Made by a program: the position numbers and the translations under genes. Source: Nitrospirota bacterium (lineage in GTDB: Bacteria > Nitrospirota > UBA9217). From it: 64,000 bases of DNA. The stretch lies in NCBI GenBank assembly GCA_963663225.1, contig OY760142.1:672001-736000 (forward strand), read 5' to 3'. The number at the start of each line of letters is the position of its first letter. Within the stretch, counting starts at the first letter, position 1. The notes below the pieces were generated by a model. The model made no database searches. It was given only the letters and a program-made list of their open reading frames with translations, and was not told where the DNA came from. Below, one piece after another: positions 1 to 64,000 of the stretch.

Positions 1-88
1 GAATCTCTTGAAGCTCAAAACCATAAAAACCATCGACATGCTTCCGGCAATCGTGTTGATAGTTCTGTACGGAATAGGGGTGGGATAG
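1..88 (+). CDS. 3' end of a probable DUF554-like membrane protein (partial)
   Basis: Frame from nt 2 reads NLLKLKTIKTIDMLPAIVLIVLYGIGVG*, resembling the DUF554 C-terminus (NLL..KKIKVANLLPAL). Not in the ORF track. Confidence 0.5.
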   Translation, partial: NLLKLKTIKTIDMLPAIVLIVLYGIGVG

Positions 89-133
89 CAGGCAGACTAT
101 TCCAAACGAAGATATAACTACGAGGAGGAGCAT

Positions 134-1120
<987 letters not shown>

Positions 1121-1334
1121 TATTCGGCATAGGATGATGACAATACTCTTCTTGAAAAGAACCTGGGATCAATTCCCGGCATGAAATGTATTGCCGAAGT
1201 CAGCTTTCTGTGATAGTATTCATGTGCAACTAATATCTCATCTGCAACCAGCCGCTGATACAACAGGATACACCAGCAAATCTTTCTTGTGAGCGTTCCG
1301 GAAACACGCTTTCAGGAACGCTTGGAGTGTACGC

Positions 1335-4300
1335 ATGCCCTGGCTGCTCCCTTCTGTGATTGCCGCGTTCGTCGGCACCTTCGTTCTAACCATTGTTTAT
1401 TTTTATCTCTACACGCAGGATCGTCAGAAATTCCTCTTGATCTGGACCATCGGCTGGTTCATTTATCTCCTTCGCTATGGATTCATGCTGGTTATGACTC
1501 TGGCGGATGAAGCACTGTTCCTCAACGCAACATATCATCTGATGGCCCTGGCAAGCGGAGTACTGCTTCTCTGGGGAACTTCGCTTTTTATCGGCAAGCC
1601 CTTCAGCAAAACATGGCCGGCAGGGGCCGCTGTGATCGGTGCATGGACCGTGTTGTCCATTATACAAAACGCTCCATCCCTCATGGTGACGCTGCCTGAT
1701 TTTTTCTTCCTCGGCGCACTCTATATATGGAACGGGATACTATTATTACGCACGTACAAGAATCCTGAAGGAAAAGTCGTCGGTGGGACGTTTATTGTTT
1801 GGGGCCTGCATAAAATGGACTACCCGTTCATCCAGCCGGTCACTCAGCTTGCCCCTTGGGGATATCTGCTCTCGGCGATCATTGAACTGTCGGTGGCCAT
1901 CGGCATTCTGGTCGTTTATTTCAAAAAAATGAAGCAGCAGGTGGCTGAAGAGGAAGAACGGTTTAAATCGCTTTTTGAGAACAATTATATCGTCTCGATG
2001 ATTGTTGATCCGGAAAACGGACGCATTGTGGAAGCGAATGCTGCGGCATCAAAATTTTATGGATGGTCCCGCGAGCACTTAACGTCCATGAAAATTACTG
2101 ATATCAATACGCTGTCACCGGATGGAGTCCATGCAGAGCTGAAGGCGGCCAAAAACCACCAACAAAATCGCTTTTTGTTCAAACATCGCAGGGCTGACGG
2201 ATCTATCAGAGACGTTGAAGTTCACAGTGGTCCGATACAGATCCAAGGGAGGACAATCCTGCATTCAACCATCCATGACATCACCGACAGAAAGCGCATC
2301 GAAGACTCGCTCCGGCTGAATGAATTCCGTCTGGCCAGCCTTCTGGAATTGTCGGAAATGTCGGAAAAACCCGAGAAAGAGCTGACCAACTTCGCCTTGG
2401 AGAGGGCCATTGTCCTGACCAAAAGCATGATCGGCTATCTGGCTTTTCTGAACGCTGACGAAACGGTGCTTACAATGTATTCCTGGTCCCGTGTTGCAAT
2501 GCAGGACTGCCGCCTTCTTACGAAACCGATCGACTATCCGCTGACGACCTGCGGACTGTGGGGAGAAGCGGTGCGCCGGAGAAAAGCAGTCATCACAAAC
2601 GATTATCAGGCCCCGAATCCATCGAAAAAAGGGTATCCCGACGGCCATATTCAGATCAGACGCCACATGAACATTCCGCTCTTTGACGGGGACCGAATTG
2701 TTCTCGTCGCGGGCGTCGGCAATAAAGAAGATCCGTATGAAGAAGATGATGTCAAGCAGCTTACGCTGATGATGGACGGGATGTGGAAAATCCTGAAATC
2801 AAACCGGGCAGAGAAAGCGCTCTATGAAAGTGAAGAACGGTTTAAACGCCTCGTCCAAAACACCAGCGATTTAATAACGGTGCTGAACGAACGCGGCATA
2901 CAGATGTCTGTCAGCGGCCCCCTTGAAAAAATACTGGGATATGCGGAGAATGAACTGGTCGGTACCAGCTGTTTCGATCTGATCCACCCCGACAACCTGG
3001 ACTTCACCGTAAAAACGTTCGCCGAAATTGTCATGCAGCCAAGTGCCTCCCGCAGGCTTGAATTCCGCTGCCGTCATAAGAACGGAACCTGGGTGGCCAT
3101 GGAAGCCGTCGCGACCAACCTGCTTTACGACCCGATTGTAAAAGGAATCGTTGTAAACCTCCGGGATATTTCAGAACGAAACAAGTTCCAGGAGCAGCTT
3201 CAGCAGGCGATGAAAATGGAGGCGGTCGGACGGCTGGCTGGCGGGGTCGCGCACGATTTCAATAACCTGCTTACCGCCATCACGGGAAACATCGACCTGG
3301 CCAGGAGAGGACTCCCCGAATTCTGCAGCCTCTCCCCGTATTTGAACGAGGTGAACAAGGCCGCGGACAGCGCCGCTTCATTGACCCACCAGCTGCTTGC
3401 GTTTTCTCGCAAACAGATCATCGAGCCGAAAGTAATAAACTTGAACGCCCTAGTGAAAAATATCGAACAGATACTAGCCAGGATCCTGGGAGAGGACATT
3501 GAACTCCTGACGATTCCGGCCCCGGACCTGGGTTCGGTCAAAGTCGACCCCGGGCAATTTGAACAGGTGCTGATGAACCTTGCAGTCAATGCCCGGGATG
3601 CAATGCCGCACGGAGGCAAGCTCATCATTGAATCGTCCGACATCGTTCTGGATGAAAAATACTGTGCGGTCCATCCACAGGTAACGCCCGGCAAGTTTGT
3701 TCTACTTGTCGTAAGCGATACAGGGCAAGGGATGAATGAAGAAGTAAAAAAACGCCTCTTCGAACCGTTCTTCACCACAAAAGCCCTGGGACAGGGAACC
3801 GGCCTGGGCCTGGCGACCATTCTCGGCGTAATTGAACAGGCAGGCGGCAGCATCGAAGTATATTCGGAAATCGGCAAAGGGACAACGTTCAAAATCTATC
3901 TGCCGCACACCGGAGATGCTCCTGAAAAACCCGCTTCCGGCGTCTCGTCTCCGGACCTGCCCGCGGGAAGCGAAACGATTCTTGTCGTGGAAGATGATGC
4001 GGGCGTTCGTAAAGTCGCGCTGATGATTCTGGATGAGCTGGGGTACCGGCTGTTGCACGCATCCGACGGGCCTGAAGCCATCAGGCTGGCGGAAAGCCAT
4101 GCCGGACAGATTCACCTCTTAATGACTGATGTTGTCATGCCGGGAATGAACGGACGGGAGCTTTCAACGCGGCTGCTTAAGGACCGTCCGGATATGAAAG
4201 TGTTATTCACCTCCGGGTATACCGAAGATGTGATTGTACATCACGGTGTGATCGAAGCAGATCTGAATTTTATCAGTAAGCCCTATCATCCTCGGGCTCT

Positions 4301-4364
4301 GGCCAGAAAAATACGGAACGTATTGGATGCAAAAACAACGGGGTCGAATTCATCGCCGACATAA
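1335..4364 (+). CDS. Membrane-bound hybrid sensor kinase (multi-TM sensor, PAS, GAF, PAS, HisKA, HATPase, REC)
   Basis: Hydrophobic N-terminus; H-box AHDFNNLL; NARDAM; FEPFFTTK; GTGLGL; C-terminal REC with TDVVMP. Confidence 0.93.
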   Translation: MPWLLPSVIAAFVGTFVLTIVYFYLYTQDRQKFLLIWTIGWFIYLLRYGFMLVMTLADEALFLNATYHLMALASGVLLLWGTSLFIGKPFSKTWPAGAAVIGAWTVLSIIQNAPSLMVTLPDFFFLGALYIWNGILLLRTYKNPEGKVVGGTFIVWGLHKMDYPFIQPVTQLAPWGYLLSAIIELSVAIGILVVYFKKMKQQVAEEEERFKSLFENNYIVSMIVDPENGRIVEANAAASKFYGWSREHLTSMKITDINTLSPDGVHAELKAAKNHQQNRFLFKHRRADGSIRDVEVHSGPIQIQGRTILHSTIHDITDRKRIEDSLRLNEFRLASLLELSEMSEKPEKELTNFALERAIVLTKSMIGYLAFLNADETVLTMYSWSRVAMQDCRLLTKPIDYPLTTCGLWGEAVRRRKAVITNDYQAPNPSKKGYPDGHIQIRRHMNIPLFDGDRIVLVAGVGNKEDPYEEDDVKQLTLMMDGMWKILKSNRAEKALYESEERFKRLVQNTSDLITVLNERGIQMSVSGPLEKILGYAENELVGTSCFDLIHPDNLDFTVKTFAEIVMQPSASRRLEFRCRHKNGTWVAMEAVATNLLYDPIVKGIVVNLRDISERNKFQEQLQQAMKMEAVGRLAGGVAHDFNNLLTAITGNIDLARRGLPEFCSLSPYLNEVNKAADSAASLTHQLLAFSRKQIIEPKVINLNALVKNIEQILARILGEDIELLTIPAPDLGSVKVDPGQFEQVLMNLAVNARDAMPHGGKLIIESSDIVLDEKYCAVHPQVTPGKFVLLVVSDTGQGMNEEVKKRLFEPFFTTKALGQGTGLGLATILGVIEQAGGSIEVYSEIGKGTTFKIYLPHTGDAPEKPASGVSSPDLPAGSETILVVEDDAGVRKVALMILDELGYRLLHASDGPEAIRLAESHAGQIHLLMTDVVMPGMNGRELSTRLLKDRPDMKVLFTSGYTEDVIVHHGVIEADLNFISKPYHPRALARKIRNVLDAKTTGSNSSPT

Positions 4365-4549
4365 TGGACCCGGGAAGCATGTATTCACGGCATCGACGAT
4401 TCAAACAAATGTAATTTGCCTCCCGCTCATATGCTCATATTGATGACATATTCTCTGCTTATGGTTTTCCAGACTCCTTGCTAATTACAATTACTCTCGT
4501 CCAAAATCCCGGGTATTTCATCTAAGCGCTGTATTTAATAGATAAAATC

Positions 4550-4558
4550 TGGTATACT
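4550..4558 (+). promoter_or_regulatory. Extended -10 promoter (TG-G-TATACT) for the E1 operon
   Basis: TGGTATACT about 170 nt upstream of ATG 4726. Confidence 0.5.
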
Positions 4559-4725
4559 TTCTTTCTACAGCGGACAGCTGGAATGAAAGGCCGAACGGAA
4601 TACTTTCCTGCGATTGTTGCTGCGGACGAAAGCGATAGCATCGCCAGGTGAAGGAAAAAGAAAAATCACGATAATTTTACTAAACGGAGAGCAAAAAGTA
4701 TTTACCAAATTAAGGGAGCAGCTAT

Positions 4726-5721
4726 ATGAGCATAGAACAATATGGAAAGAAAATAGCGCTGCATTTTTATCGGGAAATGAACAAAATCCGATTTTTTGAG
4801 CTGAGCGCGGCGGAGCTGTTCAAGCAAGGATTGTTATCAGGCAATATCCACACCTATGCCGGACAGGAGGCCGTTGCCGTGGGTGCCTGCCAGGCGCTAA
4901 AGCCGACTGACTACATAGCATCCACTCACCGCGGACACGGACATTGTCTGGCAAAAGGAGGCAATCCGGGCAGCATGATGGCGGAGATATTCGGCAAGGC
5001 CACGGGATACTGTAAAGGCAAAGGCGGGTCCATGCACATTGCCGCGGTCAATCTCGGGATTCTGGGCGCCAACGGCATTGTCGGCGCGGGAATTTCCCTC
5101 GCCGCCGGTTCGGCCCTGGCCTCCAAAGCTATGGGTACGGACGAGGTATCTCTTGCTTTTTTTGGCGACGCAGCATCGAACCAGGGCAGTTTTCATGAAG
5201 CGGTCAATATGGCCGCTGTCTGGAAGCTCCCGTGCATTTTTTTATGTGAGAACAATAAATACGGCGTCTCGGTGTCCATCAACCGCGTCTGCAGCGTTGA
5301 AAATATTTCTGACCGTGCAAAGGCATACAATATCCCCGGTGTAATCGTCGACGGGAACAGTGTCTTTGCCGTGTATGAAGCCGTCAGAGCCGCGGCAGAC
5401 CAGGCACGAAAAGGGGGAGGGCCGACCCTGATCGAGTGTGAAACCTACCGGCACCGGGGACATTACGAGGGCGATCCCCAGGCGTACAAATCATCGGAGG
5501 AAATGGAGAAATGGAAGCTGCGGGACCCGATCCTGCTGCTGAAAACCGATATCCTGCAGCAGAGCATCGCCACTCCGGCAGAACTGGATGCTGTTGCTGC
5601 AGAAGTGAAAGCGGAAATTGAGGCGGCCGTGGAATTTGCAAAGCAATCTCCCTATCCGTCAATTGATCAGGCGACAACCGATGTCTATGCGACGGACAAT
5701 GAAAGGAGCGTTGCGAAATGA
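4726..5721 (+). CDS. TPP-dependent 2-oxoacid/acetoin dehydrogenase E1 alpha subunit
   Basis: GQEA, STHRGHGH, GKGGSMH, TPP motif GDAASNQG...ENN, TYRHRGH. Confidence 0.92.
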   Translation: MSIEQYGKKIALHFYREMNKIRFFELSAAELFKQGLLSGNIHTYAGQEAVAVGACQALKPTDYIASTHRGHGHCLAKGGNPGSMMAEIFGKATGYCKGKGGSMHIAAVNLGILGANGIVGAGISLAAGSALASKAMGTDEVSLAFFGDAASNQGSFHEAVNMAAVWKLPCIFLCENNKYGVSVSINRVCSVENISDRAKAYNIPGVIVDGNSVFAVYEAVRAAADQARKGGGPTLIECETYRHRGHYEGDPQAYKSSEEMEKWKLRDPILLLKTDILQQSIATPAELDAVAAEVKAEIEAAVEFAKQSPYPSIDQATTDVYATDNERSVAK

Positions 5722-6695
5722 GAACAATCACGTACGGGCAGGCCATCAGCGAGGCCCTGCATGAGGAAATGCTCCGCGATAAAGCGGTGATAATACTGGG
5801 TGAAGACGTGGGTGTCATGGGCAACGTTTTCGGAATTACCAAGGGTTTTATTGAAGAGTTCGGCGCCCAGCGAATGATCGACACGCCCATCTCTGAAGCG
5901 GGCTTTACCGGCATGGCTGTGGGCGCGGCAATGCGGGGACTGCGCCCGGTGGTGGAACTGATGTATGTCGATTTTTCAGCTGTATGCATGGACCCCATCG
6001 TGAACCAGGCGGCTAAAATGCGCTATATGACCGGCGGTCAGGTAAAGATACCCATGGTTGTCCGTGCTCCCGGCGGTGCAGGGCGCAGAAATGCGGCCCA
6101 GCATTCCCAAAGTCTGGAAGGTATTTTCACCCAGTTCCCCGGCCTGAAAGTAGTTACCCCAAGCACTCCCTACGATGCGAAAGGACTTTTAAAAGCAGCA
6201 ATTCGCGATGACGATCCTGTTGTCTTCCTGGAGCACAAGATGCTCTATCGTCAGCAGGGAGAAGTGCCCGCCGAAGAATACGTCATTCCACTTGGAAAAG
6301 CAGATGTCAAAAAAACCGGGGGAGACGTCACGATCATCACTTATTCACGCCAGGTGTCGTTTGCCCTGGAGGCGGCAAAGAAGCTCGCGAATGAGTGGGA
6401 CATTGATGCAGAAGTTGTTGATATCAGGACGCTGGTTCCCCTGGATTGGGAAACGATAGCTGCTTCAATCAAGAAGACGCGTAGAGCGGTCGTGGTGCAG
6501 GAGGCCGTCCAGCGGGGCGGGTATGCGGCGGAAATTATGGCGCAGATCATGGAGCATGCTTTTGATGATCTGGATGCGCCGGTAAAACGGGTCACCGGTC
6601 TGAATACCGTCATTCCCTTCAGCCCGGCGCTCGAAGATCATGTGTATCCCCAGCCAAACGATATCATCGCTGCTGTGAAAGCCATGCTTAGATAG
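5718..6695 (+). CDS. 2-oxoacid/acetoin dehydrogenase E1 beta subunit
   Basis: GEDVG, DTPISE, GLRPVVE, AQHSQ, DPVVFLEHK; ATGA overlap with the alpha gene. Confidence 0.92.
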   Translation: MRTITYGQAISEALHEEMLRDKAVIILGEDVGVMGNVFGITKGFIEEFGAQRMIDTPISEAGFTGMAVGAAMRGLRPVVELMYVDFSAVCMDPIVNQAAKMRYMTGGQVKIPMVVRAPGGAGRRNAAQHSQSLEGIFTQFPGLKVVTPSTPYDAKGLLKAAIRDDDPVVFLEHKMLYRQQGEVPAEEYVIPLGKADVKKTGGDVTIITYSRQVSFALEAAKKLANEWDIDAEVVDIRTLVPLDWETIAASIKKTRRAVVVQEAVQRGGYAAEIMAQIMEHAFDDLDAPVKRVTGLNTVIPFSPALEDHVYPQPNDIIAAVKAMLR

Positions 6696-6725
6696 CTCGA
6701 GTTGATACAGTTCAGGAACAATAAT

Positions 6726-6758
6726 AAAAGGCGCTGTCTGCAGAAGGCAGCGCCTTTT
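6726..6758. terminator. Bidirectional intrinsic terminator
   Basis: AAAAGGCGCTGTCT...AGGCAGCGCCTTTT between the convergent E1 beta and apt genes. Confidence 0.85.
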
Positions 6759-6779
6759 ATATTCGCCACCGTTGTTCTG

Positions 6780-7313
6780 TTATTCTCCTTCAAATTCCGT
6801 CAGAGCAAACACGTTATATCCCTTGTCCAATATCTTCTTCTTTCCGCCGACATCCGGAAGGTCGACAACAAACGCCATCTCCACGACAATGCCGCCCAGC
6901 TTTTCGACAAGCGCCGCCGCGGCCAGCGCAGTGCCGCCGGTAGCAAGAAGATCATCAACCACGATTACCCGTTCGCCTTTTTTCAAGGCATCTTTATGGA
7001 TTTCAATTCTGTCCGTACCGTACTCAAGATCGTATTCCTGCACCACAACCTCAGCCGGGAGCTTGCCTTTCTTCCGGATGGGAATGAACCCTTTTCCCAG
7101 GGTGTACGCAAGCGCTGAACCGATTATAAAACCCCGCGATTCGATTCCCACAATGGTGTCAAAGTTGAAATCCACATTGATGTATCGCTGGGTCAGGTTG
7201 TCGATGACCAGACGGAAACCTACAGGGTCTTTGATAAGTGTCGTTATATCGCGAAACATGATGCCCTTTTTGGGATAATTCGGAATGGTCCTGATTTTCG
7301 ATTTAATAGTCAT
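6780..7313 (-). CDS. apt: Adenine phosphoribosyltransferase
   Basis: FRDIT, ESRGF, RKKGKLP, LEYG and PRPP motif VVDDLLATGGT. Confidence 0.97.
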   Translation of the reverse strand: MTIKSKIRTIPNYPKKGIMFRDITTLIKDPVGFRLVIDNLTQRYINVDFNFDTIVGIESRGFIIGSALAYTLGKGFIPIRKKGKLPAEVVVQEYDLEYGTDRIEIHKDALKKGERVIVVDDLLATGGTALAAAALVEKLGGIVVEMAFVVDLPDVGGKKKILDKGYNVFALTEFEGE

Positions 7314-7388
7314 CGTTGCCTCTCCTTATTTTTTTCGGTGGTAACTTGCACAAAACGCATCTGTTCATCCGGTATCGTGTTTCAAAAC

Positions 7389-7970
7389 TCAACAAGATCC
7401 GCGTTCCGCATTCCCGGTCTCCTCATACTGCTCCACCCCGATCCGGTAGAGGTCACCTCCATAGATATCATTCGCCACAATCGCCGGGAAATTATCGACT
7501 TCAAGCCGCATGATTGCTTCCGCACCCAAATCCTGGAAGAAGGCCACTTCCGCCTTTTTTATGGTCTTGGAAATAAGCGCGCCGGCGCCGCCGATGGCAG
7601 CAAAATAGACGGCCTTGTGCCGCTGAATGGCGTTCTTTACCTCCTGACTGCGAGGACCCTTGCCAATCATTCCCTTCAGCCCCTGTTCCAGCAGCGCAGG
7701 GGTATAGTTGTCCATGCTGTGGCTCGATGCGGGCCCCGCAGAGCCGATGAGGCTCCCCGGCGGTGTCGGCGTGGGACCAGTGTAATAAATGATCTGACCT
7801 TTCAGATCAAACGGCAGCTTCTCACCCTTTTTGCAGTGTTCCACCATGCGTTGATGAGCCCTGTCTCTGGCGGCATAAAGCACGCCGGTAATCATTACAC
7901 GGTCCCCGGCCCTGAGCTTTTCAATAACGTCGTCTGTCAGCGGCGGTTTTATTGTCATGGAATCAGTCAT
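7389..7970 (-). CDS. Fe-S hydro-lyase (class I fumarase/tartrate dehydratase) beta subunit
   Basis: ARDRAH, IYYTGP, MIGKG, GGAGAL, DLGAEA; likely start MTDSMT at 7970. Confidence 0.9.
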   Translation of the reverse strand: MTDSMTIKPPLTDDVIEKLRAGDRVMITGVLYAARDRAHQRMVEHCKKGEKLPFDLKGQIIYYTGPTPTPPGSLIGSAGPASSHSMDNYTPALLEQGLKGMIGKGPRSQEVKNAIQRHKAVYFAAIGGAGALISKTIKKAEVAFFQDLGAEAIMRLEVDNFPAIVANDIYGGDLYRIGVEQYEETGNAERGSC

Positions 7971-8026
7971 TTGGCCACCCACCTGAAGCTGCTCCTGAAA
8001 AAAGTACGAGTCCGGCTTAAGCGCTT

Positions 8027-8866
8027 TTATAATATGATCGTTTTGTGTCTTGCTGCATGACAATTAATATTCACGGCCACCGGCAGACTGGCCATATGAC
8101 ACGGGAAGCTTTCCACGTGAATTGCCAGTGCGGTCACTTTGCCGCCGAGTCCTTCCGGGCCGATTCCTGTTTTGTTCACCGCTTTCAGCAGCAGCTCTTC
8201 CAGCGAAGACAGCTCCAGTTTCGCATTGGGGCTCCCGACCGGCCTAAGCAGCGCTTTTTTAGCGAGAAGAGCCGCTTTTTCGAAATCTCCGCCGATTCCC
8301 ACTCCGACAACAACCGGCGGACAGGGATTGGCGCCTGCCTTCCGTACGCATTCGAGCACGAAGTTTTTGACGCCGTCCACCCCTTCAGTGGGATTGAGCA
8401 TACGGATCACGCTCATGTTCTCGCTCCCTCCCCCTTTGGGCATAAACGATATTTTGAGCTTGTCGCCGGGCACCAGTTCCGTGTAAATAATGGCAGGAGT
8501 ATTGTCGCCGGTATTTTTCCGGCTGATCGGGTCCACCACGGATTTCCGGAGATGCCCCTCTCGATATCCCTTGCGGACGCCTTCATTAATTGCATCCACG
8601 ATAAAACCATTCTTGATTCTGAGGTCCTGGCCGATTTCGACAAAAAAAATGGCAATGCCCGTATCCTGGCAGAGGGGAATATGGTCCTCACGCGCAATGC
8701 GCGCATTCTCCTGCAGAAGCCCGATGATTTCCTTCGCCGTGGGAGCCGTTTCTATTTCAGCCGCCCGTTCCAGGGCCGTCAACACATCGTCGCTCAGAAT
8801 ATAGGCTGCTTCAATGCACATCTGAGCGACTATATCCCGTATTTCGTCAACATGAATTTCCCGCAT
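8027..8866 (-). CDS. Fe-S hydro-lyase (class I fumarase) alpha subunit
   Basis: PLCQDTG, NTGDNTP, PKGGGSEN, NPCPP, GLGG, NCHAARH. Confidence 0.92.
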   Translation of the reverse strand: MREIHVDEIRDIVAQMCIEAAYILSDDVLTALERAAEIETAPTAKEIIGLLQENARIAREDHIPLCQDTGIAIFFVEIGQDLRIKNGFIVDAINEGVRKGYREGHLRKSVVDPISRKNTGDNTPAIIYTELVPGDKLKISFMPKGGGSENMSVIRMLNPTEGVDGVKNFVLECVRKAGANPCPPVVVGVGIGGDFEKAALLAKKALLRPVGSPNAKLELSSLEELLLKAVNKTGIGPEGLGGKVTALAIHVESFPCHMASLPVAVNINCHAARHKTIIL

Positions 8867-8898
8867 CGTTTGTCCGCCGCATACTGTACGCGCAGGCG

Positions 8899-10176
8899 CT
8901 ACAGTTTCGTTATTTTGATCTTGGTTATTTTTCTTCCCTCAAGTTCGAGGACTTCAAGCTTCAGGTTTTTGTATTTGAGCAGTTCTCCGACTTTCGGCAT
9001 GCGGCCGAACAAACCAAACAGAAATCCGCCGAGGGTGTTGAATTCCTTCGATTGAAGGTTGGACCCGATTAGTTCATTCACTTCATCGAGCGCTGATTGG
9101 CCGGAAACCACCAGGTTCTTCTCATCCACGATCTGGACGTCTTTTTCCTCCGCTTCCAGTTCATCGTGAATGTTCCCGACAATTTCTTCGATAAGATCTT
9201 CCAGCGTAACGAGTCCTGATGTACCCCCGTACTCGTCGATAACAATGGCAATCTGGAACCGGTCCCGCTGCATCTCGGCAAGAAGCTCGCTGACCCGCTT
9301 GTTTTCCGGAATAAAATACGCCGGCCTGATAAACTGCCGGATGCCGGCTTCTCGGTTGACATCTCGGGTTGACATGGCAACGAGAATGTCCTTAATGTAC
9401 AGAATGCCGATCACCGTGTCTATCGTTTCTTCAATGACCGGGTAGCGGGAGTATCCGAACTCCGCAACAAGGGAAAAGACCTCCCGCAGTGTCGCATTTG
9501 CGGGCACGCTTATAATTTCAGTCCGCGGCCGCATCGCCTGCGATGCAAGCGTGTCGCCGAATTCAAAAACTTTGTGGAGTAGCTCCTTTTCCTCTTCCTT
9601 GAGGGAACCGCGCTCCTCGCCGAGGTTGATCATGTTTTTGATGTCTTCCTCGGTGACTACGGCGGCGCAGGACGTTCCCTCCGGACCAGGCCCCACCATC
9701 AAATCCGCTGTCTTCGTCAGAAATCTGGACACCGGTGACAGCAGGCGCACAACCGGCCGCAAAAAGGGAGCGGCCAGCAGCGCGAAACGGTCGGGATTTC
9801 TGCAGGCAACGCTCTTCGGGGCAAGTTTGGCAAAAAAAACAATGAGCAGCGTCATGAAAAACGCCGCGAGCCCTGCAGCAGGATACAGCCACGTCAGCAG
9901 ATTCATGGCGATAACCGCGCCGAGAACCGCCGCAAGGACAATGAAAAAATTTTCTGCCAGCAACAGGGTGGAATGAAGAATATCGGATTCCTGCAGCAGG
10001 AGAAGCGCTGCTGCTGCCTTGGTATCTCCGGATTCCGCCATCTGCTGTAAGCGGGATTTGCTTAAAAAAACCACCGCGGTTTCCGAAGCCGCAAACAGTG
10101 CTGCAAAAACGACACTGAGACATGCGATGGCCAGCGGAAGCCAGAAATGGAGTATCACGGTCGTATTCGTATCCAT
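8899..10176 (-). CDS. CNNM/DUF21-CBS-CorC (hemolysin-family) membrane protein
   Basis: N-terminal TM helices with ASETA; YSRYPV; IDEYGG; TLEDLIEEIVG; TLGG CorC domain. Confidence 0.92.
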   Translation of the reverse strand: MDTNTTVILHFWLPLAIACLSVVFAALFAASETAVVFLSKSRLQQMAESGDTKAAAALLLLQESDILHSTLLLAENFFIVLAAVLGAVIAMNLLTWLYPAAGLAAFFMTLLIVFFAKLAPKSVACRNPDRFALLAAPFLRPVVRLLSPVSRFLTKTADLMVGPGPEGTSCAAVVTEEDIKNMINLGEERGSLKEEEKELLHKVFEFGDTLASQAMRPRTEIISVPANATLREVFSLVAEFGYSRYPVIEETIDTVIGILYIKDILVAMSTRDVNREAGIRQFIRPAYFIPENKRVSELLAEMQRDRFQIAIVIDEYGGTSGLVTLEDLIEEIVGNIHDELEAEEKDVQIVDEKNLVVSGQSALDEVNELIGSNLQSKEFNTLGGFLFGLFGRMPKVGELLKYKNLKLEVLELEGRKITKIKITKL

Positions 10177-10216
10177 AGTACGGTTCTACAAACAGATTGC
10201 TGACTGAAGTACGAGA

Positions 10217-12013
10217 TTATACTTTTTCTCCCGTTACCCTGATGACTTCGTCAAAGGTCGTCGCCCCCGACAGCATCTTTTGCACCGCAGCGTCGCGAAG
10301 ACCGATCATGCCGTCTTCGATCGCGGTTTTCCTGAGCAGTTCAGCATCCGACTTCTCTCTGAGAATATCTCTGATTTTGTCGTTCACTTCCATGACTTCA
10401 AAGATACCGCTCCGCCCCCTGTAGCCGGTGCCCCTGCAGAGCGTGCATCCTTCACCGTATTTCACCGCGATCTTTCTGCTTTTGTCCGCAATGAGTCCGA
10501 TCGCCTCCGCCTCTTCCGGCAGCAGTTCGTACGTTTTCTCGCAGTTGGAGCAAACCGTTCTGACAAGCCGCTGGGCCATGACGCCGATCACCGTGGAAGA
10601 GATGAGATACGGGGGGACTCCGAGATCAAGAAGCCGGATGATCGCACTGGGAGCGTCATTGGTGTGAAGCGTGGAAAAAACAAGATGGCCGGTGAGCGCC
10701 GCCTGAACCGCGTTTTCCGCGGTTTCAAGATCGCGGATCTCGCCTACCATGATGACGTCCGGGTCCTGTCGCAGGATGGTGCGTAGCGTGCTTCCGAACG
10801 TAACGCCGATCTGCGGCTGAACGCTCACCTGGTTGAACTTATCGTAGACCATTTCGATGGGATCTTCGATGGTCACCACATTGACCGCAGGCAGAGCAAT
10901 TAACTTGAGCGCCGAATAAAGCGTCGTTGTTTTTCCGCTGCCGGTGGGACCGGTCACCAGAACGATACCGTGCGGCCGGGCAATGAAGGAGCGAAACAGT
11001 TCGTACTCCCGCGGGGAGAAGCCGAGTTCCTCCAGGTTTTGGAGCAGGATTTCCGGGTCGAATATCCTGATTACGATTTTTTCGCCAAAGGCGGTCGGCA
11101 TGGTGGATACGCGGAGTTCAACTTCGCGATTTTTGAATTCCGTCTTGATTCTTCCGTCCTGGGGCCGTCTCTTTTCGGCGATGTCCATGCGGGAGAGCAT
11201 TTTGATGCGCGAAACAAAAGCCGGATGCACCGCTTTGGGGATTTTGTGGACGGTATTCAGCACACCGTCTATCCGCAACCGGACTTCGCTTGCGTCTCGC
11301 TTGGGTTCAATGTGGATATCGCTCGCCCGCTGATCGAACGCATACCGGAGCAAAAACTCGACCGCATTGACGACATGTTTGTCCGTAGCCTCGATTTCGG
11401 ACACGGACTTCATTTTGACGAACTGTTCGAGATTTCCCAGATCCACTTCCGACGTCAATTCCTTTGCCGCTGCGGAGACCGACGAGCGGAATCCATAGAA
11501 CTCGGTTATGATCTTCAGGATGTCGCTTTTCGGGGAAACAACGCGTTTGACCTTGTATCCCATGCGCTCTACATTCTCAACAACCTCGATATTGTAGGGG
11601 TCCGATACGGCAAGGGTAATGCTGTCAGTGTCCCGATCCAAGGGGATGGAAATGCTTCTGCGGGCAAACGCCCGGGAGAGGATTTGGGTGGTAATTTCAG
11701 GGTTGAGTTTCAGCGGGTCAATTTTCACAAAAGGCAGACCCGCATGCTGTGCTACGATCTCGGTAATCGCATCCTCTGTCAAAATCTGGCCGGGAGCTCC
11801 GGGTATCTCGAGGTTGAGCGATGATGCTACTTCGATCGCTGATATTTCGTCCTCGATATGGACTCTGCCCCGCTGTAGCGAGTCTCCCCTGGCTTTCAGC
11901 AGCTTCATTCTCTGCGTATCTTGCTTAATATTGATTTCCCGGGCTTGTTCAGGGTTCAATTTCCCGGCTTTGATTAACATATCGCACAGAAGGTTGGTCG
12001 TCAGCTTTGTCAT
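10217..12013 (-). CDS. GspE/PilB-family secretion/pilus assembly ATPase
   Basis: ASDIHIEP, RPQDG, Walker A GPTGSGKTT, LRQDPD, GEIRD, TGHLVFSTLH, Cys zinc motif. Confidence 0.95.
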   Translation of the reverse strand: MTKLTTNLLCDMLIKAGKLNPEQAREINIKQDTQRMKLLKARGDSLQRGRVHIEDEISAIEVASSLNLEIPGAPGQILTEDAITEIVAQHAGLPFVKIDPLKLNPEITTQILSRAFARRSISIPLDRDTDSITLAVSDPYNIEVVENVERMGYKVKRVVSPKSDILKIITEFYGFRSSVSAAAKELTSEVDLGNLEQFVKMKSVSEIEATDKHVVNAVEFLLRYAFDQRASDIHIEPKRDASEVRLRIDGVLNTVHKIPKAVHPAFVSRIKMLSRMDIAEKRRPQDGRIKTEFKNREVELRVSTMPTAFGEKIVIRIFDPEILLQNLEELGFSPREYELFRSFIARPHGIVLVTGPTGSGKTTTLYSALKLIALPAVNVVTIEDPIEMVYDKFNQVSVQPQIGVTFGSTLRTILRQDPDVIMVGEIRDLETAENAVQAALTGHLVFSTLHTNDAPSAIIRLLDLGVPPYLISSTVIGVMAQRLVRTVCSNCEKTYELLPEEAEAIGLIADKSRKIAVKYGEGCTLCRGTGYRGRSGIFEVMEVNDKIRDILREKSDAELLRKTAIEDGMIGLRDAAVQKMLSGATTFDEVIRVTGEKV

Positions 12014-12063
12014 AAAAATACCGCGAAGTCACAGTCCTCAATTGCACAAGATGGCTTAAACAT

Positions 12064-12093
12064 AAAAGGCCCCCACGAATGCTAGGGAGGGCC
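12064..12093 (-). terminator. Probable intrinsic terminator
   Basis: Minus strand GGCCCTCCC...GGGGGCC followed by TTTT. Confidence 0.5.
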
Positions 12094-12240
12094 ATGCTTG
12101 CAAGAGTAACTTATTGTGGACGACCAAATACGCTGGTGTTGATAATACAGAACAGATCCCGCTTACAGCTTTTTCCCGGGACAGCGTCCTGTCACAAGAG
12201 AATTGTCGAATATGAATCAAGCCGGTTTCCGCAGAAGTGT

Positions 12241-12468
12241 TTATAGTATTCTGGTGGCTACTGAACGGGTAACCGTTAGCTCTTTTACCTGCTGGCCGAG
12301 CTTCTCTGTCAAAAGTTCCTGCTGCGCCTCGTTCAGGCGAAGCCGAAAAACACGGAGTTTGTTCAATGAACGCTTTGAGAGATATATTTCGTGGAGCTCA
12401 AAACCGATCTGCTTTTTGATATCCGCACTCTGCTGTGCCGTCAACTCAAGTTTAACAGCCTCTTCCAT
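12241..12468 (-). CDS. Small hypothetical protein (75 aa) made of two ~36-aa repeats
   Basis: Own promoter (TTGAAT-17-TATAAT), G-rich SD (AGGGGG), clear internal repeat. Confidence 0.7.
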   Translation of the reverse strand: MEEAVKLELTAQQSADIKKQIGFELHEIYLSKRSLNKLRVFRLRLNEAQQELLTEKLGQQVKELTVTRSVATRIL

Positions 12469-12489
12469 TGAACGTACCCCCTGAAGTTG

Positions 12490-12518
12490 ATTATAGGCAT
12501 TTTACTGATGAAATTCAA
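12490..12518 (-). promoter_or_regulatory. sigma70 promoter for the 75-aa ORF
   Basis: TTGAAT (12518-12513), 17 bp, TATAAT (12495-12490). Confidence 0.7.
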
Positions 12519-12579
12519 GTCTTTTTTCCCTATGCGACTTCTTCCAAACGGGATACAGACTGCAAAAAAACCGAGATTG

Positions 12580-14271
12580 TCATACCTGCATTACCAGCTT
12601 TTCGACTATTTCCCCGACCACTTGATCGGCTTTTATCTTTTCAATCGCTCCGGTTTTCCGCACTTTTAATTCGACAAAACCTTCCTTTAAGTTTTTCTCG
12701 CCGATAACAATGCGATACGGTATGCCGATGAGATCGGCATCCTTGAACTTAACGCCCGCTCGTTCATCGCGGTCATCCAGCAGAACTTCGAAACCTTTTT
12801 CCTCCAGCCCCGTGTAAATCCCTTCTGCAACATCCATTGTTGACACGTCTTTCACATTCACCGGAATAATCTGAATATGAAACGGCGCTATGGAGAGCGG
12901 CCAGATGATTCCGTTTTCGTCGTTGCCCTGTTCGATGGCCGCCGCCGCAATCCGCGCGGGGCCGATGCCGTAGCTGCCCATGATAATCGGCTTCTCAACG
13001 CCGTTTTCATCCAGATAGTTCGCCTTCAGGGGGACGGAATACTTCGTTCCGAGCTTGAAGATATTGCCGATCTCGATTACCCGTTCTATGCGGAGGGGCT
13101 TGCCGCACCGGATGCACGCATCGCCCGCTGCTGCCGAATGAATATCCGCGAACTCAGCATCGGCGAAATGACCGGCCGCTGACACCCCTTTTGCATGATA
13201 TCCTTCCTTGTTTGCTCCTGCGACATAAACGCCCTGCCGGAGAGATGGATCGGCGATTTTCCGCACAGAGTGACCCATGGGGCCGATGAACCCGGCTGGC
13301 ACTCCGAGGATGTTCTTTACTTCATCTTTCTGCGCGGGCCGGTGCGGACCGATAAGCTTGGCAAGTTTCTTCTCGTGCAACGTTTGATCGCCGCGCACCA
13401 GGGCAAGAACCGGCTCTTTTTCGCTCATTACCAAGATTGATTTAACCAGCAGGCCGGGTGAAAGCTTCAGAAAACGGGCGACTTCTTCAATCGTGCGCTT
13501 TTCCGGCGTTGCCACTTCCTCATACGCCCAAACCGGGAAATCCGGCGACCGCGGAATTGATTCGGCAAGTTCCACGTTTGCCGCATATCCACAGGAGTCG
13601 CACAGTGCGACATCGTCCTCGCCTGCTGCGGACGGAGCCATGAATTCGTGCGCCATGGAGCCTCCCATGAGGCCGGTATCGCTCTGGACGACGCTGAATG
13701 CAATGCCGCAGCGGCTGTAGATTCTCTTATATGCGTCGAGATGAAGTTCGTAGGACTTGTCCAGGCCCTCCTGGTCCCGGTCGAAACTATAGGAGTCTTT
13801 CATGATGAATTCGCGGGTCCTGAGCACGCCGCTCTTGGGACGGGCCTCGTCCCGCAGCTTGGTCTGCAACTGGTACCAAATCTGCGGCAGTTCACGATAG
13901 GAACGGATATCATGGGCGGCCAGCCAGGTCATGGTTTCTTCATGCGTCATGGCCAGACACATGTCGCGACCGCCCCGGTCCTTCAGGCGGAACATCTCAT
14001 CGCCGATGACATCCCATCTTCCGCTTTGCTGCCATACTTCACCGGGGTTCAGCACGGGCATGGTCACTTCCTGACCGCCGATGGCGTTCATTTCTTCACG
14101 GATGATCCGGTTGATTTTTTCCATCACCCGCTGTCCGAGGGGAAGATAAATATAGAGTCCTGCGGCAAGCTGGCGCACAAATCCCGCGCGCACCATCAGT
14201 TTGTGTGAAATTGACTCCGCTTCCGCCGGGGCCTCTTTCAACGTGGGAATAAACAGATGAGAATAACGCAT
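12580..14271 (-). CDS. proS: Proline--tRNA ligase (bacterial type with editing insertion)
   Basis: THEE, RDEARP, REFIMKDSYSF, EIGNIFKLG, MGSYGIG, DADLIGIP; SD GGAGG. Confidence 0.98.
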   Translation of the reverse strand: MRYSHLFIPTLKEAPAEAESISHKLMVRAGFVRQLAAGLYIYLPLGQRVMEKINRIIREEMNAIGGQEVTMPVLNPGEVWQQSGRWDVIGDEMFRLKDRGGRDMCLAMTHEETMTWLAAHDIRSYRELPQIWYQLQTKLRDEARPKSGVLRTREFIMKDSYSFDRDQEGLDKSYELHLDAYKRIYSRCGIAFSVVQSDTGLMGGSMAHEFMAPSAAGEDDVALCDSCGYAANVELAESIPRSPDFPVWAYEEVATPEKRTIEEVARFLKLSPGLLVKSILVMSEKEPVLALVRGDQTLHEKKLAKLIGPHRPAQKDEVKNILGVPAGFIGPMGHSVRKIADPSLRQGVYVAGANKEGYHAKGVSAAGHFADAEFADIHSAAAGDACIRCGKPLRIERVIEIGNIFKLGTKYSVPLKANYLDENGVEKPIIMGSYGIGPARIAAAAIEQGNDENGIIWPLSIAPFHIQIIPVNVKDVSTMDVAEGIYTGLEEKGFEVLLDDRDERAGVKFKDADLIGIPYRIVIGEKNLKEGFVELKVRKTGAIEKIKADQVVGEIVEKLVMQV

Positions 14272-14319
14272 GCAACCTCCAAAACACGGACCGCGGAGAG
14301 AGCGCAGGCATGGCTGGCT

Positions 14320-15423
14320 CTACTCTTTTTCCCGGTTTCCGCCTTCAGTTTTTTTTTGTCTGGCCAGCGCTTCAGCTTCACCAACCAAGGCATCCGCCAG
14401 TTCTGCTTCGGGGAGTTTTCTGATGATTTCCCCATGCTTGAACAACAGTCCGATTCCCTTGCCGCCTGCAATGCCGACGTCTGCTTCACGCGCTTCTCCC
14501 GGTCCGTTCACTACGCAACCCATGACTGCAACCGTCAGAGGTTCTTTGATGCCGGCAAGCCGCCTTTCTACTTCCTGGGCAAGGCTGATAATATCTATTT
14601 CCGTTCTGCCGCAGGTCGGGCAGGAAATAACGTTTACACCGCGCTGCCTGATGCCGAGCGACTTCAGGATCTCGTATCCAACACGCACTTCTTCCACCGG
14701 GTCGGCAGTAAGAGAAACCCGCAGCGTGTCACCGATGCCTTCGGCAAGCAGGATGCCGAGCCCCACGCTTGATTTGATCGTTCCGGAAAAAATCGTACCA
14801 GCCTCGGAAATGCCGATATGAAGCGGATAATCGGATCTGCCGGAGAACAGCCGGTACGCCTGTACCGTCGTAAGCACATCCGATGCTTTGAGCGAGACTT
14901 TGATACTCGTAAAATTCAGCTCTTCAAGAATGCGAATATGCCCAAAAGCGCTCTCCACGATGGCTTCCGGAGTAGGATGCCGGTATTTCTCGAGCAGCTG
15001 TTTCTCCAGAGACCCCGCATTCACGCCGATGCGGATGGGGATGCCGTTGTCGCTGCACGCCCTCACCACTTCAGCAGTTTTTTCCTTCCCCCCGATGTTC
15101 CCGGGATTGATGCGAAGCGCATCTACTCCCTGCTTTACCGCCTCAACGGCAAGCCGGTAGTCGAAGTGGATATCGGCAATCAGCGGAAGAGACGTTCCCT
15201 TTCTGATCTGCCCGAGGGCGCGAGCCGCGTCATTGTCCGGCACCGCCAAACGCACCACCTCACAACCAGCTTGTTCTAGCCTCATGATTTGCGCCAGTGT
15301 CTCCTGGACGTTTCTCGTGTCCGTATTGCACATGGACTGAACAACTACAGGCGCGTCTCCGCCGATCCTCAGCGCGCCGAGTGATATCTGCCTGGTCTTC
15401 TTACGCATAATGGTATCGCTCAT
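14320..15423 (-). CDS. ispG: (E)-4-hydroxy-3-methylbut-2-enyl-diphosphate synthase
   Basis: VQSM, ADIHFDY, RINPGNIG, GVNAGSL, CPTCGR, MGCVVNGPGE; start position approximate. Confidence 0.97.
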   Translation of the reverse strand: MSDTIMRKKTRQISLGALRIGGDAPVVVQSMCNTDTRNVQETLAQIMRLEQAGCEVVRLAVPDNDAARALGQIRKGTSLPLIADIHFDYRLAVEAVKQGVDALRINPGNIGGKEKTAEVVRACSDNGIPIRIGVNAGSLEKQLLEKYRHPTPEAIVESAFGHIRILEELNFTSIKVSLKASDVLTTVQAYRLFSGRSDYPLHIGISEAGTIFSGTIKSSVGLGILLAEGIGDTLRVSLTADPVEEVRVGYEILKSLGIRQRGVNVISCPTCGRTEIDIISLAQEVERRLAGIKEPLTVAVMGCVVNGPGEAREADVGIAGGKGIGLLFKHGEIIRKLPEAELADALVGEAEALARQKKTEGGNREKE

Positions 15424-15480
15424 AGGAATGAATATCCGCAAACGTTCTGTTTCCCGATTCTGCCGGGTAGGAACAAGAGT

Positions 15481-16764
15481 CTACTTGGTGAAAAACATTC
15501 TCATGATATCGTTGTAAGACACCACCACAATCAATGTTATCAGCAATGCCGCCCCGATGCTCTGGGCCACTTCCATGGTCTTGCGCGAGAGCGGTTTTTT
15601 CCGGATCACCTCAATGATCAGGAACAGGACCAGCCCTCCATCGAGCACCGGAATGGGGAGCAGATTCAGAATGCCGAGAGAGATGCTTACAAATGCGAGA
15701 AACAGTAAAAACGACGAAAGCCCGGCGGCCGCGGCCTGGCCTGACATCTGTGCTATCATGACCGGTCCGCCGATATTTTTGATGGAGATGTTCAGGCTGA
15801 ACAGCTGCTTTAAGGTAATAAACGTAAGGTCCATTAAATCTATCGTTTTGCTGAAACCGAGTTGCACAGACTCAAGAAATCCGTATCTGACCAGCACTTG
15901 TTTAATAATGGGTTCCACGCCGATCACATATCTTCCGTTGTCTATAATCGGGGTCACGGATTTTTCAATACGCTTTCCCTCGCGTTCCAGCAGAAGCGTG
16001 AGTTTTTCCCCTTTGCTCTCGCGTATCAGTGTGGAGAACTGGTTCCAGTGATAGATAATACGGCCATTTACGGCGATGATTTTGTCGTTCACTTTGATGC
16101 CACCCTGCTCGGCGGGAAATTCCGGTTTCAGCCTTCCGATCTCCGCCGGCATATCAGGAACGAGACCCGAAGTGCCGATTTTAAATTCCGTCGCGGTCGC
16201 AGGCCGGAGCGCCAAATTCTTTTTCTCCCCGTGCCGTTCGACAACAACCGTCACCTCTGTTTCCGGGTTCACCGCGATCAGGGCCAGCGCCTTCGACCAG
16301 TCGGTGATGCTCCTTCCATTTACCTTCTCGATCACATCGCCGGCCATGAATCCTGCCCGTTCTCCCGGTGAATTTTTTTCCACATAGCCGACCTTCGCAG
16401 GCCCTTCGGAATAGGTCCCGATCATGAACACAAGCGGCATTACCAGAAATGCGAGCAGAATATTCGTAAGCGGACCCGCGATTCCGATCTTTATCCTTTG
16501 CCACACGGTTTTGGACTGAAACTCTCCGGCGTCGCCCGTCGGCTCTTCGTCCGGGTTTTCTCCGGCCATTTTCACATAACCGCCGAGCGGAAGCGCGGAA
16601 ATGAGATATTCCGTATCCCCCTTTTTAAAGCCGACAAGCTTCGGCCCAAATCCCAGCGAAAACTTTTCCACCCGGACGCCGGCCCGCTTCGCCATGATGA
16701 AGTGGCCGAACTCGTGCACAAACACGAGGATGCCGATCACGATCAGAAAATATATCAGTGTCAT
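15481..16764 (-). CDS. rseP: RIP metalloprotease RseP with two PDZ domains
   Basis: HEFGH, PLGGYV, AGP, NLLPIPVLDGG; located between dxr and ispG. Confidence 0.96.
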   Translation of the reverse strand: MTLIYFLIVIGILVFVHEFGHFIMAKRAGVRVEKFSLGFGPKLVGFKKGDTEYLISALPLGGYVKMAGENPDEEPTGDAGEFQSKTVWQRIKIGIAGPLTNILLAFLVMPLVFMIGTYSEGPAKVGYVEKNSPGERAGFMAGDVIEKVNGRSITDWSKALALIAVNPETEVTVVVERHGEKKNLALRPATATEFKIGTSGLVPDMPAEIGRLKPEFPAEQGGIKVNDKIIAVNGRIIYHWNQFSTLIRESKGEKLTLLLEREGKRIEKSVTPIIDNGRYVIGVEPIIKQVLVRYGFLESVQLGFSKTIDLMDLTFITLKQLFSLNISIKNIGGPVMIAQMSGQAAAAGLSSFLLFLAFVSISLGILNLLPIPVLDGGLVLFLIIEVIRKKPLSRKTMEVAQSIGAALLITLIVVVSYNDIMRMFFTK

Positions 16765-16928
16765 TATTGCTCCTTACTACCATTTAGATTACTGCACAGG
16801 TTTTATTCCTCAGGATTCGCCGACGGTGTACATATCATTCAGAAAGAAAGCATGCATGAGCCGAAAGAAGAACCATGATTGCATTTTCCTTTTTTTTCGA
16901 ACAGCATATGCGAGTGAGTCGTCCGCTG

Positions 16929-18092
16929 TTATCCGTGCATTTTCGTTTCGACGATTTTTTCCGCTTTCTGTCGGGCCCAAATATCCGCTTTCAGCGCCTC
17001 TTCGACGGTCTTAAGGGGAAACGGCGTATGGGACTCCATTGTCGCTTTAATCACGCGGGCGATGTCGTTGTAACCGATTTTTTCCTCTAAAAAATATCTG
17101 ACGGCAATTTCGTTTGCCGCTGAAAGCACTGCCGGCATGGTGCCGCCGGCCGTAAAGGAGTCATACGCAAGAGCAAGACACGGGAATCGCTCCATGTCGG
17201 GCTCCTCGAATGTCAGCGTGCCGACCGAGGCAAGATTCAACGCTGGCGATACGTCAGGAAGTCGTTCGGGATACGAAAGTGCATAGGCAATGGGCCCTTT
17301 CATGTCGGGCATGCCGAGTTGTGCCAACACCGCATGGTCTTGAAATTCCACCAGAGAGTGAATAATGCTCTGCGGATGGATGAGCACCTTGATCCTTTCC
17401 GGCTCCATGCTGAAAAGCCAACGCGCTTCGATCACTTCCAGCCCCTTGTTCATAAGGGTTGCCGAATCAATGGTGATTTTCCTGCCCATGCTCCAGTTCG
17501 GATGATTGAGGGCCTGCGCCAACGAAACGGTTGCAAGATCTTTCTTTGAATATTTGCGGAACGGCCCACCCGATGCGGTCAGGATCAGTTTTATAATATG
17601 CCTGCATGCACCCGCCTGCAGACACTGAAAAATGGCGCTGTGCTCGCTGTCCACAGGCAGGATGGACACTCCGCGTGCGCGGCTTTCCGCCATGACAAGT
17701 TCACCCGCAGTCACCAGCACTTCCTTGTTTGCAAGCGCTATGTTTTTGCGTGCACGGATCGCCGCCATCGTGGGCACGAGTCCGGCTGTCCCGACAATGG
17801 CGGAGACCGTGGTGTCTGCTTCTTCTGCAGCCGCAACCTGGATCATGCCTTCTATACCATGCATGACGCGGACCTTCAAGTCAGAGCATCTGTTCTTCAG
17901 GATGTCCGCCGGTTTTTCTCCGGCAACCGCGACGAGGTCCGGTTTGAACAATCTCACCTGTTTTTCCAGAAGATCAATGTTGTTTCCTGCTGCAAGGGCG
18001 ACAACACGAAATTGGTCGGGAAATTTTTCCACCACCGCAAGCGTGGATTGCCCGATGGAACCGGTAGAACCCAAGAGGGAAATTTTTTTCAT
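16929..18092 (-). CDS. dxr: 1-deoxy-D-xylulose-5-phosphate reductoisomerase
   Basis: LGSTGSIG, LANKE, PVDSEH, TASGGPF, HPNWSMG, KGLEVIEA. Confidence 0.98.
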   Translation of the reverse strand: MKKISLLGSTGSIGQSTLAVVEKFPDQFRVVALAAGNNIDLLEKQVRLFKPDLVAVAGEKPADILKNRCSDLKVRVMHGIEGMIQVAAAEEADTTVSAIVGTAGLVPTMAAIRARKNIALANKEVLVTAGELVMAESRARGVSILPVDSEHSAIFQCLQAGACRHIIKLILTASGGPFRKYSKKDLATVSLAQALNHPNWSMGRKITIDSATLMNKGLEVIEARWLFSMEPERIKVLIHPQSIIHSLVEFQDHAVLAQLGMPDMKGPIAYALSYPERLPDVSPALNLASVGTLTFEEPDMERFPCLALAYDSFTAGGTMPAVLSAANEIAVRYFLEEKIGYNDIARVIKATMESHTPFPLKTVEEALKADIWARQKAEKIVETKMHG

Positions 18093-18154
18093 GTTGTTTC
18101 ACTCCACAGCGTAACGCTGCCGCAAATCGCAGCAACGTTCGAATGTATATGGAC

Positions 18155-18958
18155 TTATCTGGTCATTAAGTAGCAATACAGTATCGGTGCGGCAAACAGC
18201 ATGCTATCCATGCGATCGAGAATTCCGCCATGTCCGGGAATTATTCCGCCTGAATCTTTGAGTCCTGATGCCCGTTTTAGCAACGATTCAACCAGGTCGC
18301 CTATCGTACCGACCACCGCAAGCACGAGTGCAATTCCGATTGCCTCTCCAATTCCGAACGGAATCGCCTGCATAAACCATATTCTGCAGACAAGCGCCAT
18401 TCCCACGGACGCGATCAGCGCTCCGGCGAATCCTTCGATGCTTTTCTTGGGGCTCACTTTTTCATACAAACGGTGTTTGCCAAAGGGGATGCCGATGGCG
18501 TAGGCGCCGATATCCGACGCCCAAATTACAAAATAGAGGAACACAAGCCATTGTTTTCCATCAACGCCCATGCGGATCAGGATTTGAAACGCAAACAATA
18601 CTGCAACATAGAATATGCCGGCGAGCGTAAATGCTATGTCGTCGATTGCTCCTTCCACGGGCCGTCGGGAAAAGAGCCGTGCAACCATGACCAGCATAAT
18701 GCATCCCGCCATAAAAAAAATTTCCGCGCCTCGGGGAAAAGGATGATATGCCTCAAGGATAATCAGCACCCCGGCCAGAATGCCGAGGCCGGCACAGGGG
18801 CTGCTTCCGCGGGTCCGGGCCATGCGGTAAAATTCATATTGCCCCATCGCCGCAGTAAGCATAAGCAGCGCTGCAAAATACACCGGCGGCAGTTCCCACG
18901 TGACCGCGTAAAAGATGGGAAGAAACAAAAGCCCAGAAATCACTCTCTTATACAGCAT
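18155..18958 (-). CDS. cdsA: Phosphatidate cytidylyltransferase
   Basis: SPKKSIEG, GDLVESLLKR, KDSG, PGHGGILDRMDS. Confidence 0.96.
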   Translation of the reverse strand: MLYKRVISGLLFLPIFYAVTWELPPVYFAALLMLTAAMGQYEFYRMARTRGSSPCAGLGILAGVLIILEAYHPFPRGAEIFFMAGCIMLVMVARLFSRRPVEGAIDDIAFTLAGIFYVAVLFAFQILIRMGVDGKQWLVFLYFVIWASDIGAYAIGIPFGKHRLYEKVSPKKSIEGFAGALIASVGMALVCRIWFMQAIPFGIGEAIGIALVLAVVGTIGDLVESLLKRASGLKDSGGIIPGHGGILDRMDSMLFAAPILYCYLMTR

Positions 18959-19009
18959 GCATTGTCTCCATAGGGTCAGGTCTGTATCGGGGTGAAACGC
19001 GGGGCGTTG

Positions 19010-19789
19010 TCACGGTTTTTGCAGCAATTGTTCCTGCGTAAGGCCGAATCTGCGCTGGCGGCCCTGGTAATCCAGAATCGCGTCAATAAGATCTTTTTCC
19101 ACAAAATCAGGCCAGAGCGTATCGGTAAAGTAAAGCTCGGTGTACGCCGCTTGCCAGAGGAGAAAGTTGCTGATGCGCTTTTCACCGCTCGTCCGTATGA
19201 TCAGATCAGGATCAGGAAGGCCCGCAGTGTCAAGATGAGCGGATAATGATTCTTCGGTGATGCTGTCCGTTGGAGCGATTTCGGTGCGCAGCCTGTTGAT
19301 TGCTTCCAGTATTTCACCCCGGCCGCCGTATGATAAGGCGAGATTCAGGATCATTCCCGAGTTGTTGGAAGTTTCAGAGACTGCTTTCCCCACCCAGCCC
19401 TGCACAGACATCGGAAGCTTTTCAATCCTGCCGATGGTTCGAAACCGGATATCGTTTGTTTTCATGGTCGCTATCTCAGTCTCGAGATAGTGCCCCAGCA
19501 TGTCCATCAGAAAGCCAACTTCTTCTTTGGGCCGCCCCCAATTCTCGTCGGAAAAAGCGTACAGAGTGATCACCGGTATTTTAAGTTGGCGGCACTGCTC
19601 CGTCACGCGCCGCACGGCATCCACGCCTTTTTTATGCCCGGCAATACGCGGCAGGCCTCTGCGCAATGCCCACCTTCCATTGCCATCCATAATAATGGCG
19701 ATGTGCCTCGGCAAACTCTGAGTATCCAGCTGCGCATAAAGCCGCTCTGGTATCAGGCTTTTGCTGTTTATGTTTTTTTCTGTCTTCAT
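19010..19789 (-). CDS. uppS: Undecaprenyl diphosphate synthase
   Basis: HIAIIMDGNGRWA, YAFSDENW, IRTSGE, SNFLLWQ, RRFG. Confidence 0.97.
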   Translation of the reverse strand: MKTEKNINSKSLIPERLYAQLDTQSLPRHIAIIMDGNGRWALRRGLPRIAGHKKGVDAVRRVTEQCRQLKIPVITLYAFSDENWGRPKEEVGFLMDMLGHYLETEIATMKTNDIRFRTIGRIEKLPMSVQGWVGKAVSETSNNSGMILNLALSYGGRGEILEAINRLRTEIAPTDSITEESLSAHLDTAGLPDPDLIIRTSGEKRISNFLLWQAAYTELYFTDTLWPDFVEKDLIDAILDYQGRQRRFGLTQEQLLQKP

Positions 19790-19881
19790 TAAATTCCAGT
19801 TGCCGGAAAACGCACTCTTGTGCTAGAGTGATTTTATCAGCACCAAACAACCGGCAACCGTCCGAAAAGATCCAGTTGGAT

Positions 19882-21744
19882 TTACTTTATCGTATAGGAT
19901 GTTACCTGAATGGTGTCGCTCTTTATCCACCAGCCGGGAATCTTCGCCAGAACATAAAGCTTGCCTTTCACATCCTGTTGCTTGAGTAGTTGAAAGTCCA
20001 TCACGATCCCCTGAACCTTCCTTATGTTGAACCGTTCCTCAAGCCTCGCATTGTTCCAGCTCAGCCCCACAAATTCAGCATCCTTGTATCCGGGTATAAA
20101 CTTAATTCCGATGGTATCAAGGTACGGGACAGCATTATTTTTAGGCACGATGATTTCCTCTTTGCCGTCACCGTTCAGATCGAGTGCGAGCACCCGGCCC
20201 CGAATCCTCGCTTTTTCTCGTTCAAGAGATACCGGAGGGTTGCCTGTTTTTTCTGCTTGTTCTGAGGCGGCTTTTATAAAGTCAGCATCGTGTCCTGTTA
20301 TAGGTTTGATTACCGTTGTTCCGACTGCTGGATATTTTTCTTCGCTTTTCCAAATGACGCTGTTATTTGCATAAACGACCAGTTGATCATTATTATTCAA
20401 AGATACCAGGAGCGGCTGGGACTCTCCCATGTCGGCGATTACAAAGCCATAAAGTTCTACACCCTTCGGAAGCGGAAACTCGAGTCCTGCAACGTATTTT
20501 CCTTCCGCCCAAGAGTATTGCTTCGGCTTTCCGGCATAAAATGTTACCGGGTCATAGTTCTGGCCGATCAGAATGTCTCCTTTGCCGGGGTATTTTACAA
20601 CCCGCAGGAAGCCTGGCATTGCCGCTATCCGGCTGAAAATGCCGTTCTGGAGCGCCATGACATACGAAATCACTTTTTCGTTCTGCATGGCAGTCACGAA
20701 GATTTCCGGTTTGCCGTCGCTGTTAATGTCGGCAACATCAATGTTGATGTGCGTTATCTCACCGGAAGCAAACGGTACTGATTCCGACCATTCTTCTCTC
20801 CATCCCGTTGACTCCTGCAAATAGATATGCAGTCTTATGCCATCAGAAAAAATATAGTGCAGAACACCATTTCCTGCGAGATCAGCAACAGCAAACAACC
20901 GGGCGTCAAACGGAAGCCTCGGTATGACTTTCCCGTCTGACACAAAGCTTTTTCCTTCGGCAAAGAAGCTGGTCTCCTCTCTGTCCGGAGCAAAAAACGG
21001 TTTCACGTCCGTGAGCGATTCTTTCCTGGTTTTCAGGTCAAGCATGGCCATGATCGTATTGATCGGCCTCGCGTTATCTGCATAATACATCCCTGCCGTC
21101 ACCAGAAGTTTACCTCCCTCCGATGGATAAATTTCAACGGCAGCGACCACGTCAAGCGCAAACGTACGTCCCATTTCTTTGATCAAGGAGGCATCGCGTT
21201 GTTTCCGGTCTTTCAGAAAGGCCGCCATAGTGTCGTTCTCGACAACTGAAAATCTTCCGAGTTCGTTCAAACGGCGGGAAAGTTCCTGCATGATTCCCGC
21301 CTGGGCAACCCGCAACGGTATGAGGGCAATCCGGATTTTTTTGGGCGTGATCCGGGCCGTGTCCCCCGGCTGCGGTTGTTTGATCTTTTTAATGACGCGT
21401 ATCGTGGACGACGTTTCTCCCACCTCGGAAACTTCTGCTTCTCCGACTTCCTCTTCCATGCGGCCAAGCACTGTTCCGTTCACCGGGTGGAGTATTTCCT
21501 TGCCTGCGCGCCAAAGCGACAACGTCACGCCAGCTTTCAGCCCGTCTTTGCTGCCCAACGCCACCATCAGCGTTTCTCCCTGAACGGTTTTTATTTCACC
21601 CTGCACCTTGGGAAAATAGGAAGAAATGGCGCTCGCAAGCTCATTGACCGAGGTATATTCTTCCACCCCAAGCGGCTTTTCCGCGCTGCCGGCTGTTGCA
21701 ACAAACATTATGACCGGCAAAAACAGCATAAGGAACTTTTTCAT
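19882..21744 (-). CDS. Secreted protein with FlgT-C-like N-domain and FG-GAP/VCBS repeats
   Basis: Signal peptide; LGSKDGLKAG...HPVNGTVLG; Ca-binding-type DINSDGKPEI and DLNGDGKEEI repeats; SD AAGGAG. Confidence 0.75.
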   Translation of the reverse strand: MKKFLMLFLPVIMFVATAGSAEKPLGVEEYTSVNELASAISSYFPKVQGEIKTVQGETLMVALGSKDGLKAGVTLSLWRAGKEILHPVNGTVLGRMEEEVGEAEVSEVGETSSTIRVIKKIKQPQPGDTARITPKKIRIALIPLRVAQAGIMQELSRRLNELGRFSVVENDTMAAFLKDRKQRDASLIKEMGRTFALDVVAAVEIYPSEGGKLLVTAGMYYADNARPINTIMAMLDLKTRKESLTDVKPFFAPDREETSFFAEGKSFVSDGKVIPRLPFDARLFAVADLAGNGVLHYIFSDGIRLHIYLQESTGWREEWSESVPFASGEITHINIDVADINSDGKPEIFVTAMQNEKVISYVMALQNGIFSRIAAMPGFLRVVKYPGKGDILIGQNYDPVTFYAGKPKQYSWAEGKYVAGLEFPLPKGVELYGFVIADMGESQPLLVSLNNNDQLVVYANNSVIWKSEEKYPAVGTTVIKPITGHDADFIKAASEQAEKTGNPPVSLEREKARIRGRVLALDLNGDGKEEIIVPKNNAVPYLDTIGIKFIPGYKDAEFVGLSWNNARLEERFNIRKVQGIVMDFQLLKQQDVKGKLYVLAKIPGWWIKSDTIQVTSYTIK

Positions 21745-21819
21745 GCTTCCCGTACTCCTTTTCTCTCTGCTGCTTTAATAATCTTTTTTAACTTTCAATC
21801 CCGCACAGTATGTCGTATT

Positions 21820-24033
21820 TCACTGAACTCTCATTGCGACCTGTGCTTCCCATGACTGTCCGGGTAAAAGCGAAATACGCCATATCGGCATCACCATGGA
21901 GCTCTGGAATACCCGCTCGAATCCCGCTTCCGACTGTGAAACGGTCTCCACCGGCGCACGCCAGAGCAGGGCCGGCTGTGAAAACACCAAGGCAAGCCTG
22001 ATCTTCTGCCATTCATCCACAAGGCTCACCTGACACACCCCGTTTGATTCGCCTGTTGACGCAAGATTTCTTTTTTCCAGCGCATGCCCGGGAATTTCAT
22101 AATAGCGGTCAGGGGCGTTTCCGGCAAGAAGCGAAAAATTAAACTCGCTTCCGAAATCCGTCGTAAGTTCACAATCGCCCAGGTTCTCAATCCTGTACCG
22201 AATGCAGACCTCGGGAACGGCGCTCTGCAGTAACAGTTCTTTCCTGACCTGCACGCCGATCCCGGCCACCGTCCCTTTGCGCGCCAGGGTCACCGTTGCA
22301 CGATTTTTTGCTTTTCTGCATAGTGTTTCATAAGCACCAAGCACAAAATCTCCGGCCTCATGATACTTGCATCTCATGAATCCCGCCAGGTCCGCGCCCG
22401 GGCCGAGAAAATGATCAAGGAGCGTCCCCCGGACATACCAGTCGTAAAACAGGTGCTGCTGGAGTCCGTCCTCCTTTACCATTACCCGTTCATGGATCGT
22501 TTTTGCACCGCCGTCGTGAGTTCCGCCGGCAGAGGCATTGACAGCTTGAAGAATCTTTTCGTGATACCCCTCTTGTCTGCGCGTCAGCGTGTTCATCAGA
22601 TTAAACGAACGCGGCTTCCAGTCAAGCTCGGTTATTCTGCCACCTTCAGACGGCTCTATAAACAGGTTCAGCAACTCGGAATTCAGCATGATTTCTTTGT
22701 TGCCGTCCAGATCAAAATCTCCTTGTTCAATCTCCAGCCAGGTTACGGGATCACTTTTTGTCCGGGCCGGTCGTCTTGTTCCTGTTTTGGATGTCCGGTC
22801 TTTCTCCTTGCATTGATGTCGCACGGTATCTGCAAGGACCTCGGCCTCGATGAGATGTTCGTATACCGCTGAGCGCAGGTGCGGCAAATAAAGTCCGCCG
22901 AATACGCCGTGCCAGTATGCGTCATTGCACTGGGCCTGATACAGATGATCGGTCATTCGTGACGCGGTCTGCCCTCTCTTCGATCCTTGCGGAACGGAAA
23001 CGCTCAGGGCATCATGAACCTTTTCGCTCACCATCATCATCCGTTTGTGCAGGTGATTGCTTTCGGAATATTTGGCCAGGAAGTTTCTCCAGATCCCGCC
23101 CTTGATGAACGGTCTCAGTCCTTCGAAATCAGGAGTATTTTTCACCTTGGCCAGTGCACGATCATACTCCATCATAGCTCGCGTCGGAAGAGTCCATTCC
23201 CCCATTTCCATATAAGACGCCGTCGGAAGATACACCCTTCCCCGGGGCGGCTCCTTGGCCAGGTATTCCGAAAACGTCGTGGTTTCCAGCCAGTCGCTGT
23301 TCTGCTCGATCAGGGCAAACAACCGTTCAAGCCATTGTTCTTCGTATACGGAATGAAACGTCTCGGGCCATACGCCGAACTTCTCCCCGTCGTCGGCCAT
23401 AACCATCAGGCGGTTGCGCTCCTGCGAACGCAAACCTGCAAGAAGTTCTATGGTTTCTTCCGGCCTGTGAAACGGGATTAAATACCGGAGCCGCTCACTT
23501 CCCGGGAAAATACGTACAAGGCTGTTTTGGTCCTCGGTAAGATAGTAGCCGTCGAGTTCATCATCATGGAGACCGGCCATCTTAAAATGAAAATCATCAA
23601 CTACGACATGGTTTATTCCTGCGGCGGCAATGGCCTTTGCCAGATGCGGTTCCCAAACCCGTTCGGCAAGCCACATGCCCTGCGCATTATAGCCGACAGT
23701 ACAGCGTATGTAATCGGAAAGCGCGCAGATCTGTCCAGTTTTATCAGCATCCGGCAGCACGGCAATTACGGGCTCATAGAATCCGCCCGAAAGTATCTCC
23801 GCCCGTTTTGCAGATACAAGCGCTTTCAGTTTTTGAATAAATTCCGGATGGTGTTTTTCAAAAAAATGATAGAGAATTCCTGTGTAATGGAGCACAATCT
23901 TGATCTTCGGGTGGCGTTCCAACACCTTGATAAACGGGAGATAGGATTTTTGGTATGCCTCCTCGGCGACGAACTCAAAATTGCCGACCGGTTGATGGTT
24001 ATGAATCGTGAAAATAAACTGTACTTTCGGCAT
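21820..24033 (-). CDS. GH57 alpha-amylase/4-alpha-glucanotransferase (DUF1925/1926 type)
   Basis: HNHQP, GMWLAERVW, DDGEKFG, SYMEM, AQCNDAYWHGVFGGLY, SQSEAGFE; promoter TTGACT-17-TAATAT upstream. Confidence 0.93.
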   Translation of the reverse strand: MPKVQFIFTIHNHQPVGNFEFVAEEAYQKSYLPFIKVLERHPKIKIVLHYTGILYHFFEKHHPEFIQKLKALVSAKRAEILSGGFYEPVIAVLPDADKTGQICALSDYIRCTVGYNAQGMWLAERVWEPHLAKAIAAAGINHVVVDDFHFKMAGLHDDELDGYYLTEDQNSLVRIFPGSERLRYLIPFHRPEETIELLAGLRSQERNRLMVMADDGEKFGVWPETFHSVYEEQWLERLFALIEQNSDWLETTTFSEYLAKEPPRGRVYLPTASYMEMGEWTLPTRAMMEYDRALAKVKNTPDFEGLRPFIKGGIWRNFLAKYSESNHLHKRMMMVSEKVHDALSVSVPQGSKRGQTASRMTDHLYQAQCNDAYWHGVFGGLYLPHLRSAVYEHLIEAEVLADTVRHQCKEKDRTSKTGTRRPARTKSDPVTWLEIEQGDFDLDGNKEIMLNSELLNLFIEPSEGGRITELDWKPRSFNLMNTLTRRQEGYHEKILQAVNASAGGTHDGGAKTIHERVMVKEDGLQQHLFYDWYVRGTLLDHFLGPGADLAGFMRCKYHEAGDFVLGAYETLCRKAKNRATVTLARKGTVAGIGVQVRKELLLQSAVPEVCIRYRIENLGDCELTTDFGSEFNFSLLAGNAPDRYYEIPGHALEKRNLASTGESNGVCQVSLVDEWQKIRLALVFSQPALLWRAPVETVSQSEAGFERVFQSSMVMPIWRISLLPGQSWEAQVAMRVQ

Positions 24034-24173
24034 GTCGTCAAGACCTCAAGTTTCCTCGAAATTTTATGAGGATACAGTTTGAAATATTAGCCTTATAGCT
24101 CCGAAAAGTCAATCAAAAACAGGGAAATAGAGGGGTACTGGGGAAGTTCGGAAGAGAGAATTTACGGTCCCGC

Positions 24174-25556
24174 TCAGTCTCTTACTTCAATTCCAAACGA
24201 TTTGATCTTCCGGTGAAGATTGCTGCGTTCCACGCCGATGGCATCCGCCGTCTTGCTTATGTTGCCTCCGTTTTCCGCAAGTTTCCGGGTAATGAACTCA
24301 CGCTCAAATTCGGCGCGGGCATCCCTGAGTGTGGAAAATCTTGAAGTAACCGCGACCGCGACGGTCAGCGCGGATTTGCTCCCGGACTTGTCAGTATTGA
24401 CCGGTGGAGGAACCTCCTGGATGCCGATTCGGTGACCTGGGATCATGATGACCAGCCGCTCGATGATGTTCCGGAGTTCACGGACGTTTCCCGGCCATGG
24501 ATAACGGACAAAGAGTTCAAGGGCCTCAGTGTCCATCGTTTTCACTTTTTGTCCGTATTCCCTGGAAAACTCCAGCAGGAAGTATTGGATCAGCCGGGGA
24601 ATATCGTCAGATCGTTCGCGGAGCGGAGGAACTTCAAGCGGGAGGACATTCAGCCGATAATACAGGTCTTCACGGAATATGCCTTTTCTGATCTCATCAC
24701 CAAGATTCTTGTTCGATGCTGCAATCACCCGCATGTCCGCTTTGAGCGTTTTCGTGCCGCCCACGCGCTGGAACTCCTGTCCCTCCAGCACGCGCAACAC
24801 CTTGGCCTGCGTGGCAAGGGTCATGTCGGCAATTTCATCAAGGAAAATTGTACCGCCGTCCGCGACCTCGAATTTTCCGCGTTTCATTCCGGTCGCGCCG
24901 GTAAAGGCGCCCCGTTCATGCCCAAAAAGCTCACTTTCGATCAACTCCTGAGGTATGGCTGCACAGTTTACTTCCACAAAAGGGCCGTCTGCACGCCTGC
25001 TGGCGCGGTGAATCGCCCGTGCAACAAGCTCTTTTCCTGTACCGCTCTCACCATGAATAAGCACCCAGCCGTTTGTGGGACCGGCAAGGGCAATTTGCTG
25101 CTTCAGCGACATGATCTGTCTGCTCTCTCCCACAATTTCGTACCGTCGTTCAATACGCTGTCTGAGTGTCTGATTTTCTTCACGCAAGCGGTATTCTTCC
25201 AGGCCGTGTTGAACTACCAGTATCAAGTGGTCCAGCTGCGGCGGCTTGACTAAAAAATCGTAGGCTCCCATTTTGACCGTTTTGACCGCAGTATCGATTG
25301 TACCGTGACCGGTGACCATGATTATGGGCATTTCAGGCCTGATATCCTTGATCCTGCGCAGTGTCTCGATGCCATCCATCTCAGGCATGGCAATGTCAAG
25401 CAGTACAAGAGACGGCTGTATCTCACTTAGGAGGTCAATGCTTTCCCTGCCGGAGGCAGCAGTCACGACGTCGTAACCTTCATCGCGCATTACGTCTGCC
25501 AAACTTTTACGAACGCTTTCTTCATCGTCGATTATCAAAATGGTTTCATGCGGCAT
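24174..25556 (-). CDS. Sigma54-dependent response regulator, NtrX-like (REC-AAA-HTH)
   Basis: REC LLDIAMP; GESGTGKE; GAFTGA; FLDEI; WPGNVREL; RSNLHRK HTH. Confidence 0.92.
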
Positions 25557-25684
25557 AGGAAATACTGTAGCAGATTTTCAACAGTGTGTAAAGCACGGGA
25601 CCTGCCGGAAAGTCACAACATCATGTATATGACTGAATTAACGTAGTTTTTTTGAAACTGAACCTGCGTTTTGCAACTGATCCG

Positions 25685-26167
25685 TCAAAGTTTATACCCG
25701 ATTTTTCTTAAAAAATCCTTGCGCATCGCTTTATCACCGGCGCCTTCAATGCCTTTCGGTGGAAAACCATCGATAACACCGAGGATCCCTTTGCCCTGAT
25801 CCGTCGACGCCACCACCACTTCAAGCGGATTTGCCGTGGCGCAGAAGATTCGACAAACTTCCGGGCAGTTCTTGATCTGGTTCAGGACATTGATCGGGAA
25901 GGCGTTTTTCAGCATGACGCAGAACACATGGCCGGCGCCGATTGATTGCAAAATCTTCGTGCAGGATTCGATAAGACCGTCATCGTTGCCCTCCGTACGG
26001 ATAAGGCAGGGACCGGAAGCCTCTGTAAACGCAATGCCGAACTTTGCCTGCGGCACCGTGCCGGCGATAATTTCATACAAGTCTTCCGCTGTTTTTATAA
26101 AGTGGGTCTGGCCGAGAATAATATTGCAGCCATCAGGAATTTCAACTGAAACAGTATTCAGATTCAT
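25685..26167 (-). CDS. Adenosine-specific kinase family (DUF355) protein
   Basis: GQTHFIKT, FGIAFTEASG, FCATANP, GVIDG, IGYK; SD GGAGG before ATG 26167. Confidence 0.88.
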   Translation of the reverse strand: MNLNTVSVEIPDGCNIILGQTHFIKTAEDLYEIIAGTVPQAKFGIAFTEASGPCLIRTEGNDDGLIESCTKILQSIGAGHVFCVMLKNAFPINVLNQIKNCPEVCRIFCATANPLEVVVASTDQGKGILGVIDGFPPKGIEGAGDKAMRKDFLRKIGYKL

Positions 26168-26256
26168 AGGACCTCCTTCAGAGAGAAATCTGCGCACTGT
26201 CTGTTACTATACCAGATTTTAGCAATGGGAGGAACCCGTGATGAAATTTTTGAGCG

Positions 26257-26955
26257 CTAGAGAGGATTTTTGTACAGAACCGGGGACTCGGTACCGTTTT
26301 GAAGCAGATCAAGCATGCGGGCGATGGACTCATCGTGAAGCTCGCGAATATAATCCTTGTCCATGCCCCACTTCCGCTTTCCATTCAGAAAGGAAAGAAA
26401 AACCATGCTCTTGTACAATCTTTTGTTGGTTTTGAAGGAAAACATATAACGGTCAAGTGAGCTCTCCAGAAGCAGGTCGCTTCTTTTGCGCACATGTTTG
26501 CTGATTAAAACCGTCTGGAGCCAATAGGTTTTGTCGATGAGGCTGTCCGCCTGCATTTCCATCCAGGTATGCCCCATATTGCCCTTTTCGTCCGTAAGAG
26601 CCTCATGTGCCACGGAATCAGCAGCGAGATGGCTCAGATATCCGTAGGCGAAAGCGCGTTCAGGCCATGTTTTCGCCTGATCCAGAAGCTTGAGCCCGAC
26701 ATCCCAGGAATGTGAGCTTTTGTCTTCGGGAAGATACTTTTTCCCAAGGATGATGTCGGCCATCAGATTGCCGTACAGAAAATCCTGTTTGTGCTTTCGT
26801 AAAAGTGCAAGAATGCCCGCGGGAATCAATGAAGTATACGACAGAAGTTCATTGCCGAGATACATATGGGTCAAAGGCCCCCATGCAAACGCAAAAGACG
26901 GAACGAGCAGAAATCCCACTACCAGAAGAACAAAATACATGAATAATACCGGCAC
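26257..26955 (-). CDS. Zinc-dependent phospholipase C family protein
   Basis: Signal peptide then WGPLTH; GYLSHLAAD; HTWME. Confidence 0.8.
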   Translation of the reverse strand: MPVLFMYFVLLVVGFLLVPSFAFAWGPLTHMYLGNELLSYTSLIPAGILALLRKHKQDFLYGNLMADIILGKKYLPEDKSSHSWDVGLKLLDQAKTWPERAFAYGYLSHLAADSVAHEALTDEKGNMGHTWMEMQADSLIDKTYWLQTVLISKHVRKRSDLLLESSLDRYMFSFKTNKRLYKSMVFLSFLNGKRKWGMDKDYIRELHDESIARMLDLLQNGTESPVLYKNPL

Positions 26956-27099
26956 CTTCTCAACAAGTATGATAAAAACAACGGGATATGTTAACTCTCA
27001 GAAACCAGGGCGTCAATATTTTTTTGCAAAAAAATACGTAATCCTTTGGACTTGTTTAGAAAATAACTACAATTTCTTGTCGGATAGCCGGGGAAAAAA

Positions 27100-27327
27100 T
27101 TACTTGCACCCTGCGCACGAGGAAGACGTGCAGCCGCCGCAACCGGAGCTGCCTCCGGAGGAGTCTGCCGCTGGACTGTTTGAAGACCTGCCCATACCGA
27201 AGCGGGACATCCGCTTGCTTGTTTTCCTTGAACCGCATTTCTCGCAGGCTACTTCAGGATTCGATCCGAAAACAAGCTTTTCAAAATCGGCACCGCAGCC
27301 GTTGCAATGATATTCGTAGATAGGCAT
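27100..27327 (-). CDS. FmdB-family zinc-ribbon protein
   Basis: MPIYEYHCNGCG...CEKCGS, Cys-rich tail CGGCTSSSCAGC. Confidence 0.9.
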   Translation of the reverse strand: MPIYEYHCNGCGADFEKLVFGSNPEVACEKCGSRKTSKRMSRFGMGRSSNSPAADSSGGSSGCGGCTSSSCAGCK

Positions 27328-27362
27328 AATGATTCACGCTCGCAGCAAACCTGTCTAGATTC

Positions 27363-28010
27363 CTATTTCTTCTCCAGTTTTTTCCAGTCAGAGAGGAATT
27401 TTTCAATTCCAATGTCAGTGAGAGGATGCTTTGTGAGTTGGTCGATCACGCTGAAAGGAATCGTGGCAATATGGGCGCCGGCCAGCGCTGCATCAACCAC
27501 ATGAAGCGGATTTCTTACACTTGCGACAATAACCTCGGTCGCATAGCCATAGTTGTCAAAAATTGTAACAATCTGCCGTACGAGATCAATACCATACGTG
27601 CTGATATCGTCCAATCTCCCCACGAAAGGGCTCACATAAGCAGCACCGACCTTGGCGGCAAGCAGTGCCTGGGAAGGAGAAAAAACCAGCGTCATATTGA
27701 CTTTGATCCCGCGCTCCGCCAATATTTTTGTCGCCTTGAGGCCATCTTTGGTCATGGGAAGCTTCACAACGATATTCTTGTGGATCTTCGCCAGATCAAC
27801 ACATTCTGCCACCATCTTATCTGCTTCGAGACTCACCGCTTCCGCGCTTATCGGACCATCTACGATTGAGCAAATTTCGGTGATTACCTGTTTAAAGTCC
27901 CGTCCTTCCTTTGCTATCAGCGAAGGATTGGTCGTCACGCCGTCAACCACTCCAAGACTTGCCGCTTCCCGGATTTCTTTTACGTTTGCTGTGTCAATAA
28001 AAAATTTCAT
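27363..28010 (-). CDS. fsa: Fructose-6-phosphate aldolase/transaldolase (short TalC type)
   Basis: [35 protein letters not shown]; promoter TTGACA-17-TAAAAT at 28100-28072. Confidence 0.93.
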
Positions 28011-28226
28011 GATCCATCTCCTTCACCGGGCGGTTTCCGAGAAACTGCCGGTTTCTCAATTTACGTGTTGCATTTTATGGCATTTATACGCGACTGTCAA
28101 GCCAAGGCAGCATTGCTCGGAATTGAATTGACAAACATGCAGGGATTGGCGAGCTTGTTTTGTATAAAAGCTCCTGCGGGACATGCACGCCGCGGGGCTT
28201 TCTCAGCGCAACTGTTTTTACTGCAA

Positions 28227-28478
28227 TCAGTCTTGTTTTTCGTATTTCCTGGCGCAGGCTTCCGTGCAAAAATAATACGTTTTGCCGTCAATGCGCCGTG
28301 AGACGGCACGGTGCTTCACCACATAGGTATTGCATTCCGGATCGAGTACCATCTCTTCGCCGGGAAGGCGGTCTTTCCGTTCTGTACCGGTGTTTGCACT
28401 GATTACCGACCGGATTGCTGCTTTTGCGGCATAGTACAACAGAATAACAACTGCCAAAATAACAAGATAGCGTACCAT
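28227..28478 (-). CDS. Small membrane-anchored YHS/TRASH-domain protein
   Basis: N-terminal TM; MVLDPECNTYV...YYFCTEAC. Confidence 0.8.
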   Translation of the reverse strand: MVRYLVILAVVILLYYAAKAAIRSVISANTGTERKDRLPGEEMVLDPECNTYVVKHRAVSRRIDGKTYYFCTEACARKYEKQD

Positions 28479-28525
28479 GTAAATACCTTGGCTCCTACTT
28501 CAAGCAGGCTGCGGAATCCTGCAAA

Positions 28526-30085
28526 CTAATGCCTGAAATGCCGCATCCCTGAAAACACCATTGCGATACCCTGCTCATCGGCTGCCTTGATCACCTCTTC
28601 GTCCCTGATGGATCCACCGGGCTGAATGACTGCCGTCATTCCGGCTTTTGCAGCTTCATCAAGTGCATCGCGGAAGGGGAAAAATGCGTCCGATGCGACC
28701 ACCGTGCCCTTCAGCGGAAATTGGGCTTTCATGACGGCAATCCTCACCGAATCCAGACGGCTCATCTGGCCGGCTCCAATGCCAATGGTCCGGTCTTTGG
28801 TTGCAAAAATAATTGTATTGGACTTCACATGTTTACACACTTTCCATGCGAACGCGAGTCCCTCATATTCGTCGTCCGTGGGTTTTCGCCGTGTCGCCAC
28901 TACCAGTTTTCTGATGTCCGCTATCGAGCCGAGATCCCGGTCCTGGTAGATCAGTCCTCCTACAATCTTTTTCAAGTCCATACCCTCTGGTGCACCTTTG
29001 ACGTTAGGGCCGATATCGAGCAGGCGTACGTCTTTTTTCCGCTTCAGCTCCTGGAGGGCATCAGGCGCAAATTCCGGCGCGACGACAACTTCCACGAATG
29101 TCGAGGTGATTTCCTTGGCTGTTTCAATGTCGACCATGCGGTTGAAGGCAATTACTCCGCCGTAGGCCGACACCGGATCGCACTCACGCGCTTTGCGATA
29201 GGTATCAACCAGCGCTCCTCCGACAGCCACACCACAGGGGTTGTTGTGCTTTACGATCACCGTCGCTGTCTGTTCATACTCTTTTGCAAGCTCAAGTGCG
29301 CTGTTTGCATCAAGGAAATTATTGAAAGACATCTCTTTCCCGTGGAGTTGCTTCGCATTGGCTACCGACGGTTCCTTGCGTCCGAATTCACGGTAGAAGG
29401 CGCCCTGCTGATGAGGATTTTCTCCATAGCGGAGATTCTGCACTTTTTCAAATTGAAGCGTAAGAATATTGGGAAACCGGGTTTTCTCCTCATCAGGCAC
29501 CTGGCTGTCGAGCCATGCCGAGATGGCGCTGTCGTACCGGGCAGTGTGCAGAAAGACCGTCCGGCACAGGTCGAAACGGGTCTTGGCTGATACTTCCCCG
29601 GTCTTTTTAATTTCATCGAGCACGCGTCCGTAATCCCTCGGAGAAACCACGACGGCCACGTCAGTGTAATTTTTTGCCGCTGAGCGCAGCATGGTCGGAC
29701 CGCCGATGTCGATGTTCTCGATTGCTTCTTCGAGCGTGCAGCCTGGTTTTGCAACAGTCTGTTCGAAGGGGTACAGGTTCACCACCACGAGGTCAATCGG
29801 TTCGATGCCGTGCTCTTTCATCTGCCGAACGTGTTCGGGGTCGTGCCGTTTGCCGAGAAGTCCCCCATGGATTTTCGGATGCAGCGTCTTGACCCTGCCG
29901 TCGAGCATTTCGGGAAACCCCGTGAACTCGGAAACATCCTTCACGCTTACTCCGCCGTCCCTTAAAAGTTTGGCTGTACCACCCGTTGAAAGAATTTCGA
30001 TGTTCAGTGCCTCAAGCCCTTTGGCAAAATCAAGAATCCCATGTTTATCAGATACACTAATGAGCGCGCGCTTTATTTTAGCCAC
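28526..30085 (-). CDS. purH: Bifunctional AICAR transformylase/IMP cyclohydrolase
   Basis: [43 protein letters not shown]; GTG start with SD GGAGG. Confidence 0.98.
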
Positions 30086-30120
30086 GGTGGTCCTCCCAAG
30101 AAATATGTGAAATTATGGCA

Positions 30121-30149
30121 ATAGTAACCGGAAAAGGTCGGAATGTCAA
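30121..30149 (-). promoter_or_regulatory. sigma70 promoter of purH
   Basis: TTGACA-17-TACTAT. Confidence 0.7.
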
Positions 30150-30172
30150 TTTGCAATTTCCAGGTGGGACAA

Positions 30173-30216
30173 CAGGCCCTTGCGCAAACAATTAACACTG
30201 TCTGCGCAAAGACCTG
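30173..30216 (-). terminator. Long hairpin after the GlcF-like gene (probable terminator)
   Basis: CAGGCCCTTGCGCAAACA / TGTCTGCGCAAAGACCTG inverted repeat. Confidence 0.6.
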
Positions 30217-30243
30217 AATGTGCTGTCGGGAATGTATTGTGCG

Positions 30244-31590
30244 TTACGGGGTGCTCTTGTTCTCTTTTTCTTTTCTGTACGATTCTGCCAGCAGGGAAAT
30301 ATAATGAGTTACCTTCTGGTTTTTCCCGTAGCGGTGTGAAAAGTCAAGTAATTGCATGGCGCACCCGGGGCAGCCCGTTGTGATGGTATCTGCTCCGGTG
30401 CTGTTGATGTCCTGTATTTTCTTTTTACCGATTTCCGCTCCGGTTTCGTAGTGGGTCAAGATGTACGTTCCGCCCATTCCGCAGCATGCGTCGGGTTTTG
30501 ACATCTCTTTGAGGGTGACACCGGGAATGCTTTTGATGATCTCGCGCGGTTCGTTGAAGACTTTCATGGTTTTTTTCAGATGGCAGGAGTCGTGGTAGGT
30601 CACCACGGCATCTATCATCCCCTTGGGTTTGCGGTATTTGACCACGTTGATGAGAAACACCGATATTTCGTAAACGCGTTTGCTCCAGTATTCCGCCTTG
30701 GGACCATAAACAGGGTCCCCGCTCAAAAGTTCCTTGTAGTCATGCTGCCAGCACCCCCCGCAGGAACCGCAGCCGACGATCATGTAGTCAGCGCCTGTCT
30801 CTTCCATGGCGTCGATGTTATTTCTGGCGAGAACGCGCGCTGATTCAACATCGCCATGGGCGAATACGGCAACGCCGCAGCAGTTTTGCTTTTTGGGAAT
30901 GTGCGTTTCTACATTGTTTTCTTTCAGTATATCGACAATATCCACACCGTTTTCGGGATAAAAGTAGTTGATGGAACAGCCCGTGAAAAACGCCGCCTTG
31001 ATTTTCGGGTTTGCCGTCTTAACAACTTCTGACATGCGCTCACGGAACGGAAGGGATGTCAATTCGGGCATTACTTTGTCTGAATCGAGACCCAGGCTCC
31101 CACCGACCATCGCAAAAGGCGCTCGCGGTGACACCAGTTTCTGGTCTTTCATATTATAATCGCGGAACGCTATTCCCGATAAGGCTGCTCCGACCTTCAT
31201 TCCGGCATCGAACAATTTGGGGTTCTTGAGCATGCTGAAAATCATCTTCTTGACCCAGAACACTCCTTTTTTTCTTACCAGAGCCGCTCTCATCGCCAGC
31301 ATGATCTTGTCGAAATTGACCTTTGTCGGACAGTTTTGCATGCACGACTTGCACACGAGGCAATTGAAAAGCATCTTGTAGACTTTCGGATCGTCCACCG
31401 AAAGCTCACCGGAAAGTACCGCCTCGGAAACCGCCACTTTTCCGCGTGCGACCCCCGCCTCCACCTTGTCCGTTCCATAAATGGGGCAGACCGCCATGCA
31501 ATTGCCGCACTTCATGCATCTGTCTACTTCCTTTTTTATAAGTTCCATTTCATCATACACGGTTTTATCCGGTTCCACAGTCTGCACCAT
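30244..31590 (-). CDS. GlcF-like Fe-S/CCG subunit of a lactate/glycolate dehydrogenase
   Basis: CMKCGNCMAVCP, CLVCKSCMQNCP, two CCG domains, YHDSCHL. Confidence 0.9.
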   Translation of the reverse strand: MVQTVEPDKTVYDEMELIKKEVDRCMKCGNCMAVCPIYGTDKVEAGVARGKVAVSEAVLSGELSVDDPKVYKMLFNCLVCKSCMQNCPTKVNFDKIMLAMRAALVRKKGVFWVKKMIFSMLKNPKLFDAGMKVGAALSGIAFRDYNMKDQKLVSPRAPFAMVGGSLGLDSDKVMPELTSLPFRERMSEVVKTANPKIKAAFFTGCSINYFYPENGVDIVDILKENNVETHIPKKQNCCGVAVFAHGDVESARVLARNNIDAMEETGADYMIVGCGSCGGCWQHDYKELLSGDPVYGPKAEYWSKRVYEISVFLINVVKYRKPKGMIDAVVTYHDSCHLKKTMKVFNEPREIIKSIPGVTLKEMSKPDACCGMGGTYILTHYETGAEIGKKKIQDINSTGADTITTGCPGCAMQLLDFSHRYGKNQKVTHYISLLAESYRKEKENKSTP

Positions 31591-32987
31591 CAGCGCACCT
31601 CTTTAACGGGAACCATCTTCCCGGGGTTGATAATGTAATTGGGATCAAGGGCTTCCTTGACGCTTTTCAGGAGGTTGAGGCCGTTCTGGCCGATTTCATC
31701 GCCGAGATACTTCATCTTTGCGATTCCGATGCCGTGCTCGCCGGAAAGGGTGCCGCCAAAACTGAGTGCTGAAGCGAATATCTCATCAACTGCCTTGTGG
31801 ACGCGCGCCATTTCTTCTTTGTTGTTTTTGTCCGCAAGAATGGTCGGATGCAGGTTGCCGTCTCCGGCGTGGCCGAAGGTTCCGATGGTGACATTGTATT
31901 TTTTCCCGATGTTGGCACAGGCGGTGAGCATGTCCGTGATCCTGGACCGGGGGACCGTCGCATCTTCTATGATCACGCAATTTCCCAATTGCGCGAGGGC
32001 GGGCAAGGCCGCACGGCGGGCAGACCACAGTTTGTCCCGTTCATCATCCGAGGTCGCCACTTTGAGGTCTCCATTGTTGGTCCTGACGACTTTTTGCACC
32101 GCCTCTGCTTCCAGCTGCACGACGGCTTCTGCCATCCCATCCACCTCGATCAGCAGCAAGGCAGCGATATCGGTGGACAAACCTACTTTTGCATAGTCTT
32201 CCACGGTCCGGATTGTTTTATTGTCCATAATTTCGAGGGTCGCAGGAATGACCTGAGCCGCGATAATTCCCGCCACGGTATTCCCCGCATCTTCCACCGT
32301 TTTAAAGGTTGCCAGCATGGATCTGCGATATTTTGGACCGGGGATCAGTTTCGAGGTAATTTCAGTGATGAAGCCGAGAGTACCTTCGGAGCCGACAAAC
32401 AAATTGGAAAAATCATACGCGGTGACATTTTTTACCGTCTTGCCGCCAAAGCGGACCTTATTGCCGTTTGCAAGGACCACTTCCATTCCCATGACATAAT
32501 GCTTTGTAACCCCGTATTTCAGTCCCCGAAGACCTCCGGAATTCTGGGCCACGGAGCCGCCCATGGTCGCCGTGGTGACCGTACCGGGATCGGGCGGATA
32601 CATCAAACCGTATTTCGCGACCGCATTATTGAGGTCCTGAATGATCACGCCGGGCTGGACCGTTGCGGTAAGGTTTTCCGCATCGACTTCGAGTATTTTA
32701 TTCATGTGCTGAAAAGAAACAACCACTCCCTGCTTGAGAGGGACGCACGCACCGCAAAGATTCGTTCCTGCTCCTCTTGGATACAGAGCAACATTATTTT
32801 CACGCGCCAGATTTACGATTTTTTGCACTTCTTCGGTACTCGACGGCATCACCACCACATCAGGCATCTGGCGGGGCATATCCGCGGTGGCGTCATAGCT
32901 GTACGTCAACAAGTCGATTTTTTGCGTCAACATGTTCTCTTTACCAACAATGTCTCTCAGTTTTTCCACAATAGCCTTGTCAAGCAT
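31590..32987 (-). CDS. GlcD-like FAD-binding oxidoreductase (lactate/glycolate dehydrogenase)
   Basis: PRGAGT, YPPDP, GLKYGVT, GSEGTLG, GHAGDGNLH, SGEHGIG; start MLDKAI with SD GAGGAG. Confidence 0.92.
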   Translation of the reverse strand: MLDKAIVEKLRDIVGKENMLTQKIDLLTYSYDATADMPRQMPDVVVMPSSTEEVQKIVNLARENNVALYPRGAGTNLCGACVPLKQGVVVSFQHMNKILEVDAENLTATVQPGVIIQDLNNAVAKYGLMYPPDPGTVTTATMGGSVAQNSGGLRGLKYGVTKHYVMGMEVVLANGNKVRFGGKTVKNVTAYDFSNLFVGSEGTLGFITEITSKLIPGPKYRRSMLATFKTVEDAGNTVAGIIAAQVIPATLEIMDNKTIRTVEDYAKVGLSTDIAALLLIEVDGMAEAVVQLEAEAVQKVVRTNNGDLKVATSDDERDKLWSARRAALPALAQLGNCVIIEDATVPRSRITDMLTACANIGKKYNVTIGTFGHAGDGNLHPTILADKNNKEEMARVHKAVDEIFASALSFGGTLSGEHGIGIAKMKYLGDEIGQNGLNLLKSVKEALDPNYIINPGKMVPVKEVR

Positions 32988-33014
32988 AGTGCACTCTCCT
33001 CGTAAAATAAATTC

Positions 33015-33076
33015 TATCATACAGCTATCATACCAGTACTATTATCATACCAGTCTAGTGGTCAGACCACCAGACT
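33015..33076. promoter_or_regulatory. FadR/GntR-type operator array
   Basis: Palindrome GTGGTC-A-GACCAC (33058-33070) inside AGTCT...AGACT, plus three TATCATAC repeats; -35 TTGACA on the minus strand at 33110-33105. Confidence 0.8.
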
Positions 33077-33340
33077 AATAATATTTACTCCTTACGCTTT
33101 ATATTGTCAAGCTGTTTTTACGTAAATTTTGCTTACTGTTGCGATGAGAGTCTGAGAAAAAACCGTTATGCCAACAAAACGGTCAGAAGGTTTTTTGTAG
33201 GAAGCCGAAAGGATTTTCTTATTGCACAGAACGACTATAACGAACCGTTTGTACGTTCTGCTCCTGCTCCATCAGCTGAAACTGAGGGATGTATGATTTT
33301 TGCTTTTTCTTATAAAACAGCGCAAGCACAGTATAAATGG

Positions 33341-34054
33341 TTAACCCATTCTTTTCGTCATCTCGCGTTCCGCATACGTCAGGTGCTCAAGCATGCTTTT
33401 TGCCGCTTTGTCTGCATTATGGTTTTTAATTGCCTCATAAATGCGGATATGCTGGTCGATGATTTTTTGAGGGTTGTGCGCGTCAGTGTACAGCTGTCTT
33501 CGCGCTGCGGAAACAGACCGTGAAAAGTCCTCAGTGATGGTTCTGAAAAGCCTGATCAGCAAAGCATTATGTGTCGCCTCTGCTACGGCATAATGAAAAG
33601 CCGTGTCGAACTCCTCTCCTTTTTCAGAATCCTGGACGTTCAATCGCTCTTTCATTTTTTCAAGGGCTATCTTGATCTGATGGATCTCTTCGTCGGTGGC
33701 AAGGGTGGCGGCCATTCTTGCTGAAGCCGTTTCGAAAATTCTGCGGATCTCAAGCATTTCAAGAAGTGAGCTTTTTTCGACGGCGAGAAACATCGCCAGA
33801 GGCTGAATGATTTCGTCGGTGTTGGTGTCCCGGACAAAGGTCCCGTCACCCGGCCGAATTTCCACAAACCCCATCATTTCAAGGGCTCTGATCGCTTCCC
33901 GGACCGAAGCCCTGCTCACCTGCAGTTTCTCGGCAAGTTCGCGTTCAGGCAGAAGCTTATCACCAGGTTTCAAGGCGCCGCCGGTCATCAACTGCCGGAT
34001 CTGCTCCACGACCTCTTCATATATTTTCTTGGCCTTGATCGGTTTAAAGTCCAT
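33341..34054 (-). CDS. FadR/GntR-family regulator (LutR/LldR-like)
   Basis: LKPGDKLLPERELAE, VSRASVREA, GDGTFV, FCD domain DTAFH...ATHN; adjacent to the GlcDF-like genes. Confidence 0.92.
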   Translation of the reverse strand: MDFKPIKAKKIYEEVVEQIRQLMTGGALKPGDKLLPERELAEKLQVSRASVREAIRALEMMGFVEIRPGDGTFVRDTNTDEIIQPLAMFLAVEKSSLLEMLEIRRIFETASARMAATLATDEEIHQIKIALEKMKERLNVQDSEKGEEFDTAFHYAVAEATHNALLIRLFRTITEDFSRSVSAARRQLYTDAHNPQKIIDQHIRIYEAIKNHNADKAAKSMLEHLTYAEREMTKRMG

Positions 34055-34130
34055 ATGCAACACCCTGTCCTGAAAGATTATTACAAAAAAAAATAATAAG
34101 CAAGCTTAAAAAAACGAAATGGAAGCGGCA

Positions 34131-35507
34131 TCATCCCACGACATTATACTCGCGAACGCGCAGTTTGACGCCGAGGCGCTCGGCAATCGCGCGACAGGCC
34201 GCAATATCCACTTCGGGAAGCGCCACTACGGTGACGGAAACATCCGGTACATACTCTTTTGCTTTGGCGATAAAATCCAGAACCGCGGCATATGTTCCCA
34301 TGCCAAAATGGGGCTGGGTTACCTTGTTATAAAGTTCTTCATTCTGGGCGTTCAGGCTGACGCTTACCGCATCGACAAGACCGGCAAGTTCCGGCAGAAT
34401 ATTGCGTTTATGGATCAGGTTCGCATGCCCGTTTGTGTCAATACGAACCCTGCCTCCCCTTCGCTTGACTTCCGCAGCCACGGTCTTGACAACATCAAGC
34501 CGCAAAAGCGGCTCGCCGTACCCGCAGAATACGATTTCCGCATACTTCGCGGGGTCGTTTATCTGCTTGATAATTTCCTCGGGTGTCGGTTCCTGGATCA
34601 AGCGGAGATTGTGCCCTTTTACGAAGTCGGTGGAATATCGCACGCAGAAAGTGCAGGCAGCCGTGCAGCGGTTCGTAATATTAAGATATAAAGAGTTCCG
34701 GATGGGATAGGTTATCAATCCCTGCCGGGAAATTACGCCAATGCCGAACAGCTGCATGGCATTATAACTCGTGATTCTCGCAACATCGTCCCGGGAAAGC
34801 CCCTTGATCAGCGCTATGGCCTCGGCTGTATGGGACACATATGCAGGCTCATTTCGTTTTCCGCGCTTCGGCTGCGGAGCAAGATATGGCGCGTCCGTTT
34901 CTATCAGCATATGCTCTATGGGTATCTGCCGCACCACTTCACGCAGCACGTCTGCTTTCGGGTATGTCACGGGTCCGGCAATGGAAATATGGAACCCCAT
35001 CTCAATTACTTTGCGTGCCATTGCCGGGTCGCCTGAAAAGCAGTGTATGACCCCGCCCAGGCCGGGGGACCATTCCTCGGAAAGAATTTGGAGCACGTCT
35101 TCATGAGCATCCCGATCGTGAATAATGACCGGAAGATTGAATGCGCGGGCCTCACGCAGCATGATGCGAAGCTGCTTTTTCTGATCCTCACGGGGCGAGT
35201 GTTCATAATAGTAATCAAGCCCAACTTCTCCATAAGCGACCACTTTCGGGTGCTGCGCAAGAACGCGCAACGTCTCGGAGGATTGCGGCGGAGCATCTTT
35301 AATATCGTGCGGATGGACGCCAACCGCAGCATAGACGCAATCATATTGTTCTGCAAGCGACACTGCTGCGCGGCTGGACTCCACTGTCGTTCCGATAGCA
35401 ACAATATACTCGACACCCGTTTCCCGTGCCCGTGCAATCACGGAGTCGCGATCGGCGTCAAATTCGTGCGCATCAAGATGCGCGTGGGTATCTATAAGCA
35501 TTGCCAT
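34131..35507 (-). CDS. TatD-family nuclease fused to a radical SAM domain
   Basis: IDTHAHL, GVHP, GEVGLDY, HDRDA, HCFSG, ETDAPY; C-terminal LYLNITNRCTAACTFC (CxxxCxxC), FCGYGEP, TNG. Confidence 0.93.
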   Translation of the reverse strand: MAMLIDTHAHLDAHEFDADRDSVIARARETGVEYIVAIGTTVESSRAAVSLAEQYDCVYAAVGVHPHDIKDAPPQSSETLRVLAQHPKVVAYGEVGLDYYYEHSPREDQKKQLRIMLREARAFNLPVIIHDRDAHEDVLQILSEEWSPGLGGVIHCFSGDPAMARKVIEMGFHISIAGPVTYPKADVLREVVRQIPIEHMLIETDAPYLAPQPKRGKRNEPAYVSHTAEAIALIKGLSRDDVARITSYNAMQLFGIGVISRQGLITYPIRNSLYLNITNRCTAACTFCVRYSTDFVKGHNLRLIQEPTPEEIIKQINDPAKYAEIVFCGYGEPLLRLDVVKTVAAEVKRRGGRVRIDTNGHANLIHKRNILPELAGLVDAVSVSLNAQNEELYNKVTQPHFGMGTYAAVLDFIAKAKEYVPDVSVTVVALPEVDIAACRAIAERLGVKLRVREYNVVG

Positions 35508-35729
35508 AATCTACCTTCTCAAAAAAAGAGCGAGAGCAGCCATGGATTGAAAAAAGAGGAAGTAGGATTTAAACCGAATAAAGCTGCTGATATAGTGTAT
35601 GGTGAACTGGGCAAAGGTTCTGGAATTATTCAATCATTGGTTCGGAATATTCTTGAAAAAATTCTCGTTTCCTATCCATCAGAACCAAACCGCGACCTGC
35701 TTCTCGATTGTCCATAAAATGCAAAACCG

Positions 35730-37694
35730 CTATTTTACCTTGCTTCCCGGTTTTATTTCCCGGTCCAGCGTGATCACCGACAACATCTCGCTCGTGCTGG
35801 CGGCAAGGAGCATTCCCTGGGATTCCACACCCATAAGTTTTGCAGGCTTCAGGTTGGCCACCACTATAATGGATTTACCGGTAAGTTCTTCCGGCTGATA
35901 CGCTTTACCGATGCCGGCAACCACCTGCCGCTTTTCAGCGCCGATATCCACGATAAGCTTCACCAGTTTGTCGGATTTTTCCACGCGTTCAGCCGACAGG
36001 ATCTTTCCTACGCGGAGGTCTACCTTGATGAAATCCTCTATCCCGATCAGCGCCGATTCCTCAAGAGCGGGCTTTTCCTCTGTTTTCTTCTGTTCTTCCT
36101 GATTTTCCATCTTCTTCTCCGTATTCTTCTGCCGGTCTATCCTCGGAAACAGTTGCGCACCCTGCTGCACCTCTCTGCCGGATGCCAATTTCCCCCAGCG
36201 TTGTTCTGCACTCATGGTGCACATTTCAATCCGTACACTCAAGCCAAGAGCGTCCCATATCTTCTGGGACGTCAGCGGCATTACGGGAAACAAATATAAT
36301 CCAATCAGCCTCAGAGACTCCGCGAGATTGTAAAGCACGGTCCCGAGCCGCTCAAAATCCTTCTTCTTTGCCAGTGACCAGGGAGCGTTCACCTCCACAT
36401 AACGGTTTGCGGCCGTCACCAAAGCCCAGCAATTCTGAAGGTATTTTGTGAATGCGAGTTTGCCGAGATCTTCGTCTATCTTTTCCGGCAGGGTGGAGGC
36501 AAGCCCAGGCAATTCCACATCCGAAGGATGCTGTGCGCCCACCGGAGGTATCCTGCCGTCAAAATATTTAGCAATCATGGTAAGCACCCGTGAAAGCAGA
36601 TTCCCGAGATCGTTCGCGAGCTCTGTATTGAATCGGGTGATAAACGTCTCCGTGGAAAAATCGCCATCCAACCCAAAGGGGACTTCGCGCAGCAGAAAAT
36701 AGCGGAAGGCATCAGGACCATACGAATCGGCAATTTCGCCTGGATTGATTACATTGCCGAGCGACTTTGACATTTTTTTTCCGTCCTTGGTCCACCACCC
36801 GTGGGCAAATATGGTTCCGGGAAGCGGCAAGCCGAGCGCCATAAGCATCGTGGACCAATAGACACTGTGCGTCGTCAGAATGTCTTTCCCCACGAGGTGG
36901 TAATCCGCAGGCCACCAATATCGCTCACGAGCCGACTGGTCGGAGGATCCCTCCGCAGGAGGACTCAGATAACGCGTCGCTGAAAAATAGTTTACCAGCG
37001 CATCAAACCATACATAGGTAACAAAATCCCGATCGAAAGGCAACTCAATACCCCAGGACAATCGTGCCTTGGGGCGGGAAATGCATAAATCGCCGAGTTG
37101 CTGCGTCCTCAGGAATCCGAGCACTTCGTTTCGTCTGCTCTCCGGGTGAATGAAATTTTTATTTTCCTCGATATGCCTGATAAGTTGCTGCTGATACTTG
37201 CCCATGAGGAAAAAGTAGTTGACTTCGGAAATCCTCTCTACCGGCCTGCCGCAGTCCGGACATTTCCCTTCTACGATTTCTTTTTCGGTCCAGAAGCGCT
37301 CGTCGGGGGTACAATACCATCCTTCATATTTTCTTCTTTCAATCTCACCCTTGTCGTATAACTTCTGAAGAAGCTCCTGCACCACGGCAATGTGTGCATT
37401 ATCCGTGGTCCGGATAAATGCATCGTTGGTAATATCAAGCTTTTTCCATAGCTGCCTGAAATTTTCAACCATGCTGTCCGCATGAGACTTGGGTGTAAGA
37501 CCCCGTTCCTGGGCTGCTTTTTCAACTTTCTGGCCATGTTCGTCCGTTCCGGTCAGAAAGAAAACCTTATCGCCAAGCAGCCGATGATAGCGTGCAAGAG
37601 TGTCGGCGGCAATTGTCGTATATGCGTGTCCGATATGGGGAACGTCGTTTACATAGTAAATAGGGGTCGTAATATAGAAATTTCTACTCGCCAT
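35730..37694 (-). CDS. metG: Methionine--tRNA ligase with C-terminal tRNA-binding domain
   Basis: YITTPIYY, HIGH, GTDEHG, KMSKS, DLRVG...SQGMLL; probable start MASRNF. Confidence 0.97.
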   Translation of the reverse strand: MASRNFYITTPIYYVNDVPHIGHAYTTIAADTLARYHRLLGDKVFFLTGTDEHGQKVEKAAQERGLTPKSHADSMVENFRQLWKKLDITNDAFIRTTDNAHIAVVQELLQKLYDKGEIERRKYEGWYCTPDERFWTEKEIVEGKCPDCGRPVERISEVNYFFLMGKYQQQLIRHIEENKNFIHPESRRNEVLGFLRTQQLGDLCISRPKARLSWGIELPFDRDFVTYVWFDALVNYFSATRYLSPPAEGSSDQSARERYWWPADYHLVGKDILTTHSVYWSTMLMALGLPLPGTIFAHGWWTKDGKKMSKSLGNVINPGEIADSYGPDAFRYFLLREVPFGLDGDFSTETFITRFNTELANDLGNLLSRVLTMIAKYFDGRIPPVGAQHPSDVELPGLASTLPEKIDEDLGKLAFTKYLQNCWALVTAANRYVEVNAPWSLAKKKDFERLGTVLYNLAESLRLIGLYLFPVMPLTSQKIWDALGLSVRIEMCTMSAEQRWGKLASGREVQQGAQLFPRIDRQKNTEKKMENQEEQKKTEEKPALEESALIGIEDFIKVDLRVGKILSAERVEKSDKLVKLIVDIGAEKRQVVAGIGKAYQPEELTGKSIIVVANLKPAKLMGVESQGMLLAASTSEMLSVITLDREIKPGSKVK

Positions 37695-37776
37695 GTTATT
37701 TTGTATTCTGCAGTAAATTTGTCCTCTATAAAATATCTGATCAGGAGCAATTTGGTTCACCGTGAATCAGATCGTA

Positions 37777-38955
37777 TTATGTTTTTTCAGGCTCCGGTGG
37801 TTTGCTGTCGCCTTGTTGTTGGTTCTTCTTTTTCTTGCGCCAGAATCTGCGTCTTTTTTTCTTGTTTGATTTCTCTCCATTTTGCTGAGGCTGCGGGGGG
37901 CCCTGCGCCTGCAAAGATGGCTCTTTTTCAATTGTCTGATGCTGCATATCCTTGAGCTGCTCCGGCGAAGGCTGCGGCTTCCTCTCTTGCGGGAAAGCTT
38001 TTCGTGTCTCGGTTTTGCCGACGATTTTTTGACCGGCCTCCTTTGGTTTTTCCTGCCGTCGGTCTCGCTGCCGTTTCTTTTCTTCCGCCAGCCGCCGTTC
38101 TTCTGCAGCGCTGCGCTCTTCCTCAATGCGGTTTGCCTCTTCTTTTTTGTCTTTTGCTACCGCTTCCCGCATATCGGCGAGGTCTTTTTTAATCTCGTCA
38201 TACATCTCATACTCATACGACAGGCAGCAGAGGAGCCTCCCGCAGACGCCCGATATTTTCGCCGGATTCAGCACCATCTCCTGTTTTTTTGCCATCCGGA
38301 TTGAAACCGGTTCAAAATTTTTAAGAAAGGACGCGCAGCAGAGTTCCCTGCCGCAAGAACCGAATCCGCCAATCAGCCGCGCCACATCGCGCACGCCAAT
38401 CTGGCGCATCTCAATCCTGCTCTTGAGTTTATGCGCAAGTTCCTTGACCAATTCCCGAAAATCAACCCTCGTTTCGGAAAAGAAATAGAAAACCGCCCGG
38501 CTTGCATCAAAAGAATATTCCACGCGAATCAGTTTCATGGTCAGTTCGCGTTCGGCAATCATCTCCTGTGCTATCGCAAACGCCTCTTCTTCGTGCGTCC
38601 TGTTTGCTTCCTCGTGGGCGACATCATCGGCGGTTGCTTTGCGAAGAATTCTGCGCAAGGTTTTCAGCGTTTGTCCTTTTTCGGGCCGGGTGTCTGCGGA
38701 GGCCTTTATTTCCTCCACATCAGTCTCCACTTCCAATCCTTCGGGACCGGTGGTAGGCAATGTTGCAACGGCCGCGGCTTCGATTTTTTTGACACGAACC
38801 ACCTGGCCAAAACCAAGTCCTCGGTCTGAGTCTACAATTACCTTGTCTCCGACGGCAACATTGACTCCGGCGTCGTCGAAGTCATAGACTTTCCAATTTT
38901 CCCGGAAGCGAACACCTGCCACTTTTATAAAATTGTCTGTCTGCTGTTTTTCCAT
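37777..38955 (-). CDS. PSP1-domain protein (YaaT/RicT-like) with charged, disordered C-tail
   Basis: RVDFRELVK, RQIGVRD, CGRELCC, GVCGRLLCCLSYE; follows holB as is usual. Confidence 0.9.
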   Translation of the reverse strand: MEKQQTDNFIKVAGVRFRENWKVYDFDDAGVNVAVGDKVIVDSDRGLGFGQVVRVKKIEAAAVATLPTTGPEGLEVETDVEEIKASADTRPEKGQTLKTLRRILRKATADDVAHEEANRTHEEEAFAIAQEMIAERELTMKLIRVEYSFDASRAVFYFFSETRVDFRELVKELAHKLKSRIEMRQIGVRDVARLIGGFGSCGRELCCASFLKNFEPVSIRMAKKQEMVLNPAKISGVCGRLLCCLSYEYEMYDEIKKDLADMREAVAKDKKEEANRIEEERSAAEERRLAEEKKRQRDRRQEKPKEAGQKIVGKTETRKAFPQERKPQPSPEQLKDMQHQTIEKEPSLQAQGPPQPQQNGEKSNKKKRRRFWRKKKKNQQQGDSKPPEPEKT

Positions 38956-38992
38956 GTGTTCTTTCTCGTGCTGTTTTTCCAGCAAAATCGAT

Positions 38993-39988
38993 TTATTCTT
39001 TTCCCAGTTTTAGAAACAGGTTCTCAGCCACCAGTTGAGCGCTCACATGGCGTCCGAGCAAAACCCTGCTCGCAACAAACAGCTCCATAAAGGCCAGCAG
39101 TTTCTGAAGAGGAAACCGCGCTTCCCATTCCCTGCACCGTTCCCTGTCGAGTGCGTACACAAGGAGTGCCGGATCGCCGGTCAACCGGAAAACTATTGCA
39201 TCACGAAGCCGCTCAACCCCTAAATCAAGCAGCCGTTCCAGCCGTTCCCGGTCTTTTGAAACCGCGTCGGCATGCGCGAGCACATCCGAAAAATTTACCG
39301 AGGAGAGACCGGATAAAAACGCCGTGATTTCTTCCCGGTCCGACTTTTCCTGTTCTACATCCATCTCAAATCCACGACCGATGCTCCCCTGGGCAAGCGC
39401 CGACAGAAACCAGGCGTTTTCTTCTGTAAGTTCGCATTTTTTCATAAACACGTGCGCGAGCGTACGCCGGGGAAGTGAATGAAATTTTATTTCCTGGCAC
39501 CGGGACCGAATGGTCGCCAGCAAGCTCTGCGGCAACGACGTGACCAGAATAATCAGTGAGTCTCCCGGCGGCTCTTCAAGTGTTTTTAAAAAAGCATTCG
39601 ATGCAGCCTGGTTCAGGCTCTCGGCCCTGTCCACGATTAATATTTTTTTCGATCCCTCGAATGGTTTAAGCGCAAGGTAATCCTGCACCTGCCGAATCTG
39701 ATCAATCTTAATATCATCGCCGTCCGGTTCCAGAAAATGCACATCCGGATGGCTCCGCGAAGCAATCTTTCGGCATGACGGACAGACACCGCAACCGCCG
39801 TCCGGCGACGCCTCCCGGCAGTTGAGAGCGGCCGCAAGCGCAAAAGCGGTCATTTTTTTTCCGACACCCTTCTCGCCGGAAAATAAATAGGCGTGTGCCA
39901 ATGACCCGTTTGTGAGCGCCCGCCTCAGGATGCGGACGGGCTGTTCATGACCTTCTATTGCAGCAAATGAATTATCGGATGACTTCAT
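38993..39988 (-). CDS. holB: DNA polymerase III delta' subunit
   Basis: HAYLFSG.KGVGK, CGVCPSC, HPD, NAFLKTLEEPP, TIRSRC; downstream of tmk. Confidence 0.95.
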   Translation of the reverse strand: MKSSDNSFAAIEGHEQPVRILRRALTNGSLAHAYLFSGEKGVGKKMTAFALAAALNCREASPDGGCGVCPSCRKIASRSHPDVHFLEPDGDDIKIDQIRQVQDYLALKPFEGSKKILIVDRAESLNQAASNAFLKTLEEPPGDSLIILVTSLPQSLLATIRSRCQEIKFHSLPRRTLAHVFMKKCELTEENAWFLSALAQGSIGRGFEMDVEQEKSDREEITAFLSGLSSVNFSDVLAHADAVSKDRERLERLLDLGVERLRDAIVFRLTGDPALLVYALDRERCREWEARFPLQKLLAFMELFVASRVLLGRHVSAQLVAENLFLKLGKE

Positions 39989-40033
39989 GGTAAATAACAA
40001 AAAACAACAAAAGCAGCTTCCCCCGGCGGCCGG

Positions 40034-40438
40034 CTATTTAAACTCCGGCATGAGGCTCATCAGTCTCCAGCCCTGAATTCCCTGTTCGTCTTTATATGCC
40101 CACTCCTGCGTATCTCGCAGGGTTTTTACTTTGGTAGTAGAGAGAACATAGTAATCGACTTCAACTTCCACAATCGCCTTGCGCCTGATTTCATCATACG
40201 CCGTACTGACGATTCGGGAGTCCACAATTCTTACTTTTTTTGCTGTTTGTGCCCGTTGCCGGGCATCCTGTTTCAGAGAGTCGGTAACAAACGCGTTTGC
40301 GGTATCCAGGTCATTCCAGCGATAATAACTATTGTATTTTCTGAGGCTGTCATCGAATTTACCCCGGAGATCATAAACATAGTTACTACATGCGACAAGG
40401 GTGGTTAATGCGATAAGCGCATAAAACAGCTTTTTCAT
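40034..40438 (-). CDS. Hypothetical lipoprotein
   Basis: MKK + hydrophobic stretch + LVAC lipobox; SD GGAGGG. Confidence 0.8.
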   Translation of the reverse strand: MKKLFYALIALTTLVACSNYVYDLRGKFDDSLRKYNSYYRWNDLDTANAFVTDSLKQDARQRAQTAKKVRIVDSRIVSTAYDEIRRKAIVEVEVDYYVLSTTKVKTLRDTQEWAYKDEQGIQGWRLMSLMPEFK

Positions 40439-40464
40439 ATTTCCCTCCGAAAAGAGACGATGTG

Positions 40465-41100
40465 TTATATGACGGCATCGACGATCGTTCGAATGGTTGC
40501 CTGTATTGAATCCATTGATAACGATGCATCCACAATCCGAACTCGGTCTGGTTCTCGACCGGCCAATGCAAGATACCCTTGTCTTACTCGCTCATGAAAT
40601 GCTATTTTTTCGTTCTCAAACCGGGACTCCGCCTCAAGCCCGCAACAGGCATTTCTCTTGTGTGCCCGCTCGACTCCTTCGCCGGCATCAATATCAAGAA
40701 GAATAGTAAGATCGGGACGGATTCCGGCTGTTACAATCCGGTCTATTTCGCCGATCATTTCCTGCGAAAGACCCCGTCCATAGCCCTGATAGGCAAGCGT
40801 TGCGTCCGAGAAGCGATCACACAGAACAATCTTGCCTGCTGCACGCGCGGGATAAATAACTTCGTGCAGATGTTGCGCTCTGCTCGCCGCATAGAGAAGA
40901 AGTTCCGCAGCAGGATTCAGCGCTGTGTTCTCCGGGTTGAGCAAAATTTTTCTCACCTGGTCGCCGATCGGCGTTCCGCCCGGTTCCCGGGTGAGCATAA
41001 CTTCCTTGCCCCCGGACTTCAGATAGTTTGCAAGCAGGATTATTTGGGTGGATTTCCCGGAGCCTTCGATCCCCTCGAAGGTAATGAACCTTCCCTTCAT
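40465..41100 (-). CDS. tmk: Thymidylate kinase
   Basis: FEGIEGSGKST, TREPGG, CDRF, AYQGYGRG, PDLT. Confidence 0.97.
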   Translation of the reverse strand: MKGRFITFEGIEGSGKSTQIILLANYLKSGGKEVMLTREPGGTPIGDQVRKILLNPENTALNPAAELLLYAASRAQHLHEVIYPARAAGKIVLCDRFSDATLAYQGYGRGLSQEMIGEIDRIVTAGIRPDLTILLDIDAGEGVERAHKRNACCGLEAESRFENEKIAFHERVRQGYLALAGREPDRVRIVDASLSMDSIQATIRTIVDAVI

Positions 41101-43004
41101 TATTTAAGCTCCGAAAAAACATCTCCCTCTGTTTTGAGGGCAGCGTTCGAGGAAAACAAGAGAACCTGCGTCTTGGAGCCGAGGGAGCGGAGAACCTGAT
41201 ATGCGGCTTTCTGACGTGCGAAATCGAAGCCCGCAAGCGGGTCGTCCAACAAAACCGGCATCCGGAGCTTCCCCACAAGGGCCTCAATCAGCCCGATTCG
41301 AAGGCAGAAATAGACAAGATCTCGGGTGCCATGGCTCTGGTCTTCAAACCTGATGACGGAATCGTTCTTTGCGTGAACAAGCGGCGGTCCGCCGTTCTGC
41401 CCCATATCCACCCTGACATATTTACCGTTGGTGATTGCTATGAGGTTTCTCTGGGCTGCAGCTTCTACCGCAGGCACCAGTGTTTCCAGTTCTATTCCTC
41501 CGATTCTACTGGCAACTTCAAGCTCAACGGTGAATCCTCCCTGTTTTCCGCTTGCAGGCGGAGCAGAGAAGTCCGCCGTCAAATCCGGCATTTCTGCAGT
41601 AAAATCCCAGGATGGCTCCGAAGGAAGCGCCGAGCCCTCAATCCGTTCGATGTCCTGACGTATGGCATAGGTATCCACGTTATATTGGGCTACAGCTCGC
41701 GCCGCCTTCTCCAGATCAAGCGCTTCCTGCTGCCGCTTATTGTATTCCTGCTGCAGCGCTTCCGGGTCGGCATCGTTGACAAGTCGGAGGCGCTGCTCTT
41801 CAATATCCGCTCGAAGCGAAGAAAAATAACGATAATTATCTGCTTTTTCTTTCAAGTCTCCCGGAGTGGAGGCGCCCACCGCCTTCATGCTGGCATATAA
41901 AGACGCATCTTCCTGATCCTTGCGCTTCTCCAAATCGTTGCGATCTTTCTCCAGCCCATCCAGCTCCTTCGCGAGTGAACTGCGCCGCACGTTTTTACGG
42001 GAGCCGTTATACCACGCAGCCGCCATCAACCCCGCTGCCAGGAGAACACCAAGCGGAAAAAAATGTTTATACTCCTCCGTAAGCAAGAACACTCCTGCAG
42101 CAATCGAAATAACCCCCAATACAATGCCGCCGATAAACAATTTATCGGTGACAAGATTTACCGAGGGGATGCCGGCAAGCTGAATCCTCAATCCTTCCAT
42201 CTGTTTGTTCAGGTCCTCTGTTTCGACCAGTCTTTGCCCGTGAAGCCGTTCATGTGTCTCAACAAGCTCGTGCAGGTTTTGCGGCAATGTTGCGCAGGCT
42301 TTAAGCTCATCAAGCTTTGCGTCGAGCTCCTTTTTCTTCTGATCTATGTCTTCGATAGACGCAAGTTTTTTGCGTATCTCGTCAAGAGCAATTTTAGCCG
42401 ACTGCGCCCGGTATTCAGCATCTGCGGCGTCCTCAGCTTTTTTGAGCGCCTCGCGGAGCTCGGCAAGCCTCGCCTGGTCTGCGACTGGCTGCCTGACTGG
42501 AGAGCCAATGGGTTTTGCCGGTTGTGTACGCGGCGCCAGTACAGGCGCAGATGCAGGCTGAGCAGACCGGTCTGCATAGTGGTCTCTCTTGAGAATAAAA
42601 ATTTTTGAAAAATCCTCTTCCGACATGCCGGTGGTAAGTGTGGCCATGAATGCTTCTGCATCGTTCCAGTCTTTATGAAGAAGGGCAAATTCCTTCTTTC
42701 CCGGATCATATTTGGAAAGGTTGACCGCCTGCTTTGAAAAATCCTGGATAATACGGTAATAGGCCCCATCGCCGGAAAACAACACCAGTGCCCCACGCGA
42801 GGCGTCAGGCTTCTGCCGTGACACAAGCGCGTCCATCGGCCCAGGCTGGCTGCTGGGAAAAAGCAGCCGTTTCGTGGTCTCCACTGCAGTGGTCTTCCCC
42901 GCTTCATTTCCGGCAGCTACAAAATTAAACCCGCTTTGAAATCTTAACCGTGCGAGTTCCCGAAAGCCGCGGATTCCCTGCATAACAAGTTCAACCAGGA
43001 ACAT
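41100..43004 (-). CDS. SMC/Rad50-like (YhaN-type) coiled-coil ATPase with central TM hairpin
   Basis: Walker A GNEAGKT; coiled coils; two hydrophobic helices; signature-like QSHGTRD; Walker B LLDDP; promoter TTGCAA-17-TATAGT and SD support start 43004. Confidence 0.8.
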   Translation of the reverse strand: MFLVELVMQGIRGFRELARLRFQSGFNFVAAGNEAGKTTAVETTKRLLFPSSQPGPMDALVSRQKPDASRGALVLFSGDGAYYRIIQDFSKQAVNLSKYDPGKKEFALLHKDWNDAEAFMATLTTGMSEEDFSKIFILKRDHYADRSAQPASAPVLAPRTQPAKPIGSPVRQPVADQARLAELREALKKAEDAADAEYRAQSAKIALDEIRKKLASIEDIDQKKKELDAKLDELKACATLPQNLHELVETHERLHGQRLVETEDLNKQMEGLRIQLAGIPSVNLVTDKLFIGGIVLGVISIAAGVFLLTEEYKHFFPLGVLLAAGLMAAAWYNGSRKNVRRSSLAKELDGLEKDRNDLEKRKDQEDASLYASMKAVGASTPGDLKEKADNYRYFSSLRADIEEQRLRLVNDADPEALQQEYNKRQQEALDLEKAARAVAQYNVDTYAIRQDIERIEGSALPSEPSWDFTAEMPDLTADFSAPPASGKQGGFTVELEVASRIGGIELETLVPAVEAAAQRNLIAITNGKYVRVDMGQNGGPPLVHAKNDSVIRFEDQSHGTRDLVYFCLRIGLIEALVGKLRMPVLLDDPLAGFDFARQKAAYQVLRSLGSKTQVLLFSSNAALKTEGDVFSELK

Positions 43005-43178
43005 AATAATGCCCCTTTCCCTTGATATTTTGCTACTATAACGCAAGTACACCGAAGTTGCAACAGGGAAATGGCTTCCTCTTCCGCAAAAAACTGATTG
43101 CAGACCGGACATTACAGGCGACCTGCACGCACCGGCTCGATAATCTCCGGCGCGATGTCATCATGCATGCCTGGCTTT

Positions 43179-44681
43179 TCATGAACGCTTTTGCAATATA
43201 TTTCCGAATAGCTCTGCTTCTTTGATTACTTCAAAATATTTATCTGTTGGATCCGAATCCCCAGTTACAAGCGCGCCTACCTGTACATGCTTTTTCCCAT
43301 CCTTGACCGTGATGGTGGCGGAGGCAATATTGAAATCCATATCGCCATTATTAGAAAAGTATCCAACAACACCGGCAAACAGACCGCGAGTTGCAGGTTC
43401 AAGTTCACCAGGAATTTCCATGCAATGCGCTTCTGGATCATCCGTTCTCATCGCTCCCGAAAATGCCGCAGAGATGAGGTCAACACTATTTCTGCCTTGT
43501 TTTAGAACGCCTTGCATGGTCGAAGCCGTGCTGCATTTTTTGTCGGGACCGGTCCTTTCTCTTTTGTTTACAATGATACTGCCGGGGTTGAGCATGGCGC
43601 CCAAGCCGTTGTTTTCAGCATACCTGTGCACAATGGTATGGGCAGGCTGTTCTATGATTTTTCCCGCAGCACCACCTTGCGGATGTGTCATTGTCGGCAA
43701 TTTCACATCAACAATTCCATCATGACATCGCACAAGGCGGTCATGCGAAAAGCTTACGGTCTGCAGATCTTTAAAATCAAAATGCGCGACGGAAGACGAT
43801 GCATCGCTCTTGTGCAGTATCGTGTGCAGTTGAAGAACATCCTGAGAATCTGTCGCAGCCGAAAACCGCAGAGACACAGTCGGTCGGCAAAGGTTTCCTT
43901 TCAGAATGGAGTCTTTGCATCTTCTCACCCTGTTTTCAAATTCAGACCTGGTAAGATCGGGAATGAGCGGACCAGCATTTCTCGTATCGTCGCTGGCCGG
44001 GAAAACAGCCCGCATTTCTGTTTTCGACGCTTTCTCAAGTTTTTGGGCAACATCTGCAATCCGAGAAACTGCTTCATCATAGTACCGCTCACCTTGTTCA
44101 GGAGCGGGGCGTCGGAACCCCAGCTCCTGCTCGCGGGCTCCTGGGTTTACGATTATCCATGCCTTATCCCGGCTATGGTCAAAAGCAAGAACCATATCAA
44201 CGAAGGCAAAGTAGGTCTCCGGAATTTTGATGTCCGTTTTTGCACTACGCGATACAGCGCTATGCTGTCGTGCAAAATCATACGAAAAAAGACCTATGGC
44301 GCCGCCGGTGAAAGGTGGAAGGCCGGCAATGCGTTCGGTTTGATAATTTGACAGAAGTTCCTTTAGCTTTTCCAGCGGCTTACGCCTCATTGTCGCCCGT
44401 TTTCCATATTTACCTGCAGGCGTTTCAGGCAAGCTGATTTCTACTTCATCACCATATGATTTGAAGATAAGATATGGATTTTCCGACACGAAAGAGTATC
44501 TTTTTGCCTCCTTGCAATCCGGGATGCTTTCGAAAAATATGGAATATCCTTCCGAGCTCAAGGATTCAAGCGCCGAAATAGGCGTAAGCCCCGGAAAGCC
44601 GATCTCTGCGTAAATGGGCAGCATTATTCCCGTTTTGATGGAATTGAGAAAATCTATTTTTTGCGGCCTGAGTGTATGCAT
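43179..44681 (-). CDS. Degenerate anthranilate/ADC synthase component I homologue (probable pseudoenzyme)
   Basis: N-domain FFES, RYSF, PPFTGGAIG.FSYD intact; C-terminal chorismate/Mg motifs heavily substituted; promoter TTGACC-17-TAAAAT at 44721-44693. Confidence 0.8.
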   Translation of the reverse strand: MHTLRPQKIDFLNSIKTGIMLPIYAEIGFPGLTPISALESLSSEGYSIFFESIPDCKEAKRYSFVSENPYLIFKSYGDEVEISLPETPAGKYGKRATMRRKPLEKLKELLSNYQTERIAGLPPFTGGAIGLFSYDFARQHSAVSRSAKTDIKIPETYFAFVDMVLAFDHSRDKAWIIVNPGAREQELGFRRPAPEQGERYYDEAVSRIADVAQKLEKASKTEMRAVFPASDDTRNAGPLIPDLTRSEFENRVRRCKDSILKGNLCRPTVSLRFSAATDSQDVLQLHTILHKSDASSSVAHFDFKDLQTVSFSHDRLVRCHDGIVDVKLPTMTHPQGGAAGKIIEQPAHTIVHRYAENNGLGAMLNPGSIIVNKRERTGPDKKCSTASTMQGVLKQGRNSVDLISAAFSGAMRTDDPEAHCMEIPGELEPATRGLFAGVVGYFSNNGDMDFNIASATITVKDGKKHVQVGALVTGDSDPTDKYFEVIKEAELFGNILQKRS

Positions 44682-44736
44682 GGCTGGAAGGAATTTTAGT
44701 TGCAAACAAGAAGAGGGTCAAGATAATTCTATAAAA

Positions 44737-44765
44737 TTCACCTATCCTGAAAAATATGCTATACT
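44737..44765 (+). promoter_or_regulatory. sigma70 promoter driving the candidate ncRNA
   Basis: TTCACC (44737-42), 17 bp, TATACT (44760-65), with extended -10 TG at 44757-58. Confidence 0.65.
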
Positions 44766-44771
44766 ATAAGT

Positions 44772-45138
44772 AAGCTATTTCTTGCTGGATCGTAAGCTCT
44801 TTGAGAAGTTCAAGGGTTGTTGGGCGTTGCCGAACCATCACCGATAGGTGTACAGATGGTAACCCGTTATAAAGTGGAATAGGTACCGTTCTGGCGAATT
44901 ACCGAACCGGCAAGAGAGCTGCTAGTTGGGCAGTAACTCTCCCGGTTGTTTTACAGGTTTCCACCAGGACGGAAGAACTGAATGCCACTAAGCTTCGATT
45001 TCGTATAAGCGGGGAAGTTCTATATACACGAAGCTTCACAGGGTCTGCAGTGCGGAGCCGCAGAAGCAGGTTGTTCTTCCTGACAGCTGCCGAAGCTCAG
45101 CGGAATACCAATACAGGTTCGATGGCAACGCCTTTTTT
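44772..45138 (+). ncRNA. Candidate large structured non-coding RNA (unassigned family)
   Basis: No ORF >=60 aa; closing helix GGCGTTGCC/GGCAACGCC followed by T6; at least 6 nested internal helices; own promoter; the downstream gene has a separate promoter. Confidence 0.65.
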
Positions 45139-45202
45139 ATTGTGACATTAGAAGTGCACTAGAGCCGTTTCCCTACCTTAATAATTACCCCTCATCTTTT
45201 CC

Positions 45203-45231
45203 TCGACAAAATAACAGAAATATTTTACACT
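45203..45231 (+). promoter_or_regulatory. sigma70 promoter of the thioesterase-methyltransferase operon
   Basis: TCGACA-17-TACACT. Confidence 0.6.
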
Positions 45232-45274
45232 GGCTTAGTTTTTTCAAAACCTATCTTCTCCGAGACTAAACGAT

Positions 45275-45667
45275 ATGAACCATATCATGGAAATAAAAAT
45301 CTATTATGAAGACACGGATTGCGGAAATGTCGTATACTACGCAAATTATCTTCGCTACATGGAGCGGGCAAGAACCGAATACATGGCTGCCCGAGGATCA
45401 TCGATCAAAACGCTTATGGAGCAAGGATCGCTGTTCATGATCCTTCACGCAGAGGTTGATTATCGCTCACCCGCACATCTTGGTGACATCCTGGTTGTGG
45501 AAACCTGGGTTACGGAAACCACCGGTGCTACGATCACCTTCCAGCATACCATGAAAGAGAAAACAACAAACAGGCTTATCACGGAATGCAAGGCAACCGC
45601 CGTCTGTGTGGATGCAACCGGCAAACCAAAAAAAATCCCCCGCCAAGCACTGGAGAACCTGCGGTGA
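45275..45667 (+). CDS. YbgC/FadM-family acyl-CoA thioesterase (hotdog fold)
   Basis: YYEDTDCGNVVYYANYLRYMERARTE motif. Confidence 0.92.
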   Translation: MNHIMEIKIYYEDTDCGNVVYYANYLRYMERARTEYMAARGSSIKTLMEQGSLFMILHAEVDYRSPAHLGDILVVETWVTETTGATITFQHTMKEKTTNRLITECKATAVCVDATGKPKKIPRQALENLR

Positions 45668-46392
45668 AAGAAGCGATTGCCGACACCATCTCGCTACGAG
45701 GAGCCGGCATTGTATCAATTCTGCAGCCAAAAAAGGGGCATCGTTTCACGCTTGACAGCCTTCTGCTCGCTGATTTCTGTCGTGTTAAACCTCGCTACAA
45801 CGTGCTTGAGCCTGGTGCTGGAACTGGCATCATCTCCATCCTCCTCGCAAGAAAATTCGCACACATAAAAATTACCGCCGTCGAAATACAATCAACAATG
45901 GCGGAGCTTTGCCGTTTGAATATTACCCAAAACGGCCTTACTGACCGTATAACCCTCGTCGAACAACCCATCACGAATTTGCGGAATTTTTTTCATCCAT
46001 CATCCTTCGATCTTATTGTCGCCAATCCACCCTATTTTCGAACAGGCGCCGGAAAGCAAAGCCCTTCACCTGAACGCTTTTTTTCACGCCATGACCGATT
46101 CGCCTCTCTGGATGTATGGCTTGATCTTCGGTTTTTTTTAAAAAATAACGGCCGGTTTGTTCTCGTTTTTTCAGCGGATCGTTTCGCAGATGCTATCACC
46201 TCGCTTCGGGTTCGCGGTCTAGAACCCAAGTGCATACGCTTCGTTCACTCCCGGCAGGAAAAATCGGCGTACCTTGTTCTGATCGAAGCGGTAAAGGCTG
46301 CCGGAACAGGTCTTGCAGTGCTTCCCCCGCTGATTATTCATGCATGCGGTCAAAACTATTCAGAGGAAATGAAAGAGCTCTATGGTTTATAA
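45664..46392 (+). CDS. tRNA1(Val) A37 N6-methyltransferase-like (TrmN6/YfiC family)
   Basis: QPKKGHRFTLDSLLL, EPGAGTG, ANPPY; GTGA overlap start with SD GGAGA. Confidence 0.85.
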   Translation: MKEAIADTISLRGAGIVSILQPKKGHRFTLDSLLLADFCRVKPRYNVLEPGAGTGIISILLARKFAHIKITAVEIQSTMAELCRLNITQNGLTDRITLVEQPITNLRNFFHPSSFDLIVANPPYFRTGAGKQSPSPERFFSRHDRFASLDVWLDLRFFLKNNGRFVLVFSADRFADAITSLRVRGLEPKCIRFVHSRQEKSAYLVLIEAVKAAGTGLAVLPPLIIHACGQNYSEEMKELYGL

Positions 46393-46590
46393 TATTGCGG
46401 TTCTCACAACATAACCCTTTCATAAATAGTCTTTTTTGGTCTATCTTGATTTTACCAGTAATCTCTGATAAGGTGCTCTCAATAATGGAAGTTACCATTA
46501 TATCCCGCGGATGATAGTGGCGGAGACCGGTTTTCTCGATGCGAAAATCTATGTATTGCGGCATTGCGGTCTTACGATAAGGAGATGGAT

Positions 46591-47316
46591 ATGCGATTAC
46601 CGCTTGGAATACTGTTGATTTTGTTTCTTCTTCTTCCCGCATGTGCCGGGCCTCAGCCTGCACCATCGTGGAGTCTCAGCTATACACCTCCTGCTCATCG
46701 CGCCGTCTTCCGGGATACCATATCAATCTTGCTCATAAAACCGGTCTTTACGGGCTTGCAACAAGTAAGTGATAACGAGAGCGAACAACCCGGCCCTGCT
46801 GATACAATTGCACAAGCTTATAACACTGACTTTTGTTTGCGTCTGCAGGAAGCTATACAATCGGATATGGAAAAGATTTTCAAAATAAGAGGAATTACCA
46901 CAATTCATGTTGCCGATTCAGTTGAGCAGCTAACGCCTGGAGACAAGCAGAAAGCAGACATTGTGGTTACAACCAGTTTCAGCTTTGGGCCTCAGATAAA
47001 TAATTCACAAACGATATATCGCTACTTTGGCGGAGAGTCAATTGTTGCAAATACAGGCACTTTACAATTTGCCGGAACCGTCACCGTTGAATTTTTCGAT
47101 CCACGGTCAAACAATAAAGTCTTCACGAGGACGGTAGACGCGGCTTCTCTCAGCGCTAATACAACTGTCGAGTATGAAAACCAGAGTGAAGCAGAAAAAA
47201 AATTCAAAGATCAACTGAGCAGGATTTATCCGGGTTTAATGGAGAAAATTGAGAAAAGCATAACTGCCGACGATTTACAAGTTGTCTTAAAAAAGATCCG
47301 AAGTCGTACCGAATAA
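46591..47316 (+). CDS. HpaA-like lipoprotein
   Basis: LPAC lipobox; ILLIKP, LTPGDK, GTVTVEFFDPRS, LSRIY..LMEKIEK pattern reminiscent of Helicobacter HpaA. Confidence 0.6.
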   Translation: MRLPLGILLILFLLLPACAGPQPAPSWSLSYTPPAHRAVFRDTISILLIKPVFTGLQQVSDNESEQPGPADTIAQAYNTDFCLRLQEAIQSDMEKIFKIRGITTIHVADSVEQLTPGDKQKADIVVTTSFSFGPQINNSQTIYRYFGGESIVANTGTLQFAGTVTVEFFDPRSNNKVFTRTVDAASLSANTTVEYENQSEAEKKFKDQLSRIYPGLMEKIEKSITADDLQVVLKKIRSRTE

Positions 47317-47859
47317 GTCCGCAAGCTTGATACAATGACCGGTTTGCAATATACTGAAACAAAAATCGATTATTCTTGTCGGACACCTCCTGCCTTTTCT
47401 CGATCAAATTAGCATCTGATCGAATACATCTGTTTTCTATTTTGCCGTCCGGCCTTATCGTTTTCAACAGTTCCGTTGACTTTCCACACACGCTGTTGAA
47501 AACCTGTTACTAATCCTGTGAAACTGTTTTCATCGTGCGCTGCCAATGCGTATCGTATGGAAACTGCTTAAGACAGTGGCACTGGTGTACCAAAAAATTT
47601 AACCAACTAAATATTATCCGAAAAAAGGAGCATATCGAGAATAAACTTATCGAATGGCGCGGCATTCTTTTGCTTGAACGTTCGTGTGATTATTCATTTA
47701 CAGCGCTTGCCACAAAAACCTGAAATATAAACTGCCGCACACGCGCACACGTAGAACTTATCCAGAAAGGAAAGACCAGGATAGTAGATGCAGATTTAGG
47801 AAGGATTAACCTCTGTAGCAAACCAGTTTTTATAAATCCAGCTTGTTCTTAAAGCTTGT

Positions 47860-48288
47860 TCAGCAGGCTCCATTAATCGGCTGGACCGGTGAAACCATGC
47901 AGGAAGTTTCCGGACTTTTTTGCCCCAATGCTTCAATTGCCATTTCTGCGATGTCCTCAAAGTGAAAGGGTTTCTCAATACACCGCATAATTCCCGTTTT
48001 CTGCACCAGCAACTCTAAATCAAGCGACCAGGAACCGGTCATAATAATCACTGGTATTGAAGGGTGGTTTTTTTTAGCATATTCAATAACCTGATACCCG
48101 TCTACATTCGGCATCTCCAGGTCTGTCAGGATGAGACTCACAGAATTGGATTTGGACTGCAGTATTTCAATTGCCTTTTCACCATCTTCAGCCGTTAAAA
48201 TATTAAAATTCCTTAACGTTAAACCAAAAAATGATGAAAGTGAATGAAGAATCATTCGGTTGTCATCCACAATGAGAATACTATCCAT
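47860..48288 (-). CDS. Single-domain response regulator (CheY-like)
   Basis: ILIVDD, TDLEMP, IMTG, EKPF; SD AAGGAG. Confidence 0.9.
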   Translation of the reverse strand: MDSILIVDDNRMILHSLSSFFGLTLRNFNILTAEDGEKAIEILQSKSNSVSLILTDLEMPNVDGYQVIEYAKKNHPSIPVIIMTGSWSLDLELLVQKTGIMRCIEKPFHFEDIAEMAIEALGQKSPETSCMVSPVQPINGAC

Positions 48289-48936
48289 ACTTCTATCTCC
48301 TTTGGTAAGTCTGAAAAAAAGCTACCCTGCTGTTGCAATCGTGCAAATTTAGCACTTTATTATGTTTCTTGCTGAAAAATATAACATAACTTGTTGTAAA
48401 AATTACATTTATTTTTTCAAGGTTCCAATTAGCAAATTTATTTTTAAATATACCATATTAAAAAGTAAAAAGTAAATCACCAAATATGGGTATTTTTTAT
48501 GGTGTACAAAAAAAACAGTTTGCAATTTTATGTGCATTCTAAATTCCCTGTTTCTCCCCCTGATTCTTATGATTTTTATGCAGCATATTTTGTTGGTAAA
48601 GTACTATTTATGCCACCAGTATTAATTAGATTAGTACTTGTTCATAATAAGTTCAAGACTAAATTAAACATCAGATCTATGGCGATAATAAAACATAAAA
48701 ATGCATTTTTAGAAACTCTTTATACGAATGTATATCCTTTTTTCATGCTCAATAAATTCGTCACCCAAATAGCCACGTATTACGATGACTCCTTTTTAAA
48801 AGCTATTGTATTTTATGACTCCGATCATGAAATATCAATATTTACATATTATTATTGAGTTTTTTTGCGGCTCTAGCATACCGAAAATCTGCCCAAAAAT
48901 TAGTGGCTAAATTGGTACTTTACCCTTAAAAAAAGC

Positions 48937-48965
48937 TTGACACTCTGCCAGAAAATCTCTATCAT
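48937..48965 (+). promoter_or_regulatory. sigma70 promoter of lctP copy 1
   Basis: TTGACA-17-TATCAT; implies a ~270-nt 5' UTR. Confidence 0.7.
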
Positions 48966-49239
48966 ATGAACCGATTTATCGTACTGCACGTCTTATCATC
49001 ATTCATTCACTACACCAACACAATTTCACCCGATGGAAAAGAGCAGGATAGTTGCAGATGTATGCTCAAAAGGGGTGCTTTTTGTGTAGACTGGAGGTAA
49101 GCAAAAAAGAACCGTACAGACTCAATCTTCCATTCAGTAATTGCTCTATTTTAGTTTTTCGCTTGTATATGGCTGTACCGGGTAACAGATCCAGATGTGC
49201 GATTCTAAATAGACTTGTAGTGATTTGAAAGGAGGTTGT

Positions 49240-51051
49240 ATGTATTTTCAGAATTACAATCCGCTCGGCAATGTCTTCCTTTCCACCATTGTGGCAGCAA
49301 TCCCGATCCTCGTGCTGCTGTACTTCATCGCCCTGCACCCGCATACTGATAAAGATGGTGTGAAACACCTCGGTATATCCGCCCCATGGGCAGCGCTTTA
49401 CGGCGTTATCGCGGCCTTCCTGGTTTCGTGCCTGCCTTTCGGGATGCCTTTTGCATCAGCCGCTTCCGCTTTTTGCCTCGGCGTTATGTCCGGATTTTTA
49501 GGGATCATCTGGATTGTTCTGGGGGCCATGTTCCTCTATACGATGACCGTCATAACCGGACAGTTCGAAATCGTGAAGGACTCCATTATTCACATCTCAT
49601 TTGACCGGCGTCTCCAGTGCGTGCTGATCGCCTTCTCCTTCGGTTCCATCATTGAAGGTACGTCAGGCTTCGGTACCCCGGTTGCCATTGCAGGAGCCGT
49701 GATGGTGGGTCTGGGATTTAGACCGTTCCAGTCTGCTGTTCTGAACCTTCTGGCCAATACCGCGCCTGTTGCGTGGGGTGCCATCGGAACGCCTATCGTA
49801 ACGCTTGCTGCCGTCAGCGGCCTCGACCAGGTCACGCTTTCTTCCATGGCAGGCCATCAGCTTCCTTTCTGCTCCATCCTGGTGCCGTTCTGGTTGATCG
49901 CAGCCTTCGTGTTTTATGAGGGTGGCACCTGGAAGGATGTCTTTGAAGTATGGCCGGCGGCCCTCTGCTCCGGCGGTTCTTTTGCTCTCATGCAGTTCTA
50001 CGCTTCCGGAACACAAGAATTCCACCTGATGACCGACGTGGTTTCGGGTGTGTTTTCCGTTATCTGCACAGCCCTCTTCCTGCGCTTCGTATGGCATCCT
50101 AAGACTCGCTTCCTGCTGAAGGAAGAGCGTGAAGCCCTGGCTAAAGCCGGTAAGAGTACTTCTACGACGACCGCCGATGCCTCGGAGTGGAAGTATCCCC
50201 ATACCACTGGTCAGACAATATATGCCTGGCTTCCCTGGACTATTCTGATCGTTTGCTGTGCCGTTTGGGGTATGCCGGTATGGAAAAAATACCTGAATGG
50301 TGTTATGTCAACAATCACGTTCAGCACCACCCTGCTCGGCTCCAAGTTTGCTGGATCGCTTTCTCTGCCGGTTTGGGATATGCCGTCATTACATAACATG
50401 GTGATGCGCACCCCACCGGTGGCTGTAGAACCAAAACCGGAAGCCGCTCGCTTTGTTATTAACTGGCTTTCCTGCGCAGGTACCGGCGTGTTTACTGCTG
50501 CGATTCTGACCGGTTTTGTGCTCAAAATGAATGCTTCTCAGTGGAAAGATGCAGTTATCCGCACGGCCCATCGTATGGTGATCCCCATTTCGGTTATCGC
50601 TCAGGTGCTCGGACTCGGGTTCCTTACCCGCTACGCAGGCACCGACGCGGTCCTCGGTCTGGCCTTTACGCATGCCGGCTTCTGGTATCCGTTCTTCGCG
50701 GCCTTCCTCGGATGGCTCGGCGTCTTCCTTACCGGATCCGACACAGCATCCAACGCCCTGTTCGGAAGCCTCCAGAGAATCACCGCACAGCAGTTGGGCT
50801 TGAACGAGTATCTGATCGTTGCCGCCAACTCCACCGGCGGTGTTATGGGTAAAATGATCGACGCACAGTCCATCATGGTTGCGTGCGCAGCATGCTACGA
50901 AGATCCGAAAGAACGCGCTCACTCTCTGGGCCCGATCTTCCGCGCCGTGTTCTGGCATTCCCTTGCCGGAGCTTGCGTGATCGGCATCATCACCATGCTG
51001 CAGGCCTACATCTTCACTGGCGCAATTCCAATCCCGCCGCTTGGTAAGTAA
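49240..51051 (+). CDS. lctP: L-lactate/glycolate permease, copy 1
   Basis: QNYNPLGN, IEGTSGFGTP, ANTAPVAWGA.GTP, GSDTASNALFG, GKMI; SD GGAGG before ATG 49240. Confidence 0.93.
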   Translation: MYFQNYNPLGNVFLSTIVAAIPILVLLYFIALHPHTDKDGVKHLGISAPWAALYGVIAAFLVSCLPFGMPFASAASAFCLGVMSGFLGIIWIVLGAMFLYTMTVITGQFEIVKDSIIHISFDRRLQCVLIAFSFGSIIEGTSGFGTPVAIAGAVMVGLGFRPFQSAVLNLLANTAPVAWGAIGTPIVTLAAVSGLDQVTLSSMAGHQLPFCSILVPFWLIAAFVFYEGGTWKDVFEVWPAALCSGGSFALMQFYASGTQEFHLMTDVVSGVFSVICTALFLRFVWHPKTRFLLKEEREALAKAGKSTSTTTADASEWKYPHTTGQTIYAWLPWTILIVCCAVWGMPVWKKYLNGVMSTITFSTTLLGSKFAGSLSLPVWDMPSLHNMVMRTPPVAVEPKPEAARFVINWLSCAGTGVFTAAILTGFVLKMNASQWKDAVIRTAHRMVIPISVIAQVLGLGFLTRYAGTDAVLGLAFTHAGFWYPFFAAFLGWLGVFLTGSDTASNALFGSLQRITAQQLGLNEYLIVAANSTGGVMGKMIDAQSIMVACAACYEDPKERAHSLGPIFRAVFWHSLAGACVIGIITMLQAYIFTGAIPIPPLGK

Positions 51052-51071
51052 CAACAGTATTTTCTAATAGT

Positions 51072-51107
51072 AACCTCCCCCGGCTTTATCGGGGGAGGTT
51101 TTTTTTA
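51072..51107 (+). terminator. Intrinsic terminator of lctP1
   Basis: ACCTCCCCCG...CGGGGGAGGT followed by a T-tract. Confidence 0.9.
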
Positions 51108-51327
51108 TAATCAACAACTATCCCCTCCGAATGGAATCATTCAGAACAGGTAAATAAATTATTTCGATAAAAGATATGCTTTTAAACATCATGGCTTCTC
51201 AATAACCGAAAAAACAACATATCAGACGACTTGTTTTCTCCAGACCCCCCGAGAATACCGCTGATGAAGGCTCCACAAATATACCTTCTTCACCTTACAT
51301 CGACTGCTACAAAATCCCTTTTTTTTC

Positions 51328-51377
51328 TTGACAAGAATACGCTAATCGTTGCATAATGACAGTTGCATAGAGAAACT
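51328..51377 (+). promoter_or_regulatory. marR promoter with overlapping operator-like boxes
   Basis: TTGACA-18-CATAAT; AGTTG-N7-AAACT at 51361-51377. Confidence 0.65.
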
Positions 51378-51384
51378 AAATTAA

Positions 51385-51834
51385 ATGGCTAAAACGGCTC
51401 AAAAGTATTTACTGAATGACTCGTTATACTATTTGGCTGCACTTTATGCGCGGACTGTTCATAGACGCCTTAATCAGGAACTGAGCGGCAAAGGTTACAA
51501 AATTACGGCGGAGCAGTTGTCTTTCCTGGTTCATGTGTGGGCTCAAGGCGGGCAGACCCAGCAATTTCTTGCCGAAAAACTTTACAAAAATAAAACTACG
51601 ATGGCACGTCTGATATCCAGCGTAGAATCCCAAGGTCTTGTTGCACGCAAGGCGGGCAAACACGATGGCAGGGAAAAAACGGTGTTTATTACCCCTCAAG
51701 GGGAAAAAATAATCCATAAACTCTCTGAAATTGCCCAAAAACTGTGCTATACGAACGTGGCAAAAGGAATTTCGGAACGGGAAATAGCGCTATGTAAAGA
51801 TGTCCTGCGCAGAGCGCACCAAAACGTGGTGTAG
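51385..51834 (+). CDS. MarR-family transcriptional regulator
   Basis: ITAEQ..L, TQQFLAE, TTMARLI..GLV.R, DGREK.V.IT..G wHTH pattern. Confidence 0.92.
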   Translation: MAKTAQKYLLNDSLYYLAALYARTVHRRLNQELSGKGYKITAEQLSFLVHVWAQGGQTQQFLAEKLYKNKTTMARLISSVESQGLVARKAGKHDGREKTVFITPQGEKIIHKLSEIAQKLCYTNVAKGISEREIALCKDVLRRAHQNVV

Positions 51835-52008
51835 CTTTTTAATCGGTTGTGTATTAACCTTTTGCGATAATTTTTTACTGGAGTGCACCTAGCAACAATT
51901 TTCAGCAAATAGATGCAAAGTAGCTGGCTTCCAAAATACTAAACATACAAACTTGTATAGCGATGTCTCAAGGCCCAACGTGGAAATCGCTAATTTTTTT
52001 GAATATTT

Positions 52009-52041
52009 AGTTGTATTTAACAACTGTTGCTATTTACAACT
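52009..52041. promoter_or_regulatory. Tandem palindromic operators (probable MarR sites)
   Basis: AGTTG-TATTTAA-CAACT directly followed by TGTTG-CTATTTA-CAACT. Confidence 0.6.
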
Positions 52042-52577
52042 ATATCCCTTCCAAGTGTAAGGGATTGCTTAAAAAAGAACTGCCAACCTGCTTTTTAAAA
52101 TCTCTTGTTTAGCTTTTTTTTGTTGAATGTAGACTACCCCTCTCGTTTACTCAAATGGAGTATAACGTGGGCTCTTGGCATAACTTTAGGTACTTTTGTG
52201 AGCGTTTGTCCGGAGAAAGTCTCGCAAGTTTTTTACTTATAAGAAGTTGCATGAGCAGACTTTTCACGGAATTGAAATTCGCAAAATTGGACATTGAAAC
52301 AACCGAAACATCTGGTTTGAAGTGAAACTGATGTTTACAACATAAAGAAAGGAGGTATTCAGCCGCAGTTTCGCTTTCTAGTTTAAGGATGCAAGAACAC
52401 TTAACGACAGAAAGCATGGATTGGATAGTCAAGCAGCATATCAACAACTGGAGAATCCAATCTCCCTTTTCAGCAATTGCTCTATTATTTAGTTTTTCGC
52501 TTGTATATGGCTGTACCGGGTAACAGATCCAGATGTGCGATTCTAAATAGACTTGTAGTGATTTGAAAGGAGGTTGT

Positions 52578-54392
52578 ATGTATTTTCAGAATTACAATCC
52601 GCTCGGCAATGTCTTCCTTTCCACCATTGTGGCAGCACTCCCGATCATCGTGCTGCTATACTTCATCGCCCTGCACCCGCATACTGATAAAAATGGTGTG
52701 AAACATCTCGGTATATCCGCCCCATGGGCGGCGCTCTTTGGCGTTATCACGGCCTTCCTGGTCTCATGTTTGCCCTTCGGGATGCCTTTTGCGTCAGCTG
52801 CGTCTGCTTTCTGTCTCGGCACCCTGTCCGGATTTTTAGGGATCATCTGGATTGTTCTGGGGGCCATGTTCCTCTATACGATGACCGTCATAACCGGACA
52901 GTTCGAAATCGTGAAGGACTCCATTATTCACATCTCATTTGACCGGCGTCTCCAGTGCGTGCTGATCGCCTTCTCCTTCGGTTCCATCATTGAAGGTACG
53001 TCAGGCTTCGGTACCCCGGTTGCCATTGCAGGAGCCGTGATGGTGGGTCTGGGATTTAGACCGTTCCAGTCTGCTGTTCTGAACCTTCTGGCCAATACCG
53101 CGCCTGTTGCGTGGGGTGCTGTCGGAACGCCTATCGCAACGCTTGCTGTTGTCAGCGGACTCGATCTGGTCACGCTTTCTTCCATGGCAGGCCGTCAGCT
53201 TCCTTTCTGCACCATCCTGGTGCCATTCTGGTTGATCGGCGCCTTCGTGTTTTATGAGGGTGGCACCTGGAAGGATATTTTTGAAGTATGGCCGGCAGCT
53301 CTCGTAGCCGGTGGCTCTTTTGCCATCATGCAGTTCTGGGCATCAGGACAGGAAGCATTTCTGCTGATGACCGATGTGGTTTCGGGTGTGTTTTCCGTTG
53401 TCTGCACAGCCCTCTTCCTGCGCTTCGTATGGCATCCTAAGACCCGCTTCCTGCTTAGGGAAGAGCGTGAAGCCCTGGCTAAAGCCGGTAAGAGTACTTC
53501 TACGACGACCACCGATGCCACGGAGTGGAAGTACCCCCATACCACTGGGCAGACAATATATGCCTGGCTTCCCTGGACTATTCTGATCATCTGCTGCGCT
53601 ATCTGGGGTATGCCGGCATGGAAAAAATATTTGAACAATCTTTTCTCCACAATTACGTTCAGCACCACCCTGCTCGGCTCCAAGTTTGCTGGAACGCTTT
53701 CTCTGCCGGTTTGGGATATGCCGGCACTGCATAATTTAGTGATGCGCATGCCTCCCGTGGCTCCTGTCGATGCAAAACCGGAAGGCGCCCGCTTCATCAT
53801 TAACTGGCTTTCCTGCGCAGGTACCGGCGTGTTTACTGCTGCAATTCTGGCCGGTTTTGTGCTCAAAATGAATGCCTCACAGTGGATAGATGCTGTTATC
53901 CGCACGGCCCATCGTATGGTGATCCCCATTTCGGTTATCGCTCAGGTGCTCGGACTCGGGTTCCTTACCCGCTACGCAGGCACTGACGCGGTCCTCGGTC
54001 TGGCCTTTACGCATGCCGGCTTCTGGTATCCGTTCTTCGCGGCCTTCCTCGGATGGCTCGGTGTCTTCCTTACCGGATCCGACACAGCATCCAACGCTCT
54101 GTTCGGAAGCCTCCAGAGAATCACCGCACAGCAGTTGGGCTTGAACGAGTATCTGATCGTTGCCGCCAACTCCACCGGTGGCGTTATGGGTAAAATGATC
54201 GACGCACAGTCCATCATGGTGGCCTGCGCAGCGTGCTACGACGATCCGAAAGAACGCGCTCACTCTCTGGGCCCGATTTTCCGCGCCGTGTTTTGGCATT
54301 CCCTTGCCGGAGCTTGCGTGATCGGTGTTATTGTCATGCTGCAGGCTTATGTCTTTACCTGGATGATTCCAATACCGCCACTTGGAAAATAA
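52578..54392 (+). CDS. lctP: L-lactate/glycolate permease, copy 2
   Basis: Near-identical paralogue of 49240-51051 with the same SD and upstream ~110 nt. Confidence 0.93.
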   Translation: MYFQNYNPLGNVFLSTIVAALPIIVLLYFIALHPHTDKNGVKHLGISAPWAALFGVITAFLVSCLPFGMPFASAASAFCLGTLSGFLGIIWIVLGAMFLYTMTVITGQFEIVKDSIIHISFDRRLQCVLIAFSFGSIIEGTSGFGTPVAIAGAVMVGLGFRPFQSAVLNLLANTAPVAWGAVGTPIATLAVVSGLDLVTLSSMAGRQLPFCTILVPFWLIGAFVFYEGGTWKDIFEVWPAALVAGGSFAIMQFWASGQEAFLLMTDVVSGVFSVVCTALFLRFVWHPKTRFLLREEREALAKAGKSTSTTTTDATEWKYPHTTGQTIYAWLPWTILIICCAIWGMPAWKKYLNNLFSTITFSTTLLGSKFAGTLSLPVWDMPALHNLVMRMPPVAPVDAKPEGARFIINWLSCAGTGVFTAAILAGFVLKMNASQWIDAVIRTAHRMVIPISVIAQVLGLGFLTRYAGTDAVLGLAFTHAGFWYPFFAAFLGWLGVFLTGSDTASNALFGSLQRITAQQLGLNEYLIVAANSTGGVMGKMIDAQSIMVACAACYDDPKERAHSLGPIFRAVFWHSLAGACVIGVIVMLQAYVFTWMIPIPPLGK

Positions 54393-54426
54393 TACTCTAG
54401 ACTGAATTTTCACACTATCTTTTTTT

Positions 54427-54458
54427 ACCTCCTCCGGCTTTTTGCCGGAGGAGGTTTT
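54427..54458 (+). terminator. Intrinsic terminator of lctP2
   Basis: ACCTCCTCCGGC...GCCGGAGGAGGT-TTT; homologous to the lctP1 terminator with a compensatory change. Confidence 0.85.
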
Positions 54459-54480
54459 GTAAATTTTCGCGGGTATTCAA

Positions 54481-55296
54481 ATGACAAAGAGACATAAATG
54501 TCCTCGGTGTGGTTTTACAAAAGCGTATGCAATACGGAGAGAAAAGAAGCGCTGCCAACGCTGCAAATATGAGTGGCATCCAGGACGTCTTCCATTACAC
54601 TTGGAAACATCCGAGTGGAGAGGCGTAGTGACAACCTTCCTGAAGGGTTTTTCAAGCAGTGGAATCGCTCTTGAAACCGGATTTGAACGCAAACGTATTT
54701 TGCGGGCACTTCTCTGGATTCGAAAAGCAATGACGCTTGATATCCCAAAAGTGTTTAATGGAAAAATACAGATCAATGAAGCGTATCTCGACGGTCAGGG
54801 CAAAAATAATGCTGCCACACAAGAACCCGGAGACATAAAAGGACACCGAGGAACACTCAAAACTCCTGTTTTCGGAATTTTATACAGAAATGGCAAAGTA
54901 TGGGCAGAAGTTGTAGATGATGTTAGCGCACAGTCGCTGATACCCTTAATGAATGCAAAAAGAAAAGGAACTTCTTCTGCTTTTCCCGATATATCAAAAA
55001 ACTACTCAGGAATTGCAGCAAAGGGATGCTTCTACCATTTTGCGAAGCGTGAACCAGCAGAACGCCGTAGTATTGATACCGGAAACCGCATCAGCAGTAT
55101 TGAGGGTGGATTTTGGGGATACCTTAGACGCAAGTTGGCGACAAAGGGAGGTGTTCGAAAAGAACGGCTGCCTCTCTATCTTGGTGAATATGTCTGGCGT
55201 TATAATCAAAGAAGTTTATCGATAGAGGATCAGACTGATCGTATTCTTGCATTACTGCACAATCAAAAATCGCAGAAATTTGCAATTGAACATTAA
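54481..55296 (+). mobile_element. Degenerate IS1595-family (ISXO2-like) transposase
   Basis: Zn ribbon CPRC...CQRC; KTPVFGIL.RNG.V; EGGFWGYLRR; YLGEYVWRYN; no terminal inverted repeats seen. Confidence 0.75.
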
Positions 55297-55436
55297 TCTA
55301 GAATCTAATCGGCGCTTTTAGAGCTGCTTAAGCATACCATACTCAAAAAGTTTTATCATCCTAAGTATTACTAGCTCCCGTGTTGTATAATAGAATCCTA
55401 AAATACCGAAAACCAGAGTCCACATCAGCAACCTGA

Positions 55437-55895
55437 TCAATAACTTGTAAAGTTAATAAGGTTCTCCACCCATTTTGCAAGATCTGTTTTGTCTTTCGGC
55501 GCACCGTCAACTCTGATAATTTCCTTACCATTCTTATAAACAATAAACGTCGGCGTTTTCTCTATTTTAAAACGGCTGGCTAATTCGACATCAGACTCTA
55601 TATCCACTTTCAGGACCTTGAGTTTTCCTATTTTTTCTCTTGCGAGATTCTCCACCACCGGATCAGTAATTTTGCAGAAAAGGCATAGGGGGGCGGTAAA
55701 AACAACAAGCAGGGTTTCAGGCCAATGCGCAACTGCCCTATCAAAATTCTCCCTTTTAATCCACATCGACTGTCTTGGAAATTCAAGAATTGTTTTGCAG
55801 CTACCGCATAAAGGTTTTGTCAAAAGTTTATTTTCAGGAACGCGATTCAATGTTAAACAATTATAGCATCTAATAATTACAGAAGTATCGGACAT
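55437..55895 (-). CDS. TrxC/Trx2-like thioredoxin with N-terminal zinc finger and atypical active site
   Basis: CYNC..NRVP...CGSC zinc motif; APLCLFC instead of WCGPC; cis-Pro TPTF; probable start MSDTSV. Confidence 0.8.
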   Translation of the reverse strand: MSDTSVIIRCYNCLTLNRVPENKLLTKPLCGSCKTILEFPRQSMWIKRENFDRAVAHWPETLLVVFTAPLCLFCKITDPVVENLAREKIGKLKVLKVDIESDVELASRFKIEKTPTFIVYKNGKEIIRVDGAPKDKTDLAKWVENLINFTSY

Positions 55896-56104
55896 ACTTA
55901 TTCCTGTTAATTCGCTGTTGACTGAAATCCGTATTAAGCAAAGAAATACGACCTTTTCTTCACGGGAATGCAACCGTCGGGTTGAAAAAACAGCTAGATA
56001 TTGAGTACAGTACTTAAACATAGTTTAGTAAAGTGCAAGCCTTTAGTCAAGAAACCTTTTAACCAGCCGAGATATTAATTGTTTTTTTCTTACTTGGTTT
56101 TGGA

Positions 56105-57409
56105 CTAATCAACAGGCAATTTATCGCGCAAAGCTGTAAAAACTATCCCCTGGCCTGGTTGTAAGTTATAATGAAAGGGAGCCGATATGTAGTCCAGTTG
56201 ATCAGATGGCGATACGTCGACAAGCGTGCTTCCCGATTGCATATAGTTTCTTAAATTCTCAGCATAAAAATGCTGCTGTGAGTGTATGTCCTTATTCAAA
56301 ATAACAAGCGCCTCCTCGCGTGTTGCTACTGATGCTTTCCATATAAGCAAAATCCGGTTATTTGCATGATGTAACACATGAGTAGGACCGTCTTCCTGGA
56401 AAACACTGTGACTGCTTTTTATTCTATTTACAGTGCTGATAAATGTTCTTAAATCTATCTCAGTTTTTTCCCAGTCTTCCGGCTTCGTATTCACAACATG
56501 CAGTTTTTCGTGAAAACCGAACTCAAAGCCGATCGGCATCATAACACCGCCTGAAAAAAGAGCTGAAAAAAAATATCGCTGACGAAGCCCTTCTCTGTTT
56601 CCCTGTAACTCTGCAGCAAGTCTGTTCGTATCATGGCTTTCCGGAAATGCGACTGACGGACCAAGATCACGCGTTAACGCATATTGCTCCATAAGCCAAT
56701 AATCATCATAATTCCACCATTTAGAACTGTTGAAAATATAATCGAACCCGGCAGATGCCGTATTTCTTGTCATCTCCGAAGGAGAACCGAGGGTTTCCGC
56801 CAAAAAAAGAATGTCCGGATATTTTTGTTTTATTCTACCGATCAATTCAATCCACATACTTTTGGGGATCTGATAGGCGGCATCGCACCTAAAAGCCCTG
56901 AAACCCATTGATATCATATGCTCTATAATGCTTAAAAAAAATTCGATAAGACCTTTCTGATCTTTTGTATTCCGGTGGTCAAACTTCGCGAGATCCCTCC
57001 AGACGACCCGTTGGCCGTTTTCATCTGCGCCGGGATGAACGATGTTGTTTTGTTCCCATAAGAACCATTCCGGATGAGCGGTTATCAGCGGTGAATCAGA
57101 CGCGCAATGATTTATAACCAGATCCCCCATTACTTGCATACCAAGTTTTCCTGCAGTATTAATCATTTGCCGTACCTGTTCTGTAGCAGTCAAACCACAG
57201 TCAGAATCTATCAGCTCTTGATTAAAATCAAAATAATCTGCGATAGAGTAAAGGCTTCCTGATACTCCAGGACGCTGAATTGGATTTACAAAAACCCAGT
57301 TAAATCCCATTTCCGCTGCTCTTTTGAGATGAGTCTCCCAATTCGCGACTTTACCACATAACAAAGGAAATAGATTATAAATGAGCATTTTTCTATTAGA
57401 CATTTTCAT
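56105..57409 (-). CDS. GH13 alpha-amylase-family (GlgE-like catalytic domain) protein
   Basis: GSLYSI, DLVINH, FRCDAAY, FLAETLG, ESHDT; SD GAGG before ATG 57409. Confidence 0.88.
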   Translation of the reverse strand: MKMSNRKMLIYNLFPLLCGKVANWETHLKRAAEMGFNWVFVNPIQRPGVSGSLYSIADYFDFNQELIDSDCGLTATEQVRQMINTAGKLGMQVMGDLVINHCASDSPLITAHPEWFLWEQNNIVHPGADENGQRVVWRDLAKFDHRNTKDQKGLIEFFLSIIEHMISMGFRAFRCDAAYQIPKSMWIELIGRIKQKYPDILFLAETLGSPSEMTRNTASAGFDYIFNSSKWWNYDDYWLMEQYALTRDLGPSVAFPESHDTNRLAAELQGNREGLRQRYFFSALFSGGVMMPIGFEFGFHEKLHVVNTKPEDWEKTEIDLRTFISTVNRIKSSHSVFQEDGPTHVLHHANNRILLIWKASVATREEALVILNKDIHSQQHFYAENLRNYMQSGSTLVDVSPSDQLDYISAPFHYNLQPGQGIVFTALRDKLPVD

Positions 57410-57551
57410 TGTCCTCTCAATATTAATGCCTTCCTCCCATGCTAATGGATGAAAAGCTGCTCTTCTATTATTTTTTATCGGAAATTGATTCAAAAACTTA
57501 AATATTTCTGCTTCTTGCATTTATAATATCGTTGTGATATAAAAGTATTCA

Positions 57552-58115
57552 ATGATACTTAACCGCTTGTTTTCCTTTCTCGAGGACAGAACCGATTTTA
57601 TTTACTGCGTATCTCAGAAAATCCTTTTCCGGCTCGGCCTCGTAATTCAGGTAATAGGCCTGGCGATTCTAGCGGTTCTCTACCCTCTGGAAAGTCCTTT
57701 TTTCACAATCGGAATTATGGTCTTTGAGACTGGTGTTCTTTTTTCTTCTTTGTTTTTTCTGGGCAGTTGCTCCTGGCTGGATAAAGCTGTTTGTTTCCTG
57801 ACGGTTATTGGAATTTTGATTCAGTTTTTTGGATTTTATGCACCTGAGGAATATGCGGGACTAATCATCATCAGCGGGGTTGGTCTTATTTCTGCTGCAG
57901 CTGCTGTAATAACAGGCAATGTGCTTTATAGTCTAAAGCTCAACCGAGGACTTTTTGTCTTGGCGATATTTTTTCCTGTTATGCCTCTTATAAATATTTT
58001 CTTCAACATAAATCATGTCTTGAATGCCGCCGTATTTTCATCACTTTTTCTTTTGCTGCTGTTTCTTACAGGGAAAGCGCTTCGGCAGCTCCATCGCCGG
58101 AATCCTAGGAATTAA
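57552..58115 (+). CDS. Hypothetical integral membrane protein (~6 TM)
   Basis: Repeated hydrophobic helices; fills the gap between flanking genes. Confidence 0.65.
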   Translation: MILNRLFSFLEDRTDFIYCVSQKILFRLGLVIQVIGLAILAVLYPLESPFFTIGIMVFETGVLFSSLFFLGSCSWLDKAVCFLTVIGILIQFFGFYAPEEYAGLIIISGVGLISAAAAVITGNVLYSLKLNRGLFVLAIFFPVMPLINIFFNINHVLNAAVFSSLFLLLLFLTGKALRQLHRRNPRN

Positions 58116-58161
58116 ATTACCTTATAAAGACTACCGCAAAAAATTTGCTGAATACTTTTTT

Positions 58162-59694
58162 TTACTGGATATCTGCCTTTCCGATATTTTCTCCTCCCTT
58201 AGTAGTTCCGGCAGTATACCCATTGGTAGATCGTTTCCCGAGTTTTAAAAGCCCTTTTTCTATCAATCGCTGAGCTGATTGTGCTACCTGCGGATCAAAC
58301 TGCCGCCCCGATTCCCTTGTAAGTTCCTGTAATACGTTTTCAGGAGGAATCATGCTTCGATACGGGCGTTCAGACACCATGGCTTCCACTGTATCAGCCA
58401 CCGCGAGAATTCTTGCCGTAAGCGTAATCTCCTCTCCGGCAAGTCCTTGTGGATATCCATTTCCATCGTATCGTTCATGGTGCTGGTGGATTGCATCAAT
58501 AATCTCGGGAGGAAATCCAATCGGTTCGAGAATCCTCACACCATACGCCGGGTGGTCCTTCATAATATTAAATTCTTCCTCGCTTAATTGGTTCGGCTTG
58601 CTGATGATGAGGTCACTAATGCCGATTTTGCCCACATCATGCAGAATGGCCGCGATATGAATATCCTCGAGTTCTATCGGTTTCACTCCCATGTCACGAG
58701 CAATTTCAACTGCATATCGTGCTACGTTGGTTGAGTGCCACCGAGTGTAAGGATCCTTTGCTTCAACCGCAGCGACGAGCGCTTGAATGGTACGAAAATA
58801 ATTCTCCTGCAAATCCTCAAAAAGTCCTGCATTTTCCATGGCAGTCACTACTTGCGTCGCCAGAATCGTAACAATCTGCAAGTCACTCGTAGTAAAAGCG
58901 GTACCGGAAAATTTACCTACGTTAAGAACGCCAAAAAACTTATTTTTCCCCATCAGCGGGACGGACATGCACGATGATGGGGAGTTCTCCTTGTTCATTG
59001 CGCTCATTACTTCTAGGTCTTGATGATGACCTGCAGAAATAATAAGTGGTTTTCCGTACTTGTACACTAAACCTGAAACTCCCTCTCCCTGTTTGCGACA
59101 TGCCCGGAGGGCAATATCAGCCGGAAGACCGTGGGAAGCACGAATCAAAAGATTTTCGGAAGCATCATCTACCAACATCAGGGAGACCCTGTCAGCGGAG
59201 AATTCCTGCACTAAGATATTAGTTATTAGCGTAAAGAGATTTTCGAGATCAATCTCTGTTACAAGCAGTTTACTGATTTCGAACAAAGGAATAAGTGCCT
59301 TGAGTCGAATATTTTCTTTTTTTAAACGGCAGCGATTTATCGTGCGATCCACGGCATTAAGAAGTTCTTCCTGGGTAAACGGCTTGAGCACAAAAGCATC
59401 TGCCCCCCGCCGGAGAGACTCAATAGCGATATCGAGAGTTGCATGTCCCGTGATTAAAATTATCATAATGTCCTGGTTCAAGCTCTTGGCCCGTTCAATA
59501 AGTTCTAAGCCGTCCATACCAGGCATCTTAACGTCTGTAATAAGGAGATCTGCAGATATGTGATTAAGTTCTTCTAAGGCTGCCGCAGCATTAGAAACAG
59601 TGTTGACTTGATATCCTTCGTCCATCAGCATATGATTGCATAAACTCCGGATCATGTGCTCATCATCTACAACCAGAATTTTCTCACCGGCCAT
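58162..59694 (-). CDS. REC-GAF-HD-GYP cyclic di-GMP phosphodiesterase
   Basis: REC TDVKMP; GAF; EAKDPYT.WHS, HDVGK, HHERYDGNGYP, ADT. Confidence 0.92.
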   Translation of the reverse strand: MAGEKILVVDDEHMIRSLCNHMLMDEGYQVNTVSNAAAALEELNHISADLLITDVKMPGMDGLELIERAKSLNQDIMIILITGHATLDIAIESLRRGADAFVLKPFTQEELLNAVDRTINRCRLKKENIRLKALIPLFEISKLLVTEIDLENLFTLITNILVQEFSADRVSLMLVDDASENLLIRASHGLPADIALRACRKQGEGVSGLVYKYGKPLIISAGHHQDLEVMSAMNKENSPSSCMSVPLMGKNKFFGVLNVGKFSGTAFTTSDLQIVTILATQVVTAMENAGLFEDLQENYFRTIQALVAAVEAKDPYTRWHSTNVARYAVEIARDMGVKPIELEDIHIAAILHDVGKIGISDLIISKPNQLSEEEFNIMKDHPAYGVRILEPIGFPPEIIDAIHQHHERYDGNGYPQGLAGEEITLTARILAVADTVEAMVSERPYRSMIPPENVLQELTRESGRQFDPQVAQSAQRLIEKGLLKLGKRSTNGYTAGTTKGGENIGKADIQ

Positions 59695-59792
59695 AGTTCA
59701 CTCCATTTTTTTCACTGTTTCATATCAGGCCATCCGCAGTTTTTGCCGTTGGCCCATGTTTATGTTAATCATTAAGCTTTCGTATATTATCA

Positions 59793-59828
59793 CAAAAAAA
59801 AAACCCTGTAAACTCAGTACAGGGTTTT
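59793..59828 (-). terminator. Terminator of the rpoA-rplQ operon
   Basis: AAAACCCTGTA...TACAGGGTTTT stem with a long T-tract on the minus strand. Confidence 0.85.
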
Positions 59829-59900
59829 CGTGGAACCAATAGTTTTCCATCGGCGTGTCACCAATCGGAAGTTATGTTTTGCGGTCAAGAAGATTAAAAC

Positions 59901-60416
59901 TTATTCTGCTGATTTTTCCGCTTTTTTCGTTGACGCATTTCTTTTCGTCTTTTGTTTCTCTGTGTCCTTAGCGTCTTCTGTTTTAGCGGGTTTTTTTGCA
60001 GCTTTTACTTCATTTTTTGATTTTTTTTCTGTTTTTTTAGGTTCAGCTGTTTCCTTCTTCTGCCGTTCCACAAATTCTATAACCGCCATAGGTGCGGCAT
60101 CGCCTAAACGATTGCGGGTTAATACAATTCTGGTATATCCGCCATTGCGTGAAGAGAATCTCGGAGCTACCGTTGTAAACAAGCTATTTACCACAGATTC
60201 GTCCTGGATAAAACTGAGTGCTTGCCGTCTGGAATGCAAATCACCACGTTTAGCCAAAGTAATCATTTTTTCAACAAGAGGCCTGATCTCTTTGGCTCTA
60301 GCAGTAGTTGTCTCGATTTTTTCGTTTTTTATTACTGCCCCTACAAGCATTCTCAACAATGCTTTGCGATGCCCTGAATCTCTTCCAAACTGTCTGCCTG
60401 CACAACCGTGTCTCAT
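59901..60416 (-). CDS. rplQ: 50S ribosomal protein L17 (with Lys-rich tail)
   Basis: [33 protein letters not shown]. Confidence 0.97.
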
Positions 60417-60454
60417 TTTTTAATTCCTTATCTCTGTGATCGTAGGTAATATGT

Positions 60455-61477
60455 TTAAGCTTCGCTCGGCCGTTCTGCAAGAAGCCGCCGCGCTTCTGTC
60501 ACAATTTTATCATCAACTCTCATGCCGAGACTCAAACCCATTTCTGAGAGTATTTCTTTAATTTCATTAAGAGATTTTCTGCCGAAGTTCTTTGTTTTCA
60601 GCATTTCGCTTTCCGTTTTTTGCACCATCTCCGCAATGGTTTCAATTCCCGCATTTTTGAGACAGTTTGCTGCCCGGACAGAAAGTTCTAACTCATTAAC
60701 ACTCCGGAGCAGATTTTCATTAAACGGTGGGACCTTCCTGATTTCCTCTTCCAGAACCGGAGTTTCTTCTTCCTCCTCCGGCAGATGTATAAAAACGGCC
60801 AGATGATCTTTCAGGACTTTAGCCGCATGGGCTATAGCATCATCCGGACGGATGCTGCCGTCCGTTGAAACCTCAAGGACGAGCTTATCGTAGTCTGTGT
60901 CCTGTCCAACACGGGCATTTTCTACTTTGAAATTTACTTTGCGAATTGGAGAAAAAATCGAGTCAATCGGGATAACACCGATAGGCTGCCCTGGTTCTTT
61001 ATTCTTGTCTGAAGCGACATATCCCCTGCCGCGGCGCGCCCTCATTTCAATCTCCAGTTTGCCGCTTTTATCAATTGTTGCGATATGCAGATCCGGATTC
61101 AGTACTTCCACTTCCGGGTCGGATTCAATGTCCTTTGCAAATACATCTCCCGGGCCTTTTGCTCTAAGAAAAATAGTTTTCGTTTTATCTGTATGCAGTT
61201 TTAAACGGACTTCTTTTAAGTTTAGAATCAACTCCGTAGTATCTTCTACAACACCCGGAATGCTGGAAAACTCATGCTGAACTCCGCCAATTTTTAGCGA
61301 TGTAATAGCAGATCCTTCAAGCGACGAGAGAAGAACTCTTCGTAAGGAATTACCTAAGGTAGTGCCAAAACCGCGTTCCAGCGGCTCAGCTGTAAATTTT
61401 CCGAATGTATCTGTTATTTTTTTAGGATCGTATTGAAGCTTTTTAGGCATCTGAAAATCCTTGATTTTTTTAAGCAT
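60455..61477 (-). CDS. rpoA: RNA polymerase alpha subunit
   Basis: [39 protein letters not shown]. Confidence 0.99.
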
Positions 61478-61587
61478 GGCTCCTCCGAAACGGAGTGAAT
61501 AAAATAATTATGATTGAGCAAAAAAGATATATCTGTTGAGGTAAGTTTTTGCTCCAAGTTCTCTGAAATGTGGAAACCGATTAAGTC

Positions 61588-62217
61588 TTATTTTGAATAG
61601 AGTTCGACGACAAGCTGCTCTTTCACTGTCGGCAGAGTACACTCGTCCCTTGCCGGCAATGCCAAGACTTTTCCGCGAAATTGCGTCTTATCGATTTCTA
61701 GCCACGTAGGAAATCCTCGTTTCTCTACTGCAGATAGGGTTTGCTGTATCTGGGCTATGTTTCGGCTTTTTTCCTTCAGTTCTACAATGTCTCCTGCCTT
61801 CAGCACATACGAGGGGATATTGACCTTTCGTCCATTTACCAGCAAATGACCGTGACGAACAAGTTGCCGTGCTTCTTTTTTAGAACCAGCAAAGCCCATT
61901 CTCTGAATTATATTATCCAATCGCCGTTCCAAAAGCTGCAGCAGATTATCACCGGTAATACCCTTCATGCGCTCAGCTTTTTCGAAATAGCCCCGGAATT
62001 GCCTTTCCAGCACACCATATACCCGCCGGATTTTTTGTTTTTCTCTGAGCTGCAAACTATATTCAGACTGTTTGACTCTCGCTTGACCATGCTGTCCGGG
62101 CGGATAGCTTCTGCGAGTTATTCCGCATTTATCCGTATAACAACGCTCCGCCTTTAGAAAAAGCTTCATTCCTTCTCTTCTGCAAAGCTTGCAAACTGAT
62201 CCAATATATCGTGCCAA
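61588..62217 (-). CDS. rpsD: 30S ribosomal protein S4
   Basis: [30 protein letters not shown]; TTG start with SD GGAGG. Confidence 0.98.
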
Positions 62218-62261
62218 GTGTTTCTTCCTCCATTACTTACTGTTAAATACAGAAAAACTTA

Positions 62262-62636
62262 CTATACCCGTCTTCGTTTTGGCGGTCTGCAACCATTGTG
62301 GGGAATCGGAGTTACGTCCTTAATCGCAACAATTTCTAGGCCGGCGGCCTGTATCGATCTGATCGCAGATTCCCGGCCGGTTCCAGGGCCTTTAACATAC
62401 ACTTCAACCTGTTTCATTCCATGTTCCATTGCCTTTTTGGCCGCCGTCTCTGCAGCAAGTTGAGAGGCAAATGGGGTACTTTTTCTGGATCCTTTGAATC
62501 CTTTATTACCAGCACTTGACCAGGTAACTACATTTCCAGCCGCATCTGTAATTGTGACTATCGTATTATTAAATGAAGCATGGATATGGGCAATGCCGTT
62601 TGAAATATTCTTTTTTTCTTTCCCCTTTTTTGCCAT
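62262..62636 (-). CDS. rpsK: 30S ribosomal protein S11
   Basis: [32 protein letters not shown]. Confidence 0.99.
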
Positions 62637-62687
62637 TGTATCTCCTGTTATATATACAGCTTCAACCGCTATTGCTCAGCAACACGG

Positions 62688-63080
62688 CTACTTTTTCGCC
62701 AGGCCTTTTTTCTTCCCTCGACCGGACATCGCTGATTTTTTAGGTCCTTTTCTTGTTCTCGCATTGGTTTTCGTTCTTTGGCCCCGCGCAGGCAACCCTC
62801 TGCGATGCCTGAGACCCCGATAGCTGCCGATGTCCATCAGACGTTTAATGTGGGCCGTTATATCGCGCCGAAGATCGCCCTCGACGGTGAAATCGCGATC
62901 CAAAATAGTACGAATTTTGACTATATCAGACTCAGTAATATTTCCGCTCTTAGTATTCGGATCGACACCAGCAGCAGCAAGAATTTTTTTTGCGGATGTC
63001 GGCCCTATCCCATAAATATAAGTAAGCGCAATTTCAATTTTTTTATCTTTCGGTAAATCTATACCGGCAATTCGCGCCAC
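62688..63080 (-). CDS. rpsM: 30S ribosomal protein S13
   Basis: [33 protein letters not shown]. Confidence 0.99.
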
Positions 63081-63165
63081 GGTTCCTCCTCATACATACA
63101 TCGTCTTCCGTAATAGAGATCTGGTTCTGGACACCATGATCCCGCTGATGACAGAATTATTGATT

Positions 63166-63279
63166 TTACCCCTGCCGCTGTTTATGGCGTGCATTGTCAC
63201 AAATCACACGAACAATACCTTTTCGCCTGATGATCATACACTTAGGGCAAATTTTGCGAACTGACGAACGAACTTTCAT
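63166..63279 (-). CDS. rpmJ: 50S ribosomal protein L36 (Zn-binding type)
   Basis: Read by hand: [37 protein letters not shown]; below the ORF-track cutoff. Confidence 0.97.
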
Positions 63280-63332
63280 TTCATACCACATCCATTTCTT
63301 CAGGATTTTATGCGTATTTTGCAAACACAATG

Positions 63333-63551
63333 CTACTTGAAACGATACGTAATTCTCCCTCTTGTCAAATCATAAGGAGTAAGTTCAACTGTCACTTTGT
63401 CTCCGGGAAGTATTTTAATAAAATGCATGCGCATTTTACCGGAAATATGTGCCAGTATTTTGTGGCCGTTTTCCATTTCAACCCGAAACATGGCGTTCGG
63501 GAGCGTCTCCAGCACCGTACCTTGTACCTCTATGGAATCTTCCTTAGCCAT
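63333..63551 (-). CDS. infA: Translation initiation factor IF-1
   Basis: [31 protein letters not shown]. Confidence 0.99.
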
Positions 63552-63603
63552 CTTCCCGTTTTACCATGTTCCTATATAGTCTTGATTCCGTACTTAAAAA
63601 AGT

Positions 63604-64000
63604 TTATTTTGTCGTCAGTATCCAAGGACCTTCAGGCATAATTGCAACTGTATGCTCAAAGTGCGCCGAAAGACTGCCGTCTGCCGTTACTGCAGTCCAG
63701 TTATCATCCTTCACAACTGTTGCGCTTCCTCCCGTGTTGACCATTGGCTCAATAGCCAATACCATTCCCGGTTTCAACCTCGGTCCCTGGCCGCGGGTGC
63801 CGAAATTCGGAATTTGTGGATCTTCGTGAAGATTTCTTCCGATCCCATGGCCCACAAAATCCTTAACGACTGAATAGCCTTCTGATTCAACAAAAGCCTG
63901 TATTGCATACGAAACATCATACAAGTGATTTCCCGGCTGTGCTTTTTCTATCCCCAGCGCAAGAGCTTGTTCTGTGGTACGAATTAAGCGTTCCGCCTCA
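63604..64000 (-). CDS. map: Methionine aminopeptidase type I (5' part outside window)
   Basis: GHGIG..LHEDP, AIEPM, SAHFEHT. Confidence 0.96.
   Translation of the reverse strand, partial: EAERLIRTTEQALALGIEKAQPGNHLYDVSYAIQAFVESEGYSVVKDFVGHGIGRNLHEDPQIPNFGTRGQGPRLKPGMVLAIEPMVNTGGSATVVKDDNWTAVTADGSLSAHFEHTVAIMPEGPWILTTK

Follow-up and report, generated by a model that had tools for sequence, protein, structure and literature searches.

An apparently empty intergenic region in the genome of a bacterium from an uncultured Nitrospirota order raises the question of whether it holds a gene for a structured RNA and, if so, of what kind. The region lies in a 64,000-nucleotide stretch of contig OY760142.1, which we refer to as the window. 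A sequence-only reading had proposed that positions 44772-45138 encode a stand-alone RNA of ~310-370 nt with its own promoter and U-tract, representing either a new class or a very divergent member of a known one. We find that 44772-45138 on the plus strand is a stand-alone, expressed gene for a highly structured non-coding RNA. The earlier observation of structure was partly confirmed and its interpretation as a stand-alone structured RNA is supported: comparison with Rfam 15 was negative, and conservation, covariation and transcripts, on which that reading had staked its claim, were all found.

Anatomy of the RNA gene

The flanking ORFs end at 44705 and start at 45275, and the gap between them contains no ORF of at least 60 amino acids (the largest inside are 51 and 46 amino acids). 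Its center is GC-richer than its surroundings, with a GC content of 0.46-0.53 over 44800-45150 versus 0.31-0.42 in both flanks. A protein-coding gene or small ORF was rejected, since across 59 homologues the longest ORF measures anywhere between 30 and 86 amino acids, falls on either strand and differs in position.

A promoter scan recovered the promoter that had been proposed from the letters alone: TTCACC, a 17-nt spacer and a TG-extended TATACT at 44737-44765 (plus strand). Of 50 genomes, 49 have the extended -10 (TGnTAnnnT), which ends 43-72 nt (median 57) upstream of the closing helix, P1. A conserved block (GGTCAAGAYAATTCT, 44716-44730, no strand assigned), shared by the upstream sequences of many relatives, lies in the divergent promoter region, where it probably has a role; its 15 nt lie between the two promoters, at roughly -57 to -43 relative to where transcription of the RNA is predicted to begin. 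Its minus strand holds TTGACC, a -35-like hexamer for the divergent TrpE-like gene, for which the scan placed a promoter-like site at 44721-44693. The scan also returned the promoter-like site that had been assigned to the next gene downstream (45203-45231).

Between promoter and P1 lies a 5' leader of ~50 nt (44772-44822, plus strand) with a TCTTTGA motif at 44798-44804 and a GTTC-like word just before P1. All but one of 50 genomes (49) have the TCTTT part of this conserved motif 22-36 nt upstream of P1. The conserved core that follows (44823-45132, plus strand, 310 nt) spans the entire covariance model that we built for the RNA (R1, 268.6 bits), and BLAST limits in relatives fall at query positions 52-370, exactly at P1 and the U-tract.

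The core comprises ~15 helices, with two multi-helix domains arranged on a three-way junction. The 5' strands of P1 (44823-44831) and P1b (44832-44836) together occupy 44823-44836 (plus strand) and pair with 45124-45132 and 45116-45120, respectively, leaving a 3-nt bulge at 45121-45123. These are followed on the same strand by the P2 hairpin, (U)CACC-GAUA-GGUG(U), at 44838-44851, and by the 5' strands of two long-range helices at 44858-44868: P3, in which GGUA pairs with UACC at 45106-45109, and P4, in which CCGUU pairs with AGCGG at 45099-45103. Domain 2 (44874-44988, plus strand) contains P5 (GUGG 44874-44877/CCAC 44985-44988), P6 (GGU 44882-44884/ACU 44977-44979), a long arm (44886-44903/44956-44972) and a hairpin (44905-44922/44930-44947) with the 7-nt loop UAGUUGG (consensus AAGUUGA). 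Domain 3 (44991-45097, plus strand) contains P9 (AGCUUCG(AU) 44991-44999/(GC)CGAAGCU 45089-45097), P10 (CGGGGA 45010-45015/UUCCUG 45077-45082), P12 (GCUUC 45033-45037/GAAGC 45063-45067) and P13 (GGGUCUGC 45041-45048/GCGGAGCC 45052-45059), which carries a conserved G-G mismatch.

A U6 tract (45133-45138, plus strand) directly follows P1, and a T-rich tail stands at this position in 50 of 50 genomes. Together, P1, P1b and U6 resemble an intrinsic terminator whose loop accommodates a structured insert of ~280 nt – an arrangement that a simple terminator scan misses because its loop limit is 8 nt.

Covariation and transcription

As a single sequence, the element folds only mildly better than its shuffles (z of -2.6 on the plus strand and -4.2 on the minus strand). 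With fold energy this unremarkable, the case for an RNA therefore rests on comparative data. Misalignment of the variable arms in the raw MAFFT alignment A1 limited RNAalifold to 35 pairs, and the structure was taken instead from a consensus of per-sequence pair probabilities together with R1, for whose source alignment 29 of 33 sequences were re-aligned and four (L018, L019b, L025c and L029) were dropped. The model-fitted alignment of 58 full-length sequences is biased in favor of the model's own structure; in it, paired cells make up 87.5% versus 32-43% with partners slid, and double changes occur in 82 of 95 pairs versus 47.6±3.0 in shuffles (0 of 500 reach it). A structure-blind MAFFT alignment gave a similar picture: 84.3% of cells paired versus 31-43%, and double changes in 58 of 95 pairs versus 33.3±2.9 in shuffles (0 of 500).

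P1 (GGCGUUGCC/GGCAACGCC) is invariant, with a double change in 0 of its 9 pairs across the 58 sequences, versus 82 of the 86 other pairs, among them 4 of 5 in the adjoining P1b. P4 is 95% paired; P3, with a register shift between clades, is 75% paired. Within domain 2, relatives exchange GGGG/CCCC, GUGG/CCAC and GGAGC/GCUCC. Consistent with the proposal that wobble pairs favor the plus strand, G-U plus U-G cells number 398 versus 173 for A-C plus C-A. A mutual-information scan of all variable column pairs placed the model's own pairs on top, and no pseudoknot or loop-loop contact stood out; pairs outside the model seem to reflect clade effects, apart from the P13 G-G mismatch, which changes to U-A.

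These data allowed the earlier drawing of the fold to be divided. Its closing stem (GGCGTTGCC 44823-44831/GGCAACGCC 45124-45132) is present in the sequence and conserved in relatives, while GAACC/GGTTC, the T6, CACC-GATA-GGTG, CCGTTCTGG/CCAGGACGG, AACCGG/CCGGTT, GAGAG/CTCTC and CTGC/GCAG are likewise present and conserved with covariation. The closing helices and 5' domain had been drawn correctly; conservation is lacking for six further helices, most of which belong to the 3' domain. GGAAGAAC/GTTCTTCC is 47-78% paired among relatives, and ACCATC/GATGGT, AAGCTTCG/CGAAGCTT, GTATA/TATAC and CTGC..TGCG-GAGC-CGCA..GCAG are jointly 59.2% paired, with no measure above shuffles. A suggested pseudoknot, GTGGAA/TTCCAC, is 49% paired and was not borne out as a conserved feature. 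As judged from the alignments, only the drawing of the 3' domain and the pseudoknot need replacing among that reading's proposals.

Evidence for transcription comes from sequencing runs labelled as RNA: in 18 of them, spread over 11 studies, 16-32% of the sampled words are present (runs with less than 0.2 of the sampled words, X14-X20, were counted as no evidence). Coverage by contigs from four metatranscriptome runs, each of a different study, is limited to 44823-45129 and absent from 44300-44816 and 45146-45700. The contigs derive from close relatives (95-99% identity) and are not tied to the window's own organism. One contig, of 300 nt, covers 44828-45127 and reaches a word depth of 283.8, the run comprising 25 million letters. 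The deepest contig lacks the leader; one metatranscriptome contig carries 27 leader bases, starting with CTTTGA. The mature RNA probably lacks the leader, though Logan contigs are unreliable for RNA ends, strand and level and give weak hints of both leader removal and abundance. No joints indicative of a circular form occur in the contigs of the four runs, a weak test given that material.

Known families and distribution

We compared the locus with known RNA families. As the earlier reading had suggested, the whole window was searched against Rfam 15, which gave zero matches among 4227 models at gathering score. Relaxing the threshold to E<=10 over 44600-45300 yielded two chance-level matches (E = 3 and 9.4), neither of them RNase P. 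In 15 diverse homologous loci, the same threshold gave five chance-level matches, with no RNase P and no family recurring at the RNA; two of the five, RF02053 (E 0.96) and RF00506 (E 10), lie on the RNA's strand at L241 2990-3151, overlapping the 3' end of that single copy. OLE, GOLLD, ROOL, HEARO, raiA, riboswitches, ribozymes, T-box, group I/II introns and the other Rfam 15 families were set aside for lack of a significant recurring match.

The standard stable RNAs are accounted for elsewhere in the same genome: RNase P RNA type A (RF00010) has a full-length match at G000:C1:1140699-1141069 (280.5 bits, model positions 1-367), SRP RNA (RF00169) is at G000:C1:1207865-1207964 (68.9 bits), 6S RNA (RF00013) at G000:C1:1011616-1011797 (101.1 bits) and tmRNA (RF00023) at G000:C1:1634374-1634725 (199.5 bits), and the window itself matches none of the last three. 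A Y RNA of the Ro (Rsr) system was also rejected, as the TROVE domain PF05731 has zero matches in this 98.99%-complete genome. We found no description of such an RNA in the literature, where supplementary motif lists could hold one; in the text of PMC8632094, ‘Nitrospir’, ‘Thermodesulfovibrio’ and ‘Leptospirillum’ each have 0 occurrences.

BLAST recovered the element from 30 of 36 same-family genomes, and R1 extended this to 62 of the 64 genomes of the window's order, covering 19 of 19 genera and all 32 of the order's high-quality genomes (completeness of at least 90% and contamination of at most 5%). In a phylum-wide sample searched with R1 alone, the RNA was present in 27 of 27 genomes of the family and in 0 of 123 genomes of 21 other families; inside the order, R1 caught a divergent second form down to 27.9 bits. 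We also ran a pattern scan over ~185,000 species genomes. Among the 80 of 118 matches listed, R1 confirmed 32, all with titles beginning Nitrospir, and scored the remaining 48 at 22 bits or less. Of 50 metagenome contigs that carried a motif pattern, 46 were confirmed by R1, and the four remaining loci (L254, L267, L270 and L295) yielded no match to R1 at E<=1e-5 under default filter settings. As far as these searches reach, the family is outside Rfam 15 and restricted to a single uncultured order (one family) of Nitrospirota, which makes the RNA a candidate new class of large bacterial RNA.

Genomic context and possible functions

The RNA gene adjoins a cluster of TrpE-like, tmk, holB, PSP1 and metG genes. 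Its divergent neighbor (43179-44705, minus strand) is a degenerate third TrpE/PabB chorismate-binding paralogue with Pfam and NCBIfam scores far below the cut-offs for real TrpE, and two better TrpE/PabB paralogues are encoded elsewhere in the genome. This TrpE-like gene lies 120-150 nt upstream of the RNA; the two adjoin in 49 of 50 genomes and, among metagenome contigs that extend at least 450 nt upstream, in 24 of 24. Such near-invariant adjacency, despite a protein only 40-55% identical across loci and against downstream genes that are kept in only about half of them, could mean that the RNA has a local role – regulating the paralogue and its operon or being co-regulated with them through shared back-to-back promoters, between which the conserved 15-nt block lies. 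We consider this unlikely. Other Nitrospirota families have orthologues of the paralogue (30-38% identity); beside 20 of them, drawn from 10 such families, R1 with filters off gave nothing above 10 bits, and a co-directional ORF usually abuts the gene; the protein therefore does not need the RNA. In addition, no TrpE-like gene is near the second form or the extra copies of the main form, an overlap of promoters can by itself maintain the linkage of two genes, and a 310-nt, 15-helix RNA at a high apparent level exceeds what a local regulator usually needs. The same 20 loci contain no thioesterase or methyltransferase beside the orthologue.

Thioesterase and methyltransferase genes do lie downstream of the RNA in the window, in the same orientation, an arrangement that would also suit a cis-acting leader or riboswitch. 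We give this reading almost no credence, given that those genes follow in only ~23 of 50 genomes, that the U-tract terminator is constitutive in form in 50 of 50, that the next gene has its own promoter-like site while RNA contigs stop at the core, and that no riboswitch family in Rfam 15 matches. We accordingly rejected a riboswitch or cis-regulatory leader, having found neither a constant downstream gene family nor a conditional expression platform. A further reading, in which the element is a small mobile RNA or DNA cassette and P1 a terminal inverted repeat that serves recombination rather than RNA function, draws on the RNA's ends, which form a perfect, sequence-invariant inverted repeat, and on copy number: some genomes hold up to five copies, including three in tandem. 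It also draws on the second form, which, together with its own terminator and a conserved upstream stretch of ~95 nt, lies in varied genomic contexts among unrelated genes, one copy adjoining an IS110-family transposase. Against this stand the main form, which is single-copy in the window's genome and in most others and occupies the same syntenic position in 49 of 50, the compensatory changes in 82 of 95 pairs, which indicate selection on an RNA fold, the conserved promoter and terminator, and the finding that no transposase or recombinase recurs beside the RNA. We therefore regard a mobile cassette as very improbable. On copy number, syntenic position and compensatory changes, a miniature mobile element with terminal inverted repeats was rejected for the main form; given its varied contexts, only the second form may still be one.

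The second, more divergent form is known from 23 copies. In 18 of them the -10 ends 6-9 nt before P1, which puts the transcription start on the first G of P1 and leaves the transcript leaderless. No recurrent protein neighbor of this form was found. Its neighbors include PAS-GGDEF-EAL proteins, a hybrid kinase, a sigma-54 activator, an IS110 transposase and RtcB with archease, and in 1 of the 23 copies, a divergent one, the adjoining genes are rtcB and archease. The conserved upstream block was tried as the start of a gene and rejected, as the frames it opens vary from 15 to 61 amino acids, apart from one of 197.

We reasoned that a product shared by both forms would be a ~310-nt RNA with its two ends held together in P1, the main form being terminated at P1/P1b and U6 and trimmed of its leader. 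Such an RNA may act in trans as an abundant, stable, housekeeping-type molecule. Our preferred mechanism, which is drawn from anatomy and which we hold tentatively, at rather below an even chance, is that it scaffolds a ribonucleoprotein. Candidate protein partners would read base identities in P1 and in conserved purine-rich junctions and internal loops (CCGUU-A/UNAG-GGGG, GGAAGAGCCGAA and GGCUCAACGGAAU), though the invariance of P1 could instead serve processing, termination or a DNA-level signal. Taken as a whole – a stand-alone non-coding RNA gene, an order-restricted family outside Rfam and a trans-acting role of the ribonucleoprotein type – this is the explanation that we favor, with modest confidence.

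Two other trans-acting roles would fit parts of the same evidence. The RNA might work alone, as a ribozyme or a self-assembling RNA-only particle whose junction nucleotides form an active site or tertiary or quaternary contacts. Its ~310-nt, multi-domain fold concentrates invariant nucleotides in junctions and internal loops, as is typical of elaborate tertiary structure, and something has to remove the main form's leader. No known ribozyme family in Rfam 15 matches, however, the non-model column pairs offer no candidate pseudoknot or loop-loop pairing, and self-cleavage of a leader cannot be the core function of an RNA whose second form has none; this role is in our view doubtful. Still less probable is a decoy for an abundant cellular protein, analogous in function to 6S (or Ms1) RNA and unrelated to either. 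Like 6S RNA, the new RNA appears to be an abundant, housekeeping-type, trans-acting molecule with its own strong, consensus-like promoter, is found in nearly every genome of the order and sometimes has paralogues, which could be expressed differently. But 6S RNA is a rod with a central bubble, whereas this fold is branched and has no RF00013 match, the genome has a bona fide 6S RNA elsewhere, and repeated short sponge-type binding motifs are not evident in the consensus.

Comparison with other RNAs places the ribonucleoprotein reading in context. The new RNA is in the size class of RNase P RNA and, as in RNase P and SRP/4.5S RNAs, pairs its 5' and 3' ends in a closing helix; 4.5S RNA matures from a precursor with a 5' leader, as this RNA probably does. 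Unlike in those RNAs, their conserved blocks are not seen by eye in the consensus, and there is no model match. In bacterial Y RNAs, which are bound by Ro/Rsr, the terminal helix formed by both ends is conserved in sequence and is the protein-binding site. Our RNA shares a terminal helix conserved beyond pairing; it is several times larger, and its 99%-complete genome has no TROVE/Ro gene. The closest parallels in kind are large, ornate bacterial RNAs whose function is unknown or only partly understood: OLE, GOLLD and ROOL, reported to form RNA-only homo-oligomers (PMC12286853) – which also lends some support to the RNA-only role – and the raiA motif RNA (PMC11706538). As with these, a stand-alone gene encodes a long RNA of several domains that covaries strongly, is limited to particular lineages and is apparently abundant, and discovery by comparative sequence analysis preceded any function. 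The new RNA differs from them in its Nitrospirota host, its length of ~310 nt, the lack of similarity detectable with Rfam 15, the lack of associated protein genes seen alongside and an invariant closing helix that doubles as the terminator stem.

Bacterial RNAs this long, intricately folded and well conserved are rare, and those with known roles are ribozymes, ribonucleoprotein cores or global regulators. We can envisage, at just short of an even chance, that this order has added a fifth ‘core’ stable RNA to the set of RNase P, SRP, 6S and tmRNA: a lineage-invented ~310-nt ribonucleoprotein RNA or ribozyme with its own biochemical role, universal in the order, highly expressed in sludge and wastewater and equipped with a paralogous second form. 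If the fold proved catalytic or formed an RNA-only particle, it would join the handful of large bacterial RNAs known to be functional. The covariation-backed structure, the covariance model and ~100 sequences are ready for structure probing, cryo-EM, pull-downs from enrichment cultures and submission to Rfam. In annotations of these genomes, the RNA gene would fill a ~590-bp ‘empty’ intergenic region, and a new class in an uncultured Nitrospirota order would point to lineage-specific biochemistry that is invisible to protein-centered annotation.

Sequence, spread and novelty of the RNA gene

The gap between an ORF ending at 44705 (−) and one starting at 45275 (+) contains no ORF of at least 60 amino acids, and GC content is 0.46–0.53 across 44800–45150 vs 0.31–0.42 in the flanks on either side – the features from which a sequence-only reading had proposed a structured RNA gene at 44772–45138 (+). 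As drawn in that reading, the core of the RNA is closed by an inverted repeat, GGCGTTGCC (44823–44831)/GGCAACGCC (45124–45132), extended by GAACC/GGTTC and followed by a T6 run (45133–45138). A promoter scan recovered both promoters that it had named: TTCACC-17-TATACT with a TG extension (44737–44765, +) for the RNA and a separate promoter-like site for the next gene (45203–45231). Folding of the single sequence decides nothing, because the + strand (−128.4 kcal/mol) shows modest extra stability over shuffles (z −2.6) and the − strand reaches z −4.2.

Within the family, a BLAST query of 44772–45145 matched 30 of 36 further genomes; outside it, none of 24 genomes from 11 families was matched. 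Full-length alignments (loci L001–L015 and L017) start at query position 51–52 and mostly end at 366–372, corresponding to the closing helix, P1, and the U-tract. The window’s own genome has one copy. We built a covariance model of the core, R1, from 29 sequences (314 positions, 95 pairs). Consistent with the conservation among relatives that the sequence-only reading had suggested looking for, R1 matched 62 of the 64 genomes of the window organism’s order, which contains this one family; matches were found in all 32 genomes with at least 90% completeness and at most 5% contamination and in 19 of 19 genera, and the two genomes without a match have completeness values of 71% and 68%. When the phylum was sampled evenly, R1 matched all 27 genomes of the RNA’s family, still reporting within-family matches as low as 27.9 bits, and 0 of 123 genomes from 21 other families. 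A pattern scan for the invariant ends in one genome per species (~185,000 species) identified 118 stretches; among the 80 of these listed, R1 confirmed 32, all titled Nitrospirota, Nitrospirae, Nitrospiria or Nitrospiraceae, and the other 48 scored at most 22 bits. On metagenome contigs, a motif pattern identified 50 stretches, 46 of which R1 confirmed (33 at 130 bits or more, 13 at 49–79 bits).

An Rfam search, also suggested earlier, matched no known family: none of the 4227 models of Rfam 15 reached its gathering score anywhere in the window (1–64000), which hence contains no tRNA, riboswitch or leader at that score. Permissive scans gave two chance-level matches in 44600–45300 (E = 3 and 9.4) and five across 15 diverse homologous loci, two of them touching the 3′ end of one copy and none recurring at the RNA between loci. 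RNase P RNA (280.5 bits), SRP RNA (68.9 bits), 6S RNA (101.1 bits) and tmRNA (199.5 bits) were rejected as identities, since the full-scoring gene for each sits elsewhere in the genome – a single contig of 3,255,001 bases, 98.99% complete, in which no TROVE/Ro gene was found. The homologues share no common ORF, their longest frames spanning 30–86 amino acids on either strand at varying positions. A literature search over the main full texts found no description of the RNA, and the terms ‘Nitrospir’, ‘Thermodesulfovibrio’ and ‘Leptospirillum’ do not occur in PMC8632094. The closest known RNAs are the large ornate OLE, GOLLD and ROOL (PMC12286853) and raiA (PMC11706538), which are analogues in kind, not relatives. 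We regard the RNA as a candidate new class, with the caveat that finds of this kind – large, structured bacterial ncRNAs whose function is unknown – are in themselves a familiar sort of discovery.

Fold and covariation

We evaluated pairing in an R1-fitted alignment of 60 distinct sequences (58 full-length and two partial antisense rows). Standard pairs fill 87.5% of pair cells vs 32–43% with partners slid by 1–3 columns, the covariation score is 0.299 vs 0.04–0.08 slid, and both sides change in 82 of 95 pairs vs 47.6 ± 3.0 in shuffles (reached by 0 of 500) – covariation of the kind that had been proposed as a check. Because this alignment is fitted to the model, the count was repeated on a structure-blind MAFFT alignment, where 84.3% of cells are paired vs 31–43% slid, double changes occur in 58 of 95 pairs vs 33.3 ± 2.9 shuffled (0 of 500) and 24–35 slid, and the covariation score is 0.237 vs 0.04–0.09. 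G–U cells outnumber A–C cells (398 vs 173), consistent with the earlier claim that G–U wobbles favour the + strand; together with the promoter and U-tract, this excess fixes the + strand.

All elements of the fold lie on that strand. P1 (44823–44831/45124–45132) is followed by P1b (44832–44836/45116–45120, with a 3-nt bulge in the 3′ strand), the P2 hairpin (44838–44851), P3 (44858–44861/45106–45109) and P4 (44864–44868/45099–45103), which opens into a three-way junction bearing domains 2 and 3. Domain 2 (44874–44988) comprises P5, placed by eye from the alignment, and P6, together with a long, irregular arm and a hairpin with a conserved 7-nt loop cap; domain 3 (44991–45097) comprises P9, P10, P12 and P13, the last with a conserved G–G mismatch. 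Among the 58 full-length sequences, which include both forms of the RNA, double changes occur in 0 of 9 P1 pairs and in 82 of 86 pairs elsewhere; base identities in P1, beyond pairing alone, are under selection.

The helices drawn in the sequence-only reading survived in part. P1, P1b, CACC/GGTG, CCGTTCTGG/CCAGGACGG, AACCGG/CCGGTT, GAGAG/CTCTC and CTGC/GCAG are retained, and six others are not conserved: GGAAGAAC/GTTCTTCC (47–78% paired, covariation almost nil), the pseudoknot GTGGAA/TTCCAC (49% paired), and ACCATC/GATGGT, AAGCTTCG/CGAAGCTT, GTATA/TATAC and the CTGC..TGCG-GAGC-CGCA..GCAG hairpin (together 59.2% paired, exceeding shuffles on 0 of 5 measures). In their place, GUGG pairs with CCAC at 44985–44988, AAGCUUCG with CGAAGCU at 45091–45097, GCUUC with GAAGC, and GGGUCUGC with GCGGAGCC.

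Transcription unit, second form and expression

The main form of the RNA has an extended −10 (TGnTAnnnT) in 49 of 50 genomes, ending 43–72 nt (median 57) upstream of P1, and a T-rich tail 3′ of P1 in 50 of 50, upholding the earlier proposal of an own promoter and U-tract. The leader carries a TCTTT(GA) motif in 49 of 50 genomes, 22–36 nt upstream of P1 (TCTTTGA, 44798–44804 in the window). From these conserved features the primary transcript is expected to start near 44772, in agreement with the start originally implied. Its first ~50 nt would form the leader and its 3′ end would lie in the U-tract; P1/P1b would serve as the terminator stem, enclosing ~280 nt of structured RNA. A hairpin, variable in sequence, usually lies 5′ of the leader motif, and a GTTC-like word just 5′ of P1 repeats the P1b 3′ strand and could pair alternatively with GAACC; the region could be a processing site, folding aid or attenuator. 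Between the back-to-back promoters, a 15-nt block conserved across genera (GGTCAAGAYAATTCT, 44716–44730) contains TTGACC, the −35-like hexamer of the TrpE-like gene, and occupies the position expected for an UP element or an activator site serving the RNA promoter. Loci L025 (547–1741) and L110 (3689–4883) carry three tandem copies, two main-form and one divergent, spaced about 90–170 nt; every copy has a promoter-like site and a T-tail of its own. In another genome, two main-form copies lie 3 kb from each other.

About 19 of 64 genomes also hold a second form, a divergent paralogue that appears as extra full-length matches of 28–81 bits (23 copies fetched). It keeps P1, P2, the overall architecture and the junction words CCGUUGAGGG, GGAAAGCNGAAAGCCCC and GGUUCAACGGAAU. 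In 18 of 23 copies the −10 of its promoter, TTGACA-17-TGTGGTATAnT, ends 6–9 nt upstream of P1’s first G. The aligned copies have no U-run after P1, a GC-rich terminator hairpin ~25 nt downstream, and ~95 nt of conserved upstream sequence. Since both forms converge on an RNA beginning at P1, we infer that the main form’s leader is probably trimmed. The second form (L229–L248, L084) occupies a ~520-nt cassette of conserved upstream sequence, promoter, RNA and terminator hairpin, with the word CGTT(T)CCCT(A)CATC on both sides and neighbours that differ by locus and are unrelated to one another. One copy adjoins an IS110-family transposase (L234, 1208–2551). Another (L241, 3038–3327, −) directly adjoins rtcB (1500–2930) and archease (906–1436), which brings to mind RtcB-linked RNAs in other bacteria; this adjacency is seen in 1 of 23 copies, and rtcB in the window’s own genome is far from the window.

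Eighteen RNA-labelled runs from 11 studies contain 16–32% of sampled 31-mers of 44760–45150. We mapped contigs of four runs, one per study and labelled metagenome, outdoor, sludge and wastewater, onto 44300–45700. All six contig pieces fall inside 44823–45129, with no cover in 44300–44816 or 45146–45700. One low-depth contig includes 27 leader bases, starting CTTTGA. At 95–99% identity to the window, the contigs come from close relatives, and a G–C to U–G change at 44888/44970 keeps the pair. These data, which carry no proof of RNA ends, strand or level, are good evidence that the core is transcribed, and transcription was a check named in the sequence-only reading. A 300-nt contig (44828–45127), reaching word depth 283.8 and drawn from a run totalling just 25 million letters, faintly hints at high abundance, as the coverage limits do at leader removal. 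The RNA is conserved, independently transcribed, terminated and expressed, with a complex covariation-backed fold and two paralogous forms.

Genomic setting and possible roles

The divergent upstream neighbour (43179–44705, −) encodes a 508-amino acid member of the TrpE/PabB chorismate-binding family and is found beside the RNA in 49 of 50 genomes and in all 24 metagenome contigs that extend 450 nt or more upstream. It scores far under enzyme cut-offs (TIGR00564, 191.8 bits vs 517.7) and reaches 89.9–91.6 bits for Chorismate_bind, vs 323.5 and 270.5 for two better paralogues in the genome. This third, strongly degenerate paralogue may not be an anthranilate synthase. It heads a − strand housekeeping run (AAA_23 ATPase, tmk, holB, PSP1 protein, metG and tatD). 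A 458-amino acid ORF (34131–35507, −) is an unusual fusion of TatD DNase (residues 5–255) and radical SAM (residues 275–442) domains. Downstream (+) are a YbgC-type thioesterase (45275–45667) and a TrmN-like methyltransferase (45586–46392), whose ORFs overlap by 82 nt if first start codons are used; the true methyltransferase start is probably further downstream.

A cis leader, acting on the gene that follows, is the least credible role, the thioesterase following the RNA in only about 23 of 50 genomes. A link in function between the RNA and the TrpE-like operon, by way of the promoter region they share, has the near-constant neighbour on its side and nonetheless seems unlikely. Orthologues of the TrpE-like paralogue in other Nitrospirota families (30–38% identity) are usually abutted by a co-directional ORF, and R1, with filters off, found no match beside 20 of them from 10 families. 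The RNA gene therefore arose or landed here in the order’s ancestor and stayed, and comparison across families indicates that the TrpE-like protein does not depend on it. A mobile cassette, which the second form’s layout might recall, is highly improbable as an account of the RNA.

Invariant P1 and purine-rich junction and internal-loop words are features of the sort that proteins or processing enzymes read. Because P1 and the junction words are invariant, we tentatively prefer a scaffold of a ribonucleoprotein, in which these elements would be read by one or more proteins. An RNA-only ribozyme or assembly, drawing on the same elaborate fold, is doubtful, on a par with the operon tie, and a 6S-like protein decoy is more doubtful still. 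The RNA is universal in the order, sits at a stable single-copy site beside core genes, has a strong promoter and is apparently abundant; we therefore infer that it acts in trans, in a housekeeping-like role, and the ribonucleoprotein scaffold may be how it does so.
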